From contig JAQIBV010000030.1 in NCBI GenBank assembly GCA_027858855.1, positions 44,644 to 108,643 of the forward strand: DNA of 64,000 nucleotides, given 5' to 3'. The position numbers were made by a program, and so were the translations under genes. Shown one piece after another: positions 1 to 64,000 of the stretch. How positions within the stretch are numbered: the first letter of the stretch is position 1; every line of letters starts with the position of its first letter. The notes beneath the pieces are model-generated. The model saw only the letters and a list, made by a program, of their open reading frames with translations. It was not told where the DNA came from and did not search any database. This DNA is from Spirochaetota bacterium (GTDB taxonomy: Bacteria > Spirochaetota > UBA4802 > JAFGJZ01).

Positions 1-1
1 G

Positions 2-1486
2 ATGACCGAGAACGCCAAGAAGTATAAGGTTGCCTATACTGGTAAGAATGTGCGCTTCAAAATTATGGGGACGGAGTATGAAGTGGGAGTCCATACTGCC
101 GATGTTAATGGCGTTACCTATTATCTACTCGATCACTACGAACTCTTCGATGGACTCTATTGGGGGGTTACTTCAGAAGAGAAGCTTCGCAGGCGCATTG
201 GATTTGCCCGTGCCTGTGCAGAGGTTATATGCACCTTCGGTCTACAGCCATACTTCACCTTTACCAATGATGCTTTTGCGGCACTCTTCAGCGGTATTGT
301 CAGAAGTGATCCTAATTATAGTCTGCACCCATCTTTTGCAGAAAACACCTATCTGCATATCATCCATAATGGAGGCTGGCAGTATTTTGATGCCTACGAA
401 CGCTTTGAAAAGGGCTTTGATCTTTTTTCACTGTTTAATCTTGAGGGGTGGAAGGCTGGTAATTTTCTTGATCCTGTACATGGCAATCGCATTAACTGCA
501 TGGCTGCCGGTGTTCGTTTTTCGGATCGTGTAATTACGGTTAGCCCATCCTATGCTCGTCAGATCGAGTATCAGAGTGATGGACTGGAACATATTCTTTC
601 AAACGTGCTGGGAATCAGTAATGGAATTGGTGATGATCTTTATACCCGCATTAAATACCGGTTTGATTCAAGCGGATTTATAGAACGCAACTACAAGGGC
701 TTCCGAAAGGCTGTTCGAGCAGATAAAAAGCTTACAGCTCTTATTCAGAAGCGTTATCCTGAAATTCTGGAAGGTATAAAGGCTGTCGAGTCGATAGCGG
801 ATGAAAAACGATGCTATATAGTCAGCCGTGTGATGTATAAGATGCTGCTTCAGTTTGAACGCGGTCTTTATATCGATCCGGATAAGGTTCTGTTTTGTAT
901 GATTCACCGTATAACCGAGCAGAAAGGTTATCAGCTTCTGCTTGATACTTCCGAGGGGATATTCAAGACTCTCGAGATGCAGGGGGTAATGGGTGGATCT
1001 GTTTCAGCCGGTGATAATTCCGGGGACACGATAGCTCACGGACTATGGTTGTTGAGCCAGTATTATCCTAAAAGTGCAGATGTAGCTATCGGTTTTCAGG
1101 ATGTCAGTGTTCCTCTTATGGCCTCCGATATCTTTTGTATGCCGTCCATGAATGAGCCGGGTGGTATTTCACAGCTTGAAGGCTTTTTATGTGGTTGCCT
1201 GCTTGTTGCCCGTGCCACTGGGGGGCTTCGTGATACAGTATTTCCGATTCGTAAAAACGGTGATGTCATTGAAGGTAACGGTTTCCTTTTCTCTGACTAT
1301 TCGGGCTGGGCCTTTTACGATGCGATGGAGCGTGCTGTAAACTTTTTCCGTGAAAACGATGAAGATACAATATATAAAGCTCGAATGAATGCATGTAACA
1401 GTGTATTTTACTGGGATATTGCAGCCCGTCAATACCTCGAAAATATCTACAACATGAAAGAGATTGTTCGCGTTATTGATCAGTAG
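2..1486 (+). CDS. glgA: Glycogen/starch synthase (GT5), 5'-truncated by the window edge
   Basis: GT5 motifs ITVSPSYARQI, RITEQKG, MPSMNEPGGISQL and RATGGLRDTV. The N-terminal KxGG motif is not in the window. Confidence 0.8.
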   Translation: MTENAKKYKVAYTGKNVRFKIMGTEYEVGVHTADVNGVTYYLLDHYELFDGLYWGVTSEEKLRRRIGFARACAEVICTFGLQPYFTFTNDAFAALFSGIVRSDPNYSLHPSFAENTYLHIIHNGGWQYFDAYERFEKGFDLFSLFNLEGWKAGNFLDPVHGNRINCMAAGVRFSDRVITVSPSYARQIEYQSDGLEHILSNVLGISNGIGDDLYTRIKYRFDSSGFIERNYKGFRKAVRADKKLTALIQKRYPEILEGIKAVESIADEKRCYIVSRVMYKMLLQFERGLYIDPDKVLFCMIHRITEQKGYQLLLDTSEGIFKTLEMQGVMGGSVSAGDNSGDTIAHGLWLLSQYYPKSADVAIGFQDVSVPLMASDIFCMPSMNEPGGISQLEGFLCGCLLVARATGGLRDTVFPIRKNGDVIEGNGFLFSDYSGWAFYDAMERAVNFFRENDEDTIYKARMNACNSVFYWDIAARQYLENIYNMKEIVRVIDQ

Positions 1487-1922
1487 CAGAAATCGAAAAG
1501 GGGATAAGGCGGTTAATTACTGTTTCAACAGTGCGGTATTCTTCATCACCATCTTTTTCAGGTAATCCGCCGATTGTGATTTCGGCAGTGCGCTTTCTTA
1601 CAGTTATATTCTGAATTCTACCAGATCCACCCTCTATCATGGGGGTGGAGGGGCTTTCCTCATCCGGTAACTTAAACCCGAAAATTTCGATTCGAATATG
1701 GCCTCCAATAAACAGAGTTTTCACTGGCGATTGCAGAATTTTACGAAAAACAGGCGGTTCATAGACTAGTCTGAGTGTGAGCTTTCTGTATTCACCGTAC
1801 GATATGAACGAGTTTTTGAAATTCATTAGTCCAAGTGCGTTTATCCACTCCTGATAATAGGAGATCTGCCGATTAAAAATAATTTTATAAAAAAAACGAA
1901 CTGCCGCACTTGATTGATTCAT
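1473..1922 (-). CDS. Hypothetical protein
   Basis: 149-aa ORF filling the gap after glgA, purine-rich RBS-like sequence upstream, no motif recognised. Confidence 0.5.
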   Translation of the reverse strand: MNQSSAAVRFFYKIIFNRQISYYQEWINALGLMNFKNSFISYGEYRKLTLRLVYEPPVFRKILQSPVKTLFIGGHIRIEIFGFKLPDEESPSTPMIEGGSGRIQNITVRKRTAEITIGGLPEKDGDEEYRTVETVINRLIPFSISATDQ

Positions 1923-2026
1923 GGTTTCTTCCTGTTTATAACGGCTTTGGGATTACTTTTGATACCGGGTAGCAAGAGCTATTGTCAACTAGGAAGTTAA
2001 GAATTGGTCGTAAAACGTGTAAAAGC

Positions 2027-2067
2027 GCCAGACTATTTCGCTTTGAGGATAGCGCAAATAGTCTGGC
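2027..2067. repeat. Hairpin repeat family A core, reverse orientation
   Basis: gccagactatttcgctttgaggatagcgcaaatagtctggc. Its core is the reverse complement of the tatttgcgct..c.t.aaagcgaaa unit at about 4763 and 47416. Confidence 0.75.
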
Positions 2068-2229
2068 TTATTAATGAAAATTCCGAAATAAAGGGTATAT
2101 TTCCCTGATGCCGGTGGATCTTAACTATACAGATAAAAATCCCGAGATTTAATTATTTATTGACAATATGTCGCTATATTTTTCAGTGACATCTGTTGTT
2201 TCTGGTATACAGAAAACAAGGAGAACCTT

Positions 2230-2655
2230 ATGTTTATACGAAAATCAAAAATTGAGATGCTGATTCAGAAAGAGCGGCAAAAAGAGTTTGCCCGGTCAAC
2301 GGCTGAATATGACAAGATGCTCAAGAAAACTGCTTCCGAGCTTACACAAAAGCATGAGACTGACCTGAAAGAGATAAAGCGTCTTTACGATAAAGATATT
2401 AAAAGCAAACAACAGGAAATTATTCAGCTAAGACAGGAATTAAGTAAAAACCATGAGCTTTATCAGCGAATTCGCCAACGGGAACTGGAGCTTGATAATC
2501 TGAGTGCCAGCTTCGATACTGTATTAAATGAAATGAACATTAAGGTGCAGGAGTCGATTCAACCCTTTTACCGAATACGTGCAAAGATAGAGACAACCAA
2601 GCGTATTTCTGATAAACGTGATAATAAGGTGCAGTCTATCTTTCAGGCTATGTAA
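2230..2655 (+). CDS. Hypothetical coiled-coil protein
   Basis: aggaga RBS; K/E/Q-rich heptad-like sequence. Confidence 0.7.
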   Translation: MFIRKSKIEMLIQKERQKEFARSTAEYDKMLKKTASELTQKHETDLKEIKRLYDKDIKSKQQEIIQLRQELSKNHELYQRIRQRELELDNLSASFDTVLNEMNIKVQESIQPFYRIRAKIETTKRISDKRDNKVQSIFQAM

Positions 2656-3202
2656 CGGTGTCGGGCCATTTGGAAAGCGAACCAATCAGAGAGGCTTCTT
2701 CAAATGTAATGCCGTTTTCCCGCATGTTTCGAGCCAGAAGTTCTTTTGCTCGTGATAAACGTGACTTGACCGTACCGACTGAAACTCCTGTTTCGATTGC
2801 GATCGATTCATAGCTGAATTTTCTGTAAAAGTAGAGGATAAGCACTTCTGCATATTCATCTGGCTCTATGGTTAGCATCATATCAAGAATCTCTTCCCGG
2901 GCGCTGTTTTTCACAAACTTTTTTTCCGGGTCTTCGCTTTCTCTGCTGTTTTGCGGAATTAACCTCTCGGCTCTTTCGTTGTTCCGGTACAGATCGTTAC
3001 AGTAGTTGATTACAATTCTTTTCAACCATGGGTAGAAAAGATCTTCCGAGCGCAGTTTTGATCGGTTGTCGTAAGCACGCAGCATTGCCTCTTCAAGGGC
3101 ATCTTCAGCATCAAAGCTGTTCCCCATTTTAAGGTTGGCAATCTTTAGCAGTGCCATTTTGTATTTTAATGCTTCATTGAAAAAATCTTCTTTGTTTAAC
3201 AT
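2648..3202 (-). CDS. ECF-type RNA polymerase sigma factor
   Basis: Region 2 DAEDALEEAMLRAY...WLKRIVIN; region 4 SYESIA...VGTVKSRLSRAK. Confidence 0.9.
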   Translation of the reverse strand: MLNKEDFFNEALKYKMALLKIANLKMGNSFDAEDALEEAMLRAYDNRSKLRSEDLFYPWLKRIVINYCNDLYRNNERAERLIPQNSRESEDPEKKFVKNSAREEILDMMLTIEPDEYAEVLILYFYRKFSYESIAIETGVSVGTVKSRLSRAKELLARNMRENGITFEEASLIGSLSKWPDTVT

Positions 3203-3532
3203 TCGAATCGTCCTGAATGAATTATTGACAGATCTGTCTTTACCCTCTTGTGGGAATAACAGTATATAGGTCCAAACTATAGTAATTTAGCCATCGCTCT
3301 TTTATGTTTTTACCAGACAGGAATACAAGAAAAATTTTAATCACAACTTTTCGCCTGCTATTTTCCTCATCTCATACTTTAGTTCAGGTCTGGTTTTTTT
3401 AAAATAGTTGCGCTCGATACCGGAAATACATAGTTTTGAAACAGTTGATCTTCTTAATGAAGGCTTGGTTGTTATAAATATTTAATACCTGATTTATAAT
3501 ATGATCAAAAAAACGGATGTTCAGGATATAAA

Positions 3533-4609
3533 ATGGTGTCAGTGACAGTCGTAGTTCCAACTTATAAAGAGGCTGAAAATATTCCAGTCCTTGTAAAAAG
3601 GCTTTGTGCTGCATTTGCTTCGAGCCAGCATAATTGTTCAATAATAATTGTTGATGATAATTCCCGTGATGGTACGCAAAATATTGTAACGAATCTTTCG
3701 TCGGAGTATCCGGTTAAGTTGCATTTACGTGAAAAGGAGCGTGGGCTCTCTTCGGCTGTTTTAGCTGGCTTTGAACGTGCAGATGGTGAGATTTTTGTCT
3801 GTATGGACGCTGATCTCTCACATCCGCCTGAAAAGGTAATCGAAATGTGTGACATCATTAGTAGCGGGGAAGCTGACTTCGTTATAGGAAGCCGTAATGT
3901 TCCTGGCGGTTCAGCCGACAGTTTTAATTTTTATCGCCGGAGCAATGCCTTTCTCGCACGTATGCTGGCTTTTCCACTTGCCAGAATCAGTGATCCAATG
4001 GCCGGTTTTTTCGCCTTTCGGTCGCAACTATATACTACTGACCTGATTTCACAATTGAATCCGGTTGGTTGGAAGATATGTCTTGAAATACTTGTAAAAA
4101 TGAACCCGGGGAAAGTGCGAGAAATTCCTATAATCTTTGAAGAGCGTCTGTACGGTTGCAGTAAATTATCTTTTAAGGAACAGATAAATTATCTTATTCA
4201 TTTGAAACGGCTCTATTGTTACAAGTTTAAGGGAATAGCCCGCTTTGCTGTTTTTTCTCTTGTTGGTGCGTCTGGGATTGCTGTTGACCTGGGTGTTGTT
4301 TACGGGGGTGTTGAAATTGTCGGTGTACCTTTTAAATTTTCACGTATAGCGGGGATTGCGTCAGCTATGACGACAAATTACCTCTTAAACCGTTTTTTCA
4401 CATTTGAAGAGCGTCCGGCGCGCGGTTTTTTTCTTGCCTATTTGGGATTTGTGATTGTATGTTCTCTGGGAGCCCTTCTTAACTGGCGCGTCTCTCTCTA
4501 TTTTCATGATGTGATGTCGCTTCATTACATGCTTGCATCCTTAATCGGAATCATCGCTGGTACTTTAATCAATTTTTCGGGTAGTACTTTGTTGGTTTTT
4601 CGAAAGTAG
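3533..4609 (+). CDS. Polyprenol-phosphate glycosyltransferase (GT2, DPM1-like) fused to a GtrA-like membrane domain
   Basis: VVVPTYKE, IVDDNSRDGT, MDADLSH and DPMAGFF motifs; four hydrophobic segments at the C-terminus with NYLLNRFFTF. Confidence 0.88.
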   Translation: MVSVTVVVPTYKEAENIPVLVKRLCAAFASSQHNCSIIIVDDNSRDGTQNIVTNLSSEYPVKLHLREKERGLSSAVLAGFERADGEIFVCMDADLSHPPEKVIEMCDIISSGEADFVIGSRNVPGGSADSFNFYRRSNAFLARMLAFPLARISDPMAGFFAFRSQLYTTDLISQLNPVGWKICLEILVKMNPGKVREIPIIFEERLYGCSKLSFKEQINYLIHLKRLYCYKFKGIARFAVFSLVGASGIAVDLGVVYGGVEIVGVPFKFSRIAGIASAMTTNYLLNRFFTFEERPARGFFLAYLGFVIVCSLGALLNWRVSLYFHDVMSLHYMLASLIGIIAGTLINFSGSTLLVFRK

Positions 4610-4654
4610 AGCAGATAAATAATATTGGGAATCTCTAATAATTAGCTTTTTTAA

Positions 4655-4909
4655 AGGAACTTGCGAAAAATTCCTTTAAGCTAAAATTTTGCGCTGTCCT
4701 TAAAGCGCAAATATTTTAGCGCTTTTTCGAGCGTTGCGAGAAAAATTATCAATAAGCAGAAATATTTGCGCTATCCTTAAAAGCGAAAGATTTCTGCGTT
4801 TTTTCGAGCCCTGCGAGAAAAATTATCCTTAATAGGCACTTTAACAGTGTAACCTTCTGAAATTTAGAAATTTTTTTAAAAATTCTTTGGTAATTTTACG
4901 AAGTTCCCT
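4655..4909. mobile_element. MITE-like element (family A) containing two tandem ~77-bp hairpin units
   Basis: Imperfect inverted ends aggaacttgcgaaaaa / ttttacgaagttccct; internal duplicated unit; homologous segments at 27268, 28724, 33185 and 47314. Confidence 0.65.
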
Positions 4910-4928
4910 AGTGTTTAACGGTATTATT

Positions 4929-5789
4929 ATGAAAAATTATGATTACCCCCTGATTCTTGAAGGTGGAGGTTTGCGCTGTACTTTTACGGCCGGTATTCTT
5001 GAATATTTTCTTAAAAATTCAATTCAATTTTTAAATGTGTATGGTGTATCTGCCGGCGCCGGTGTTGCTGCAAGCTATATCTCCGGTCAACGGGGACGTA
5101 ATTTTCGTGTGAATGTTCAGATGCCCTCTGACCCGCGTTTTGCCGGTTTTCGCAATTTTTTCAAAGAGGGCTCTTTTTTTGGAATGAATTTTCTGTATAA
5201 TGAAATACCTAACAAAATTGATCCCTTCGATTATGAGACCTATTTCTCTACTCCTGTTTCTTTCACAGTAGTCGTTACTTCACTGGATACTGGTAAGCCG
5301 GTATATCTAACAAATAATAAAAATGATAAAAATTATGCAATGAAACTTTTGACAGCAAGTGGAAGCATTCCGCTGCTAGCCCCACCAATCGAAATAGATG
5401 GTTCCTGGTATTATGATGGTGGAGTCGGTGACTCTATTCCTTTAGATCAAGCGTTGGAAACATACGATAAAGCTGTTGTTATTCTGACCCGTAAGCGTGG
5501 TTACCGGAAAAAAGCACAAAAGATGAAGCCATACATTAAGTACAAATTCAGACACTTTCCAGAATTTGCTCAAGCTTTGATTTCGCGTAACGATAAGTAC
5601 AATTCGCTTCTTGATAAAATTGATCTTCTTGAGAAACAGGGGCGAATTTTTGTTATCGCCCCAGAAAAGCCGGAACTGATCGTAGGGCGTATGGAGCGTA
5701 AATTTCTACGTCTTGAAGCCTTTTATAATTATGGTCATGAACTTATTTCCGAACGCTACTCAGACCTGCAAAACTTCCTTCAATCGTAA
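4929..5789 (+). CDS. Patatin-like phospholipase
   Basis: LEGGGLR, GVSAG (catalytic Ser) and DGG motifs. ATG at 4929 is preferred because the upstream extension lies in the repeat. Confidence 0.9.
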   Translation: MKNYDYPLILEGGGLRCTFTAGILEYFLKNSIQFLNVYGVSAGAGVAASYISGQRGRNFRVNVQMPSDPRFAGFRNFFKEGSFFGMNFLYNEIPNKIDPFDYETYFSTPVSFTVVVTSLDTGKPVYLTNNKNDKNYAMKLLTASGSIPLLAPPIEIDGSWYYDGGVGDSIPLDQALETYDKAVVILTRKRGYRKKAQKMKPYIKYKFRHFPEFAQALISRNDKYNSLLDKIDLLEKQGRIFVIAPEKPELIVGRMERKFLRLEAFYNYGHELISERYSDLQNFLQS

Positions 5790-6147
5790 TATGCAGCTTC
5801 TTCTGGTTTCCACTGATGAATAGCAGGATAATTACATCAGGTAACTTCGGAAATTTACAAGCTTTTAGAATGCAACCCTGTTGAAAATCCAATTATTAGA
5901 GATTGCCATCATTAAAAAAACTTTCGGGTAACACGGATATTTTTATATGCGTTATAACCCTGGTATTTTGTTTGCTATCACATTCATCATGGTGTATATT
6001 GGGTAACAGATATTAAAAGAGGGACTTTTTGAAACCATTATTTTACAAAGTCGCTTGCTCAAAACTCCTTTTTGATAATGGGGTAGCGGACAAACGACTC
6101 TAAGTAAAGAGATTTTCCGGAGTGCCCTGAAATAAAAGGAGAAACTG

Positions 6148-7251
6148 ATGAGCAATACTGTTTGGTGGGCTTTTGACGAGGTCGAAAATTTTATGTATGA
6201 AGGTTTCAGAGCAATTGGTGTTCCCGAAGAGGAGGCCACTGTTTGTGCTGATGTTCTTATCACCGCAGATAAACGTGGTATAGATTCGCATGGAGTCGGC
6301 AGGTTTAAGCCGATATATCTTGATCGGATTTGGGCCGGAATTCAGGAGCCAGTTTCCAATGTTGAGGTAGTCAGTGAAACCGAAACAACAGCTGTAATTG
6401 ACGGCCATAACGGCATGGGGCATTATATTGCAAAACGTGCCAATGAGATGGCAATTGAAAAAGCCAAACAGTCGGGTGTTGGCATCGTTGCTGTCAGAAA
6501 CTCCACACACTACGGGGCGGCCTGCTACTATCCGCTGATGGCGGTAAAGGAGGGTTGTTTCGGATTGACTACGACAAATGCACGCCCTTCGATTGCACCA
6601 ACATGGGGCGTCGAAAATATGCTTGGAACAAACCCCATGACATGGGCCTTCCCGACGGATGAAGACTTTCCTTTCGTACTCGATTGTGCAACATCAGTAA
6701 CCCAGCGTGGAAAAATTGAGTATTATGGTCGCATGGATAAGGAGCTACCATCAGGTTGGGTTATCGGACTGGATGGTAAATATAGAACCGACACGAAACA
6801 GGTTCTTACCGACCTGACACAGGGAAAGGCTGCGCTTACACCGCTAGGTGGTCTTGGTGAGCTTACTGGCGGTTATAAAGGTTATGGTTATTCTATTGTA
6901 GTTGAAATTCTTTCCGCTGCATTGTCAGACGCTTCATTCCTGAAGTCGTTAAACGGATTTGATGAAAGTGGAAAGAAGATTCCGATTCTTCTGGGGCATT
7001 TTTTCATGGTAGTTGACATAAGCCGTTTTTTGCCGGTGGAACGTTTCAAGAAGATAACTGGAACCATGATGCGTGATCTTCGTTCATCACAAAAGGCTCC
7101 CGGATCTGACAGAATATTCACGCCCGGCGAAAAAGAGTACGAGGCCTGGGTTTACCGTAAGGACAAAGGCGTGCCTTTCAACGATGCGTTGATAAAGTCA
7201 TTTACGGAAGTAAAGGAAAAACTGAATATTAATATAGAGTTACCGTTCTAA
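6148..7251 (+). CDS. Ldh_2 family (malate/L-lactate-type) oxidoreductase
   Basis: RGIDSHG, RNSTHYG, LGTNP, VLDCATS and GYKGYG motifs; aaggag RBS. Confidence 0.9.
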   Translation: MSNTVWWAFDEVENFMYEGFRAIGVPEEEATVCADVLITADKRGIDSHGVGRFKPIYLDRIWAGIQEPVSNVEVVSETETTAVIDGHNGMGHYIAKRANEMAIEKAKQSGVGIVAVRNSTHYGAACYYPLMAVKEGCFGLTTTNARPSIAPTWGVENMLGTNPMTWAFPTDEDFPFVLDCATSVTQRGKIEYYGRMDKELPSGWVIGLDGKYRTDTKQVLTDLTQGKAALTPLGGLGELTGGYKGYGYSIVVEILSAALSDASFLKSLNGFDESGKKIPILLGHFFMVVDISRFLPVERFKKITGTMMRDLRSSQKAPGSDRIFTPGEKEYEAWVYRKDKGVPFNDALIKSFTEVKEKLNINIELPF

Positions 7252-7424
7252 GTGCAATTCGACTGTTAAAGTAGAAACTGCTTTCTCCCCGCCTCTGGCG
7301 GGAGAAATATTACAGTTCGACTATTGAAGTAACAACTGCCTTCTCCCCGCCTCTGGCGGGGGAAATAGTGCAGTTTGACTATTGAAGTAACAACTGCTTT
7401 CTCCCCGCCTCTGGCGGGGAGAAA
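7251..7424. repeat. Three tandem 58-bp units, each with the REP-like palindrome CTCCCCGCC-TCT-GGCGGG (family B)
   Basis: Period 58 (gact at 7261, 7319, 7377). A solitary copy of the palindrome lies at 24522-24564. Confidence 0.9.
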
Positions 7425-7467
7425 AATCACGATTCTAATTGATGAAACAATCTGTTTCGGAGGATGA

Positions 7468-9756
7468 ATGAAGACTAAGACACCCCGAGTCTGTCTTATG
7501 CTAGAAAAGATGGACAATGGAGAGACCTTTCTTGATGCTGTGTGGAAGAGTACTATCCATGAAGCTGTTGAGTCGGGTATTAACCTTGTCGTTTTCGTTG
7601 GTCAATTCGTTGGTACTCCAAGCATTGAAGAGGTTGCTCAGTCATCAGTTTTCAAACTGGTGAACTCTTCTGTTTTTGACGGATTCGTAATTTGCGGTTC
7701 GGCATTTAACCAGATGGACAAGAATCTTCTTTCCGTTATCCGAACAGAACTGCCCTCCATTACCGGTGTGGTAACATCACATCCAATACCGGGACTCAGT
7801 TCGGTAATTGTTGACAATGAAAGCGGTTTGCGCGATATGATGCGTCACCTTATTGACGATCATGGATACCGGCGAATTGCCTTTATCAAGGGGCCGGCTA
7901 ATAATGATGAAGCCGAATCCCGTTTTAGGGTCTGGCACGAAGAGGTAGAGCGTGCCGGGTTGCCAGAGAGCCTTCAACTTGTTGTGCAGGGACACTTCAA
8001 TGCACGCAAGGCTCCCCAAGCTTATTCGGATCTATGTGCCCTACCTGGCAAGATGCCCCGGGCGGTAGTTGCCTGCACCGACAGTATGGCTCTTGATATT
8101 TATGAGCGCTTAATTGCTGACGGATATCGAGTGCCAGAAGATGTCGCAGTAACCGGTTTTGATAATATCGGACGCGGGCTTTACGTTTCATGTCCGCTTT
8201 CTACTGTGCACCAACCCATTGGCGAGACAGCAGCCAGGGCCGTACAGCAGCTTTTGCACGAGATTAAATTCGGCGATGGTGCGGTTGATATCGCGCTACC
8301 ATCCACTGCTGTGTATCGCCGCAGCTGTGGTTGTCATCCGAATTCACTGGGCGGAACAAAAAGCGAAGATCCTCTTCCCAGTCTTGATGCCGACTCTACG
8401 ACTATTGAATCAATTCTGCAGTCGCAGTCTGTCGGTTTGGATGATATCGTATCGATACGCAGGTCTATTTCGGGTATGCATCAGAAATACTGGAATGTGC
8501 TGGAGCTTCTTGAACTTTTTAACTCATTTGTAAGGGCTACCGCTGTAATAAAATCGGTTCAGGAATTATCGCCCATTTTACATCACTGGTTACCCCGTTT
8601 CGGAATTACTAAATTCTGTCTGGGGGTCTGTGCTTCAGAGTCTGGCGGCTTTACATCTTTCAGCGTGCAGCCGATCGAGAATAAGTTGCTGGTTAATCCA
8701 CCGGATAAATTTCTGCTTATTGCTGCCAACCCAGTCCCCGAAGGTGCAGTCGAAGGTAAGACCGTATACTCAGCCGAAAAGCTTGCCCCTGGTGGCTGGT
8801 TCGAAAAGATCGACGGTACTCCATTCGTCTGTTTCCCTCTTACGGTTGGTGAAAACTGGTATGGCCTGGTTCTTCTTGAAATTTACGGCGATGACTCTAT
8901 ACTCTTTACCGGCATACAGAACCATCTCGCTACGATACTGGACCGAGAGTACAATCTTGAAAAGACTCTAAAGATGGCAATTGAAGAACAGACTCGAACT
9001 TATAGTGAGCATGAGAAGCTGAATGCTCTCTCCTCCCTGGTTCGCGGTATGGCACACGAAATGAATACCCCGTTAGGTAGTGGTATTACAAGCAGTTCCT
9101 ATCTGTCAGAACAATCAAAGTTGTGCGTCGAGGAACTTGTTTCTGGTAAAATCAGCCGTCAAACACTGGAAGAACTTTTATTTGGCGTCAGCGATGCATC
9201 TGGAATAATTAGAAATAGTTTCAATCGTATCACTCAACTGGTGAACACCTTTAAAGAGATTGCAGTTACCGAATCGGTCAAGTCTCCACAGAGCTTTGAT
9301 CTGGCTTCATTAATTCGCAGACATGTAGGTATGAAGTTTCGATATCTGGAAAATAATCGTATATCAACACATTATGACATGCCTGAAACGGTTGAGGTCT
9401 ACTCATACTCAGACACCTTCTGTAAAATTATTGATCAGCTGTTGAATAATGTGGTGCAGGGCAACCTTGAAAGTCAGAAAGACTGCGTGGTGTCTATTTC
9501 ATTGCAGCCAGATATAACAAATCCCGAATTTTTATTGCTTACAGTTGCTGATGATGGTGTGGGAATAGCTGATAAAGAGCTTCCGCATATTTTTGAGCCA
9601 TTTTTCACAACCTGGCGTACCCGTGGCCATTGCGGTCTGGGACTGCACATCGTCTGGAATCTGGTTAAGCATCTGCTATTGGGAGACATTCATTGTAGAT
9701 CCGAAATTGACGAGGGAACTTCTGTTGTAATTAAATTCCCTGTTTCTGTTGTTTAA
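7468..9756 (+). CDS. Cytoplasmic histidine kinase with an N-terminal LacI-type ligand-binding domain
   Basis: VDNESG, GYRRIAFIKGP, VPEDVAVTGFD, LSTVHQP and RRSCGC (LacI sensor fold); AHEMNTPL H-box; DDGVG, FEPFFTT, GLGL. No transmembrane segment seen. Confidence 0.88.
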   Translation: MKTKTPRVCLMLEKMDNGETFLDAVWKSTIHEAVESGINLVVFVGQFVGTPSIEEVAQSSVFKLVNSSVFDGFVICGSAFNQMDKNLLSVIRTELPSITGVVTSHPIPGLSSVIVDNESGLRDMMRHLIDDHGYRRIAFIKGPANNDEAESRFRVWHEEVERAGLPESLQLVVQGHFNARKAPQAYSDLCALPGKMPRAVVACTDSMALDIYERLIADGYRVPEDVAVTGFDNIGRGLYVSCPLSTVHQPIGETAARAVQQLLHEIKFGDGAVDIALPSTAVYRRSCGCHPNSLGGTKSEDPLPSLDADSTTIESILQSQSVGLDDIVSIRRSISGMHQKYWNVLELLELFNSFVRATAVIKSVQELSPILHHWLPRFGITKFCLGVCASESGGFTSFSVQPIENKLLVNPPDKFLLIAANPVPEGAVEGKTVYSAEKLAPGGWFEKIDGTPFVCFPLTVGENWYGLVLLEIYGDDSILFTGIQNHLATILDREYNLEKTLKMAIEEQTRTYSEHEKLNALSSLVRGMAHEMNTPLGSGITSSSYLSEQSKLCVEELVSGKISRQTLEELLFGVSDASGIIRNSFNRITQLVNTFKEIAVTESVKSPQSFDLASLIRRHVGMKFRYLENNRISTHYDMPETVEVYSYSDTFCKIIDQLLNNVVQGNLESQKDCVVSISLQPDITNPEFLLLTVADDGVGIADKELPHIFEPFFTTWRTRGHCGLGLHIVWNLVKHLLLGDIHCRSEIDEGTSVVIKFPVSVV

Positions 9757-9870
9757 TAGAAAAAAGGTTGCTCAAAATAGTAGCATAGTTAGTCAGGGAT
9801 TAGAGTATGAGATGTACAACCATCCTAAGTATTGGCTTCAAGTTCTTGAAACTTAAAATCCATTAACATA

Positions 9871-10500
9871 ATGAGAGAAAACATGATGACAGATTTTATT
9901 AAATCGACACTATTATTACTGGTTTTACTTAACCCATTTTTGGTAATTATTTACCTTACTGATATTATGGCAAAACTGGATGGTGCAAAATTCCGTAATG
10001 TTCTGATCCGAGCCGGATTGATTGCGGTTGTTGTTTTCTGTAGCTTTGCAATATTGGGAACTGCCATATTCTCTCAGGTCTTTCAGGTCGAATTTGCTTC
10101 GTTTCAGGTTTTCGGGGGTGTTGTTTTCCTTCTTATTGGACTGCAGTTTGTTTTCAAAGGGCCAAATGCCATCGAGGTATTGCGGGGCGAGTCTGAACAT
10201 ATTGCAGGTGCTGTGGCAATGCCGGTGCTTATAGGCCCGGGTACAATAAGTGCCAGCGTTGTTATAGGAGAAAGGCATAATGTTCTTGTGGGATGCGCTG
10301 CTGTTATACTTGCTACTACACTTTGTATAATTACAATATTTGCATTAAAAAAACTGCATGACTATGTTCGCTACAGAAGAGAAGCTCTGATTCAGCGGTA
10401 TATAGAAATTGCCGGACGTATCACCGCTCTCTTTGTGGGTTCTGTTGCGATTGAGATGATGTTCCAGGGGCTATTTACCTGGTTGAAAAAAATATCGTAG
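9871..10500 (+). CDS. MarC family membrane protein
   Basis: About six hydrophobic helices; LNPF, FQVFGG and PVLIGPGTIS motifs. Confidence 0.85.
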   Translation: MRENMMTDFIKSTLLLLVLLNPFLVIIYLTDIMAKLDGAKFRNVLIRAGLIAVVVFCSFAILGTAIFSQVFQVEFASFQVFGGVVFLLIGLQFVFKGPNAIEVLRGESEHIAGAVAMPVLIGPGTISASVVIGERHNVLVGCAAVILATTLCIITIFALKKLHDYVRYRREALIQRYIEIAGRITALFVGSVAIEMMFQGLFTWLKKIS

Positions 10501-10526
10501 TTGACGATGGGCTATCACGAAGTGCT

Positions 10527-13500
10527 CTACAGGTTGAACATATTTTTGATTTTTGCAGATAGCTCCGGTAAGGAATAGGGTTTTTGAATAAAGTCAAGAA
10601 TCCCACTCTCCATTACGCTCTGTATTCTTTCATCATGCTTGAAGCCTGATGAAAGAATAACTTTTACAGAGGGGTCAATCTCTTTCAGCTTTTCAAAGGT
10701 CTCTTTGCCCGACATTCCCGGCATAATCATATCCAGAATAATACCATTAATTTTATCACGGTTTTCAGTGTATAATTTTATCCCTTCATCACCGGTGTGT
10801 GCGGTAATAACCTGATAACCGCACTCCTCAAGCATTGCCTGCGATGTAGTCCTGAGAATCTCTTCATCGTCAATAACAAGTATAAGTCCGCTTCCTTTTT
10901 CTATGGTCATTTTCTTATGTTTTTTCGGGCGTGGTGCTGTTGAGGATCCAATTCGTGGAAATAAAATAGAAATTGTTGTTCCAGAATTTTCTTCCGAATA
11001 GACATGGATGGAACCCCTGTGTTTGCTTATTATGTTATAGACCATTGATAGTCCAAGACCACTGCCTTTGCCTTTGTCCTTGGTTGTGAAAAATGGGGTG
11101 AAGATCTTTTCCATATCACTTTTTTTTATCCCGACACCTGTATCCTGAATAGTAATTTTGATGAGTCCGTCTTCGAATTTCCCATCAGGATCATCTGTTT
11201 GTGTAAGGGTTATGGTGAGTGATCCGCCCCACTGGTCACCCTTTGGCCGCATTGTTGTCATCGCATGAGTTGCGTTTATGCAGAGGTTCAGAAATACCTG
11301 CTCAATCTGGTTATTATCGGCATTTATTAGGGCCGGAGTATCAAGATATGTTGTGCTGATGTTCACCGAGCGGTCAAAGGTGGTTTTAGCCATTTCGACT
11401 ACTGTTTTAATGGATCTGTTTAAATCAATAGTTGTAAATACAAAATCCTGTTTATGCGATATGGTTAACAGCTGGCGCACGATACTTGCAGCCTGTTCTC
11501 CACTCTGCTCAATTAGTGAGATGTAGTTTAAAAGCAGATCTTTCTCTGTCTCCTCCTCGTTTAACAGACGATTCTTCAGCAACGATGCGGTTCCGATAAT
11601 CCCACTCAAAACGTTGTTAAAGTCATGTGCCAGGCCACCGGCCAGAGTCCCGACGGCTTCCATTTTCTGTGATTGAATCAGTTGATTCTCATTCCTGATT
11701 TTCTCTGTCTCGTCCCGGAACACAAGAACGACACCCAGAAGTGAGCCGTCTTCACGAATAATCGGGGCGGCGCTGTCACTTATGCGATACTCTTTTCCGT
11801 CGCGGGATAAAAGGAGTGTGTCTGTCTCTAGTGTTTTTATTTTACGGTCTTTGATAACCTGAAGAACAGGGTTTTCAAGAGTCGTACGTTCGTTGACGTT
11901 TACAATTTTGAATATATCTTCCAGAGGAAGGCCTGTTGCGGAGTTGTTGTCCCAACCCGTCAGCTTTTCTGCAACAGGATTCATTCGTACCAATGTTCCA
12001 TTATTATCGGTAACAACAACAGCATCACCTATAGAGTTCAGCGTAATACTCAGGTTCTCCTCGTTCTGCTTTATCAGGTTTTCATTCTTTTTCCTTTCAG
12101 AGATGTCCCTCATTATTGTCGAGAAGTAGTCGATTGATGCGTCATCCCTGGTATGGCATACAATTACCTGTGAGACGGGTATCTCTTTGCCCTCTCTACT
12201 CAAAATGGCCGACTCTCCGTGCCAGGTTCCATTACGTGATGCTTCAAAGTATCCCTCATGTTCAAGAAGATCCCGTGCCCACTCTGGATACAGTTGTGTA
12301 AGATTAATGGCGGAAAGTTCAGTATTAGGAAACAATTTTTTTAAAGAGCTGTTCATGTACAGGATCTTCTTTTCGTTTCGGTACATACAGATCATGTCAC
12401 TGGTGTTTTCAAGAATTGCTACAAGTCGTTTTTGTTCTGTTATCTTCTGTAAAATGGCATCTCTCATGTTTTTGAACGAAATAGCAAGCACTCCCAACTC
12501 GTCATGTGTATGAATAGGTATTGTTTGGTTAAGTTTACCTGAGGCTACAGCAGTGGTTGATTTTATCAAATTATGTATGAATTTTATACCAGGGCGACTG
12601 AAGTAGACGGTGAGGCCAAAAGTGATAAGTAATACGGTTATTGCAACACCGAGAACAAGCAGAATAGTTTTAAGTATGAGAAACTTTTCGGTTATGTATC
12701 TAATATTCAGTGAAACATGACCAATAATCTGCTCCCCATTCATAAGTGCGGCTTGGTGTTGGTAAAAAAGGGCGTTATTTATATAGACTTTGTTCATTTC
12801 GATTGACGATGTGTCCGAGTCATAGGTTAAAAGATCATTAAGCTCATTATTAAAGGAATAGGTCTCTCCTTCAAGTGTTCCGCTACTTAGCCTCTGCTCT
12901 GAAAAGAAATTTACCTCTGTTTCTGTGAATTTCTTATAGAATTTGGTGTCGGCATCATCAATAGTATACTCGGCTACCAACAGGCCGATCGGATCAGTCA
13001 GATATAACAGTGGTATTCTTGTCTGTATTCCTAGTCTTCCCTTTCTTGTGAAAAATGAGACTTCACTGTTTCGTGGAAAAGGTTTTTTATAGCTATCAGA
13101 GAGGTACCGGGGAAGCGGCGTGAAGTCAATTGGTTCGTCACTAAAGAGTACTGCTAACATATCTTCTTTTTCTGATAAGTCAAGATAGGTGTCGCGGCCG
13201 GATTGAGATTTGATGTATAAACCGGAGGTTCTTCGTTCTTTATTTAAGGTGGTGTAATGCGCAAGAAGTCTTCTGTCATAGGTGTAGAGTCTCAGGTTTG
13301 TCAGCTTGCTAAGTTGAGCAAATTTTCTGAATTCATCTGAAACTGGCTTCAGTAACCCTGTGATATAAAGTCGCGAACTAATAATTTCAGGATTATGTGC
13401 GTAATTGATCAGGGAGTTTTCAAACAGGCTTTCATTTGCGAGCAACTCTTCTGTTGCTCGTGAATAGTAGTCCTTTTTGTGGTTTAAGTCACGAGCTATG

Positions 13501-13745
13501 AACATGCCTGCTTTAAGGATCTTTCCCCGGGAATCCTTATGAATTCTTTGAATAGTGATTAAAAGGAAAGCGGACGAAAGTGTAACAACAGAAAGAACAA
13601 CAACAAGAGAGCAGAGAAGAAAAATCTTGGTCTGAATAGAGAGAGCTTGAGGGAAAAAACGAATGATCGCCCGTTTAATAACTCTTTTCCTCCCCTTATT
13701 GAATGGGGCTATAAGGTTTAAGAATTCTTTTTTAATCATAACCAC
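10527..13745 (-). CDS. Hybrid sensor histidine kinase (TM-periplasmic-TM-HAMP-PAS-PAS-HisKA-HATPase-REC)
   Basis: DELGVLA HAMP; two PAS-like segments; AHDFNN; NLCINA; GSGLGL; VIDDE / ILDMIMP / QKP receiver. Confidence 0.93.
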
Positions 13746-14793
13746 AACCGGATCGGGAATCGGTACCTTCTGTTGGTGCTGAAAAATAGTTCTGTCTCAA
13801 AGTGGCTGCTTTCTGCTGTGTTTGGTTGTGAATTTTATTTGAAATGTTTTTTACCCTGCCTGATGTTAAAAGAGAAGATTCTATTCTAATTAACCCGACA
13901 CCCGGCCTGAGAGTATAACCTTTTTTAAATAGGCGAAGAGCCTCGAGTCCCAGAAAAGTCTGTGAGTAGATGGTGTTGCTCATTGTTGCATCGATATAAC
14001 CACTGCCAATTGCCTTTATGACGGATGGCGCCTGTCCGAAGGTTACACAGTGGATACGACTGTTTTTCTGTCGGCTTAGCAGGTTCGATACTACTTCTGA
14101 TCCGGAGGATGTCGTCGCGATGATGCCGTCAATACTGCTGCCGTATCGGTTCATGAAAGATTCAATTTCCTGTTCAGCTATTCTGTGCTCATCTGTTTGG
14201 CTGATTATTTTCTCCAGTGTTATTGCAGGGTGATTCTTCAGATAATTAACTGTTGTTTCAAGATATTCATGTGTAGAGTAGTCATTGATTGCTCCGGTTA
14301 TTAGTAAAAGGGATCCTCGCCGGTCCATGCGGTTAACAAGATATTTCAGTGCGGTTGTTACTCTTTCATCCGGTATGTCGGTAATATGCAACCGTGCATT
14401 AATTCTGTTTTTCTCTCCGCCACCAATAATAACTACAGGTGTATTCTGTGAATTGAGCATGTCTAATGTTTCCGAAAGAGCAGGAGTTGAATTTCGGTAG
14501 ATTACAAATCCATCGTATCCGGCATGAGCAAAGCCGGTTACCAGAGATTCTGTCACTCTGAAATCATAATTTGCAGCAGCACGGTATGTTACCTGGATTC
14601 CTGTACGTATTTTGAAATCAAGAGCTGCTTTTTGTGCCTCGACAAAGGGGGGGCGCATCAATCCGATAACAGCGAATCTGCAGTTGCTAGTTTTATGGAT
14701 GTCACCGTAAATTATCTGATCCGGGGTTACTGTACCGGGAATAAAAAACAATAGCGCAGGTAACAACAACAGATACAGGTGGTTAAGGCGCAT
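13732..14793 (-). CDS. Periplasmic sugar-binding-fold protein coupled to the kinase gene
   Basis: Signal peptide; RbsB-like motifs TPVVII, IDGII, IKAIGSGYIDATM; overlaps the kinase start by 14 bp. Confidence 0.75.
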   Translation of the reverse strand: MRLNHLYLLLLPALLFFIPGTVTPDQIIYGDIHKTSNCRFAVIGLMRPPFVEAQKAALDFKIRTGIQVTYRAAANYDFRVTESLVTGFAHAGYDGFVIYRNSTPALSETLDMLNSQNTPVVIIGGGEKNRINARLHITDIPDERVTTALKYLVNRMDRRGSLLLITGAINDYSTHEYLETTVNYLKNHPAITLEKIISQTDEHRIAEQEIESFMNRYGSSIDGIIATTSSGSEVVSNLLSRQKNSRIHCVTFGQAPSVIKAIGSGYIDATMSNTIYSQTFLGLEALRLFKKGYTLRPGVGLIRIESSLLTSGRVKNISNKIHNQTQQKAATLRQNYFSAPTEGTDSRSGCGYD

Positions 14794-14888
14794 TGCTCCT
14801 CCGCCGATGAAAATGGATATTTCGGTATCTCAAATATAGTCAGATAAGCCGGAAGGGGCAACAAATATTTCAGTTGTGTGGGTTTAAA

Positions 14889-15920
14889 TCAAAATGCCGT
14901 TTCTATCCAGCCCCCACCGAGCACAGCACCGGCTTCATCGTACAGTACGGCAGCCTGTCCGGGGGAAATCTGCATGGTAGCTTCATTAAAAGTAAGTCTA
15001 AGCCTGCCGTCTGCCATTAATTCGGCCACAGCATCAACTGGTGGTTGTGTAGAGCGTATCTTTGCCTTTACAGGTATTGTATTAAATTCGGTTGACTTCA
15101 TGAAGTTCACATTAGAGGCAATCAGTCCTTTCTTAAAGAGATCCTGCTTCGGGCCGGTTACGATGCGGTTTTCTGAAGCAATAATATCGGTTACGTAGAG
15201 AGGCTCTGTGTGAGATATTCCAAGCCCGCGGCGCTGACCTATGGTGTAGCGGTGAATTCCACAATGCTCTTTCAAAACTTTACCGTCGGATGTGGTTATC
15301 TGTCCCGTGCGAATGTCTGGAACTTGCGATTCGATAAATGAGCGATAATCATTGTCCGGGATAAAACAGATCTCCTGGCTATCCTTTGACTGTGCTGCCG
15401 GAAGGTTCCGCTCAATTGCAATTGCACGGATCTCATCTTTCGAGTAAGCAGCCAGTGGAAAGCGGATGTGGGCAAGCTGATCCTGGGTCAGGTCAAAAAG
15501 GAAGTATGACTGGTCACGAACCGGGTCGTCGGCCCGTGAAAGATAAAGCCGAGGACTGTTATGATGTATTGCTGCATAGTGGCCGGTTGCAATAGTCTCG
15601 AATCCGGCATTCAGTGAGTGTTCAAGAATCAAACCGAATTTTATATGTCTGTTGCATCGTATACAGGGGCTTGGTGTCAGACCGTTCATATAGTTCTGAA
15701 TAAAGGGCATGATGATTTGTTTGTGAAACTCTTCGCGCAGATCCAGCACAAAGTGGGGAATCGAGAGGTACTCGGCACATCGCTTTGCATTCTCTACAGC
15801 CGAGTCACCCCCGTCGTACATAAGGGCGGTGAAACCTGTTACATCATACCCTTCAGATTGCAGCAGTGCGGCACAGACTGTCGAGTCAACGCCTCCACTC
15901 ATGGCAACAGCAATTTTCAT
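14889..15920 (-). CDS. mnmA: tRNA 2-thiouridylase MnmA
   Basis: AMSGGVDS, TPSPCIRCN, ATGHYA, DQSYFL, DSQEICF, YTIGQRRGL and PGQAAVLY motifs. Confidence 0.97.
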   Translation of the reverse strand: MKIAVAMSGGVDSTVCAALLQSEGYDVTGFTALMYDGGDSAVENAKRCAEYLSIPHFVLDLREEFHKQIIMPFIQNYMNGLTPSPCIRCNRHIKFGLILEHSLNAGFETIATGHYAAIHHNSPRLYLSRADDPVRDQSYFLFDLTQDQLAHIRFPLAAYSKDEIRAIAIERNLPAAQSKDSQEICFIPDNDYRSFIESQVPDIRTGQITTSDGKVLKEHCGIHRYTIGQRRGLGISHTEPLYVTDIIASENRIVTGPKQDLFKKGLIASNVNFMKSTEFNTIPVKAKIRSTQPPVDAVAELMADGRLRLTFNEATMQISPGQAAVLYDEAGAVLGGGWIETAF

Positions 15921-15952
15921 TGTATAGGCCCCTTGTTTACAGTTTTAAACTT

Positions 15953-18319
15953 TTATCTGCTATGTTCCAAAGAGTTAAAAACTGTGTCAATACGGTTATG
16001 GAAAAATGGGTATCTTTTTTTTGTGCTTACCCCAGTTACCAGAACTATCTGATCTTTGTCCCGATATGCGTAAATTTTTGCTATGTTACCGGCTTTATCT
16101 CGGCCAATCTTCCAGATATAGAGAGTCTCTCCGCGGTTTGCCCAGCCAAGCTGAATAACTTTGAATCCCGACTGCTGTAACCAGAGGTCGACTGCTTCCG
16201 ATTCGGAAGTAGTCGCTATTGTACCGACGCTCAAACGGGTATTGTCCAGGCTGTTTTCGTATCGGATAGACAAACCCCGGGGAATAGGGTGAGTTCCAAA
16301 GGGCTTCCAGCCTTCTGGTATGTAGTAGCTCAAGCCTAACTCTTCAGAGACAACTTTTTTGTTTTCGGTAAAGGTTGTCGAGTCGTTAGAACTCTTTTCC
16401 CATACTTTTACACGGTATAACTGCTTGATTTTCTGCATCAGTCGCTGATCAATCTCTGCATAGTTATGCTCATTGATTGTCCAGCCGTTTATCTTTGTCG
16501 AGAATTCACCATTAAGTTTTTTCCGGATGGCATAAAGTTCCGCCGTTTCCCCAGGAAGGTTGACCGTGATACCCTTGGCTCTGTAATAGTTATTTAATTT
16601 CACGAAGCGCACAATATCATATGTGATAGCATTCTTTAAAAACTTTTTAGCTTCCCGTTCATCATCAATTTTATTATTGCTGACTGGCACAAGTGGAATG
16701 ATAGAACCTGATTCAAGACTATCCTTAACATCTTTGGTTATGAGTCCTTTTTGCAGCTTTTCGTCGATACTGCTGTAGGTGCGTATGTAGAGGGCCAGAT
16801 AATCTTTTGCATGGTTCAGATCTTTGTAATAGCGGTAATAGTTTTTTATGATTTCTGACAGAAGTGATAACTCAGAGGTGGCATTGTTGTCACTATCATT
16901 ATTTCTGCTAAGCTGGTCTTTACGCTCATCAGCCCTGATCTTTTTTTGTGCCAGACCTGCCAGGTGAGGGGCTGTGGTTAGTGCGCTTTTGGCTTTCTCT
17001 TTAAGCTCGTTGCGTCGTTGAAGGGCATTTTTAACCTTTTTGGCCGAGAGCGCATCCCGGTATTCCGGTAATAGTGTTATGCTGTGACCAAGATATTTTA
17101 TGTGGTTGGGGTAGGTATCACAGTTCTGCAGAAAAACTGTCCCTTCGCTTTTATCCTTTGTCAGCAGTTCTTCAAAAAAACCGAGGTATGCCTGTACAGC
17201 ATCAAAACGGTGCTGAATATTCCTGTTTATAATATCCGTGTCGTTACTTCTTAAACTGTGATGAAGCTTTATGTAGTTTGCAGTCCGGTCGATATATCTG
17301 TTTACAAAGTCAGTCTCTTCCCAGGAGAGCTTGTATTTTGTGATCATCGATAGCCCTGATGTACGCATCTTTTCTACGGTCTCTTCAACTGGTGCTGTGG
17401 CTGCTATGTGGGTTCTGCGTTCACGGTTAAGGGCCTGGGTTATTATCCTTGTTCTCTTTGTCTCCTCTTCTGTGATTGCTAAAGGGAAAAGATGTCGCTC
17501 AAGGGCAATTGGCGAATGGATGAAAAGCAGAGCCTGGTTTATAGAAATTGTTGAATCATTTATTTGTATAGTTCGGATGCGTGTGCATTCTAAATCAATA
17601 GCATACCAGATGTCACGCCATGCTGGTGTTTCTGTTAAGAAAGTTTTTTGGGGCAAAAGAAGGGATACCGTTTTTTCTGATTCAAGACTCGTTCGAGTCT
17701 CCTGTCGCAGTAAAGAGATTAAAGAGGCTTTCGATTTTTCTTTACCAACGACCTCTTTTCTGAACTTCGAAAAGGTTATGGCTTTGACCTCTGCATAAAT
17801 TTCAGGCTGTTTTTGTAGCAGTGTACTTAGAATCAGTTCGTAATTTAAACTTTTGGCAAGCCGTGGTTGAACAGTCTTGTCGCTAATAAGCTTTTTTTCT
17901 TTATTGGTAAGGGTAGGGAAGAAATGGCTGATTTGCTGTGAAACCGACTCTTCAAAGATACCTGATGCTTGTGCAATTGCAGCAGGATCATGAAGAAGTT
18001 TAAGAGATAATCGTAAAAACTCGGAGGCAAAGATGGAGTCAAAACTGCTGTCAAATGCAGACTTGATTCGGCTTTTATCCATCATAAGTTTAACCGTGCC
18101 TGGCTCTTCGTTCATGTCGGTAAAAAATGAGTTGCTTGAGCGAAGGTCGTATTCAACGGCTTCTGCTATTATCGGATAGAAGCTTTTTGACTCTATTTTG
18201 CTCTTCTGTTGGCTCAGATCGGTAACTCTCTTTTGCCACCAGGAAGCTCGTTCATTGGCCTTAAGAGGTGAAATAACTGTAATAAGAGTTATAAAGAGGA
18301 TCAGGTGTCTGATTTTCAT
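15953..18319 (-). CDS. Large secreted hypothetical protein, helical body, possible PsbP/DcrB-like C-terminal domain
   Basis: Start moved to MKIRHLILF at 18319 (aggag RBS, signal peptide); C-terminal LGLSYYIPEGWK...FNSLE pattern. Confidence 0.65.
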   Translation of the reverse strand: MKIRHLILFITLITVISPLKANERASWWQKRVTDLSQQKSKIESKSFYPIIAEAVEYDLRSSNSFFTDMNEEPGTVKLMMDKSRIKSAFDSSFDSIFASEFLRLSLKLLHDPAAIAQASGIFEESVSQQISHFFPTLTNKEKKLISDKTVQPRLAKSLNYELILSTLLQKQPEIYAEVKAITFSKFRKEVVGKEKSKASLISLLRQETRTSLESEKTVSLLLPQKTFLTETPAWRDIWYAIDLECTRIRTIQINDSTISINQALLFIHSPIALERHLFPLAITEEETKRTRIITQALNRERRTHIAATAPVEETVEKMRTSGLSMITKYKLSWEETDFVNRYIDRTANYIKLHHSLRSNDTDIINRNIQHRFDAVQAYLGFFEELLTKDKSEGTVFLQNCDTYPNHIKYLGHSITLLPEYRDALSAKKVKNALQRRNELKEKAKSALTTAPHLAGLAQKKIRADERKDQLSRNNDSDNNATSELSLLSEIIKNYYRYYKDLNHAKDYLALYIRTYSSIDEKLQKGLITKDVKDSLESGSIIPLVPVSNNKIDDEREAKKFLKNAITYDIVRFVKLNNYYRAKGITVNLPGETAELYAIRKKLNGEFSTKINGWTINEHNYAEIDQRLMQKIKQLYRVKVWEKSSNDSTTFTENKKVVSEELGLSYYIPEGWKPFGTHPIPRGLSIRYENSLDNTRLSVGTIATTSESEAVDLWLQQSGFKVIQLGWANRGETLYIWKIGRDKAGNIAKIYAYRDKDQIVLVTGVSTKKRYPFFHNRIDTVFNSLEHSR

Positions 18320-18501
18320 GGTACGCTCCTGTGTCTGCAACCGGGTCTGGTATAGGGCTTTTGGATAAGAAGCCTCTATATGAATGTCGGATAGTTCTGT
18401 GAATTGGTGAAGAGAATAAGGCATAAGTATAATCTGTTTGACAGATGACGAATAAATGAGTCTGATAACGGGATAAATTTAAGAATCAGAGGAGTAATAA
18501 C

Positions 18502-19233
18502 GTGCGTGCAGCAATTTTTATTGACGGAGCATACTTTCTAAATTTTTACAAAAAATACGATGCGGTTCCCAAATACGAAGATCTTGTTGATTATTTTTTA
18601 AAACCGCTTCGAAAAACAGCTCAGCTTGACCTTTTACGCTGTTATTTCTATTATTGTGCGCCCTGGATGTCTGTCGATCCAAGTGATAGCGAAAAAAGAC
18701 GTATGGAAGAGCATGATATCTTCATGGAGGAGATAGACAAGCTGGAACGCTGGTCAGTGCGTTTGGGAAAATTGCGTCGCCGCTGGGATGGTCATAAGGA
18801 GCTTTTTGAGCAGAAACGGGTGGATGTCCTTCTGTCTGTGGATATGGTACGCCATTCAGCTGCTGGACATATACAGCATGCAATTGTCGTTGCCGGTGAC
18901 AGTGATTTTATTCCAGCCGTCGAGGCCACTAAAGAGTCGGGCGCTACCGTAACACTCTGGTATGGTGATGAAAATACCGTTCATAAGGATCTGGTCAGTC
19001 TTGCTGATTGTGTGAATCAGATGAACATAAAGAAGATCCCGAGGCAGAAGATAAAGGCTTCTAAAAAAATGGAAAAGCAGCGCGAAATGCTTAAACAAAA
19101 ACAGCAGGAAGCGCCAGTAGTTCCGGTTGTCGCACCTGTAAGAAAGAATACCGGAAATAAACGCAGCTATTCAAAACGACGCAGAAGTCCTAACAGTTCG
19201 AACAGTTCTAATATAAACAATTCAAATAGTTAA
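18502..19233 (+). CDS. NYN-domain (LabA/DUF88, PIN-like) protein
   Basis: IFIDGAY, QKRVDVLLSVDM, GDSDFIP and LADC motifs; ggag RBS with GTG start. Confidence 0.9.
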   Translation: MRAAIFIDGAYFLNFYKKYDAVPKYEDLVDYFLKPLRKTAQLDLLRCYFYYCAPWMSVDPSDSEKRRMEEHDIFMEEIDKLERWSVRLGKLRRRWDGHKELFEQKRVDVLLSVDMVRHSAAGHIQHAIVVAGDSDFIPAVEATKESGATVTLWYGDENTVHKDLVSLADCVNQMNIKKIPRQKIKASKKMEKQREMLKQKQQEAPVVPVVAPVRKNTGNKRSYSKRRRSPNSSNSSNINNSNS

Positions 19234-20105
19234 TCTTTATTTTCTGGAAATTGTTTTAAGAATTCAATCAGGACTTCGTTGAAAGGTCTGGTTTTACCCT
19301 CATTTACAAATTTTCTATAAAGCGTTTTCATGTGCTCGCAAACGGCTTCCCTGTCTGAAACTCGGGGGAGCCGGTTTACAAATAGAGTCTCGATAAAATC
19401 CTCTCCGTAACTTTTTTCGAACCCCGGAAAAAGACTTCGCATAACAAATAGCGCAGCAGGAATGCAGTTAGTGCTGTGTTGTTTAACGTAAAGCACGCTT
19501 TCTGTAATAAGGCGGGCTCTCTCTTCCAGGAATAGTTTCATCTCGATAACCGACTCGTCATCCTGGCGTGAAACAGCCAGTTGATTGATGCGCGGAATGA
19601 GCGCGTATGCCGCCCATGTTACAACCATGACATGCAGGCTGGGCAGGCAGTTTAGATGCGGATCGGTTTTGTGAATAAGCGCAAAGGTGAGATCACCTTT
19701 AACCGGGGGAGGGCGATCCGTTGTCGATTGAATGACACGGTACACAGATGACGCCGAGAGGTAGAGCGCTTTAAGTTCAGATAAAGAGTCAGCTATCAGA
19801 CGCGAGGCCTCTCTTCCGAATGCGCGATACATCCAGGTGAGCGTAAAAACCCAGAGGTGGATGAAGCGAATGTAGACAGAGACCCACTCCGGTGCGAAGG
19901 GAATTGATCTGTCGGTCGGATGGTCGATTCGCACATAGGGTTGCCGTTTTTTTTTCGGTCGTAATGATGACTGTATATAGAAGAAATCCCGAATAATTAC
20001 TCCGACAGTTGGAATTGCTGCTCGGCATATTCGCGGAGAACTTATAATCATCAGAATCGTATGTAGCGCATTGGTTGAGTGAAATGAGGGCAGTTTTTTT
20101 TTCAT
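19230..20105 (-). CDS. Hypothetical protein with PAP2-superfamily-like motifs
   Basis: RP...D..LNCLPSLHV...KQH resembles the PAP2/Aur1-like catalytic signature. Confidence 0.55.
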   Translation of the reverse strand: MKKKLPSFHSTNALHTILMIISSPRICRAAIPTVGVIIRDFFYIQSSLRPKKKRQPYVRIDHPTDRSIPFAPEWVSVYIRFIHLWVFTLTWMYRAFGREASRLIADSLSELKALYLSASSVYRVIQSTTDRPPPVKGDLTFALIHKTDPHLNCLPSLHVMVVTWAAYALIPRINQLAVSRQDDESVIEMKLFLEERARLITESVLYVKQHSTNCIPAALFVMRSLFPGFEKSYGEDFIETLFVNRLPRVSDREAVCEHMKTLYRKFVNEGKTRPFNEVLIEFLKQFPENKD

Positions 20106-20139
20106 CAGGCTGTCTCTTTAGTTCGTTAGTGGCGGTTTA

Positions 20140-22110
20140 TCAATCAGGTGAGCCGGCGTTAAACTGCTCAGTAAGAGGGTCGTGAATTTCTGTCTTATCC
20201 AGAATGGGGATGTCTCCCTCTACGTTTTGCACAAACCAGTTCATTTTGACTATGTGCGAGCGTGAACCGCTTTCCCCATCAGGAATACGGATAATACCAT
20301 CCCGGTCAAAAACAGGCCCTTCGAATATTGAAAATTCGTCCTGAATAATCATTTTACGCATGAACTCAATAAATTTCTGGTTTTCGCGTGAAACAAGTGT
20401 CGTTGAGTAAAAGATGTCAACAAGCCCCGAGTTTATGCCCCACCAGAAGTTTACCGGGCGTGAATCGGTTTTGCCACCTTCAAAAAACAGTTTCCAGGTA
20501 TCATTGAGAATATTCGTAATTATTTTTTCGTAAAAGACTCCCCAGTGCCAAATTGGTATTGCATAGTGCTTAAACGGTTCGTACTGCCCAGTGGCTTCAT
20601 CTTTTTTTGTCGAAAACAGACCATAGGCCTTTTTCTTGCTTTTCAGTATTGGAAGATCATCCTGGCTGATCAGGTCAACACCCATTTCGGATAACTCCTG
20701 GGCTCCCTGAAAAGAGAGTGACTCGTTTTCCCAGCGGTACATCCAGCGGACATAAACCTTCGCTCGTGGATTAACCATGGCGGCCCCCATTGCAAAGGCG
20801 TTTATGCTGCTGATTACCTCTGGTATCGGATACGAGGCAACGTAACCTATTTTGTCGCTTTTGGTTAATGAACCTGCAAGGATACCCATTAAAAAACGGA
20901 CTTCATGAATTCGACCGAAGAAGGAGCGGACATTTTTAGATGAATCCTCACCCGAACAGTTGAAAAACTTGATCTTCGGGTACTCAATTGCAGCCTTAAG
21001 TGTTGCGTTTTTGAAAGTGGGTGATGTTGTGAAGATGACATCCAGTTTTTTATCAGCCAGCTTGCAGATATAGTCATAGGCGGTTTCGTCTTGCGGAACA
21101 TCATCTATGAGTACTGTTTCGACCTTTGAGCCAAGCATGCTGATAATATGCTGCCGTCCCTGCTCCTGAGAGTTGGTCCATCCGGAGGTCTCGGCTGATT
21201 TTGCGTATATGAAGCCGATTTTGAGTTTCTTGTTTGTCATGCGCTTGGCAATTTGATTGATGACATTCGAGCAGCCTTGTCTTGCCGGTTCGGTTATCTC
21301 GTTAACCTCGTTGCTGTTAAGCGTTTCAAATTCTGGAAATAGCTTTTTTATAAGAACTCGATGTTTGCTTTCGGTAATCTCGTCAGGAATGCCATACAGG
21401 TCAAGAAACTGTAAAAGGGCATCGGCTGTCGTAATATCTATCCGATCTCCGTCAAGATCATGGAAAATTCTGGAGAAGGGCATGTAGATGTTCGAAAAAA
21501 AACTCTGATATTTATTAACATTGATAAGTAGTTTTGGTTTGTATTTTGAAAGGTGCTCAAGAAGTCGGGGAAATCGTCCCGGCCGTGAGAACCAGATTGT
21601 GAATATATGGGTAATTTTGTTGAACTCAAGAAATTCGTAATAGATGGTGTTAGTCATGTCAGAGGGGTCACGCTTGGGTATGATCCTGCGGACTTCTGCG
21701 TTGATTGAATAGGCTTTGTTGAACTTCAGTACTGAAACCCGTTTGTTACCTTCACGGACGTAGAACCAGTTTAAATATTCATACACCGAGATGCTATCGC
21801 GTATGCCTTCCGCCAGATGCGATTCGAAGAGTGTCATCCATTTTCCGGCAAATTCAGTATTCAGCTCCTGAATGGGGTAAAAATTCCGTGAAAAAGCTGT
21901 AGCCCTTGAATGCGAGGATGTCCCGATTATCTTTTTCAATGGAATTTCGAAGGTGCCGATATTATTTTCAGAAACAATGTCGGTATGATTTATAAGCCCG
22001 TCAAGTGCGGGCAGGTAGCCCGAGCCCCCGTCGGAGACCCGCTTCATGAAATTTGTCTTCGCTGATTTTACTGCCGAACGGTATATTTCTACTGTTGTTT
22101 CGTTATACAT
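20140..22110 (-). CDS. ParB/Srx-like N-terminal domain fused to a BMP (nucleoside-binding) domain; no signal peptide
   Basis: ISVYEYLNWFYVREGNKRVSV; KIGFIY...GW...G, IFTTSP, KIGYVA..PIPEV...NAFAMGA. Start at 22110 with aggag RBS. Confidence 0.82.
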   Translation of the reverse strand: MYNETTVEIYRSAVKSAKTNFMKRVSDGGSGYLPALDGLINHTDIVSENNIGTFEIPLKKIIGTSSHSRATAFSRNFYPIQELNTEFAGKWMTLFESHLAEGIRDSISVYEYLNWFYVREGNKRVSVLKFNKAYSINAEVRRIIPKRDPSDMTNTIYYEFLEFNKITHIFTIWFSRPGRFPRLLEHLSKYKPKLLINVNKYQSFFSNIYMPFSRIFHDLDGDRIDITTADALLQFLDLYGIPDEITESKHRVLIKKLFPEFETLNSNEVNEITEPARQGCSNVINQIAKRMTNKKLKIGFIYAKSAETSGWTNSQEQGRQHIISMLGSKVETVLIDDVPQDETAYDYICKLADKKLDVIFTTSPTFKNATLKAAIEYPKIKFFNCSGEDSSKNVRSFFGRIHEVRFLMGILAGSLTKSDKIGYVASYPIPEVISSINAFAMGAAMVNPRAKVYVRWMYRWENESLSFQGAQELSEMGVDLISQDDLPILKSKKKAYGLFSTKKDEATGQYEPFKHYAIPIWHWGVFYEKIITNILNDTWKLFFEGGKTDSRPVNFWWGINSGLVDIFYSTTLVSRENQKFIEFMRKMIIQDEFSIFEGPVFDRDGIIRIPDGESGSRSHIVKMNWFVQNVEGDIPILDKTEIHDPLTEQFNAGSPD

Positions 22111-22546
22111 ATTTGGTACTCCTGATAACCGAAAGTAAGAACTGTACGGTCGGTAACGGACGATATATCTGTTACCATTTGAATTGCAGGTATTGATCAG
22201 GTTGTCAACACTTTTCAAAAAGATTAGGAAGAAGTTGCGTTGGCTCAGTTTGGACCGATCAGATAACCGGTTAAACAACCGGTTGTATCGGTCAATATGC
22301 TTTTTTTTTAGCAGGTATTATGAAGTTTTTGATTATCTGCTAATATACTATTTTTTTTTATTTACAAATAACAGTAATGAAACGATTTAGACCCTGTTGC
22401 ACGTATCTCGCCGGAATGACCTCCTGATTATCCCCGTTAGAATACGTTACTGATTTCTATAAAATATTTTTTAAAGAGCTTATTGCTTTTGGTCAAATGC
22501 TTGAATTATGGAAATAAACATAAATGAAGAAGTGTAAAAGGAAATT

Positions 22547-24349
22547 ATGAAAAAGATTAAAAATGTTGCGATTATTGCTCATGTTGACCATGGGAAAACC
22601 ACCCTCATTGATGCTCTGTTGCGGCAGTCAGGCCTGTACCGAGATAACCAGACAATTGATGAACGTGTTATGGATTCAAACGATATAGAGAAGGAACGTG
22701 GTATTACGATATTTTCGAAAAATGCCTCGATTCCTTATAAAGATATAAAGATAAACATAGTCGATACTCCAGGGCACGCCGACTTCGGGGGAGAGGTTCA
22801 ACGGATTATAAAGATGGTCGATTCTGTTCTTCTGGTTGTGGATGCTTTTGAAGGCCCCATGCCTCAGACCAGATATGTTCTGAAGAAGGCGCTCTCTGAA
22901 GGGCACTGCCCGATAGTTGTTATTAACAAGATAGACCGTCCCGATGCGCAACCTGAAACTGTTGTTGATAAGGTTTTTGACCTATTTGTCGAACTGCAGG
23001 CTGCCGATAACCAGCTTGACTTCCCGGTTATATTCGCCTCTGCGAAAGATGGTGTTGCTCACAAGGCCCTGTATGATGAGGGCAATGACATGGTTCCGCT
23101 TTTTAATGCCATAGTAGAGCATGTTAAAGAGCCAGAGGGGGATGAGTCATTACCGTTTCAGTTTCTGGTATCGGCTATTGATTATGATAATTATATCGGA
23201 CGTTTGTGTACCGGTAAAATAGCTAACGGAGTTTTACGTGCGGGTGATGATGTTTGTCACATCGGTGCAGATGATGTTCAGAAGCGTTTCAGGGTAACCA
23301 AGCTTCTTGCGTATCAGGGATTGCAGCGTGTAGAGGTTGCGGAGGCCTTTGCCGGTGATGTAGTTACAATTGCTGGAATTGATGAGATATCGCTTGGCGA
23401 TACTCTTTGTGATATTGAGAATCCCATTAAGCTCGAGTCTATTTCGATTGATGAGCCGACTATAGCGATGACCTTTTCAGTAAATGATTCGCCTTTTATG
23501 GGGCGCGAGGGCGACTTTGTCAGCTCACGCCACCTGACCGAACGGTTGAACAAAGAGCTGAAGAACAATGTGAGTATGCGTGTAGAGAAGTCCCATCAGA
23601 AGGACTCATACGTGGTGAAAGGGCGTGGAGAACTGCAACTTTCCATATTGATCGAGAATATGCGGCGTGAAGGGTATGAGTTCCAGGTTTCGCGGCCACA
23701 GGTTATTATGCAGGAAGTTGATGGAAAAAAATGCGAGCCGATTGAGCATGCTGTTATCGATGTTGCCGATGAGTTTACAGGTGTTGTGATTGAGAAGATG
23801 GGCTTGAGAAAGGCCGAGTTGATGGGAATGAACCAGGGAATTGATGGTTACAGTCGTCTTGAATTCAAGGTGCCTGCTCGTGGTCTTATCGGTTTTCGAA
23901 ATGAATTTTTAACAGAAACCAAGGGCACCGGAATTTTAAATCATTCGTTTCACAGCTATGAACCATTTAAGGGCGCGCTTGCTTCCAGAAGCCGTGGTGT
24001 TCTGGTTGCAATGGAGGCCGGTATTTCGGCAGCCTATGCCATCTTCAACCTTCAAGATCGAGGGATCTTTTTTATCGATCCGGGTACGGAGGTTTATGAG
24101 GGAATGATAGTTGGAGAGCATAACCGTGATAGTGACTTAGTAGTTAATATCTGTAAAACAAAGAAGTTAACAAACATGCGAGCCTCTGGTTCTGACGAGA
24201 ATGTGCGCATTGCCCCTGCAAGGAAATTTTCGCTAGAGCAGGCGCTCGAATACATTCAGGATGATGAATTGCTTGAAATAACACCACAAAATGTGCGTCT
24301 TCGCAAAAAAATTCTTAACGAAAGTAACCGCCGTAAAGCGGCAAAGTAG
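22547..24349 (+). CDS. typA: Translational GTPase TypA/BipA
   Basis: AHVDHGKTT, ERGITI, DTPGHADFGGEV, NKID, GRGELQL and KKLTNMRA motifs. Confidence 0.98.
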   Translation: MKKIKNVAIIAHVDHGKTTLIDALLRQSGLYRDNQTIDERVMDSNDIEKERGITIFSKNASIPYKDIKINIVDTPGHADFGGEVQRIIKMVDSVLLVVDAFEGPMPQTRYVLKKALSEGHCPIVVINKIDRPDAQPETVVDKVFDLFVELQAADNQLDFPVIFASAKDGVAHKALYDEGNDMVPLFNAIVEHVKEPEGDESLPFQFLVSAIDYDNYIGRLCTGKIANGVLRAGDDVCHIGADDVQKRFRVTKLLAYQGLQRVEVAEAFAGDVVTIAGIDEISLGDTLCDIENPIKLESISIDEPTIAMTFSVNDSPFMGREGDFVSSRHLTERLNKELKNNVSMRVEKSHQKDSYVVKGRGELQLSILIENMRREGYEFQVSRPQVIMQEVDGKKCEPIEHAVIDVADEFTGVVIEKMGLRKAELMGMNQGIDGYSRLEFKVPARGLIGFRNEFLTETKGTGILNHSFHSYEPFKGALASRSRGVLVAMEAGISAAYAIFNLQDRGIFFIDPGTEVYEGMIVGEHNRDSDLVVNICKTKKLTNMRASGSDENVRIAPARKFSLEQALEYIQDDELLEITPQNVRLRKKILNESNRRKAAK

Positions 24350-24371
24350 CTATAAACATCCATATTAACCA

Positions 24372-24419
24372 TTTTCATACAAAACAGGTAGCGGTAACGC
24401 TACCTGTTTTGTATGAAAA
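24372..24419 (+). terminator. Long hairpin after typA (probable terminator)
   Basis: Perfect 22-bp stem ttttcatacaaaacaggtagcg with a GTAA loop, 22 bp after the stop codon. Confidence 0.75.
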
Positions 24420-24521
24420 GCCTGAAAACCTCATATACCGATTCTAACTTCAAACTCAAAAGATACATACATAAACGTTAATTCTATTGACTAATAAATG
24501 CGATAACAGAATAATTATCAG

Positions 24522-24564
24522 AATGGTTTTCCTTCCCCGCCTCTGGCGGGGAAGGAAAACCATT
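24522..24564. repeat. Family B palindrome in a perfect 20-bp stem
   Basis: aatggttttccttccccgcc-tct-ggcggggaaggaaaaccatt. Confidence 0.85.
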
Positions 24565-24635
24565 GATTTCTGAATACATATGCAGAAATCAATGATTTAG
24601 TTTTTCGGGGCAACCCGAAAGAATTGGGAGTTCTA

Positions 24636-25682
24636 ATGTTGAAAAATATTAAGCCATTTATATATCTGCTGGTTCTGTGTGGGATAGTTTTATCTCTTCT
24701 TTCATGTAACAGGAAGAGTGATCCCAAAACACTTAAGATTGGTCTTTCTATGGATACACTCAAAGAAGAGAGGTGGCAGAAGGACCGTGATATATTTATG
24801 GCCACAGTCAAATCAATGGGTGGTGAAATTATTGTACAGGCAGCTCAGGGTGATGATGCAACCCAGATTTCACAGTGTGAGAACCTGATTACACAGGGTG
24901 TCGATGTCCTTGTGATCATTCCTCATAACGGCGAAGCCATGGCTCTCGCGGTGAAAAAGGCGCATGAAGCCGGTATTCCGGTTCTTGCCTATGATAGGCT
25001 TATTATGAACTGTGATCTTGATATTTATATCTCATTTGATAATGTAAAAGTGGGCGAATTGCAGGCAACTGAAATAGTCAAGCTGGTGCCGGAAGGAAAC
25101 TATGTCTACATCGGGGGGGCTCCTACTGATAATAATGCGCTCTTGTTCAGGCAGGGCGCAATGAATATTCTTCAGCCGCTTATTAAAAGGGGTGATATTA
25201 ATCTTGTATTTGATCAGTTTTCGGATGATTGGTCTGCATCTGTGGCTCAGAAACACATGGAAAACGCACTTACAAAGAATGATAACAACATTGATGCTGT
25301 TATTGCAGCAAATGATGCCACTGCCGGTGGCGCTGTTCAGGCTCTTTCCGAACAGGGGCTTGTCGGTAAGGTTCCTATTTCCGGGCAGGATGCCGACATT
25401 GCTGGTTGTATGCGGATCGTAGAGGGAACACAGTCAATGACGGTGTACAAATCCATTTCTGCCATTGCAACAGAGTCTGCAAAGGTTGCCATGATAATGG
25501 CAGAAGGCCGGGTAGTTTTAACAAACAACACCGTTAATAATAATAAAATAGATGTTCCTTCGCTTCTTTTGACCCCTGTTGCTGTAACAAAAGATAATAT
25601 GAAAGAAATTGTAATTAAGGACGGTTATCATAAGCTTGAAGATGTCTATAAAAATGTACCGAAGAACCAGTGGCAGAACTGA
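24636..25682 (+). CDS. xylF: D-xylose ABC transporter substrate-binding lipoprotein
   Basis: LLSC lipobox; ERWQKDRDIF, AYDRLI, YISFDNVKVGELQA, GGAPTDNNA, SGQDAD and QSMTVYK motifs. Confidence 0.9.
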   Translation: MLKNIKPFIYLLVLCGIVLSLLSCNRKSDPKTLKIGLSMDTLKEERWQKDRDIFMATVKSMGGEIIVQAAQGDDATQISQCENLITQGVDVLVIIPHNGEAMALAVKKAHEAGIPVLAYDRLIMNCDLDIYISFDNVKVGELQATEIVKLVPEGNYVYIGGAPTDNNALLFRQGAMNILQPLIKRGDINLVFDQFSDDWSASVAQKHMENALTKNDNNIDAVIAANDATAGGAVQALSEQGLVGKVPISGQDADIAGCMRIVEGTQSMTVYKSISAIATESAKVAMIMAEGRVVLTNNTVNNNKIDVPSLLLTPVAVTKDNMKEIVIKDGYHKLEDVYKNVPKNQWQN

Positions 25683-25829
25683 TGCATAAAGATAATGGCG
25701 GAGAAGCGTGTATATTGAGAAGTTTTTCCAAAGCAGGGAAGTTTTTTGATATGATAGGGCAGAATAGACAGACCTATTCGCAAAAAGCGATAAACCTTGC
25801 CTGCAGACCGGGTGTAATACGAGGAGGAG

Positions 25830-27008
25830 ATGCCAATGAATAGTGCAGTTTCCACGGAGAACAAGCCGTTAAATAGTAAAAAAAACTCTTTCAGCTTTAA
25901 CATCCGGGACTACACTTTGATTCTCGCTCTTGTTGTCATATGGGCTTTTTTTGCAATATTGACAGATGGTGTGTTTATGACTTCACGTAACCTTTCGAAT
26001 CTGGTGCGTGCCATGGCCGCAATTTCTGCTTTGGCGCTAGGAACATTTCTGATAATTGTTTCTGGGCATATTGATCTTTCTTCCGGTTCTGTTTGCGGCT
26101 TTACCGGCGCAATAGCCGCGATTCTTAATGTCTGGTTCGAGTGGGATACTACGGTAAGTATCGGAGCAGCTCTCGGGTTGGGAATTGTGATCGGCTTATC
26201 TCAGGGATACCTGATTGCATATCGCAAGGTTCCGGCTTTCATTGTTACTCTTGGTGGTTTGATGATATATCGTGGTCTTCTTATCGGTGTTACCAAGGGT
26301 ATTACCGTTGCACCATTAAGTCCAAATTTTACAGCTATAGGACAAAGATATGTGCCCGTCTTGTGGGGGTGGGGAGGGGCCGCTGTTGTTGTTCTTGTTA
26401 TATGGATTCTGGAGATGCGTAAACGCAGGAGTCATATGAAATATGGTTTTTCCGCCAAATCAACGGATAGGACGATTGCAAAATCTCTGCTTTTTACCGC
26501 TGTAATCCTCACTTTTGTGGCAGTCATGAATGATTACAGAGGAATACCAATCCCGGTTTTTATTATTCTAACTATAGTTTTTGCTTTGATTTTTCTTGTT
26601 TCGCGCACTCAGTTTGGCCGTTATGTTTTTGCCCTTGGCGGCAATGTAGATGCGGCTCGCCTTTCGGGTATTAATGTCGAGCTTAATACAATGGTGTTGT
26701 TTGTGTTGGGGGGCTTTCTTGCCAGTGTGGGTGGAATAATTCTGACTTCACGTCTGAATGCTGCAACAACGAGTGCCGGTGATATGTATGCGTTTGACGC
26801 GATTGCCGCCTGTTTTATTGGTGGAACATCTATCAAGGGGGGAGCCGGTACGGTTCTAGGTGTTCTTGTAGGGGCTCTTGTTCTGGCCTCGCTGGATAAT
26901 GGAATGAGCCTTCTGAACACAAATGCGTTCTGGCAATATGTTGTAAAGGGCGTTATTCTTGTAGCAGCCGTCTGGTTTGATATCAGTACAAGAACAAAAA
27001 AAGTCTGA
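25830..27008 (+). CDS. xylH: Xylose/monosaccharide ABC permease
   Basis: GHIDLSSGS, VPAFIVTLGG, FGRYVFALGGNVDAARLSGIN and AIAACFIGGTS motifs. Confidence 0.88.
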   Translation: MPMNSAVSTENKPLNSKKNSFSFNIRDYTLILALVVIWAFFAILTDGVFMTSRNLSNLVRAMAAISALALGTFLIIVSGHIDLSSGSVCGFTGAIAAILNVWFEWDTTVSIGAALGLGIVIGLSQGYLIAYRKVPAFIVTLGGLMIYRGLLIGVTKGITVAPLSPNFTAIGQRYVPVLWGWGGAAVVVLVIWILEMRKRRSHMKYGFSAKSTDRTIAKSLLFTAVILTFVAVMNDYRGIPIPVFIILTIVFALIFLVSRTQFGRYVFALGGNVDAARLSGINVELNTMVLFVLGGFLASVGGIILTSRLNAATTSAGDMYAFDAIAACFIGGTSIKGGAGTVLGVLVGALVLASLDNGMSLLNTNAFWQYVVKGVILVAAVWFDISTRTKKV

Positions 27009-27100
27009 TGAAAATTCACAACTAAAACTGAAGACCAACAAATCTGAAGAGCTTCAAATCTTAATCTATATGCCCCCAACCCCCAAAGGGGGCTTTTTAT

Positions 27101-27268
27101 TCATTTTCTTAATAATGCAGTTAGTATTTTATTAATTACCGTACTGTTTTTACTCATGACTTCCTCAACTGAAAAACTAAGAGTTGTAATTCCAATATTT
27201 TCTAGAAATTTATCCAGATAATTATCATAATCTACCCGTTTTTTATGAATATCTCCATCAATTTCAAT
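27101..27268 (-). pseudogene. C-terminal fragment of a DUF559 (Vsr-like) endonuclease
   Basis: Manual translation: IEIDGDIHKKRVDYDNYLDKFLENIGITTLSFSVEEVMSKNSTVINKILTALLRK*. No N-terminal half; abuts a family A end. Confidence 0.75.
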
Positions 27269-27348
27269 AGTGAACTTCGAAAAATTACCAAAGAATTTTG
27301 AAAAAAATTTCTAAATTTCGGAAGGTATCAACTTTTAAGTGCCTATTT
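27268..27348. repeat. Family A terminal segment
   Basis: Near-identical to the reverse complement of about 4830-4910 (gaacttcg..aattaccaaagaatttt..aaaaaatttctaaattt...aagtgcctatt). Confidence 0.85.
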
Positions 27349-27418
27349 TAAAAATACTGTTTTGTGCAATAACTATTTAAAGTCCCCCTTTGGGGGATTT
27401 AGGGGGCTTAATCCAAAA

Positions 27419-28501
27419 TTAATAAAAGTTCTTCTGTTTAAAGTAAATATTCGATTTTTGTTTGCGGAAGTTCTGCGGTGATATCTGCTCTTTGCATTTA
27501 AACATTCGGGAAAAATATAGAGGGTCGTTAAAACCCAGAGTTCCGGCTATTTCGTCAATTTTCAGATTAGTTTTAAGCAGCAGCTCTTTGGCCTTTTCTA
27601 TTTTTAGTCGGATGAAATACTGTTTGGGAGAGGCACCAGTTTTGTCTTTAAACTCTTTTCGAAAAACATGGTATTTCATGCCGACCTTTTCTGCAAGAGC
27701 ATTAAAGTCTATACACTCCTTCTCTAGCGATTGGCGCATGATTTTCTTAGTATTGTAAATCGGATCATAAATAGAGAGAATATTTAGCTCTTCTGATGAC
27801 GTTGCCTGGTTTCGTAGCTCGTTTATACTGCGGCTCTTATGATCTGTCACCTCAACGAATCCCTCTTCTGTTAAAAAAAAGAATTTGTCTCCGATTATCT
27901 GAGACTCTTCCAGGTTTTCCGGAATATAGACAATTCCGTCACCATTTCTCTTTTTTTCGTAGATTATCTGTTCAAGAACTTCGAACTGAAACAGTGTAAG
28001 GTATCGAGAAACTTTGTAAAAAATTGATACTTTTGAGTTGAGTAGGATGATGCTGATTAGATCAATAATGGTACGTTCGTTCAGGTTGTAATCACAGATA
28101 GGGGCACTCAGATCAATATCGATTTCGAACCTTTCTAGCAAGAGGTGAATGTCCCGAAGAAGAGCCTTGCGTCTTATGAGCCCGTAGCGTGAGTAGTGTT
28201 TGCCACCCTTGAGAGCTATGTTGTCAAATCCACTCAGGTTCATGAAGAGCGACTTGTTCTGCCATGCAATGCCGATTTGATTGCCGATGTGGTTGCTGAT
28301 TACCCGCTCTCCTCGAAAGAAGACCTCTCCGCTGTCGCGTTTTTCCTGATCGGCCAGTACGCCTACAAAGAGTCTTGAACGTGAGTCATTATCCGATACA
28401 ACACAGCAGATTTCGTTAGAGTGCACCACAAGGCTTGACTGATTAAAGCAGAGTGCATTGTCAACATACTTTGAAAGATTTTTTATTTTCAACAAGATCA
28501 T
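27419..28501 (-). CDS. Degenerate sugar-ABC ATPase-like domain fused to an AraC helix-turn-helix domain
   Basis: N-terminal ~215 aa are collinear with the XylG/RbsA nucleotide-binding domain but lack Walker A/B. C-terminal FKDKTGASPKQY...AKELL...IAGTLGFNDPLYFSRMFK...SPQNFR. Start uncertain (28501 or 28534). Confidence 0.8.
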   Translation of the reverse strand: MILLKIKNLSKYVDNALCFNQSSLVVHSNEICCVVSDNDSRSRLFVGVLADQEKRDSGEVFFRGERVISNHIGNQIGIAWQNKSLFMNLSGFDNIALKGGKHYSRYGLIRRKALLRDIHLLLERFEIDIDLSAPICDYNLNERTIIDLISIILLNSKVSIFYKVSRYLTLFQFEVLEQIIYEKKRNGDGIVYIPENLEESQIIGDKFFFLTEEGFVEVTDHKSRSINELRNQATSSEELNILSIYDPIYNTKKIMRQSLEKECIDFNALAEKVGMKYHVFRKEFKDKTGASPKQYFIRLKIEKAKELLLKTNLKIDEIAGTLGFNDPLYFSRMFKCKEQISPQNFRKQKSNIYFKQKNFY

Positions 28502-28723
28502 TAAGAAATCCTTGAAATGGAATTTGGTTTTCAAGAACTTTTATCAGGATGCTTCTGGAAAATCTCATTCCTCATAAAACAGGGTTTTCCAAGCAAGGTC
28601 ATAGTAAGATAGTAGTTTTGAGAATTCCCAATAAATCAGTGTTCTTGTTTGTGGGCGTAATACCATATCGTTACAGAGGAATTTATTTTGTCCATACATT
28701 TGTTGTTTTGAGAGATTTTAGAA

Positions 28724-28832
28724 TAGGGAACTTCGAAAAATTACCATGTTTGAGAAGGTAACATCGTTTGAGTGCATATTAATGATAATTTTTCTCGCAA
28801 AGCTTGAAAAAGCGTAAAATATTTGCGCTTTT
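28724..28832. repeat. Family A partial copy, reverse orientation
   Basis: tagggaacttcgaaaaattacc ... gataatttttctcgcaaagcttgaaaaagcgtaaaatatttgcgcttt. Confidence 0.75.
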
Positions 28833-28849
28833 TCAGATTCGTTTCGTTA

Positions 28850-30031
28850 TCATAGCTTCTCGGATCTGTAGTAGGCGATTATCAGCAAAACAGCCAGAAA
28901 CGGCAGTAGATATAGCCCACGTGAAAGGCCCAGATGTTCACTCAGTGTGCCGGCAAGAAAGGGCAGCAGGGATGCGCCGAAGTTTGTGCTTGCAAAAAGT
29001 GTGCCGGTTGCCAGGTCGATCTCGCCGGTATGGCGACGGATGACACTGTTCTGTAAAATGGGAAAGAGTCCTGAAAGTGTCAGACCGGTCAGGGGAATAA
29101 AAATATAGTGTCCATAAAAGCTTATGGGATAAATAAATGCAGGTACGATTGTTAAAAGAGTCGCTATCGAAAGAATTGCGAAGAGCTTATCTTGGCGAAT
29201 ATGGTGAGACAGAACAGCAGATATTAACCTTCCACCTGTAAAAAGGGCAAAGAAGAAAACCATAACCGACGAGACGTGCTCTTTATCCTTGCCAAGAAAG
29301 ATTTCCAGAAAAGTAGGCGCCCAGTTTATTATGGAAAATTCCAACCCTACATAACAGATTGCAGATATTGCGTAAAAGAGCATCAATTTCGAAGCAATTA
29401 GCGGAAGTCTGAATTTTGGTTTTCCAGCTGAATTAGTTTCAACTTTTTCTGCTTTGTTATTATTGTTTGGAAAGGCCGAAAAGATAAATAGAACGACAAT
29501 TAGCATCGAAAGCGTAGAAAAGGTGAGGTAGACATAGCGCCAGGAACCAGAAAAGTCGAGTATCCGTTTTGTGGTTAACAGTGCTGTGATTGCACCTGCA
29601 CCAAAGAAGAAGTGTAACAGATGGATAGAACTTTCGCGAAAACGGTAGGCATGTGTGTGAAAGAAGGCGGATATACCGATGTGCGAACCTAAAATTGTTA
29701 TAAGAGTGGCGAATCCCAGAAAAAAACTTACAGAAAGAAAGACCGGATAGCTAGGAGAGACCGCCAGCGCAACCTGCAGAAGTGTTAGAAGCAGTGTTCC
29801 GCAAATTAAAATCAGTTTTCTGTTGAACATCTTGTAAAGATAGCCGCCGAAAAAGGCACCGGTCAGTGCAGGGATTAGAGGAACCAAAAACATTATCCCA
29901 GAGGTCTGATAGTTTATAGAGAAATCTCGGCTGATCTCTGGCAGCAGATATCCGCGGATGGCGATATTGATACCCAGAAAGAATTGTAACAGATAGGCTG
30001 TAAAGACAAGAAGCAAGTCGCGTTTTTTCAT
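28850..30031 (-). CDS. MFS transporter (FucP/TsgA-like)
   Basis: About 12 hydrophobic helices; LHFFFGAGA, YVGLEFSIINWAPTFL and FTGGR motifs. Confidence 0.88.
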   Translation of the reverse strand: MKKRDLLLVFTAYLLQFFLGINIAIRGYLLPEISRDFSINYQTSGIMFLVPLIPALTGAFFGGYLYKMFNRKLILICGTLLLTLLQVALAVSPSYPVFLSVSFFLGFATLITILGSHIGISAFFHTHAYRFRESSIHLLHFFFGAGAITALLTTKRILDFSGSWRYVYLTFSTLSMLIVVLFIFSAFPNNNNKAEKVETNSAGKPKFRLPLIASKLMLFYAISAICYVGLEFSIINWAPTFLEIFLGKDKEHVSSVMVFFFALFTGGRLISAVLSHHIRQDKLFAILSIATLLTIVPAFIYPISFYGHYIFIPLTGLTLSGLFPILQNSVIRRHTGEIDLATGTLFASTNFGASLLPFLAGTLSEHLGLSRGLYLLPFLAVLLIIAYYRSEKL

Positions 30032-30578
30032 TGATTACCTACAATAGGGCAAGTTTCTGTGCTGATCATTCAGCATAGAAACTTGATTAAAATTTTAACT
30101 ATTAGGTGATCCTAATAGGGAGTCGAAAGTGGTATCTGTTAACAGAATCGTATTGTTCTCTTGAGCAAGTAATTTATTCAGGAAATACTGTCCAGTATAA
30201 GTATACCATCAAATCCGATTTTTTAAAATAATAGTGGAGTTTTTAACAGGCACAAAAGCAGGCCCTATATGTCAGCATAGTTGAAGCTTCTAATAACAAG
30301 GAGGCTACATAAATATCAATTACATCCCATCTTCATATTAATTCTAAACCTTGGTATTCGTTGCGTATAGTAACGGAGTGATATATGATTGCAAGTGCCA
30401 ATCGACATGAGTAGTGAAAACGCTACGTCGAAAGCCAGCGGAAAGCGCTATCCATTACCGAGGGCACAGAAACCGATAATAGAAGATTCAGCAACAGACG
30501 GAAAGATAGAAATACTTTGGAACAACTCGCTGCGCATTTTCTTCTTGCCTTAAAAATAATAACGCATACAGTTTGTCA

Positions 30579-31188
30579 ATGATACATGGACACGACATTC
30601 GCTACAAAAAACTCTTTTCCAATGTGGAGCTGCTTGAGCAGCTTGTTCGGACATTTGTTGCCGAGCCGTTTGTTGCGGATCTTGATTTCTCTGAAGCTGT
30701 CAAGATAGACAAATCGTTTATCAGCGCAATTTATACCCTCGTTCCGGTACTATAAGATAGCAGAGAATGAATTTGATCAGACATATCTACTATCGCTCAA
30801 GAACGCGGTATCGGCACTGTTTTATGTGGAAAACATGGGAAAAGAAGAAATTGTTAGCAAGCTTGATGTTATTTTTAAGATAATGGAAAAAGAGAAGCCG
30901 GATTTACTGAAGTTGATTACCTTGTTTATACGCAACTATTTTCAAGATGATGAGGATTTGACCGATGTAATGAATCGGAAAAACGTAGAAGAAAAGGAGG
31001 CAAAAGAGATGCTTTCACAGACAATAGAACGATGGAAAGATGAACTCGTAACTGAGGGAATAGGTCAGGGCGAACGCCATAAAGCAATAGAGAGTGCCCG
31101 CAGCATGCTGAATGATGGCATGCCAGTGCAGCAGATTGCAAAATATACAGGATTATCCGTTGATGAAATAGAATCGTTGAAGATCTAA
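30579..31188 (+). pseudogene. Rpn/YhgA-like PD-(D/E)XK nuclease pseudogene with an internal deletion
   Basis: N-terminal HDIRYKKLFSN..LDFS..KSFIS is joined out of frame to IPSFRYYKIAENEF... and the typical tail ARSMLNDGMPVQQIAKYTGLSVDEI. The catalytic middle is absent. Confidence 0.8.
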
Positions 31189-31189
31189 A

Positions 31190-31450
31190 AGAAATGCAGA
31201 CTCAGAAATATCTTCTCGTGCACCTCTCGAACAAATTATTTCCATCCAGGTTCAGCCTTTATGTCATCAAAAAAATGGTCTGTATGGCGTATGCCTGTAG
31301 GAGGATCTTTTAATAACTCCTGATATCTTTTTTCTGATTCATTAAGCTAGGCGAGGCGGTATCTATCTCGTTGATATCCTGATCGTGTACGCTTTGAAAC
31401 AGGAGTCTTAAACTAGGCTCGTAGCACGGCTCTGTGAGGTACGTGCCTTG
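31190..31450 (-). pseudogene. Decayed type II toxin-antitoxin remnant (TIGR02574-like antitoxin plus ParE/RelE-like N-terminus)
   Basis: Frameshifted fragments LLFQSVHDQDINEIDTA / LNESEKRYQELL / FDDIKAEPGWK*, overlapping ATG 31245 MEIICSRGAREDISESA. Confidence 0.55.
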
Positions 31451-31477
31451 TGTGGGTATCTCTATTTTCCCGGATCA

Positions 31478-31509
31478 AAAGAAATGCACGGATAACCGTG
31501 CATTTCTTT
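31478..31509 (-). terminator. Intrinsic terminator after the MCP gene
   Basis: 14-bp stem aaagaaatgcacgg-ataa-ccgtgcatttcttt. Confidence 0.8.
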
Positions 31510-31526
31510 GTTGTGAATTTACTATT

Positions 31527-33053
31527 TTATTCTTCAGTATCGGTAATTTTAAAGTACTCGACAGTCTGATTCAGTTTAACTGCATGATCCTTCAGCAGGT
31601 CAGAGGTGGAGGCCAGCTCTTCTGAAGAGGCAGCCGTATCTTGAGCAGCCTGGCTTAGCTGATTCATACCGGTGTTAATCTGGGTCGCTCCTGCGTCCTG
31701 CTCTTCAGATGCAACCGTAATGTTTTGAACCAGGTCGGCAGTTTTGATTATTTCGGGAACAATCGTCTGTAACAGTGAGCCTGCTTCATGAGCAACGGTA
31801 ACTGATTTTACAGCAAGATCCCGGATTTCAACTGCGGCAAACTGACTCTTCTCGGCCAGCTTGCGCACCTCACTTGCGACAACAGCAAAACCCTTACCGT
31901 GTTCACCGGCACGGGCGGCCTCTATTGCCGCGTTAAGGGCCAATAGATTTGTCTGGTATGCGATATCCTCTACAATGTGAATTTTTTCGGCTATCTGATT
32001 CATGGCCTCGACAGTCTCTTCAACTGCTTTTTCTCCCTCTTTCGTGCTCTTTGCCGATTCGTGGGCTATGCGGTCGGTCTCGCGGGCGTTCTGAGAGTTC
32101 TGAGTAATTGCTGACCCGATCTCTTCCATGGTTGAAGAGATCTCTTCCATATTCGCAGCCTGCTCGTTTGCCGCCTCGCTAAGGCGAATTGCCGTCTGGT
32201 TTATCTCTTCTGAAGATCCTGAAAGAATCTGGGTACTGCGTAAAATGCTGCGTATCACATTGGATACCTCTTTTTGCATCTTGTCCATTGCGTCAGAGAG
32301 GCGGCCTATCTCATCCTTGCCATGATTCTTGATTTTGGAGGTTAAATCACCGTTCGAGATACGTTCGGCAACCTTTACATTTTCAATAATGGGGCCTGTA
32401 ATCAGGACTGTAATCAAAATTATGATGATGATAAAAACAGCGGTAATCACCGCTAGAATTAGTATAACCTCTTGCATCAATACTTTAAACTGGGCATCTA
32501 CCTCTTCCACATAGATGCCGGTTCCAACTATCCAGCCCCATTTTTTAAAGGGTTTAACATACGAATACTTCGGTACGACATGGTCACCATCCTTGGCCTT
32601 CCACCAGTATTCGAAGAATCCACCCTCTTTGTTTTGAGCCAGATCGACAGTTATTTGAAAAATTTTGTTTCCGTACGGATCCTCATAGTCAGAGAGGTTA
32701 CGGTCATTAAGATCGTTCGTGGTGGGGTGCATTACTATGCGCGGTTCAAAGTCATTTATCCAGACATAGTCAGAGTCGTCATCTCCATAGCGTAAATTTC
32801 TTATGATATTTTTTGCGTGTTCCTGAGCTGTCTCCAGGTCGAATTCGCCGTTCTGATGCCGCCGTTCAATACTTTCGATAATATTAACTGCGGCGTAGGC
32901 GATGTTTTTAACCTTATCCTTCTTTTCATCAAGAATGTTCTGTTTCATGTCGGGCAAAAAGAAAAAGACAAAATAGGAGATGATTACAGTAATCATCATA
33001 AGAAAAGGCAGCAGAATTTTAAACTTGAGTGAGATGTTGTTCCATAGTTTCAT
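31527..33053 (-). CDS. Methyl-accepting chemotaxis protein with a Cache-2-type sensor domain
   Basis: [21 protein letters not shown]; DEIG HAMP; [30 protein letters not shown]. Confidence 0.96.
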
Positions 33054-33184
33054 CTTGGTATCCTCTGATTTGTTAAGAACTGGTAGTATTTAAATTAAAT
33101 AAAAGTGAAATTACGTTATCTTCCCAAACGAAAAAAATCCGTTAGTATTGCATTTTTATAATGTTATCTTTATAATTCAGGCAA

Positions 33185-33260
33185 TAGGGAACATCGAAAA
33201 ATTACAGGAGAACTTTTGAAAAGTTCAAAATTCCGTAAGATAACCTTCCTGAAAGAGCCC
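33185..33260. repeat. Diverged family A terminal segment
   Basis: tagggaacatcgaaaaattac...aaaattccgtaagataacctt...aaagagccct resembles 27268-27348. Confidence 0.55.
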
Positions 33261-33554
33261 TGTGCTTAATAATAATCAAATGAGTAATATTTTCAAACAA
33301 AAAGCCTGATTTTTTTCTGCATTTATTGTTAAAAGCAAAAATAACTTATGATTCGAGCGTTTTTCGTGGTGGGGAAAAACACTTTTTATTTTGAATCATA
33401 ATAAACTTTCAGGTTTTTCTTTGTTTCATAGAGTTGCTTCTCTGTTTGGGAATTTTTTAAATTCAGCAACAGTTGTAGGAGAGTTACCAGGAAAATATTC
33501 AAATGGCCCTTCGCAAAGTGTTGACAGCAACATAAATTGCTTTAATAAAACAGT

Positions 33555-35462
33555 ATGATAACAAAAAAGTTTGTACTGACAGTTCGGATCATTACCCTTA
33601 CTGTGTTCATTCAATTTTATCCACACCTGCTTCTGTGTGACAACACAGTGAAAAGCGACAAGCTGATTGATACGGCTATTGACAAAAGTCTGCATCAGCA
33701 TCCCTATTGGCGTTCCCTGCTTCATTATAAACCGTTATCTCTCGTTAAAAGAACGTACAACGCTGAAGTCGTTAGTGAAATCGATTCTGATGATTTTTTT
33801 CTTTCATATAATGGCCGCAACAATCCATATGAAGAGTTGATTACTTCGATACGCATATTACTGGTTGAGCGTGACAAAGATGCAATTAACCGTTTTCCGG
33901 CAAGAACCCGCTGGCTTTCAGAACAGCTTAACCCTGCCGATTTTGATCTGGACAATTATTTTGATGACACGTATAGATCCATGGCCGCTTCGGCCGACCG
34001 CTTAGATAGTGTGAAACTGATCTATGCCGGTGAGTATCTGGGAAACCCGGCATCCATGTTCGGCCATACCTTTTTGCGGATTGATTTTACAGATGAAACT
34101 CCTCTTTTGGGAACAACTGTAGAGTTTTCGGCCGACACCGGGAATGCGGGCTTTTTTCCTTATGTGATTAAGGGGGTCACCGGCGGTTTTCAAGGATTCT
34201 ATCGCCTGAATAAATATTACATGAAGGTGCGTGACTACTCGTACGCGGAGTCCAGATCTGTCTGGGAGTATGAGCTTAATTTGACACAGAGTGAGTACAG
34301 GCGCCTTCTGGATCATATTATTGAAATTAACGAGAGCAGTTCCGACTACTATTTTTTTACCGCGAACTGTTCCTATGCGATTCTGTATCTTCTAGAGATC
34401 GCAAGGCCGGGGCTTTCGTTGATAAAAAAATTGTCTTTTCCGGTGATTCCCCTCGATACCCTGAAGCTGGTTAATAGTTCAGGTCTGATATCGGGGGTGC
34501 AGTACAGGCCATCCATCAGAGAGCGACTAGAGAAACGTTCAGAATCTATGAACAGAACCGATCTTTCGAGGGCTGCTGCCGTTGCCCGGGAAGAAGAGAG
34601 CGGCGAGAGTGTTGTAAATGAATCAGAGCTCTCTGTCGAGCGAAAGGCTGCAATTCTCGATTTTTCGCGGGAGTATTATCACTATCTTAATTTCCCGAGA
34701 GTAACTGCAGAGACCTTTCAAGCCTATCAGCAACTGATTATGTCACATAGCCGCTTAAGAAACAGGGTCGATCTGGTTTCTGATGATGTGCAGGTAGAGC
34801 GGAGTGATCCTCTCGATTCCCACGATAATTCGCTCTTTTCTGTAGGAGCTGGGTTAAAGGGGACGGAGGAGTATATTTATGGACAGTATCGCTTCGCCTA
34901 CCATGCTATGAGCGATCCGGTCTCCGGATATAACCCCCGGGCCTCATTTGTAGCAGGCGAGACAGAGCTTCGTTTATATAATGAAGATGAGGGCTATCAT
35001 GTCCAGGTGGAAAGGGTGAGTTTATTTGATATCCGCTCTTTTTCACCAATACGTAGCTTTTCGGCATCGCCCTCATATATATTATCGATAGGCTTAAACC
35101 GAACTGCACATTCTAAGGATGAGCTTGTACCTGTTTTGCAGGTTGGTGCCGGTGGAGCTATCGTTCCGGTTGAACCACTAATGCTCTATTTAGTGCCTGG
35201 AATTAAGGCCGATTATAAAGACTCTCCTGATGTTGCTTTCTCTCTGGCTGCAGGGGCACACTGGGTTCCCCATGACCGGTTGGTAATCTATGCGGAAAGT
35301 TCCGTCATCCGGTTTTTACAAAATAAGCCATACCTTGAAATCGTTACTGAGGCTGGAGCTACATTCTCTGTAAATAGATCATTTGCTCTAAATATTAGAG
35401 GCAACTATTCGTATATTATGAATAAAACCGATATAAAAGCCGGAATTTCACTCTTTTTTTAA
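33555..35462 (+). CDS. DUF4105 (Lnb N-acyltransferase-like) protein with a probable C-terminal beta-barrel
   Basis: HPYWRSLLHY, RFPAR, SMFGHTFLRI, RSVWEYEL and YYFFTANCS motifs; alternating beta pattern with a terminal Phe. Confidence 0.82.
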   Translation: MITKKFVLTVRIITLTVFIQFYPHLLLCDNTVKSDKLIDTAIDKSLHQHPYWRSLLHYKPLSLVKRTYNAEVVSEIDSDDFFLSYNGRNNPYEELITSIRILLVERDKDAINRFPARTRWLSEQLNPADFDLDNYFDDTYRSMAASADRLDSVKLIYAGEYLGNPASMFGHTFLRIDFTDETPLLGTTVEFSADTGNAGFFPYVIKGVTGGFQGFYRLNKYYMKVRDYSYAESRSVWEYELNLTQSEYRRLLDHIIEINESSSDYYFFTANCSYAILYLLEIARPGLSLIKKLSFPVIPLDTLKLVNSSGLISGVQYRPSIRERLEKRSESMNRTDLSRAAAVAREEESGESVVNESELSVERKAAILDFSREYYHYLNFPRVTAETFQAYQQLIMSHSRLRNRVDLVSDDVQVERSDPLDSHDNSLFSVGAGLKGTEEYIYGQYRFAYHAMSDPVSGYNPRASFVAGETELRLYNEDEGYHVQVERVSLFDIRSFSPIRSFSASPSYILSIGLNRTAHSKDELVPVLQVGAGGAIVPVEPLMLYLVPGIKADYKDSPDVAFSLAAGAHWVPHDRLVIYAESSVIRFLQNKPYLEIVTEAGATFSVNRSFALNIRGNYSYIMNKTDIKAGISLFF

Positions 35463-35488
35463 TAAAAAGCCCGAATGGGCTTTTTATT
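35461..35488 (+). terminator. Bidirectional intrinsic terminator
   Basis: aataaaaagccc-gaat-gggctttttatt at the stop codon. Confidence 0.8.
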
Positions 35489-35574
35489 AGTTGATTAATT
35501 CTGATAATGTGATATTATTGTAATAATAATGTTCGGATAGTATGTAAGTTGTGCTGTTCCTATGGAGGTAGGTC

Positions 35575-38500
35575 ATGAAAATTTTATTTAAAATCTTGTT
35601 AGCTTTATTGATTACAGGCAGTCTTTTAGCTGTTGCAGTTTCATGTAGCAGTGGTGGCGGTAGTGGCGCCAAAGAGGTGGTTGAAGAAGAGTCGCCCAAA
35701 GAGCCGCCTTCTGATGATGGAACGCCCAGTGGAGACACTGTTGCTCCAAATGTTGTGAGCATTGAACCTGTGAACGCTGCTTCGGTACGTTTTACATTTA
35801 ATGAAAAAATAACAGAAGCATCGGCCGAAAAGGCAGCTAATTACGCGATCTCTTCTGATTCCACTTCACATACAATAAAAGTAGTCGATGTGAAAGACAA
35901 AAACGTTACGGTTACGGTATCACCACTGCTGCGCAGTGGTATTACATATACCGGCCTGGCTAAGAATATTGAAGATTTGTCAGGAAACAGCATGAAAGCA
36001 CAGTCTAAAACTTTTTCAGGTGTTAGTTCTGCTGTTTCGTCACCTGCAGTTTCTGCTGATCCTGATATGGATCCCGATGGGGATAATGATGGAGATGGAA
36101 TTTCAAACGGTGACGAGCTTGACCTTGGCACCGATCCTGATAATCCTGATAGTGATGGTGACGGTGTTGATGATGCACTTGATCCTGAACCTGCCGGCAC
36201 CGAGGTTTCGCTGACTCTGAGCACTCTTCCTCAAAACCCGACCAATAATGTATCAGCAACTATTGCTGTTGATGGAGTAAATGCTGTAAAATACCGTTAT
36301 GCACTCAATAGCGACACCCTCGGCGCTGAACAGAATATATCCGATTCTATCGAGCTGTCGGCTCTTGCAGATGGTGAGCAGACCCTGAAGGTTATTGGTA
36401 TGAACCAGCTGGGTGACTGGCAGAGCATTAGTGACGCCGTAACTTTTCAGTGGGTAGTTGATACGATTGCTCCGGTTGCCGAACTGACAAATACTCCGAA
36501 TGCAATTACCAATCAGAACTCCATCGATATTGATGTTCGCGGGCAGAGTGGTGATACCATCGTTGCCTATAAATATGTTCTGGATGAATTTGAAAGTGAT
36601 GTTGTTGCCGCAGACAGTGATATTAGTTGGACCGAATTTAATGATGGCGATCACATCCTTAAGGTTGTGGCCGTGGATCGTGCTGGTAACTGGCAGTCAA
36701 TGGGCAGTGCTTCTCAAATATCATGGAATATTGACACTACCATGCCTGTTGCTGCGATTTCGGGAATAAATGATTCGGTTGCAACTAATGATACTGAGGA
36801 GTATGCAGCAATCAGTGATGTTGTATCCTATAAATACCGATTTAACGGCTCTTCCTGGAGTGCTGAAACAGATTCCACAGTTGCTATTGAGCTTACATCT
36901 CTTATTGAAGGCGAACAAAGTCTTGAGGTTATTGGTAAAAATGAGGCCGGCACATGGCAGCCGGATACTAACCCTACGGTTATTAACTGGACTGTCGATC
37001 TGACACCACCGGCAATACGTTTTGTAGTTGAGCCTGAAGAGTACACCAACAGCACAAAACCGGTGATTACCGTTCAGGCAGGTGAGGGAGTCACAGACCT
37101 GGCACGTTACAAATATCGAATCGATGGTGGTGAGTGGAGCTCTCCGGTTCAGGCAGTAGAGGCTGTAACCTTTTCTGACGATTTGGCTGAAGGACTGCGC
37201 ACCGTCTCCGTTAAAGGTATCGATGGAACAGGAAACGAGCAGCCAGACACGGCGGCCATCTCTACAAGTTTTACTGTAGATATAACTCCGCCGGTAGTGG
37301 ATTTTGAACCGGTAGCCTCCCTTCCGGGAGCCGTGACAAATTCACAAAATGAAGAGGTTTATATTTCAAGTGATGATATCGTTTCTTACAGATATAAACT
37401 CAACGATGGCAGCTGGAGTGAGCAGCTTGACCCTTCAGTGCCAGTACTGCTTGATTCATCTGAACTGACAGAGCGTTCTCACCTTCTTTCGATCGTTGGT
37501 AAAGACAGAGCCGGCAACGAGCAGAGTCAGTTAAGTGCAACTACTTATGGCTGGGTTGTTGATATTACATCACCCGCTTCAGTTGAGGTTACCAATTTAC
37601 CTTCTCTTAATACCAGTTCGGGTTCTGTAGATGCAGTAGTTTCTGATAATGACGGTGATGTAGTCTCTTACTGGTATCGTATCGGATCGGCTGACTGGAC
37701 ACCTGCTACCATCGGCACGCCAATTAGCTATAACTCTCTTGCTGAGGGAGACTACACCCTGTATGTGAAGGCGCTGGATGAGGCCGGTAATGTTTCTGAT
37801 GTTCAGTTTGAGTATCTCTGGACTGTTGACAGAACTGCGCCTACTGCTGTAATAGCGGCTGGTCCGCAACCTTCGACTCCGACAAATGATACAGGTCTGT
37901 ATGTTCTTGTTGGTGGAGATGATGTTATTGCATATCAGTACAGTCTTGATGGAGCTGCCTGGAGTAGTGAACGAGATATCAGCTCGCCGATAACAGCAGC
38001 TGACCTTGTAGAGAAAGAGTATATCCTTAAAATTAAGGGAAAAGATATTGCAGGCAACTGGCAGGAGGAGATCTCTGCGACACAGCTTCTTTGGAGTGTC
38101 GATTTAACACCACCTTCTGCTGCTGTCATAAGCGGGCTTCCTGCTGCGTTTACAAACAATGAAAATCATACACTGGGTGTAGGCGGGGATGATGTTTTTG
38201 AGTACAGATATCAGGTTAATGGCTCGGCCCTGAGTGATTTTATCCCCGTTTCTGAAGATATTGTATTAACTGATCTTTTAGATGATGTGTATCAGATCAG
38301 TGTTATCGGATATGATCAGGCCGGAAATCAGCAGGGTGTGGCAACATCAGCCTCCTTTACTGTAGACACAATTGCACCTGCAGCGGTCGCTGTTACGGAT
38401 GCGGGTCAATATTCGGGCACGACTGCTCTTGAATTCGGATGGACTATTCCATCGGAAATTGAAGACATCAGGATACAGGTTGCTACAGATTCTGAATTTA

Positions 38501-39864
38501 ATCAAATCGTACTGGGTGCCTCTAATGGTGTTCAATTAGAAGCCGCCACATCTTACACTTATGCGGCCAACAGTAGTAGTGGCAGTAGCTACTACGCGCG
38601 GATTTCTGTTTCCGATGCTGCTGGAAACTGGAGTAGCTATGGTTCGGCCTCTGATGGCATAACTCTTGCCGGTTCCATAACAGCTCAACTTGTTGATAAC
38701 TCAGGAAATAGTGTGTCTGGTGCAACAATTACTCTTCGTGCTGCAGATGGCACGACTGTTCTTGGTTCCGAGATAAGTGATGGAGGTGGAGAGTTTATTT
38801 TTGATAATGTTCCGGTAACACAGGCCTCATATTCAATGCTGGTTGACGCAGCCGGATACAGTAGTGCTGTAAAAAACAACATATCTGTTAATACCGGTGC
38901 CGTTTCGAATCAGGGAATAATTAACCTGGTATCTAACACTGCATCATCCGGTGTTATTTCGGGATGCGTCATCGATGCAAACGACGGTAAAGAGATCGCA
39001 GGGGCACTTATCACTGTAACCGGTTGGGATGGAACAGTCAGGGATAGCAGGGTTTCTGATGAAAATGGAAATTTTACAACAGATCTGCTTATTCCGGGAA
39101 CCTATTCGGTTAACGTAACAAACGGTGAGTATTATGATCTTTCGGTTGATAATCGTTCGATAGACGGAGATCTGGCACTTGGTGATCTGGCGATATGTGA
39201 AGAGCTTGCTCCCTATCAGTTGAGGGTAGTGCTTCTATGGGGGCTTAATCCAAAAGACCTCGACCTTCATCTTGTAGGTCCGACTGCTGGTACTGATGAG
39301 CGGTTTCATATTTATTGGAGTCGGAAGTCATACGATGAAAACAGCAAAAATTATGTAAGCGGAGCCGATCCTGCCGGTGAAAGATCTACGGCAAGTCTGG
39401 TACAGGACGAGACTAACTCTTATGGTCCGGAAGCGATAAATATATTTGACGGTTACGAGTATGGTATCTTCACCTACACTGTGCATAACTGGAGTGGGAC
39501 AGACTGGTATGCCAGTAATCTTGTCATACGTGTGTATGACAGCCAGGGACTGTATCAGGAGATTCCGTTTCCAACCGGAGCACCTAATGAGTGGTACTGG
39601 AAGATCTTCCAGATTAAAATAGAGGGTGAAAACCGGGCAGACAGAGAGATCTGGATAGAAAATGGATTCGCCTCACTGAATTATGGGAACAGTACTTCTA
39701 TGGACTGGAGCGCGACAGGAGGAGGCCTTGCGGGATTCATTATCCGGGTTGCTACAGGTAACAGGACTGTTATACTGTTGTTGCTTGGACTCTTTGCCGC
39801 TACCTTTGCTGTGCTGGTTCACTATAACCGGTACCGTATTGGTAGGGCAAAATCTGCTGAATAG
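35575..39864 (+). CDS. Giant acidic surface lipoprotein: Ig-like repeats, TSP3-like Ca motif, carboxypeptidase-regulatory-like domains, YfaP-like domain, C-terminal transmembrane helix
   Basis: AVAVSC lipobox; DNDGDGISNGDE..GTDP; eight ~90-aa repeats (YxY..W...GxDxAGN.Q...W.VDxTxP); LLWGLNPKDLDLH; hydrophobic tail followed by basic residues. Confidence 0.85.
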   Translation: MKILFKILLALLITGSLLAVAVSCSSGGGSGAKEVVEEESPKEPPSDDGTPSGDTVAPNVVSIEPVNAASVRFTFNEKITEASAEKAANYAISSDSTSHTIKVVDVKDKNVTVTVSPLLRSGITYTGLAKNIEDLSGNSMKAQSKTFSGVSSAVSSPAVSADPDMDPDGDNDGDGISNGDELDLGTDPDNPDSDGDGVDDALDPEPAGTEVSLTLSTLPQNPTNNVSATIAVDGVNAVKYRYALNSDTLGAEQNISDSIELSALADGEQTLKVIGMNQLGDWQSISDAVTFQWVVDTIAPVAELTNTPNAITNQNSIDIDVRGQSGDTIVAYKYVLDEFESDVVAADSDISWTEFNDGDHILKVVAVDRAGNWQSMGSASQISWNIDTTMPVAAISGINDSVATNDTEEYAAISDVVSYKYRFNGSSWSAETDSTVAIELTSLIEGEQSLEVIGKNEAGTWQPDTNPTVINWTVDLTPPAIRFVVEPEEYTNSTKPVITVQAGEGVTDLARYKYRIDGGEWSSPVQAVEAVTFSDDLAEGLRTVSVKGIDGTGNEQPDTAAISTSFTVDITPPVVDFEPVASLPGAVTNSQNEEVYISSDDIVSYRYKLNDGSWSEQLDPSVPVLLDSSELTERSHLLSIVGKDRAGNEQSQLSATTYGWVVDITSPASVEVTNLPSLNTSSGSVDAVVSDNDGDVVSYWYRIGSADWTPATIGTPISYNSLAEGDYTLYVKALDEAGNVSDVQFEYLWTVDRTAPTAVIAAGPQPSTPTNDTGLYVLVGGDDVIAYQYSLDGAAWSSERDISSPITAADLVEKEYILKIKGKDIAGNWQEEISATQLLWSVDLTPPSAAVISGLPAAFTNNENHTLGVGGDDVFEYRYQVNGSALSDFIPVSEDIVLTDLLDDVYQISVIGYDQAGNQQGVATSASFTVDTIAPAAVAVTDAGQYSGTTALEFGWTIPSEIEDIRIQVATDSEFNQIVLGASNGVQLEAATSYTYAANSSSGSSYYARISVSDAAGNWSSYGSASDGITLAGSITAQLVDNSGNSVSGATITLRAADGTTVLGSEISDGGGEFIFDNVPVTQASYSMLVDAAGYSSAVKNNISVNTGAVSNQGIINLVSNTASSGVISGCVIDANDGKEIAGALITVTGWDGTVRDSRVSDENGNFTTDLLIPGTYSVNVTNGEYYDLSVDNRSIDGDLALGDLAICEELAPYQLRVVLLWGLNPKDLDLHLVGPTAGTDERFHIYWSRKSYDENSKNYVSGADPAGERSTASLVQDETNSYGPEAINIFDGYEYGIFTYTVHNWSGTDWYASNLVIRVYDSQGLYQEIPFPTGAPNEWYWKIFQIKIEGENRADREIWIENGFASLNYGNSTSMDWSATGGGLAGFIIRVATGNRTVILLLLGLFAATFAVLVHYNRYRIGRAKSAE

Positions 39865-39875
39865 ATCCTAAACAA

Positions 39876-39906
39876 CGGCTGAGTACTCAGTGTTTGCACT
39901 CAGCCG
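39876..39906 (+). terminator. Probable terminator hairpin
   Basis: cggctgagt...actcagccg followed by ctctctttt, 11 bp after the stop codon. Confidence 0.6.
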
Positions 39907-39919
39907 CTCTCTTTTCGTT

Positions 39920-39947
39920 TAAATAAAGGGCAGATTCATGCCGATAC
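39920..39947 (+). promoter_or_regulatory. Sigma-28 (FliA)-type promoter
   Basis: TAAA-N16-GCCGATAC, 40 bp upstream of the PrsW-fusion start. Confidence 0.6.
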
Positions 39948-39987
39948 AGGATATGGGGGCCCTCTCCTTATCCTTTTTTTTGCGAGT

Positions 39988-41985
39988 ATGATAATGTACG
40001 ATTTTGCCATATGGAAAAACATACTGATCGCGCTTTCACCGGTAATACTCTTTTACGTAATCTATTCGCGATATTCGGTGTTTTATCCCAATTATTCCAA
40101 ACAGTTGCAGGCATTTATCGCGGGTATTGTTGCAGCTCTTTTTATTATTGTTATCAAACCGTATATATTGATTTTGCTTCCATTCTCGAATCTATGGTTC
40201 AGTGCTTTTGTAAAAGCAGCCCTCCTTGAAAAGGGGCTAGTACTCCTGCTTTTAATTCTTGTGTTTAAATATTATCTGGACTTTACCTTGCTTGAAGCTT
40301 CTTTGAGTGGAATTCTTCTGGGTATCGGCTTTTCAACCTGCGAGAACATCTTTTATGCATTAAGCTACGGAACAAATACGATGATAATACGTATTATCTT
40401 TACAGTTCCTTTGCATATGACCACCTGTGGAATTGCCGGTTATTACCTCGGTGAAAGTATATATGCCGGTTCCCGCTTGTATAAATACTACTATCTTACT
40501 CTTGCCCTGATTATTCCCGTCTTTTTTCATGGAGTTTTTGACTATGTTCTTCTTCATCAGAATTACTATGTCTATTTTGCGTCACCACTTCTGCTGTTTG
40601 TTGTAATAATTCAGGAGATAGTCCTGTCTCGATCCAGAACTGTTCCGGGGCTTGTTGTTCTTGAGGCTCTGTCGATCAGTTATGAAGAGTGGAATGTGTT
40701 AAATCGTCAACCTAAGTATGACCGCTGGATGCAGAAATCGATGGGAAGAAAGCATACCCCGCGGGTAAACTTTTTTGTATGGAGTCCGGGAGGTTTTCAG
40801 GCTCTGATGATAATTGGATTCATTGTGTTATCGGTTCTCGGATCACAGTTTAAGGCCGATATCAGTGGCTATTTTTTGTTAACCGGTTGGGAAGAAAATC
40901 TGCTGCTGATTATTTTTCCGTTATCTATAGCCGGAACCATTGTCATTGTTAATGCAGTTAACCCGGAGTTTTTTAAATATAATGAGCTTAAAATTCCGAT
41001 TATCTCTAATGCTGTTATTGATGTTGATGAAGATGGTATTGGTGATAATCATGTGACCTATGACATGTCGGCGGTTAACATATTTCTGAATACCTTTGAG
41101 CCCTTAGGGGTAGGCAATCATTACACAATTGAACTGGAGGTTCCGCATCTAAGGAGTAAAACCGTAAGGGGAGTGGTTGTTTGGGAGAAGCACGTTATTG
41201 GGCACAGCCCGGCCGGCTCACTTATTCGTTTTGAAAATACTAATTCCAAATTTGTGTTTTTTATTCTGTTTCGCTATTACGTATCACGTTTTGTTAAGGG
41301 GGTGATCTTCAATTTTCACTTGCCCGGTTTTGAGAGTATAAAACGCTTTTTTATCCATCCTGTTTCAACAATGCGTGATGAAAAAATATATAATGCCGGT
41401 GAACAGATTTACAGAGAGGGTGAGGAGTCGACTCAGTTCTATTTTTTGAAAAAAGGAATAGTCGAGATATTTAAGAGTCATGAAAATGATACATCAATAT
41501 CGCTAAATATTATTACAGATGGTTCAATTTTCGGAGAGATGTCTGTTTTTGGTGGTAAGAGAAGAACTCACTCCGCGCGGGCTTTAACCGATTGTCTAAT
41601 TGCAACATCTGACAGAGAGAATCTGCATATACTGGTTAAAAACAACGCTGAGTTTACTCTAAGGCTTTTCGAATCGCTGGCAATCAGAATAACCGAAACA
41701 GAAAACTCTCTTTATAATTACATCAAAGATCTTGACGCACAGAAGCGTGAAAATATGCAGTTGTTTCACTCCCTGTCAATGATAATGATTTCAACTCTGC
41801 TTGAGAACAGGGACATTGATCCGGACCTTTTGCAACTATCGCGTTTGAAATCTATAATTAAGGCAATTAATGATGAAATAGCAGCAGAACTTGTTAAGAT
41901 ATTAACATGCAGGCATGATCGGCGTAAAGAGGTGATCGAGAGCGGCTTGAGACATATATATTCGCTTATCGAAAAGGGAAATTAG
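39988..41985 (+). CDS. PrsW-family intramembrane metalloprotease with PilZ-like and cNMP-binding domains
   Basis: AALLEK, GIGFSTCEN, R...VPLH, HGVFD (PrsW); TYDMSAVN...VRGVVVW (PilZ-like); IYREGE...FGEMS..RRTHSARA (cNMP). Confidence 0.82.
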   Translation: MIMYDFAIWKNILIALSPVILFYVIYSRYSVFYPNYSKQLQAFIAGIVAALFIIVIKPYILILLPFSNLWFSAFVKAALLEKGLVLLLLILVFKYYLDFTLLEASLSGILLGIGFSTCENIFYALSYGTNTMIIRIIFTVPLHMTTCGIAGYYLGESIYAGSRLYKYYYLTLALIIPVFFHGVFDYVLLHQNYYVYFASPLLLFVVIIQEIVLSRSRTVPGLVVLEALSISYEEWNVLNRQPKYDRWMQKSMGRKHTPRVNFFVWSPGGFQALMIIGFIVLSVLGSQFKADISGYFLLTGWEENLLLIIFPLSIAGTIVIVNAVNPEFFKYNELKIPIISNAVIDVDEDGIGDNHVTYDMSAVNIFLNTFEPLGVGNHYTIELEVPHLRSKTVRGVVVWEKHVIGHSPAGSLIRFENTNSKFVFFILFRYYVSRFVKGVIFNFHLPGFESIKRFFIHPVSTMRDEKIYNAGEQIYREGEESTQFYFLKKGIVEIFKSHENDTSISLNIITDGSIFGEMSVFGGKRRTHSARALTDCLIATSDRENLHILVKNNAEFTLRLFESLAIRITETENSLYNYIKDLDAQKRENMQLFHSLSMIMISTLLENRDIDPDLLQLSRLKSIIKAINDEIAAELVKILTCRHDRRKEVIESGLRHIYSLIEKGN

Positions 41986-42031
41986 TTGCGAAGAATATAG
42001 TGCCCGATAGTTTGACAACAGGAATGGTGAT

Positions 42032-42640
42032 ATGAAGATACTTCTGCTTGGCGATAAAGAATCTACTTATATATGGGACTATTTTGATCATGAGCGCTTT
42101 AAGGGTGTGGATTTTATTATTTCCAGTGGAGACCTGAAACGTGAATACCTCTCCTTCGTTGTTACAATGCTCAATGTTCCTCTCTATTTTGTACCGGGTA
42201 ATCACGATAAGAACTATGTAGAGCTTGAGCCTGAGGGTTGCATTAACATCGACCGAACCATTGTTGATCATGATGGTTTCCGGATAATGGGGCTTGGAGG
42301 TTCTATCTGGTACAATGATGGCGTTTATCAGTATACTGAACGTCAGATGTATCTGGACTATCTGAAACTAAAGCCGAAGATGGTTTTGGGTAAGGGGATT
42401 GACATGCTGGTGACACACGCGCCGGCTTTGGGCTTGAATGACGGTAAAGACAGGTGTCATAAGGGCTTCAAAACCTTTGTGAAAATAATTGATCGGTTTC
42501 AGCCACAGTATCATATCCATGGCCATGAGCATCTGAACTACGGACTCCACAAACGTATCCTGCAGCGCGATAACACCTTCATTATCAACTCATACGAATA
42601 TTATCTCTTTGATACAGGCAATCCGTTAAGGATGGTTTGA
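42032..42640 (+). CDS. Calcineurin-like metallophosphoesterase
   Basis: GD, SSGDL, PGNHD, VTHAP and IHGHEH motifs. Confidence 0.9.
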   Translation: MKILLLGDKESTYIWDYFDHERFKGVDFIISSGDLKREYLSFVVTMLNVPLYFVPGNHDKNYVELEPEGCINIDRTIVDHDGFRIMGLGGSIWYNDGVYQYTERQMYLDYLKLKPKMVLGKGIDMLVTHAPALGLNDGKDRCHKGFKTFVKIIDRFQPQYHIHGHEHLNYGLHKRILQRDNTFIINSYEYYLFDTGNPLRMV

Positions 42641-42657
42641 AGCGTTCCATTCATCTG

Positions 42658-43083
42658 CTATATTGCGTCACCAATAATTTTTATCAGAACCCTCTTCCTT
42701 CTTCGTCCGTCAAATTCACCATAAAAGATCTGCTCCCAGGGGCCAAAGTCCAGCCCGCCTTCAGTAATAGCTACAGTTACCGAGCGACCCATTATTTGAC
42801 GTTTCAGATGCGCATCTCCGTTGTCTTCACCGGTGTTATTGTGTTTGTACAAAGAGAGCGGTTCGTGAGGAGCCAGCTCTTCAAGCCAGCGGAAGTAATC
42901 CTGATGCAGACCGTGCTCATTGTCGTTAATAAATACCGACGCTGTAATGTGCATGGCGTTAACAAGACATAGTCCTTCGGTAATTTTACTTTCGCGAATA
43001 GCCTCTTCGACATCATGTGTAATATTGATCAGTTCGAACCTCTTTTTTGTGTTAAAAAACAGCTCTTTTCGGAATGTTTTCAT
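42658..43083 (-). CDS. yjbQ: YjbQ/UPF0047 family protein
   Basis: [23 protein letters not shown] and [16 protein letters not shown] motifs. Confidence 0.92.
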
Positions 43084-43092
43084 AATACACCT

Positions 43093-44076
43093 CTACAGTT
43101 TTATATTTTTAAAATAGGGAATGAACAGCTTTTTGTCAATCTCTATCAGTCTGCTTCTGATGTCAGTGAGATTCTCGAAATTGTAACTCTGTTCCTTATA
43201 AAAGTCGAATAGCCATAGATATTTATTAATCAGACGCGGCATTGTGTTGGTTCCCCGAACCCGGTCTATTGACATGGTCTGGTATGTGCGCTCCAAGTTA
43301 TAGATATCTTTGGTTATTGCATCAACAGTTTGAAACGTCAAGTGCCGTCTTACATAAAAGATATCGGTAATGTGGCCGAAAACAGGTATCCACTCTTTTA
43401 TGTCACCCCATCCTGATTTTTCTTCTATTGCGATCTCTTTTAACTGCATAATCGGCTCTGCAGAAAGCAGATCCAGTTCAATCTTTGTCGGATCAATAAA
43501 AAAGGCCTCGCGAAAAAGCAGAAGCGATTTCGGGATGTCTCGGCACTGAAAATAGGCTTCACCCAACAGGGCGAGCACTACAGGGTTTGCCGTAACTGTA
43601 CTGCGCACGTATTCGAGCGTATCGATTGTCAGGTTGTATTCGCCCAGCTTAATAAAGCAAATAGCAAGGTTGAGTATTGAATCAATATTGTCCGTCGGGT
43701 TGTCAGCATTTTGAAAGGCAAGTTTATAGTTTTCGCCGGCTGTATAGTGTATATATTTCTCAATTGCATGGAAGGGGTGAGTCAAAAGCAGGTTATTCGA
43801 GCGTGAGTACTCAAGAAAAACCTGCCACTCCTCCAGTAAAAAATCGGCTGTATCTTTTCCATCCGGTATGTCTGCTATATCAGAAATACGGTTTAACCAG
43901 AAACGGGTAATTCGGTATCCGGATTCGACACCGGGAGATTCGGGTGATTTATTAAGCAGTTCGTCAAAGATAATTAGAGCTGATTCAAAATCGCCTGTTT
44001 CGATTAAAGAACAGGCTTCGTTAAGTCCCGGAAGGAGAGGGTCATCTGAAAAATGTAGTTGTCCGTTTTCTTCCAT
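43093..44076 (-). CDS. TPR-repeat protein
   Basis: TPR-like helices NLAICFIKLGEY and LALLGEAYFQ..SLLLFREAF; tightly packed with its neighbours. Confidence 0.75.
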   Translation of the reverse strand: MEENGQLHFSDDPLLPGLNEACSLIETGDFESALIIFDELLNKSPESPGVESGYRITRFWLNRISDIADIPDGKDTADFLLEEWQVFLEYSRSNNLLLTHPFHAIEKYIHYTAGENYKLAFQNADNPTDNIDSILNLAICFIKLGEYNLTIDTLEYVRSTVTANPVVLALLGEAYFQCRDIPKSLLLFREAFFIDPTKIELDLLSAEPIMQLKEIAIEEKSGWGDIKEWIPVFGHITDIFYVRRHLTFQTVDAITKDIYNLERTYQTMSIDRVRGTNTMPRLINKYLWLFDFYKEQSYNFENLTDIRSRLIEIDKKLFIPYFKNIKL

Positions 44077-44079
44077 AAT

Positions 44080-46185
44080 TTAACTGATAGTAATCCCGTG
44101 GCCAAAAGATTCATAGGTATTCGAGTCATGGGTGATGAGTATAACCTGGCGCTTCTGAGATATCTTTTTTAATGCCGGCAGTAAAAGATCAATCCTTTTT
44201 TTATCCATAAACATTGCAGGTTCATCTGCGAAAAGTGGAATAATCGGCTTTTTTAGAGTCATGAAGTCATTTAATGAAATTATCAATGATACATTAAAGA
44301 AGTGGGCGTGAACGGGTGAAAGAGTAATAGTGCTCTCTTTATGAAGCATGGACTTAAAATCCTCTTCAGAAAGTACCTCGGCAGATCCACAGAGTGATAA
44401 AAAGTGAGCATATGCGGTTCTGCTGTATTCATCAAAAACAAGTCTCTCTTTTTCCTGAATGACAGTTTCAAAGGTCTCTGTGATAAAAGTGCAACTATTA
44501 ATCTTTTTTTGATGCTTTTCAAGTTTGTCGCTGATTGTTTCACGGCGGTTTGAAACATCACTGTTGTCGGCCTTTTCGTTATTAAACTGATCTAATTCGC
44601 TGTTAATCTGTGAAAGCAGATCAGAGAAGTGTGTACTCTTCTCTTTAATGGTATCGATCTGTCTTTGGAAGTCGGCAGCTATAGCGTCATATGAGAAGTC
44701 TGACAATGAGCTGTATTTTATGCCAGCTGTTTCGCAGTCAGACCTGAACGATCGCTCTATCTCTTTGATACAATGGGATGCCAGTTTAATTTTTTTTGAA
44801 TAAAAGTCATTGTAATCTGCTTTTGCTGACTTCTTCATGTCGCTGATTTCCGAACGCATCTCTTCAAAACTGCTATATTCCTGAAAAAATTGAAGAATAA
44901 GTTCGTAAAGTTCGGTGCTGTTGCTTTCACCGATATTTATATTGGTTTTATTCAAAAGAGTCTTCAACTGCAAGTCGTGATGAGTCTTTTGTTCATAAAG
45001 CTCTTCGGTGCAATACCTTTTCATGCGAAAAAAAAGTGCCAAAAGTCCCCAACATGCAGACGTGATAGCGGCAATAAAAAAATAGAGGGCAAGTTGAAAA
45101 CCGGGTATGCCCAGGAAAAAGAGATCTCTTTGAGTATAGAAAATTATGGAAATAATAAGAGGAACTGCACTGAGGGTGATAGTTGTCTTTTTATATTTTT
45201 GTCTGACCTGCTCACCGGTCTCGTTTTTCTTGTTAATTGAGTTTATAATATCCTGAATTGTAGTGAAAGTTGTTCTGATTTCGGGTAGGAATTTTTTCTG
45301 TTGATCGTCAAGAGCTAAAAAGAGCGGATACTGTCTCCTGATCAGGGCGACCATTTTACCTATTGACTCCTCCAATTCCTTTTCTGTTAAATAATCTTTT
45401 TCAAGAGCCTCTTTTTCGGCAACCATCTTTGAGTAATCGCATTGTTTTTGTTTCAGCGTTTTTAGTAGATCCAGTCGTGAGGTAATTGATTCAATTTCAT
45501 GTTCCAGAGCCTTATGTTCATCAAAGAGTTGCGTGTGTTCTTCTTTTATTTTTGTGAATTTAGAGATACGAAGATTTCTGATCTCAATTTCATGGTCAAC
45601 TTCTTTCAGCTCTCTCTTGATTCTGTTATAGTCATTTATCAGAGGGTTGTCGTCTGTTTTCATGTATTCAGATAGAAATGCACACTGCTGATAAAAATTA
45701 CTATTATCAGAAAAAAGCAGGGGAAGAACAGTTTTGTAATCAGGAACTGCAACTTTGCCTGAAACCGGTGAGGTAATAAAAGATGTGTTTTTAACGGTAT
45801 CGGCTGTAACCTTACTCAAAAAATGGAATAGATCTGTGTCATAATTAAAAATGGTTTCCCTGCGTTCTTCATGGCTCTCATCTTTTGAACAGGTAACTGT
45901 TTTTGAAGTTGTGAAGTTGTGGAGTTCGATACCACCCTTGTCTCTGATTATCCGGTAATCGGTGTTATTATATTTAAATGTTATGTTAAGGTGTATCTGC
46001 TGCACCTGATTATTTTTAAAAAAATCAGGTGAAAGCAGGTCAAACACTGTTTCGATAATGGCTTCAATTAGAATTGTTTTTCCACTACCACTCTCTCCAT
46101 AAAGAATGTTTACATCATCTTTAAAGTTAAGAATAAGGTTATTATAAAGCGAACCGTGGGTTGCTATGCATTGTATAAGCTGCAT
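44080..46185 (-). CDS. YhaN/SbcC-like SMC-type ATPase with a central transmembrane hairpin
   Basis: NILYGESGSGKT; long coiled coils; two hydrophobic helices mid-protein; PLFADEP; QVILITH. Confidence 0.8.
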   Translation of the reverse strand: MQLIQCIATHGSLYNNLILNFKDDVNILYGESGSGKTILIEAIIETVFDLLSPDFFKNNQVQQIHLNITFKYNNTDYRIIRDKGGIELHNFTTSKTVTCSKDESHEERRETIFNYDTDLFHFLSKVTADTVKNTSFITSPVSGKVAVPDYKTVLPLLFSDNSNFYQQCAFLSEYMKTDDNPLINDYNRIKRELKEVDHEIEIRNLRISKFTKIKEEHTQLFDEHKALEHEIESITSRLDLLKTLKQKQCDYSKMVAEKEALEKDYLTEKELEESIGKMVALIRRQYPLFLALDDQQKKFLPEIRTTFTTIQDIINSINKKNETGEQVRQKYKKTTITLSAVPLIISIIFYTQRDLFFLGIPGFQLALYFFIAAITSACWGLLALFFRMKRYCTEELYEQKTHHDLQLKTLLNKTNINIGESNSTELYELILQFFQEYSSFEEMRSEISDMKKSAKADYNDFYSKKIKLASHCIKEIERSFRSDCETAGIKYSSLSDFSYDAIAADFQRQIDTIKEKSTHFSDLLSQINSELDQFNNEKADNSDVSNRRETISDKLEKHQKKINSCTFITETFETVIQEKERLVFDEYSRTAYAHFLSLCGSAEVLSEEDFKSMLHKESTITLSPVHAHFFNVSLIISLNDFMTLKKPIIPLFADEPAMFMDKKRIDLLLPALKKISQKRQVILITHDSNTYESFGHGITIS

Positions 46186-47240
46186 ATATCCCCCTCGCTC
46201 AGGTCGTCCCTTGTGTTCATTCTGTTTAAAAGCTGGGCGAGAAACTCTTTATCCAGGTTTTCCATGCTGCCTGAATTTTTTTTATTCTCCATTTTACGGT
46301 AAAACATGCCACGGATAGAATTTTCATCTTTAAATTTGTTAATCAGTGATGAAACGGATAGGTCGTACCTGTTGATCGTTTCAAGATGGAAAAACTGATC
46401 ACGTATCTCTTCTATTGAGTGCTCTTTCCAGATATCTGGCCCTGTTAAAATTAAACGTACTATTTTGTTTTTACCGGAGAATCCTGTGCATTCGTTAAGT
46501 AGCTCTGTTTCATTTTTATGTTTCGAACAGTCAATCTGATGTTCCTGGTATTCAAGGGTATTGACACAAAATCGTGACAACTTGTCAATTTTCTCTTTGT
46601 CAATTTCGATTGAAGCAGCATAGCGGGGGCCCAGTTCAGATCGTGTTTTAGGTTCTGACGAACCGCATTGTACGCTTTTAATTCTGCCATTATGCCTGTA
46701 AATTTTAAACGGATGATTTCCGCCCAGGGCATAAAAATCAAGTTCCGGATTTTTTGAATTTTCTGAAGGTAAAAATGGCTTCTGATCGGCTGCAATTGTA
46801 AATCGAGCGTTTAAAAGCCCGATATGAATACCCTCGTCCTCAGTTTTTTTTATTACTTCGATATCCTCAAAGGAGTGAATGTCGCTACCGTATATGATAA
46901 TCGTTTCATCATTGACTGTATGTTTGACATGTGATCCATCTTGCAGAGTAACAACTCCGTTGTCTTCAAGTCTTTTGCAATATTCGAGTTCAGTCGGTGA
47001 TGGAGAGATAAAAACAGCAGTCTTCTCTTTGCTTAAAGAGTCAAAAAGAGTTGTAACCGAATCGACCAATTCCTGAGAAATTTCTGCACCTGAAAACAGG
47101 TTGCCACCTATTAGCAATATATCGTGATGTACACCGATAGAGCAAATTTTTTCAAGAGTAAGCAGGCGGTGCCGGTCTGTAACCGGCAGTTCCGGTTCAG
47201 ATCCCAGTTGCAGGTCAGAAATAAAAACTATTTTTACCAT
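46164..47240 (-). CDS. YhaO/SbcD-like metallophosphoesterase-fold protein with a degenerate active site
   Basis: FISDLQLG, LLIGGNLF, DFYALGGNH, CGSSEP...ELGPR and IVRLILTG align to SbcD/YhaO motifs with the metal ligands substituted. Confidence 0.75.
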   Translation of the reverse strand: MVKIVFISDLQLGSEPELPVTDRHRLLTLEKICSIGVHHDILLIGGNLFSGAEISQELVDSVTTLFDSLSKEKTAVFISPSPTELEYCKRLEDNGVVTLQDGSHVKHTVNDETIIIYGSDIHSFEDIEVIKKTEDEGIHIGLLNARFTIAADQKPFLPSENSKNPELDFYALGGNHPFKIYRHNGRIKSVQCGSSEPKTRSELGPRYAASIEIDKEKIDKLSRFCVNTLEYQEHQIDCSKHKNETELLNECTGFSGKNKIVRLILTGPDIWKEHSIEEIRDQFFHLETINRYDLSVSSLINKFKDENSIRGMFYRKMENKKNSGSMENLDKEFLAQLLNRMNTRDDLSEGDICSLYNA

Positions 47241-47313
47241 TCTGTACTATTTACTCCTAGGACTCTCTATTAATTATTTTTTAACTAGGTTGCCTTTGCT
47301 GGACGACCAGCAA

Positions 47314-47526
47314 AGGAACTTTCGAAAAACTCCTATAAACCAAAAAAATCGCTTACAAAGTTGAAAGATTTGCTTCTTTTCGAGCTTCGCGAGAAAAATA
47401 ATTAATAAGCTCAAATATTTGCGCTGTCTTCAAAGCGAAATATTAGAGCGTTTTTTCGAGCTTCGCGAGAAAAATAATCATTAAAACGACGTAACATTTT
47501 GAAATAGGGTGATTTTTCGAAATTCA
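47314..47526. mobile_element. MITE-like element (family A)
   Basis: aggaactttcgaaaaa ... tttttcgaaattca ends; duplicated ttttcgagcttcgcgagaaaaataat; central tatttgcgctgtcttcaaagcgaaata. Confidence 0.65.
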
Positions 47527-47893
47527 TTTCTGTCTGGTCATAGCCGGTGTTCAAAATTTTGATACGAATGTACAGTTTCCTCTGTGTTAGTAGTTGCGTC
47601 AAGAAAGATATATTCATATTTAATATCGGATATCAAAGGGTAGTTCTTAATTAAAATGGAACGCTTAAATTTCGAATAGGAATGCAGGAAAGAGTAATGT
47701 ATGGAAAACTTCTATTAAATTTTCCGTATATCTAAATTTTTGAAGATAATCATAACTGATTATCTACATTATGGTCAGTAGGTAAATATTAGGAATTTAT
47801 TGTTGACTTCAACTCCTGATACTAATGCTATATATAAAGCTCTTTTTTTGAGCCAGATATAAATTTGTAAAAAAACCAGGAAAATTATCCATT

Positions 47894-49876
47894 ATGAAGA
47901 GATTTACACGGAAAAAGGCACTATTTCTTATTACCGTTCTTGTTGTCCTTATCGGGTGCTTTAAAAAGTCCGATGGTCTGGGAGGAACAGATGTTCAGAA
48001 GATTGTCGACACAATTCTTGAACGCCATGTTACCCAGAATGAGTTTAATGACGAAATATCACGTCGTACTCTCGATAACCTGATTAAGCTTACCGACCCC
48101 TATAAACTCTATTTTTACCAGTCAGATATCGATTCTTTCAATAAACATGCTGATAAACTCGACGAATATATCGCAAAAAATGATCTTACCTTCATTAAAG
48201 AGTTTTTTACTCTCTTTAAAGCCCGTTATACAGAAAGTTCTGAACTATTTAAAAAGCGCGTAGAGGGTGATTTCGATTTTACAATCGATGAATCGATGGT
48301 TGTTGATCGTAGCAAGATCGAATTTGCTTCAACAAAGGAAGAGCTTGAGGAAAGGTGGCGTAAACGGATAAAGTTTCAGTTGCTCAATTATCTGAATATG
48401 GATATGTCTCTTGATGAATCTAAAACCAAGTTGAAGCGCCATTATGAGATAGTTGCAAAAGAGATAATGAAATACGACAAGGAGAAGATCGTCTCCATTT
48501 ATCTGAATGCCTTTAGTATGGCGCTTGACCCTCACTCTTCCTATATGACAGCTAAAGATTATGAAGATTTTAAAATTTCTATGAATCTGAAGCTTGAAGG
48601 CATTGGTGCTGTGCTTCGCTCCGAAGATGGTTTTACCTATGTCGACTCAGTTATTCCGGGAGGCCCTGTATCCAAGATGGATCCAGAAGATACCGTTCAG
48701 CCGAATGATAAAATTATTGCTGTTGCTCAGGGTAATAAAGAGCCGGAGAGCATTATCGATCTATCTCTTAGAGATGCTGTAGATAAAATACGTGGTAAAA
48801 AGGGGACTACAGTCCGTCTTACTGTTATGCGTAAAGTTCCCGGTGAAAAAGTCGAAAAACGAATTACCGTGTCGGTTGTCCGTGATCGCGTTGTTCTTGA
48901 ACAGCAGGCTGCTAAACACGCTGTACATACTGTTAAAAAAGATAAAACATCTGTTCGGGTTGGCTACTTGAATCTGCCTACATTTTATATGGACTGGGAG
49001 GAGTATTATAAACGAAATCCTGATGCCAAAATGTCTGCACGTGATGTCTTTAATTCCATTCACGCCCTCAACGAAGAGAATATCGATGTCATGGTTTTTG
49101 ATCTTCGCAATAACCCAGGTGGCGGACTTGAACAGGCCAGGCTGATTGCTGGTTACTTTATACCTGCGGGGCCGATTCTGCAGGTTAAGAATCATGAGAC
49201 TGTGCAGGTGCAGTATGATAAGGATCCTGCTGTCTATTACAATGGACCGCTTGTAGTCCTGGTCAATAACTCTAGCGCTAGTGCCTCTGAGATCTTTGCC
49301 GGGGCCATTCGTGATTACAAACGGGGACTTATCGTCGGGCCGACTCGAACTTTTGGCAAGGGTAGTGTGCAGGAGTTAATTTCACTTCCACAGGGGGGGG
49401 CAGTCAAGGTTACGATTCAGCTCTTCTATCAACCGTCGGGAGCCTCAAATAATAAAGACGGGATATTCCCTCATATAACTGTTCCTTCGTACAATCAGAT
49501 GATAACCTTTTATGAGAGTGACCTTGATTATGCACTTGATTGGACACCCATCAAGGCGGCACCCTATAATGACTTTGGTACCACCTATTTTTCTTCGGGA
49601 CTGATTAAAGAGTTATCTGCAAAGTCTGCTGCCCGTGTGAAAAAGAGTCCTGATTTTCAGGAAATGCAGGGTAAAATTGCCGAGTTTCTAAAAGAGGATT
49701 CAACTAAAAGTGTCAGTCTGAAACTTGACAGTGGCGCTGATGATGATAAAATTAGTGCGAGTGAGAAGCCCAAAAAGATAGACCGGGATGCTGTATATGA
49801 TCTTGAAAATGATCTTTTCCTTCGCGAGGCATTCAACATAGCTGTTGATTATGCTGAATCAAAAAAAGAGAAGTAG
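47894..49876 (+). CDS. prc: Tail-specific (carboxy-terminal processing) protease, S41, probable lipoprotein
   Basis: LIGC lipobox; DPHSSY, LEGIGA, DLRNNPGG, SASASEI and TFGKGSVQ motifs. Confidence 0.93.
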   Translation: MKRFTRKKALFLITVLVVLIGCFKKSDGLGGTDVQKIVDTILERHVTQNEFNDEISRRTLDNLIKLTDPYKLYFYQSDIDSFNKHADKLDEYIAKNDLTFIKEFFTLFKARYTESSELFKKRVEGDFDFTIDESMVVDRSKIEFASTKEELEERWRKRIKFQLLNYLNMDMSLDESKTKLKRHYEIVAKEIMKYDKEKIVSIYLNAFSMALDPHSSYMTAKDYEDFKISMNLKLEGIGAVLRSEDGFTYVDSVIPGGPVSKMDPEDTVQPNDKIIAVAQGNKEPESIIDLSLRDAVDKIRGKKGTTVRLTVMRKVPGEKVEKRITVSVVRDRVVLEQQAAKHAVHTVKKDKTSVRVGYLNLPTFYMDWEEYYKRNPDAKMSARDVFNSIHALNEENIDVMVFDLRNNPGGGLEQARLIAGYFIPAGPILQVKNHETVQVQYDKDPAVYYNGPLVVLVNNSSASASEIFAGAIRDYKRGLIVGPTRTFGKGSVQELISLPQGGAVKVTIQLFYQPSGASNNKDGIFPHITVPSYNQMITFYESDLDYALDWTPIKAAPYNDFGTTYFSSGLIKELSAKSAARVKKSPDFQEMQGKIAEFLKEDSTKSVSLKLDSGADDDKISASEKPKKIDRDAVYDLENDLFLREAFNIAVDYAESKKEK

Positions 49877-49901
49877 CTGATAAAAATGGGAGAGATTCTA
49901 T

Positions 49902-50933
49902 ATGGCTTTAGCTGAAAACAAAAAAAAAGTGCAGAAGAAAACAGTAAAAAAAACCATCCGTACGAAAAAGGCAGCAGTTCAGGTCTCTGTAATTCTGCCC
50001 GTCTATAACGAGGAAGAGAACATTGCCTTGCAGTACGAGAAGGTCAGTTCCAGCATGAAGAAGATTGCTTTACCCTATGAGATTATATTTGTGGATGATG
50101 GCAGTCAGGACTCTTCCGCTAAAATTCTTTCTGCAATTGCTTTAGCAGATAAATCTGTGAAACTGATCGTGTTTCGCCGTAATTTCGGACAGACAGCAGC
50201 AATGCGTGCTGGTATTGACCATGCGATTGGCGAAATTATTGTCTTTATGGATTCCGATCTTCAAAATGAGTCGGATGATATTCAGCTTCTTCTGGATAAG
50301 ATTGAAGAGGGGTACGATGTTGCTGCAGGATGGCGAAAAAAACGACATGATAAGTTTTTTTCACGCCGTGTCCCCTCCTTTTTTGCGAATAAGATTATTG
50401 CCTGGGTTACTGGAGTCAAGCTCCATGATCTGGGTTGTTCATTAAAGGCTTTCAGGGCTGATGTCCTTAAGAAGGTGAAATTGTATGGAGAGATGCATCG
50501 TTTTATTCCGGTTCATGCTAGTTGGATCGGTGCTTCCATTATTGAAGTCCCTGTACGACATCATGCACGTAAGTTTGGAAAATCAAAATATGGTATGATC
50601 AGAACCTTTAAAGTGCTTCTTGATCTGATAACCATTAAGTTTCTGGGCTCATTTTCCACAAAACCTATCTATCTTTACGGTGGATTGGGTATTGTGATCA
50701 TGTTTTTTGCTGGTATTTCGGCAATTCTGGTTGTAGTAATGAAGATTCTGTACAGAGTCAACATGACTGGGAATCCCTTTTTTCTGCTGTTTTTCCTTTT
50801 TGTAATCTTGAGTGCCACTCTGGCTTTGATGGGCATTCAAACAGAGATTCTTATACGTATTTATCATGAATCGACGCATCGTTCGCCCTATTATGTTAAA
50901 GAGGTCGTTAATGATTCTGTGAAAAAGGTGTAG
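49902..50933 (+). CDS. GT2 glycosyltransferase (ArnC/GtrB-like)
   Basis: PVYNEE, VDDGS, RNFGQTAA, MDSDLQN and YGEMHRFIP motifs; two C-terminal transmembrane segments. Confidence 0.92.
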   Translation: MALAENKKKVQKKTVKKTIRTKKAAVQVSVILPVYNEEENIALQYEKVSSSMKKIALPYEIIFVDDGSQDSSAKILSAIALADKSVKLIVFRRNFGQTAAMRAGIDHAIGEIIVFMDSDLQNESDDIQLLLDKIEEGYDVAAGWRKKRHDKFFSRRVPSFFANKIIAWVTGVKLHDLGCSLKAFRADVLKKVKLYGEMHRFIPVHASWIGASIIEVPVRHHARKFGKSKYGMIRTFKVLLDLITIKFLGSFSTKPIYLYGGLGIVIMFFAGISAILVVVMKILYRVNMTGNPFFLLFFLFVILSATLALMGIQTEILIRIYHESTHRSPYYVKEVVNDSVKKV

Positions 50934-50970
50934 TGTTGTAAAAAAAGAAAAAAAATCGATATAACCATAA

Positions 50971-51005
50971 AATATATTGACAATATATTGGGATATTACG
51001 ATATT
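50971..51005 (+). promoter_or_regulatory. Sigma-70 promoter with an overlapping palindrome (candidate ArsR operator)
   Basis: aatatattg-a-caatatatt spans TTGACA (50977); GATATT lies 17 bp downstream. Confidence 0.5.
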
Positions 51006-51019
51006 GTTAAGGTGTAATT

Positions 51020-51298
51020 ATGAAGACTAAATGTGATGTTGATTATGAAAATTATGCGGAGTTATTGAAAGCCATAGGTCACCCTGTCAGGCTACAGATT
51101 GTTGCTGGAATATTATGTGATGAGTGCAATGTTAATGGCATTGTCGAAAAGTTGAATATTCCCCAGTCAACGGTTTCTCAGCATCTTGGGGTTCTCCGCA
51201 GCAGAGGAATAATTACTGCTCACAAAGAGGGCGTTAGCACCTGTTACAAGGTGAGTAATGATTTTGTTTTGCACATAATAAGATTAATGAAAAGCTGA
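51020..51298 (+). CDS. ArsR/SmtB family regulator
   Basis: LKAIGHPVRLQI...PQSTVSQHL. Confidence 0.93.
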   Translation: MKTKCDVDYENYAELLKAIGHPVRLQIVAGILCDECNVNGIVEKLNIPQSTVSQHLGVLRSRGIITAHKEGVSTCYKVSNDFVLHIIRLMKS

Positions 51299-51325
51299 AA
51301 TTTCTTATTTTCGGCAGGAGGTAAC

Positions 51326-51646
51326 ATGAGTTTATTACATCTTAACAGTGATAATTTTAAAAAAGAGGTCGAGGAGTCGGAACTTCCGGTTTTGGTTGAT
51401 TTTTATGCCGACTGGTGCGGTCCATGTCGTATGATTGCTCCGGTAATCGAAAAGCTTGCTGGTAAGTATGAGGGCAAGGTAAAGATTGCCAAGCTTGATG
51501 TAGACAGTGCGTCAGATATTGCTCAGAAGTTTGATGTAAGTGGTATTCCAACGGTTATTCTGTTCAAGAACGGAAAGGCTGCAGACAGATTCAGCGGTGC
51601 TTTGCCGGAAAATGCAATTGATGATTTTATATCGCGAAATAGCTGA
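51326..51646 (+). CDS. trxA: Thioredoxin
   Basis: VDFYADWCGPC and GIPT motifs. Confidence 0.97.
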   Translation: MSLLHLNSDNFKKEVEESELPVLVDFYADWCGPCRMIAPVIEKLAGKYEGKVKIAKLDVDSASDIAQKFDVSGIPTVILFKNGKAADRFSGALPENAIDDFISRNS

Positions 51647-51710
51647 TCAATAACATGCCGGTTATGGAGACCCGTTCTTTGCGGGTTTCTGTATCGGATC
51701 TTTTCTTCTC

Positions 51711-52234
51711 TTACCCGGTTTGCTGTATAGCATGGTTAGGGTTAAGAGTTTTTTTCAGATAAACCATCCCGCTTTTAACGTCCATTATTACTTTTCGTGT
51801 GAATTTACCACCCATATCCTCTTCAATGATTGGTATGTCCTCCATTTCCAGAATCATTTTTGCCGCACGAATATTGTCAGCAGGAATGGTATGTACCGTT
51901 GCTTCGGTCGAAAGAACTGCCCCCCACCGAAAACCTTGGCTCGCAGCTCAGAACGCCTCGCACCCGAAGTGACCATGTCCGAAATAAGCTGTGATATGGA
52001 GTGGAGCGCGTGTTTTCCATCAGTTCTGAGTTCGTTATCGTTAAAACTAAGGAGTTTCCCTTCGAGCATGAAGTGATTCAATCCTGAAACTGTGGTATGC
52101 GGATCGTAAAGACAAACTGCGACACAGGATCCAAGAAGTGTTGCTATCAGCTCATCATCCGACGAGACGTAGTACTCTCCCGGATGAATTGTAATAATAT
52201 TTTTCTGGAATTTGTTTGAATAACTTTTAAGCAT
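51711..52234 (-). pseudogene. cheD: CheD chemoreceptor glutamine deamidase, frameshifted at a G6 run
   Basis: TLLGSCVAVCL, NHFML, AKVFGG. Adding one G at 51920-51925 restores ...NIRAAKMILEMEDIPIIEEDMGGKFTRKV...GMVYLK to a stop at 51711. Confidence 0.8.
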
Positions 52235-52267
52235 TGAACTTACCTTCTATATAAAAGAAGAATCCTG

Positions 52268-52861
52268 TTACTTATTAAAAAGTACATATTGAGTTTTTTC
52301 TCGGAGTTCATGGAATGCGCTATTGATGTATTCCTGTTCAAGACGGATAATCTCGGAATTTGATTCATTATTGGTCAGTATCTTCCTGAATGTTTTTCCG
52401 GTGCGTGGGAAATAGACTATTTTCCGTCTTTGACTCCCGGCAAGATCCAAGGTATGAATTGGAATATGCTCTGCTGTAAAAAAGGTGTGTATGAAGGCGA
52501 TGTTACTCTTCTGCATCGCCTCATTGACGTTCATGTTGTTGTCCAGGGCGGCAGCACCGAATACATCGGCGGTTAAGTTTTCACGCCTGCTTCCCAGTTT
52601 TACAAACTCACCAAACAGATACTCCAGTTGAGTAATTCCGTATGCAGCGACTTCGTCATGGGTAATCCCGCCTGTACCTATCTGGCCCGGTAAAATAAAG
52701 TGGCCCAGTCCGCCAATTGCCCGTTGTTTATCGTTAAGTGTGACAACCAGGCAGCTTCCGGCAACGGTAGAGAAGACAACATCTTCCGATGTCACCAGGT
52801 GTTCTCCCGGATAGAGCATAATCAATGGTTTTCCATAATGTGAGTGGTCAGATTTAATCAT
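52268..52861 (-). CDS. cheD: CheD-like protein (divergent paralogue)
   Basis: LYPGE, TVAGSC, GHFILP, VFGAA and DLAGSQRRKI motifs. Confidence 0.8.
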   Translation of the reverse strand: MIKSDHSHYGKPLIMLYPGEHLVTSEDVVFSTVAGSCLVVTLNDKQRAIGGLGHFILPGQIGTGGITHDEVAAYGITQLEYLFGEFVKLGSRRENLTADVFGAAALDNNMNVNEAMQKSNIAFIHTFFTAEHIPIHTLDLAGSQRRKIVYFPRTGKTFRKILTNNESNSEIIRLEQEYINSAFHELREKTQYVLFNK

Positions 52862-53066
52862 TTGAGCCTCAAATTCCGAATGAACATAGGAGCACTTCTG
52901 AAAAATTCATTGAGCATGCATACCCTGTTGCCCGGATGTGTAATAAAACAGTTTCGTTTCTCCTGTAATTTTATAATATCAATAAAAAGGGGGGAATTTC
53001 AACTTTTTATGTCAGACTTGGAAAATTAATTATCAGAGATTACCCCAAATTTATACTTTTTGATTG

Positions 53067-56000
53067 TCAAAACAGTACTGTCAGACCCAGCAGATATTCG
53101 TATGAGAGTATCTCTTCATAAACTTTTCCGGTTTCACGATTGCGGTATTTCTCCAGAGCCCACCTTCCGGTGATGCCACCCCGTATGTTTTTATGTACAT
53201 CAAGCTCCAGCAATGTGGTCAGCATGAAAAGATCATAGGGTTCGGGCGCAACCGTATAACTGTAGTCATACCTGTTCAGAGTGATGTCATAACGGGCTGT
53301 AAACATAGGATAATCATATAGTTCATAAAAATTGTTGAAAAAGGTGTAGAGCAGGGCGACATCGGATTTTATTTCACATGAATATGTGTAGGTTGTGTCG
53401 TGTTCATCGAGCTTCTCATCAGGAATATTCTCGTAATACTTATCATCCGCCTTAGGACGGCCAGGTCCTTCTTCAATATAGGCTTCGTTTTTCCGGTGAA
53501 TAAAATCAAAGGAAGCATTTAAAGAGATACTTTTGCGGTTGCGTCCGAACAGTAGGCCGGCTGAAGGAGAATGGATATTTTCAGTTCTATTTTCTGTTAT
53601 GAAAAGATTTTTTGTAAAGTTGTATCCTGTATAAAACTGAGCCGAGTGGCGTGCGTTATCGGCATGGTTTGGTCGGAAGAATGAGAAGTTAAAGAGTTCC
53701 ATAAGGTCAAATGTAAGATTTATACCATTGGATATCTGAACCATCTGTCGGGAAACATGCTGAACTTCCGGCCGTTCACTCATTTGAGATACATGGTTAA
53801 AGAGCGAGGCACTTGCAGAGTTAAAACTGTAAAATGAGCTCAGCTCAAACCTGTCCTGAACCATAAGGCTGTTAGTGTATCCATAACCTGGGTCGTCAGT
53901 CGGCCCAAGAGGGCGATTCAGTGTAGAAAAGACATGATCGCGTCCGTTCCCGCAGTTGCCACGCCCTGCAAAGAAATACCAGGGCGGATACTTGAAAATA
54001 TTCAATGATGTATCCGAGGCGCTCATCATGGATCGTTTTACTCCATATTCTTCGTCAAAATAGTCATGCGTCTCGCCTTCGAAGGGTACTCCTGTTTCAT
54101 TGAGTACAGTTTTCCTTTCGTATATTACGGTTATGTTTCGAAGAGATTCCAAAGATTCCGAAGAGAAGTTAAAGGGAAATCTGAAATTCTGTACTACCTC
54201 GGATTCTCCGCTTTTTGAGCGGGAAAACCGGGAACCCTGCTCGTAAAGATCTCTGTAGTCGTTAAACTGATTTTCGAAATAGTTGAAATAGAGGTTGTGC
54301 TGTGGTTCAAGGGTTTTAAAAACGGTCAGTCCTGTTGTGTGTTCAAGCTCAAAAAAGCGCTCGAAGAGTTTCATGTTGCTGCCGTCATGAAAAAATGGGG
54401 TGTGAAACCCGTAATTAATCGATTCAGAAATCGGAGACGAAGGATCATCACCGTAACCGGTAAAGGTGACATATTCTGAACTTCCATGTTTTAAACGGGG
54501 TGTCAGATAAAAATAGCCGGTTCGGTATTGCAGTTCATATCCGGTCGTTCTTTTCTGATAATCAGTAACCTGTTTTTCTGAAGTTGTGTCACCCTCCTCC
54601 AGTGGAGTAGAGCTTTCGTCGCGAGTTGAAAAGAGCAGGTCGGTAAAAAAACGGCTATGAAGAGTGCCCGGAAGTATTCCCGTCTCATGTTCTAGCATAA
54701 AACCGGGGGCGTATTCGTTGTGTAATACTCTATGAATTGATTCTTCTTCGGAATTGCCTGTTAACACATTGTCGTAATCTGACAAACGACAGTAAAGCTG
54801 TGCCATACGGATCGCTTTGTCGGGTGGATTGTATGAGAGATTGAAGATAGTGCTCTTTTTTGTCGTTAGTCCACGTTTCTCTTCAGGAAACGAACTGTCA
54901 TTATTGTCGGTTACTGTCTTTTCATGTATGAAAGATGCGTCAGTAAGAAGATGTGGCATTATCTCGATGGAAGAGTAGAGTTCATGGGCGTCTTCACTTA
55001 TGTTTCGATCTATCCGTCCGGGACTTACAAAGCTCTGCCCGACACCTCTTTTGACATACTTAAGGGTAAAGTCTTTTCCAAGCTCTGTACCGCTTTCGGT
55101 ACGATAGGCGCTACGTCTTGCCGAAACGGCACCTTCGACCCAGTAGGCCAGGTCGGTAACAGTCTCAGCACCGCTTAAAAGCAGGTTGTTGAACCAGAAT
55201 CGGCCACTGTGACCGGTGACTCCTATTTTGAGAAACCGTATGTTGCGCAGATCAACCGATCCTGCATTTTCAACAGGTTGATTAGGGCCCCTTTCATTAA
55301 GTGATAGTTTTACCTCTTCCCAGAAATTTTTGCGGGTCAGTGGAAAGGTGTAAACACTAAAGTCATTCTCTGATGAACCTATATGAATAGATACTTCATC
55401 ACCAATTGTAAAGGAGCGTGTGTTAATCCAGAAAACCAGATCCCGATAGTTCATCATATTAATCGGACGGGCAAGCCTTTTGGTAGCAGTTGCGCTATCA
55501 CCACCAAGGGCGTCATACCTTATTTCTAAAGAGGCCTCGATAGGTACCCCCTCATCGTAGGCCGAGTTTCCCTGAAGTTTTTCGTATTGATCCTTGTTGG
55601 AAACTGCAAATGAATTGTCATAGTACTCGCTGTCGGTTGCGCTGTTAATCAGGGATACGCTGAATCGTTCAGAATCTTCGGTAATTACACCGTTTATACT
55701 CTTCTGTTGCCAGCTTGGAGCAACCAGCTTTAAAGATCCAATATAGATAACTCCCCTCTGTTGTGAATCAGAGTGAACCGAAAGCCTAAGTGCCACGGCC
55801 TGCTGAAGGGTGGCTCTTGCGCTTTCGCTAAACGAGCTGCCGCGATCAAGGTAGATAACTGCACGCTGCCATTGCCGGTTTGTCATATCGACACGGATCT
55901 GCTCATCTGCGGCTGCGCCCTCCTGTACTGCCCTTGCTCGATCACGCCCCGGAAATGTGATGACATCTTCATTGCTGTTTAAAATTCCGTTTCGGTTTAA

Positions 56001-58640
56001 ATCCTCTGTTGATAATAGACCGTCCCCTTTTGTAGAGGCATTGACCCGAGGGCCCGATCCGACTCTGGTCTGCTCTTCGCCAGTCGGGTTAAAGAGATAA
56101 CCACGGTCTTCATAAACCCCAGCCTGTATATCCGCGTCCAGTACGCCGTTACGGTTAAGGTCTTCGGTGTCAAGAATTCCGTCTCTATCGCTGTCTTCAT
56201 CGATTGTTCCTGCGTCAAGGGTCATATATGCAGTTCCATTTCCTGAAGCTGCCTTATAGTAGATCTCTACATACTGAAGAGAAGAAAGATCTGTTGTCGA
56301 GCCCGGTCGCAGAGATGTTGCGACTGAAGCACAACTGTCACCAGTAGAGAAATCGAAGTCCAGTACAAGCGAATAGGTATCCTCTTCATCGATGTGAGAT
56401 TCTGCAATGTTATAGGGGCCCGGTTTAATTGAGTAATCAACAATGTTGGGAGAATAAGAGGCACCGCGCAGTTCGTAGTCTCGTGACGGTGAGCGGTAAT
56501 ATTTGTAGTTGAGTCGTCCCCTTTCATTTTGATCAGTGCCCGCGGGTAGGGATGAAAGCTGCCAGTCTTTCTCTGATAGTGAAACTGGTATAATCTCTTC
56601 TGAAGATTCCATGTTGTCTATCATTGCCTTGCCATATGTGTTTGAGTTTAGCCTGCTGTGTGCGACTTCAAAGTAACCATTTACATCGAAGGGTATAGGC
56701 TCTACCGGTCGACCGAGAATACGGGATGCCATACGCGAGAGCTTTGCAGGTCCCATCCAGGTCGTGGCGTCGGCCTCTAGTACGAGCATCGATTCAGGTT
56801 CGCTGCCAACATCCGGTATCATCTGTGCCATAGGTGCGGCGCTGTATAAGAGGGTTGTTCCCAGAGACAGGTTCCGGTTTACACGGTAGTCGGTACGCAC
56901 ACCTCCTAAAAATGCGTTTCCGGAACCTGCAAAGGGTGAATGGTCGTACGATATTGTAATTTCGCTGTCAGCTCCGATATAGGGACGGTTAGGATCGGGG
57001 AATTCTATTGTTCCTGCTTTCTCATCAATTATGTACAGAGAGCTGTCGATGGTATGGCCGTTTATTTGGACCAGAACGCTCTCCTTGTTTATATCTGTAT
57101 GCTTGAGTTGATAGAGCCGGTCACCCGAAAGAAACGCAAAATCAAGAGAGTAGCGCGAATACCGGTAGATGTCGTTTGGAATTACGGCATCGTATATTCG
57201 CGAACTGTTTGAACCGTGCAGGGCGCGCAATGGCTCACGCAGGGCAAAGCTAACTGTGCCCTTTGCATAATCCACTGTGTAGTGACCGCATTGCTCTATT
57301 CTATCGTTAGAAATGACTCCCGAATCATCACTAATAGAGAAATTGAATTTTTCGGCCGATATCTTTACCGAACCTAATGAGTAGACTGATTTTCGTTCAT
57401 AGATGTCGTAATTAATTCGACCGTCACCATTTTTATCTCCGTTTCCAGTTCCGTCGCGGTTGTGATCTTCCTCTATTGAGGGGCCATATTTGATAAAAAC
57501 AAAGTTTTTACCCGGAACAATATCAGTTCGCACCGCTGGGTCGCGTGATGGTCTGTTGCTAGTGAGTTTATAGCTGATATAGATTCGTGATGTATCGGAA
57601 ACTTCAGTTAAGAATTCAATTTCACCTGAGGCATAGTTGATGCTGTAATCCCGCCCGGAGCTCATTTTCCTGTAAAAACCGCCGTCAATACCAAGTTGTG
57701 TAGCGCCCTCGTTATTGGTCTGATCCTGATCGTCGATATAGACCGAGAGTGAACCGGGTTGAATATTTACTGGGAAGGGGTGGTAGCGCTGAACGTCGGC
57801 AGGTGCGGATGTGAAAGTAATCAGGCTGTTGAAAGATTCCCGGGTAATTACCGGCATCGAATCAGGATTGTCATAGCGTATGAAGGGTTCTATCTGGTAG
57901 TATCTGTTTTTGCTGTATTGAAAATCCCGAAGTGATATGGTTTCAGATGATCTGTCACCTCTGAAATTTTCCTCTTCACTTTCTGATTCAAAAACAGTAC
58001 CGAACATCTTGACCCGAAGGTTGTCTTTTTGAAGAGTTGTATCGAAACCGACTGCTCTGCGTGACTTGCTCTCATAGATTGCATATTTGGAATTATTAAT
58101 ATTAATCAGAATGTTTCCTAACCGTGCCTCCTGTACTATCTCGTCATCGGTCAGGGCACGATATTCAACAAGATAGAAGTTCTCAGTTTCATCAACACTG
58201 TCATGATGAATATAGACCCTGATGCGTTCATTTATCTGCCCCTCCATGTGCATCCGCATAATTCTCTCCTGATTAAAACCGGAAGAGATGACCCGGGAAC
58301 GGGGTTCTGATGTATCACTTTGCTTGTATTTGAGTTTGCGGTATTTAACACTGCCATATCCGATACTGTAATTAAGAAAGGCGTCCATATAAAAATTTTC
58401 CTCAGGATCATCACTGTTATACTCCTTGAGGTGCCGATCATACCAGATATAACGGCTCCAATCATCATCTGAGAGCAATAAAATGGGGTGTGTCTTCTGA
58501 GGGGTCTGCTCTGTCTCTGCGTCTGATAATTCGGACACAACGGGGGCTGTCGCAGCCGTCTCCTGGGCTTTAACAGACTCTATTAGCACGGGTGATGTCA
58601 TAAGCAGAATCAGCAGATTCAGCCGATAATATATTTTCAT
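53067..58640 (-). CDS. Very large outer-membrane protein, SprA/Sov-like
   Basis: Signal peptide; MEGQINERI, DYSINYASGEI, GGVRTDY...LGTTLLY, AMIDNMES, twin TEDLNRNG.L; beta-rich C-terminal third ending in Phe. Confidence 0.65.
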   Translation of the reverse strand: MKIYYRLNLLILLMTSPVLIESVKAQETAATAPVVSELSDAETEQTPQKTHPILLLSDDDWSRYIWYDRHLKEYNSDDPEENFYMDAFLNYSIGYGSVKYRKLKYKQSDTSEPRSRVISSGFNQERIMRMHMEGQINERIRVYIHHDSVDETENFYLVEYRALTDDEIVQEARLGNILININNSKYAIYESKSRRAVGFDTTLQKDNLRVKMFGTVFESESEEENFRGDRSSETISLRDFQYSKNRYYQIEPFIRYDNPDSMPVITRESFNSLITFTSAPADVQRYHPFPVNIQPGSLSVYIDDQDQTNNEGATQLGIDGGFYRKMSSGRDYSINYASGEIEFLTEVSDTSRIYISYKLTSNRPSRDPAVRTDIVPGKNFVFIKYGPSIEEDHNRDGTGNGDKNGDGRINYDIYERKSVYSLGSVKISAEKFNFSISDDSGVISNDRIEQCGHYTVDYAKGTVSFALREPLRALHGSNSSRIYDAVIPNDIYRYSRYSLDFAFLSGDRLYQLKHTDINKESVLVQINGHTIDSSLYIIDEKAGTIEFPDPNRPYIGADSEITISYDHSPFAGSGNAFLGGVRTDYRVNRNLSLGTTLLYSAAPMAQMIPDVGSEPESMLVLEADATTWMGPAKLSRMASRILGRPVEPIPFDVNGYFEVAHSRLNSNTYGKAMIDNMESSEEIIPVSLSEKDWQLSSLPAGTDQNERGRLNYKYYRSPSRDYELRGASYSPNIVDYSIKPGPYNIAESHIDEEDTYSLVLDFDFSTGDSCASVATSLRPGSTTDLSSLQYVEIYYKAASGNGTAYMTLDAGTIDEDSDRDGILDTEDLNRNGVLDADIQAGVYEDRGYLFNPTGEEQTRVGSGPRVNASTKGDGLLSTEDLNRNGILNSNEDVITFPGRDRARAVQEGAAADEQIRVDMTNRQWQRAVIYLDRGSSFSESARATLQQAVALRLSVHSDSQQRGVIYIGSLKLVAPSWQQKSINGVITEDSERFSVSLINSATDSEYYDNSFAVSNKDQYEKLQGNSAYDEGVPIEASLEIRYDALGGDSATATKRLARPINMMNYRDLVFWINTRSFTIGDEVSIHIGSSENDFSVYTFPLTRKNFWEEVKLSLNERGPNQPVENAGSVDLRNIRFLKIGVTGHSGRFWFNNLLLSGAETVTDLAYWVEGAVSARRSAYRTESGTELGKDFTLKYVKRGVGQSFVSPGRIDRNISEDAHELYSSIEIMPHLLTDASFIHEKTVTDNNDSSFPEEKRGLTTKKSTIFNLSYNPPDKAIRMAQLYCRLSDYDNVLTGNSEEESIHRVLHNEYAPGFMLEHETGILPGTLHSRFFTDLLFSTRDESSTPLEEGDTTSEKQVTDYQKRTTGYELQYRTGYFYLTPRLKHGSSEYVTFTGYGDDPSSPISESINYGFHTPFFHDGSNMKLFERFFELEHTTGLTVFKTLEPQHNLYFNYFENQFNDYRDLYEQGSRFSRSKSGESEVVQNFRFPFNFSSESLESLRNITVIYERKTVLNETGVPFEGETHDYFDEEYGVKRSMMSASDTSLNIFKYPPWYFFAGRGNCGNGRDHVFSTLNRPLGPTDDPGYGYTNSLMVQDRFELSSFYSFNSASASLFNHVSQMSERPEVQHVSRQMVQISNGINLTFDLMELFNFSFFRPNHADNARHSAQFYTGYNFTKNLFITENRTENIHSPSAGLLFGRNRKSISLNASFDFIHRKNEAYIEEGPGRPKADDKYYENIPDEKLDEHDTTYTYSCEIKSDVALLYTFFNNFYELYDYPMFTARYDITLNRYDYSYTVAPEPYDLFMLTTLLELDVHKNIRGGITGRWALEKYRNRETGKVYEEILSYEYLLGLTVLF

Positions 58641-58832
58641 TCGAGTACAGATTCCGTTAGCAGATATTGGGCCGCATTTATGTAAAAGATGCAGCCTGGA
58701 AAAAGCTTCCCATATGGTTATTATCGTACTATTTGGTTAGGCTCTTCAGGAAATAGTTTGCCGGTTTTGGGCTATTTTATCTGTTTGGGAATCGGGTTGT
58801 ATGAATATCTGAGGAGTTTTGTAGAGCGTAAT

Positions 58833-59243
58833 TCAGCTGAGTGTTTCTATTTTAAGAATGCGGTCGGGGGAATTTATGAAGCCCCTTTTGATGAGTGCAA
58901 GGCTGTGAGAGCCGGCCTCAATGCCTTGTTTAATATGTTCGATTGTTGCGTCAATATTGATGCCGGAGCAGCTGAAGAGGTCAATAGAGGCGAAGTTGTG
59001 TTCTGGCCAGGTATGGATGGAAAAATGGGATTCTGCAATGACAATTACTCCGCTGACGCCCTGAGGAGAGAAGGTGTGGAAAAATGGGCGTATGATTGTT
59101 GCACCGGAAATGGTTACAGCTTCGGTCATTATTGACTCTAAAAGTTCCCGGTTATTCAGAGTATTAGCATTGCAGTCATAAAATTCTGCAAGATAGTGTG
59201 AGCTTAAGGGTTTTTCTGATTCAGAACCTGATTTTATATCCAT
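58833..59243 (-). CDS. speD: S-adenosylmethionine decarboxylase proenzyme (short, class 1B)
   Basis: FSPQGVSGVIVIAESHFSIHTWPE...DLFSC, with the ES autocleavage site. Confidence 0.92.
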   Translation of the reverse strand: MDIKSGSESEKPLSSHYLAEFYDCNANTLNNRELLESIMTEAVTISGATIIRPFFHTFSPQGVSGVIVIAESHFSIHTWPEHNFASIDLFSCSGINIDATIEHIKQGIEAGSHSLALIKRGFINSPDRILKIETLS

Positions 59244-59407
59244 CTGCGACTCTACCTTGATTCAAAAGTTTATATTAACGGGACAAAAGCATAATAGTTA
59301 GGGTAGAGCTATTCCGGTTAGTGTCAAACAGTTTTGCTGAAAATATCTTGCCTGTCTGTTCTGATACTGGATACTGGTGAATTAATTATCTGTTTTATGG
59401 AGGTCTG

Positions 59408-60328
59408 ATGATACTGGGACTTGGTGGAGTGGTAATTGACAGGAGTCTGATTGTTCCTGATATTCCCGGGTGGGATACAGTTTTACATGCACATCATTAC
59501 AGCACTCACCAAGGGGGGATGGTAGCGACTGCTCTAGCTGCCTGTGCCCGTTTGGGTGTACAATCAGAATTTATCGGTGCGATCGGTGATGATGATGCCG
59601 GTGGATTCATTGTAAAAAAGTTTATCGAAAATCATGTATCATGTGCCCGTATTGTCGTAAAGGAGGGAGAGCCCTCTCCCTGCTCAATCTGCCTTGTGAA
59701 TGAAAAGAGCGGAGCCCGTACTATAATTCACTATCGAGGACTTCAGGATCAGAATTCCCTCAATATTGACATCAACCTTGCCGAGAAAAAATTTCTGCAT
59801 CTGGATGGGTACTGGCCTGAAACAGCGGTTACAACGGCAAAAAAAGCGAAAGAGGAGGGAATTGTGGTTACCCTCGACCCCAGTTCGACCCTTATTGGAT
59901 CGCCCTATTGTGATTCGCTGCTTGATCTGGTGGATTACGTTGTTCCGGGTTACAATTTTGCCAGCGGACTTACCGGAAAGAGCGATGTGCGTGAGATGTG
60001 CACCTCGATATATCGTCCCACGATGAAGGCTGTTGTTGTCACATGGGGTAATAAGGGTGTCTTCACATATGATGGAGAACTGTTTGTTAACTATCCCGGT
60101 TTCGATGTAGATGTTGTTGATACAACTGGGGCGGGTGATGTTTTTCATGGAGCACTGCTTGTTGGGCTGTCCCGTGGCTATACCCTGGAGCAGAACTGTC
60201 GTCTGGGTAATGCCGCAGCTGCATTAAAGTGTCGTTCCGTAGGAGGACAGGGGGGCATACCGACTCAGGCCGAGGTTTCGGAGTTTTTAAATGATCATGG
60301 ATACTCATTTTTTACCGTTATGGAGTGA
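59408..60328 (+). CDS. PfkB/ribokinase-family sugar kinase
   Basis: GG.VATA...ARLG...FIGAIGDD; VVDTTGAGDVFHG; NAAAALKC. Confidence 0.92.
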   Translation: MILGLGGVVIDRSLIVPDIPGWDTVLHAHHYSTHQGGMVATALAACARLGVQSEFIGAIGDDDAGGFIVKKFIENHVSCARIVVKEGEPSPCSICLVNEKSGARTIIHYRGLQDQNSLNIDINLAEKKFLHLDGYWPETAVTTAKKAKEEGIVVTLDPSSTLIGSPYCDSLLDLVDYVVPGYNFASGLTGKSDVREMCTSIYRPTMKAVVVTWGNKGVFTYDGELFVNYPGFDVDVVDTTGAGDVFHGALLVGLSRGYTLEQNCRLGNAAAALKCRSVGGQGGIPTQAEVSEFLNDHGYSFFTVME

Positions 60329-60333
60329 CCCTG

Positions 60334-60361
60334 TAAAGATCGGTGCAGGATTTTCCGATTA
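60334..60361 (+). promoter_or_regulatory. Possible sigma-28-type promoter
   Basis: TAAA-N16-TCCGATTA upstream of the 89-aa ORF. Confidence 0.4.
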
Positions 60362-60449
60362 GATAATGTAGGTGTCAGGAGTGGTTTTTACGGGCAATTG
60401 CAGGTTATTTGATCTATGCAGATTCTTCATATAGAGTGGTAATTCGGGT

Positions 60450-60719
60450 ATGAATATTTCAACAGGTGTTTCGGCTGTTCAGTTGTCACCGGCTATGGAC
60501 AGCCGAAAGGTGTATATTAAATCACCTTATAACAAAAATGCCCTTCGTTCTGTGCAAAAGGTAGATCGGCGTCGTCAGCCTCTTCTTCCAGAAGGCCCTG
60601 TGGGTAAAAGTGTGCGGGAGCGTATGGGCAGTTATAGACGCATGCACAATCTTTATACTATTCGCGGGGTTCATACCGCCTCTGCTGCGCGTGGGCGGAA
60701 TCTTGATATCTATGCCTGA
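60450..60719 (+). CDS. Small hypothetical protein ending in GRNLDIYA
   Basis: Fills the gap between convergent genes; YT.RG...GxxLDxYA tail resembles YjfB-like small proteins. Confidence 0.55.
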   Translation: MNISTGVSAVQLSPAMDSRKVYIKSPYNKNALRSVQKVDRRRQPLLPEGPVGKSVRERMGSYRRMHNLYTIRGVHTASAARGRNLDIYA

Positions 60720-60728
60720 TCTATTCAA

Positions 60729-61874
60729 CTACTTGTTATATTCCGTAATAAAATCTTTTATACCATCACCAACACTCTTTGCTACCCGATCCTGAAACTT
60801 ACCCTTAATCAGCAATCCTCGTTCCTTTTTGTTCGTGATATACCCAGCTTCCACCAGTACTGCCGGCATCAGAGCGCCGCGTAAAACAAAAAAATCCGCT
60901 TTTTTAACACCGCGCGATTTTGTCTCTTTTAAGTTTTTTTTCATGCGGTTCTGGATCTTACCGGCAAGAAGTGCACTCTCTTTCTGAATCTGCGTCGTCA
61001 GCATCAGCGCTTCTATATATTCTACATCCTGGTAGGGTTTGTGTTTGTTAGACTCTAGTACAACAACATTATTTTCCAGGGCAGCGGTTGCGCGAGACTC
61101 CTCATTCGTTGCGTTTTGAGAGAGATAGTAGTTTTCAAAACCGTTACTGCGTGAAGAGATTGATGCATTTACGTGCATGCTTATAAAAAGGCCGTTTGTT
61201 CCCTTTTTTAATTTACGGTTTGCAATCTCGGTTCGTTTACCCAGTTCAATAAAGATGTCTTTTTCACGTGTCATGATGACTTCCACACCTCTGAGGTTTT
61301 TTTCCAGATATTTTTTAACCTTTTTTGATATGGTAAGGGTCAGGTCTTTTTCTCTTACCTTGTGTCCGATGGCACCGGGGTCTTTGCCACCGTGTCCAGG
61401 GTCAATAATTATGAAGGCTATCTTCTCTTTTGCCGGAGAAACGGGAACAAGGTTGGCTACCGGATCATCGGCAGGAGTGCTCTTTTTATTCAGGCTGTAG
61501 TGGTTTCGGCTAAGCTTAAGGTTAAATTCCGGAAAGAAGGCGGCACTCATCTCTTTAAAGAAGAGTGATGGAATAAAGACCTCGCCGTTTTTTCGCATTA
61601 CAGGGTATGAGCTCATGTATATGCGACCGTCGATAACATAGGCTGCATAACCACTCTGAAAAACGGCAAAGTGGTGCTTATGGTACAGCTTTCCTCTCTG
61701 TGAAATTACATCAAAAGTTTGATTTATTCCTGTTTTAGTTGCTATATCATAGAGTGAGATATATTTTTTCCCGTCAATGGAGTACTCTCTTACTGAAAAG
61801 TTGAGAGAGGTTCCAAAAAGGGTCAATGAAACTGTCAGAAGCAGCAGGGGTATGATTATTGTCCTTAATCTCAT
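60729..61874 (-). CDS. N-acetylmuramoyl-L-alanine amidase (Amidase_3)
   Basis: IDPGHGGKDPGA, EKDLTL, FISMHVNA and MPAVLVEAGYITN motifs; signal peptide. Confidence 0.95.
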   Translation of the reverse strand: MRLRTIIIPLLLLTVSLTLFGTSLNFSVREYSIDGKKYISLYDIATKTGINQTFDVISQRGKLYHKHHFAVFQSGYAAYVIDGRIYMSSYPVMRKNGEVFIPSLFFKEMSAAFFPEFNLKLSRNHYSLNKKSTPADDPVANLVPVSPAKEKIAFIIIDPGHGGKDPGAIGHKVREKDLTLTISKKVKKYLEKNLRGVEVIMTREKDIFIELGKRTEIANRKLKKGTNGLFISMHVNASISSRSNGFENYYLSQNATNEESRATAALENNVVVLESNKHKPYQDVEYIEALMLTTQIQKESALLAGKIQNRMKKNLKETKSRGVKKADFFVLRGALMPAVLVEAGYITNKKERGLLIKGKFQDRVAKSVGDGIKDFITEYNK

Positions 61875-61990
61875 GGTTTATTGAGTACGGTAATCGATAG
61901 AATAGTCAAGTTTTTCTTGCTGCTCGTATTTAAAAAGCAAATTAGTGCATAAGTTAGTCAGGTTTGTCTATTTGCGGTTCGGGAGGAGGT

Positions 61991-63262
61991 ATGGAGCATT
62001 TTTCTACAATTATAATTGGTTCTGGACCGGCAGGTCTTGGGGCGGCCTTTCATCTGCTTGAAAAGGGGGGTGTCTCTGTTCTGCTGCTTGAGAAGAGTTC
62101 AATTTCATCCGGAGGGCTTCGGAATGATTGTAAACAGAATTATACCTATCCGGTAGGGTTTCCCGAGCAGTTGTGGAGTCATAGCGAAGCTGAGGAGTCT
62201 CTTCGTGAGGTGCGACGCTATCTTGAGCCGTCCATTGTGAAAAAGGGTGACATTGAAATCTACCGAAAGAGGGCTTTCGCTATGGGGGTAGAGCTTCTGG
62301 ATATAGAGCAGTCACATGTGGGCACGGACAAGGCGCCGGCGCTGATTAATTCGCTTATAAAAAGGCTGGTGGATGGTGGTGTGGATGTGCGTTTGAAAAC
62401 GGAGGTTCACTCCATTAATTACGAGCATCGTATGGTTGTTCTTGATGGAGGAGATCAGATCTCTTTCGATAATGTGATAGTTGCACCGGGGCGTTCGGGG
62501 TTTCGCTGGCTGCAACAAGTGATGGATGAAAACGGAGTAAGCTTCACCGATAACAGTGTTGATATAGGTATTCGTGTTGAGTGCACCGCCAATAACTTTT
62601 CTATTGTGAAGGATTACTATGATCCAAAGTTTCTTTTCCCATATAAGGTTCGCAGCTTCTGCACAAATTCGGGTGCGGCCCATGTTGTCCGCGAAAAGTA
62701 TGAGTACTACTACTCTGTAAACGGACATTCTCTCTCGTCGAAACGGTCACCGAATAATCTTGTAAATTTCGCATTACTAAAAACCATAGAGCTTACAGAC
62801 CCAGTTGCAAGCGGTCAGCATTTTGCACAAATACTGGGGCAAATGGCTATGCAGTTATCAGGGGGCGTTCCGATGATGCAGAGGGTTGGCGACTTGAGGC
62901 TTGGCAAACGCTCAACGCGACAAACCTTCAACAATGATCTTTACAATTTCGAACCGACTCTTGCTGGTTCGACTCCCGGTGATCTGTCGCTTGCTATTCC
63001 CGCTAAAATTTTGCGCCATATCTGGAACTCTCTTAAGATGCTTGATACGATAATTCCCGGAGTGCTTCACCCCTCAACTATACTCTATTATCCAGAGATC
63101 AAGACCTATGCCAATAAGCCCGCATTTATTAATCGCTGGTTTGAGGTTCTACCCAGTTTTTTTATGGTCGGAGATGGTGCCGGAACAAGCCGAGGAATAA
63201 CCGCGGCCTGGTGTTCAGGTATTCGTGCAGCACAAAGAGTGATTGAAACTTTCGGCAATTGA
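61991..63262 (+). CDS. FAD-dependent oxidoreductase (COG2509-like)
   Basis: IGSGPAG, VAPGRSG, DIGIRVE, RSFCTN, VNGH and VGDGAGTSRGI motifs; ggagg RBS before ATG 61991. Confidence 0.85.
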   Translation: MEHFSTIIIGSGPAGLGAAFHLLEKGGVSVLLLEKSSISSGGLRNDCKQNYTYPVGFPEQLWSHSEAEESLREVRRYLEPSIVKKGDIEIYRKRAFAMGVELLDIEQSHVGTDKAPALINSLIKRLVDGGVDVRLKTEVHSINYEHRMVVLDGGDQISFDNVIVAPGRSGFRWLQQVMDENGVSFTDNSVDIGIRVECTANNFSIVKDYYDPKFLFPYKVRSFCTNSGAAHVVREKYEYYYSVNGHSLSSKRSPNNLVNFALLKTIELTDPVASGQHFAQILGQMAMQLSGGVPMMQRVGDLRLGKRSTRQTFNNDLYNFEPTLAGSTPGDLSLAIPAKILRHIWNSLKMLDTIIPGVLHPSTILYYPEIKTYANKPAFINRWFEVLPSFFMVGDGAGTSRGITAAWCSGIRAAQRVIETFGN

Positions 63263-63285
63263 AGCTGAACCAGTGTGTTCTACTG

Positions 63286-63999
63286 CTACTGGCTGACCGG
63301 AAGGTCGATATTGGCAAGCAGTTTGTCGAAAATATCTATTGAGTTATAATCCAGGGCACGTTTTTGTGCAGCTATGCTGAACTTCTTCCACAGAGCGGGT
63401 GAGTTCAGAAAGGAGGCTGCAAAGTCTGCCATCTGGTTTTTATTTGTTGCCAGAAAACCGCATGAGTCATGATTGATAATATCTTTCGGCCCTTTGGTGC
63501 TGTATGAAATAACCGGTGTGCCGCAGCTTAGTGCCTCAAGCACAACACAGCCGAATGTGTCGAAAATTGAAGGTAGTATCATAAGGTCCGCAGAGGAGTA
63601 GATCTCGGGTAGTTTGTCGTGATCAACCCATCCTAAAAAGAGTGCATCGGGTATCAGTTTCTGTAGCTTTTTTTCTTCAGGGCCGGTTCCGGCCAGCACA
63701 AGCTTTACGCCGGGTACCGTTTTACTGATTCGTTTGTAGATGGCTGGTAGTTCTGTTGCCCCTTTTTCGTGGCTTATTCTTCCGGTAAATAGAAGCACCG
63801 GGGTATCTTCTGAAACATTAAATAGCTTCTTCTTTGAACTTTTCTTTGGTTTATAGCCACTGTCAACCCAGTGCGCAGTCTGGTGTACGTTTTCTTGAGG
63901 AATACCCATCGCCTTAGATGTAAGCCATTTCTGCTGATCGCTGTTTAAAACAAATATTTCATCATACTCTTTGTAGAAGGCTCGCAAAATTCGTCGCAT
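63286..63999 (-). CDS. GT4 glycosyltransferase, 5'-truncated by the window edge
   Basis: FTGRISHEKG and PSIFDTFGCVVLEALSCGTPV motifs. Confidence 0.9.
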   Translation of the reverse strand: MRRILRAFYKEYDEIFVLNSDQQKWLTSKAMGIPQENVHQTAHWVDSGYKPKKSSKKKLFNVSEDTPVLLFTGRISHEKGATELPAIYKRISKTVPGVKLVLAGTGPEEKKLQKLIPDALFLGWVDHDKLPEIYSSADLMILPSIFDTFGCVVLEALSCGTPVISYSTKGPKDIINHDSCGFLATNKNQMADFAASFLNSPALWKKFSIAAQKRALDYNSIDIFDKLLANIDLPVSQ

Positions 64000-64000
64000 A

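What the first reader, a model, noticed from the sequence alone, without database searches (positions are those of the whole stretch)
24636..28534. xylF-xylH without xylG, beside a dead sugar-ABC ATPase fused to AraC: candidate transporter-coupled regulator
Seen: xylF and xylH are separated by only 147 bp, where xylG normally lies, and XylH keeps its ATPase-docking loop (GGNVDAARLSG). The next intact gene is collinear with a CUT2 sugar ATPase domain (LLKIKNLSK...DSGEVFFRGE...IGIAWQ...NLSGFDNI...GIVYI..NLEE...IGDK). Its catalytic motifs are replaced: Walker A GENGxGKST becomes SDNDSRSRL, Walker B ILDE becomes IFYK, and the H-switch SH becomes PE, while the Q-loop is kept. It is fused in frame to an intact AraC helix-turn-helix, and an MFS sugar-type transporter is upstream on the same strand. 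Known: ABC ATPases can control transcription factors (MalK-MalT). Inference: a pseudo-ATPase that docks on the permease or on a real ATPase and relays transport state directly to DNA. I do not know of this architecture being characterised. Caveat: the gene is convergent with xylH and separated from it by mobile debris.
Basis: partly seen in the sequence, partly recalled or inferred. Interest (0 to 1): 0.82.

Follow-up and report, generated by a model that had tools for sequence, protein, structure and literature searches.

The report
Dead sugar-ATPase domain on AraC regulator
A small family of spirochaete gene regulators uses a burnt-out copy of a sugar-pump motor domain as its input part and nearly always sits beside sugar-pump genes, which hints at, but does not prove, a direct line from pump to gene control.

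Summary
xylF (24624-25682) and xylH (25830-27008) are 147 bp apart with no ATPase between them. The convergent gene (27419-28501, 360 aa) has an ABC nucleotide-binding fold with no Walker A, Walker B, signature or H-loop, joined to an intact AraC helix-turn-helix.

It is not a singleton. About 13 divergent relatives (23-83% identity) turned up, and every labelled record is Spirochaetota. All lack the catalytic motifs and share new conserved ones. The dead domain is under purifying selection (pN/pS 0.11 and 0.25 in two independent pairs).

In 8 of 9 lineages with readable flanks the gene touches CUT2 sugar-ABC genes. Six of those 8 show a real ATPase gene at the locus, so loss of xylG is peculiar to this genus. 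One relative carries the same dead domain on a PP2C phosphatase, so it behaves as a portable input module.

A conserved orphan CUT2 ATPase and a GguA-like ATPase elsewhere in the genome could power XylFH.

Docking on XylH got only weak in-silico support (0.45, best control 0.03), and that may be recall of solved structures.

Verdict: a real, apparently undescribed AraC variant. The transporter-coupling mechanism is plausible but unproven.

The parts
24624..25682 (+). xylF, a D-xylose-type CUT2 substrate-binding lipoprotein. The likely start is the ATG at 24636, and there is a lipobox-like LLSC.
   Evidence: TIGR02634 420.5 bits (cut-off 389.55) and Peripla_BP_4 E 7.7e-60. It is 76% identical to the same-genus orthologue, with dN/dS about 0.06.
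25683..25829 (+). xylF-xylH spacer of 147 bp, with no ATPase gene and no visible remnant. The spacer is 41 bp (ORF ends) in the sister genome.
25830..27008 (+). xylH, a CUT2 permease (BPD_transp_2) with an intact NBD-docking loop GGNVDAARLSG.
   Evidence: Pfam E 2.5e-30; GguB 359.9 bits, below the 450 cut-off. Loop conservation is shown. It is 69% identical to the orthologue, with dN/dS about 0.10. Contigs from RNA libraries cover 25718-27150.
27080..27092 (+). GC-rich hairpin followed by a T-run: a terminator-like site after xylH. It is one arm of an inverted pair with 27379-27396.
   Evidence: The palindrome has 11 exact copies in the genome.
27101..27310 (-). DUF559 (Vsr-like endonuclease) gene fragment, flanked by multi-copy short repeats at about 27055-27170 and 27262-27411. 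This is a lineage-specific insertion between the two convergent genes.
   Evidence: DUF559 E 1.8e-10. Repeat copies lie on many contigs. In the sister genome the stops of xylH and the regulator are about 10 bp apart.
27797..28501 (-). Pseudo-NBD: residues 1-235 of the regulator. It has the ABC nucleotide-binding fold and descends from the first NBD of a CUT2 ATPase. All ATP-site motifs are replaced.
   Evidence: pN/pS is 0.110 against the orthologue. An RNA-library contig covers 27965-28227.
27458..27697 (-). AraC-type double helix-turn-helix: residues 269-348 of the 360-aa protein.
   Evidence: HTH_18 E 1.7e-19 and HTH_AraC E 2.3e-11. The closest solved relatives are the YesN-type, AraC and XylR DNA-binding domains.
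27419..28534 (-). Whole ORF of the pseudo-NBD-AraC regulator. The mechanical TTG start is at 28534; the likely ATG start is at 28501, after an AAGGA.
28535..28849 (.). Spacer between the MFS gene and the regulator. It holds dispersed repeats, including a copy of the 25-nt repeat 27266-27290 at 28722-28746, and a hairpin at 28804-28836. The sister genome has only about 50-90 bp here.
28850..30031 (-). MFS transporter of unknown substrate, upstream of the regulator on the same strand. The pair is conserved in the genus.
   Evidence: MFS_1 E 5e-26; TsgA 73.5 bits, below the 221 cut-off. Synteny is shown.

Best explanation
The gene at 27419-28501(-) encodes a one-component AraC-type transcription regulator of sugar-uptake genes. 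Its N-terminal input domain is an old, catalytically dead copy of the first nucleotide-binding domain of a CUT2 (ribose/xylose-type) ABC ATPase.

Shown: the fold; the loss of every ATP-site motif across the family; new family-specific conserved motifs; purifying selection; near-constant adjacency to CUT2 genes; and reuse of the same dead domain on a PP2C phosphatase.

Inferred: in this genome it controls the flanking MFS gene and/or xylFH.

My committed mechanism, at about 45%, is that the pseudo-NBD works in the cytoplasm as the dimerisation and signal-receiving module. The residues that stay invariant lie at the former Walker B, D-loop and H-loop positions. In real NBDs these form the ATP-sandwich dimer face. 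I therefore propose that a ligand other than ATP, or a partner protein, controls pairing of two pseudo-NBDs, and so controls how the two AraC DNA-binding domains sit on DNA.

On this reading xylFH remains a working importer powered in trans. One candidate is the GguA-like ATPase, the closest relative in this genome of the lost XylG. The other is the conserved orphan ATPase that follows a DeoR gene. The xylG gap would then be a genus-specific operon split, not part of the regulator's mechanism.
For: - Fold and descent: NCBIfam CUT2 ATPase models match residues 14-232. A profile of 7 members hits solved NBDs end to end at E 4.9e-18. The AF2 model has mean pLDDT 85.7, and Foldseek finds LptB and other NBDs at TM 0.75-0.84.
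- Dead site: Walker A, Walker B, signature and H-loop are replaced in all members aligned: all 7 of 7, all 9 of 9, and all 10 of 10 (with the PP2C fusion).
- New constraints: G107, L122, F161, Q172 and D205 are invariant. S36, D37 and P194 are nearly invariant.
- Selection: pN/pS for the dead domain is 0.110 (HTH 0.128) for the window against the same-genus orthologue. It is 0.249 (HTH 0.090) for L209 against L210. Synonymous sites are at or near saturation in both pairs.
- Family size: 6 clusters at 50% identity among 1.84 billion representatives at E<=1e-30. At least 6 of 401 sampled Spirochaetota genomes carry a full-length member. All 5 full-length loci from labelled genome records are Spirochaetota.
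- Context: 8 of 9 lineages with readable flanks lie next to CUT2 SBP, permease or ATPase genes.
- Modularity: the same pseudo-NBD sits on a SpoIIE/PP2C phosphatase in L212. It scores 167 bits to the family profile, against 135.6 or less for real ATPases.
- Trans ATPases: the genome has 4 full CUT2 ATPases and 4 permease sets. One ATPase is an orphan behind a DeoR gene, and the pair is conserved in both same-genus genomes (G001=G333 and G002=G406) and, for the ATPase, in 3 of the 4 same-family genomes of other genera tested. The lost XylG's closest relative here is the GguA-like ATPase, at 47% identity.
- Precedent: E. coli XylR joins a transporter-component fold (binding-protein-like) to AraC. 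It appears among the PDB hits.
Against: - No ligand is known, and no binding or dimerisation was tested. The link from invariant positions to a dimer face rests on alignment to real NBDs and on textbook knowledge, not on a modelled dimer.
- The complex prediction with an XylH dimer did reach the pass mark, weakly. That favours the rival.
- The orphan ATPase is also present in relatives that still have xylG next to xylH, so it is not a dedicated replacement. It is also the least XylG-like of the four ATPases.
- No operator was identified. A 10-mer shared with a distant relative's promoter region is not above chance.
- Regulation of the flanking genes is inferred from adjacency only.
Confidence: 0.5

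Rival explanations
1. Transporter-coupled regulator. The pseudo-NBD keeps the groove that takes a permease coupling helix, or a face that binds a real NBD. It docks on the CUT2 transporter, so the regulator is held at or released from the membrane according to transport state. It would be a one-protein version of MalK-MalT.
For: - The domain descends from the very domain that docks on CUT2 permeases.
- It is adjacent to CUT2 genes in 8 of 9 lineages.
- In this genus XylH keeps its docking loop although no ATPase gene is adjacent. This clade's copy alone keeps the Q-loop Gln.
- Complex prediction of an XylH dimer (residues 25-392) with pseudo-NBD residues 1-235 gave 'weak support': score 0.45, best of 3 controls 0.03.
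- For that mark, 58 of 80 solved complexes and 2 of 110 mismatched pairs reached it. At 0.60 or under, only 7 of those 80 did, as did both mismatches that passed.
- The three runs agree in at least 87% of contacts, and the partner's pLDDT is at least 74. My own shallow alignments were used, and the job is unlike the calibration.
Against: - NBD-permease complexes are solved many times over, so the pass may be recall of the fold pair rather than evidence for this pair.
- A full two-NBD ATPase gene is visible at 6 of the 8 CUT2-linked loci (L011, L013, L090, L209, L210, L211). It would occupy both coupling helices.
- The Q-loop Gln is lost in most members.
- The same domain serves a PP2C phosphatase whose flanking genes are not transporter genes; the nearest CUT2 operon lies about 5 kb away.
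- The former ATP pocket carries new conserved residues, which suggests a remodelled site rather than a passive docking plug.
Confidence: 0.3
2. Non-transporting sensor in this genus. After xylG was lost, XylF, an XylH dimer and two pseudo-NBD-AraC molecules form an ABC-importer-shaped receptor. It would carry extracellular xylose binding across the membrane to the DNA-binding domains without ATP or transport.
For: - The four-gene arrangement without xylG is kept in all 3 genomes of the genus.
- xylF and xylH are under purifying selection.
- The stoichiometry would mimic 2 TMD + 2 NBD.
- Binding proteins that signal without transporting are known. XylFII-LytS senses xylose and controls xylFGH; I read passages of the review PMC8050422.
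- There is the weak complex score, with the same caveats as above.
Against: - Real ATPases that could power XylFH exist in the genome.
- The regulator family predates the xylG loss and elsewhere accompanies complete transporters.
- The nearest outgroup XylH (44-47% identical) has an ATPase directly upstream.
- A DNA-binding protein tethered to the membrane would need the target DNA to be brought to the membrane.
Confidence: 0.12
3. Relic. The N-terminal domain is decaying ATPase sequence with no role of its own, and only the AraC part matters.
For: All catalytic motifs are gone. In this genome the gene is surrounded by repeat insertions.
Against: - The reading frame is intact in 14 divergent members.
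- pN/pS for the dead domain is 0.11 and 0.25.
- There are invariant family-specific residues and a confident fold.
- In the window-orthologue pair the dead domain is as conserved as the HTH (83% against 80%) and more so than XylH (69%) or the MFS (64%).
Confidence: 0.03

Closest known systems
AraC/XylS-family sugar regulators, especially E. coli XylR (binding-protein-like domain + AraC HTH; PDB 4fe7 was a hit)
   Same: The C-terminal double HTH is the same (HTH_18 and HTH_AraC above the Pfam cut-offs). An N-terminal input domain is borrowed from a transporter component. The gene sits beside sugar-uptake genes.
   Different: The borrowed component is the cytoplasmic ATPase domain, not the sugar-binding protein fold. 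It therefore has no obvious sugar pocket, and its native partners are a permease loop and a second NBD. In five literature searches of my own wording I found no paper describing an NBD-AraC architecture (also 39).
CUT2 sugar ABC ATPases (RbsA, XylG, YtfR, GguA), first NBD
   Same: The fold is the same, and the sequence is collinear over about 220 residues. Several non-catalytic stretches are kept: DSG after the Walker A helix, the LSV..NIFL stretch, and the D before the last strands.
   Different: There is one NBD instead of two. There is no Walker A Lys, no Walker B Asp-Glu, no signature and no H-loop His. Identity to real NBD1 domains is 16-21%. It is fused to a DNA-binding domain.
MalK-MalT control of the E. 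coli maltose regulon
   Same: It links an ABC importer's nucleotide-binding component to a transcription activator. The review PMC6906923 states that resting MalK sequesters MalT (passages read).
   Different: MalK is an active ATPase and binds a separate regulator. Here a dead NBD is covalently part of the regulator, and no contact with a transporter has been shown.
XylFII-LytS-YesN three-component xylose sensing in Clostridium
   Same: A xylose-type binding protein is used for signalling, with an AraC-type output that controls xylFGH (passages of PMC8050422). The HTH of this family is closest to YesN-type domains among solved structures.
   Different: No histidine kinase and no receiver domain are present in the regulator. 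The membrane partner here would be a permease, not a kinase.

Membership tests
AraC/XylS transcription regulators | C-terminal region of about 100 aa with two helix-turn-helix motifs | tested here: met
   HTH_18 70.2 bits (cut-off 33.6) and HTH_AraC 43.9 bits (cut-off 26.6). All 7 of 7 members scanned match both.
AraC/XylS transcription regulators | Sequence-specific DNA binding and promoter control | not testable with these tools
   No operator was found. A shared 10-mer upstream of xylF is not above chance.
ABC transporter nucleotide-binding domains | RecA-like plus helical-subdomain NBD fold | tested here: met
   AF2 mean pLDDT 85.7. Foldseek finds LptB, MlaF, ArtP and others at E about 1e-14 and TM up to 0.84. 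The profile hits solved NBDs at E 4.9e-18.
ABC transporter nucleotide-binding domains | Walker A P-loop with Lys-Ser/Thr (pattern recalled from textbook knowledge) | tested here: not met
   It aligns to SDNDSRSRL here and to non-P-loop sequence in all 10 of 10 pseudo-NBDs.
ABC transporter nucleotide-binding domains | Walker B Asp, catalytic Glu, ABC signature and H-loop His | tested here: not met
   IFYK replaces the Walker B residues, NERT-type sequence replaces the signature, and Pro-Glu replaces Ser-His. These are replaced in all members aligned.
ABC transporter nucleotide-binding domains | Q-loop Gln | tested here: inconclusive
   It is present in the window copy and its 83% orthologue. 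In most other members it is replaced, mostly by Arg-type sequence.
ABC transporter nucleotide-binding domains | Match to Pfam ABC_tran above the gathering score | tested here: not met
   There is no match for the window protein at E<=1. 5 of 7 members match at E<=1, best 3.8e-09.
CUT2 sugar ABC ATPases (XylG/RbsA type) | Two NBDs in one chain of about 500 aa | tested here: not met
   There is a single NBD of about 235 aa followed by an HTH.
XylFGH D-xylose ABC importer | XylF-type binding protein | tested here: met
   TIGR02634 420.5 bits, cut-off 389.55.
XylFGH D-xylose ABC importer | XylH-type permease | tested here: inconclusive
   BPD_transp_2 is met. The best equivalog is GguB at 359.9 bits, under the 450 cut-off.
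XylFGH D-xylose ABC importer | XylG ATPase encoded with xylF and xylH | tested here: not met
   None lies between or beside them in all 3 genomes of the genus. No match in the genome reaches the TIGR02633 cut-off; the best is 558.4 of 723.65 bits.
MalK-MalT-type transporter-regulator coupling | Physical binding of the regulator to a transporter subunit | tested here: inconclusive
   The complex prediction gave weak support only: 0.45, best control 0.03, and possibly recall of solved NBD-TMD complexes.

The most novel reading that the evidence does not exclude
The pseudo-NBD is a detachable 'transporter reader'. It plugs into the coupling helices of CUT2 permeases, competing with or standing in for the real ATPase. 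It passes the transporter's conformational state straight to an output domain, which is an AraC HTH in most members and a PP2C phosphatase in one. In this genus, where xylG is gone, XylF, an XylH dimer and two regulator molecules would then form an ABC-importer-shaped receptor that signals without ATP.
Probability: 0.25. Interest if true: 0.9.

Novelty: new variant of a known kind. Interest (0 to 1): 0.62.

Why it matters
AraC regulators are known with many input domains, but I found no description of one built on a dead ABC ATPase domain.

If the domain merely dimerises or binds a small ligand, it is a new sensor module that databases currently mislabel. Sources call members either 'helix-turn-helix domain-containing protein' or 'ABC-type sugar transport system ATPase subunit'.

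If it still docks on permeases, it would be the simplest known wiring between an ABC importer and gene expression. It would also be a natural handle for asking how coupling helices report transporter state.

The family is small and compact (about 355 aa). It comes with defined neighbouring transporters, so the question is directly testable.

Tried and rejected
- **Operator search.** I compared the regions upstream of xylF, the MFS gene and the relatives' SBP genes. One 10-mer is shared between the xylF upstream region and L209/L210. It occurs once in the window, with 3 matches at 1 mismatch or fewer against 7.2 expected, and it is absent from the sister genome's xylF upstream region. I rejected it as chance.
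- **Rfam.** There were no matches at gathering score in 24000-31500.
- **L151.** tblastn reported a 22% 'full-length' match. It is a response-regulator-AraC gene followed by a separate real ATPase, not a fusion. I dropped it from the family counts.
- **P0047.** This 708-aa protein was one search hit at E 3.8e-38. Its listed best match covers only the HTH part of the query, in 3 stretches, so I did not count it as a family member.
- **P0193.** It is the same protein as the L212 PP2C fusion with a later start. The fusion is therefore known from one cluster only.
- **ESM Atlas.** It returned only generic ABC clusters.
- **Orphan ATPase as a dedicated replacement for xylG.** I weakened this idea. 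Orthologues at 62-70% identity occur in relatives, and the two at 70% (G404, G412) still have an ATPase upstream of xylH.
- **Word-index searches.** Searches with the N-domain profile added few members. This method misses distant relatives.
- **RNA-library contigs.** Two runs of one study cover xylH, and one run covers part of the pseudo-NBD. Contigs from RNA libraries cannot prove transcription, strand or level. Parts without cover mean nothing.
- **Papers.** For PMC8050422 and PMC6906923 I read matched passages. For PMC5882156 I read passages only: the main text does not mention ABC, and the supplements, which list companion domains, are closed. All other papers were seen as search listings only.
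- **Recalled lead, not tested.** The MalK arginine that pairs with the EAA glutamate (passage) may align to a mostly Asn/Asp position in this family. I could not verify the residue mapping, so I do not use it.
- **Counting rule.** The window and the two other genomes of its genus (G001=G333 and G002=G406, plus the metagenome copy L089) count as one lineage. L013 is split into two frames, by frameshift or assembly error. I counted it for context but left it out of the identity statistics.

Full report
**Anatomy.** The window is G000:C20:44644-108643. On the + strand lie xylF (24624-25682) and xylH (25830-27008).
- xylF passes the XylF equivalog TIGR02634 (420.5 bits, cut-off 389.55) and Peripla_BP_4.
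- xylH matches BPD_transp_2. Its best equivalog is GguB, which is under the cut-off.
- The two genes are separated by 147 bp with no ATPase.
- A terminator-like hairpin follows xylH at 27080-27092.

Convergent on the - strand is an MFS gene (28850-30031; MFS_1, weakly TsgA-like). After a 315-bp spacer comes the gene in question (ORF 27419-28534). Its likely start is the ATG at 28501, giving the 360-aa protein P0001 and matching the start of its orthologue.

Between xylH and this gene lie a DUF559 fragment (27101-27310, E 1.8e-10) and short repeats that recur on dozens of contigs. The spacer towards the MFS gene also holds such repeats. In the sister genome the two convergent stops are about 10 bp apart, so the debris is a recent insertion.

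**The fusion protein.**
- Residues 280-359 of the ORF are an AraC double HTH (HTH_18 E 1.8e-19).
- Residues 14-232 match the first NBD of CUT2 ATPases (YtfR 4.2e-18, RbsA 2.2e-16, XylG model NF010069 4e-15).
- A profile of seven family members hits solved NBDs end to end (E 4.9e-18). It hits YesN-type, AraC and XylR DNA-binding domains with its C-terminal part.
- An AlphaFold2 model from a 15-row alignment has mean pLDDT 85.7, with a low-confidence linker at 235-244.
- Foldseek against the PDB returns only ABC NBDs at the top (LptB, MlaF, ArtP, FtsE and others; E about 1e-14; target-normalised TM up to 0.84).

Aligned with six real CUT2 first NBDs, the Walker A, Walker B, signature and H-loop positions are all replaced. 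The Q-loop Gln survives in this copy.

**Not a singleton.**
- An exhaustive HMMER search of 1.84 billion cluster representatives gave 7 proteins at E<=1e-30. Six are full-length relatives of 340-369 aa at 28-83% identity. The seventh matched only through the HTH part and was not counted.
- Scanning genome contigs gave 5 full-length loci among the 80 kept. All are labelled Spirochaetota, Spirochaetes or Spirochaetales. The other 75 match only the HTH part.
- Metagenome contigs gave 3 more full-length loci, plus one false join.
- A profile search of 401 Spirochaetota genomes found full-length matches (417-546 bits) in 6, G000 included, spread over three families. Weaker members could hide below the threshold.
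- Altogether 14 distinct full-length sequences share 23-83% identity.

All members lack the ATP-site motifs. They share new ones instead: a Ser-Asp pair where the P-loop began, a YS.FG motif, and an invariant Phe, Gln and Asp around the former Walker B, D-loop and following strand. There is also a Pro in place of the H-loop Ser.

**Selection.**
- Window against the same-genus orthologue: the dead domain has pN/pS 0.110 (83% identity) and the HTH 0.128 (80%). Synonymous sites are saturated.
- In that pair the dead domain is more conserved than XylH (69%), XylF (76%) or the MFS protein (64%).
- The independent pair L209/L210 gives 0.249 for the dead domain and 0.090 for the HTH.
- Family-wide mean pairwise identity is 33% for the dead domain and 55% for the HTH.

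The domain is constrained, though less than the HTH in deeper comparisons.

**Genomic context of relatives.** Kin are counted once, which gives nine lineages with at least one readable neighbour.

| # | Lineage | Gene order at the locus |
|---|---|---|
| 1 | This genus (window; L009 = L214; L010; metagenome copy L089) | MFS, regulator, then convergent xylH and xylF; no ATPase |
| 2 | L011 | CE2 esterase, regulator, ATPase, two permeases, SBP, all on one strand |
| 3 | L013 | ATPase end, permease, regulator (split in two frames), SBP |
| 4 | L090 | Regulator, SBP, ATPase |
| 5 | L091 | Regulator, SBP |
| 6-8 | L209, L210, L211 | Regulator, SBP, ATPase, permease on one strand |
| 9 | L012 | Regulator, then a 1758-aa GH2 beta-galactosidase; the upstream side is cut off |

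So 8 of 9 lineages touch CUT2 genes, and 6 of those 8 show a complete or partial real ATPase gene at the locus. Linkage to CUT2 systems is strong. A missing ATPase is not a family trait.

**A second output domain.** The genome of L011 also encodes a 619-aa protein (L212:8475-10334). Its N-terminal 240 residues carry the same derived motifs and score 167 bits to the family profile. That is above every real ATPase in that search (135.6 bits or less). Its C-terminus is a SpoIIE/PP2C phosphatase domain (E 1.2e-45). Its immediate neighbours are an oxidoreductase and a small ORF. A separate AraC gene and a CUT2 operon lie about 5 kb away. Only one such cluster was found. The pseudo-NBD thus behaves as a portable input module.

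**The missing xylG.** The genome (97% complete) has four full two-NBD CUT2 ATPases and six BPD_transp_2 permease genes in four sets.
- Three ATPases sit in complete operons.
- The fourth (C18:28454-29953) overlaps the end of a DeoR-type gene by 4 bp, and no permease follows it.
- In the sister genomes the same pair is followed by an unrelated gene on the other strand, so it is a true orphan.
- Orthologues of the orphan (62-70% identical) also occur in other genera of the family. Two of those genomes have an ATPase directly upstream of their closest XylH homologue (44-47% identical).

The xylG loss is therefore specific to this genus, and the orphan predates it. The outgroup XylG's best match in this genome is the GguA-like ATPase of the C18 operon (47%). 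The orphan is the most distant (30%). XylH keeps its docking loop, and both xylF and xylH are under purifying selection. XylH therefore still meets some NBD-like partner. A real ATPase supplied in trans is the simplest candidate.

**Test of docking.** I folded an XylH dimer (residues 25-392, 14-row alignment) with the pseudo-NBD (235 residues, 10-row alignment). The verdict was 'weak support'.
- Score: 0.45; best of three controls 0.03.
- The pass mark was reached by 58 of 80 solved complexes and 2 of 110 mismatched pairs.
- At 0.60 or under, only 7 of those 80 solved complexes reached it, as did both mismatches that passed.
- The runs agree in at least 87% of contacts, and the partner's pLDDT is at least 74.
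- My own alignments were used, and the job is unlike the calibration.

NBD-permease complexes are abundant among solved structures. The pass may therefore show only that the fold pair is familiar.

**Expression.** Contigs from two metatranscriptome libraries of one study match xylH (25718-27150). One 263-nt contig matches the pseudo-NBD region (27965-28227) without differences. Contigs cannot show strand, ends or level, and RNA libraries can carry DNA. This is a hint only.

**Reading.**
- Firmly shown: a conserved, Spirochaetota-restricted (as far as labelled records show) family of AraC regulators with a dead CUT2 NBD as input domain, tied to CUT2 sugar-uptake loci.
- Inferred: it regulates its neighbours.
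- My preferred mechanism (about 45%): signal-controlled pairing of two pseudo-NBDs in the cytoplasm through the remodelled ATP-sandwich face. On this reading xylFH is powered in trans.
Within it, the ATP-free XylF-XylH-regulator receptor is at about 12%.
- A neutral relic is disfavoured.

**Literature.** Five full-text searches returned no paper describing an ABC-NBD-AraC regulator. They cover only the held library and my choice of words. A survey that counts 106 companion domains for AraC/XylS does not mention ABC in its main text. Its supplements could not be read.

Noticed in passing
G000:C18:27669-29953 (locus L004 701-2985); relatives L177, L174, L228: A DeoR-type regulator gene overlaps by 4 bp a full, motif-intact two-NBD CUT2 ATPase that has no permease or binding-protein gene of its own. 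The pair lies divergent from a complete ChvE/GguAB-like operon. It is conserved at about 70% identity in at least three genera of the family. The orphan ATPase's partner is unknown.
   Followed up: partly
L212:8475-10334 (-), genome G266: A 619-aa protein carries the same dead NBD at its N-terminus and a SpoIIE/PP2C phosphatase at its C-terminus. It is preceded by a 110-aa ORF with a 4-bp overlap and no Pfam match, and followed by a GFO/IDH/MocA oxidoreductase.
   Followed up: partly
L209:9300-9500, L210:9380-9550, L211:9100-9380 (minus strands): The spacer between the regulator and the SBP gene holds a block conserved across two genera (…ATCCAT.ATTTTA..CACA… followed by ATATATGG.ATTC). This is a candidate operator or promoter for this regulator family.
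   Followed up: no
window 27055-27411 and 28717-28831; many contigs of G000: Short interspersed repeats of about 60-115 nt occur in dozens of copies, many near contig ends. A CCCCCAAAGGGGG palindrome has 11 exact copies. They bracket the regulator gene in this genome only.
   Followed up: partly
window 20140-22278 (-): A 712-aa protein has a Bmp/PnrA-type binding-protein domain only in its C-terminal half (residues 352-646). The N-terminal 350 residues are unannotated. It is 81% identical in the sister genome.
   Followed up: no
window 30573-30755 and 30826-31188 (+): Two short ORFs lie upstream of the MFS gene. The second has a weak resolvase-type HTH match (E 9.6e-05, just under the cut-off). 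They may be pieces of a broken mobile-element gene.
   Followed up: no
G000:C63:17562-18857 (L234): Xylose isomerase (TIGR02630, 725.5 bits, above the cut-off) lies directly after two CUT1-type (BPD_transp_1) permease genes. The organism therefore probably also takes up xylosides by a separate ABC system.
   Followed up: partly
L011:3276-8399: A type I restriction R subunit and a TOTE-type primase-helicase conflict-system gene lie just upstream of the relative's sugar locus.
   Followed up: no
L013:1717-2779: The family member on this contig is split into two overlapping frames. This is either a frameshift or an assembly error in a low-coverage MAG contig.
   Followed up: no
window 27102: One RNA-library contig lacks 14 nt here, inside the repeat/DUF559 debris. 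This suggests strain variation in the insertion.
   Followed up: no
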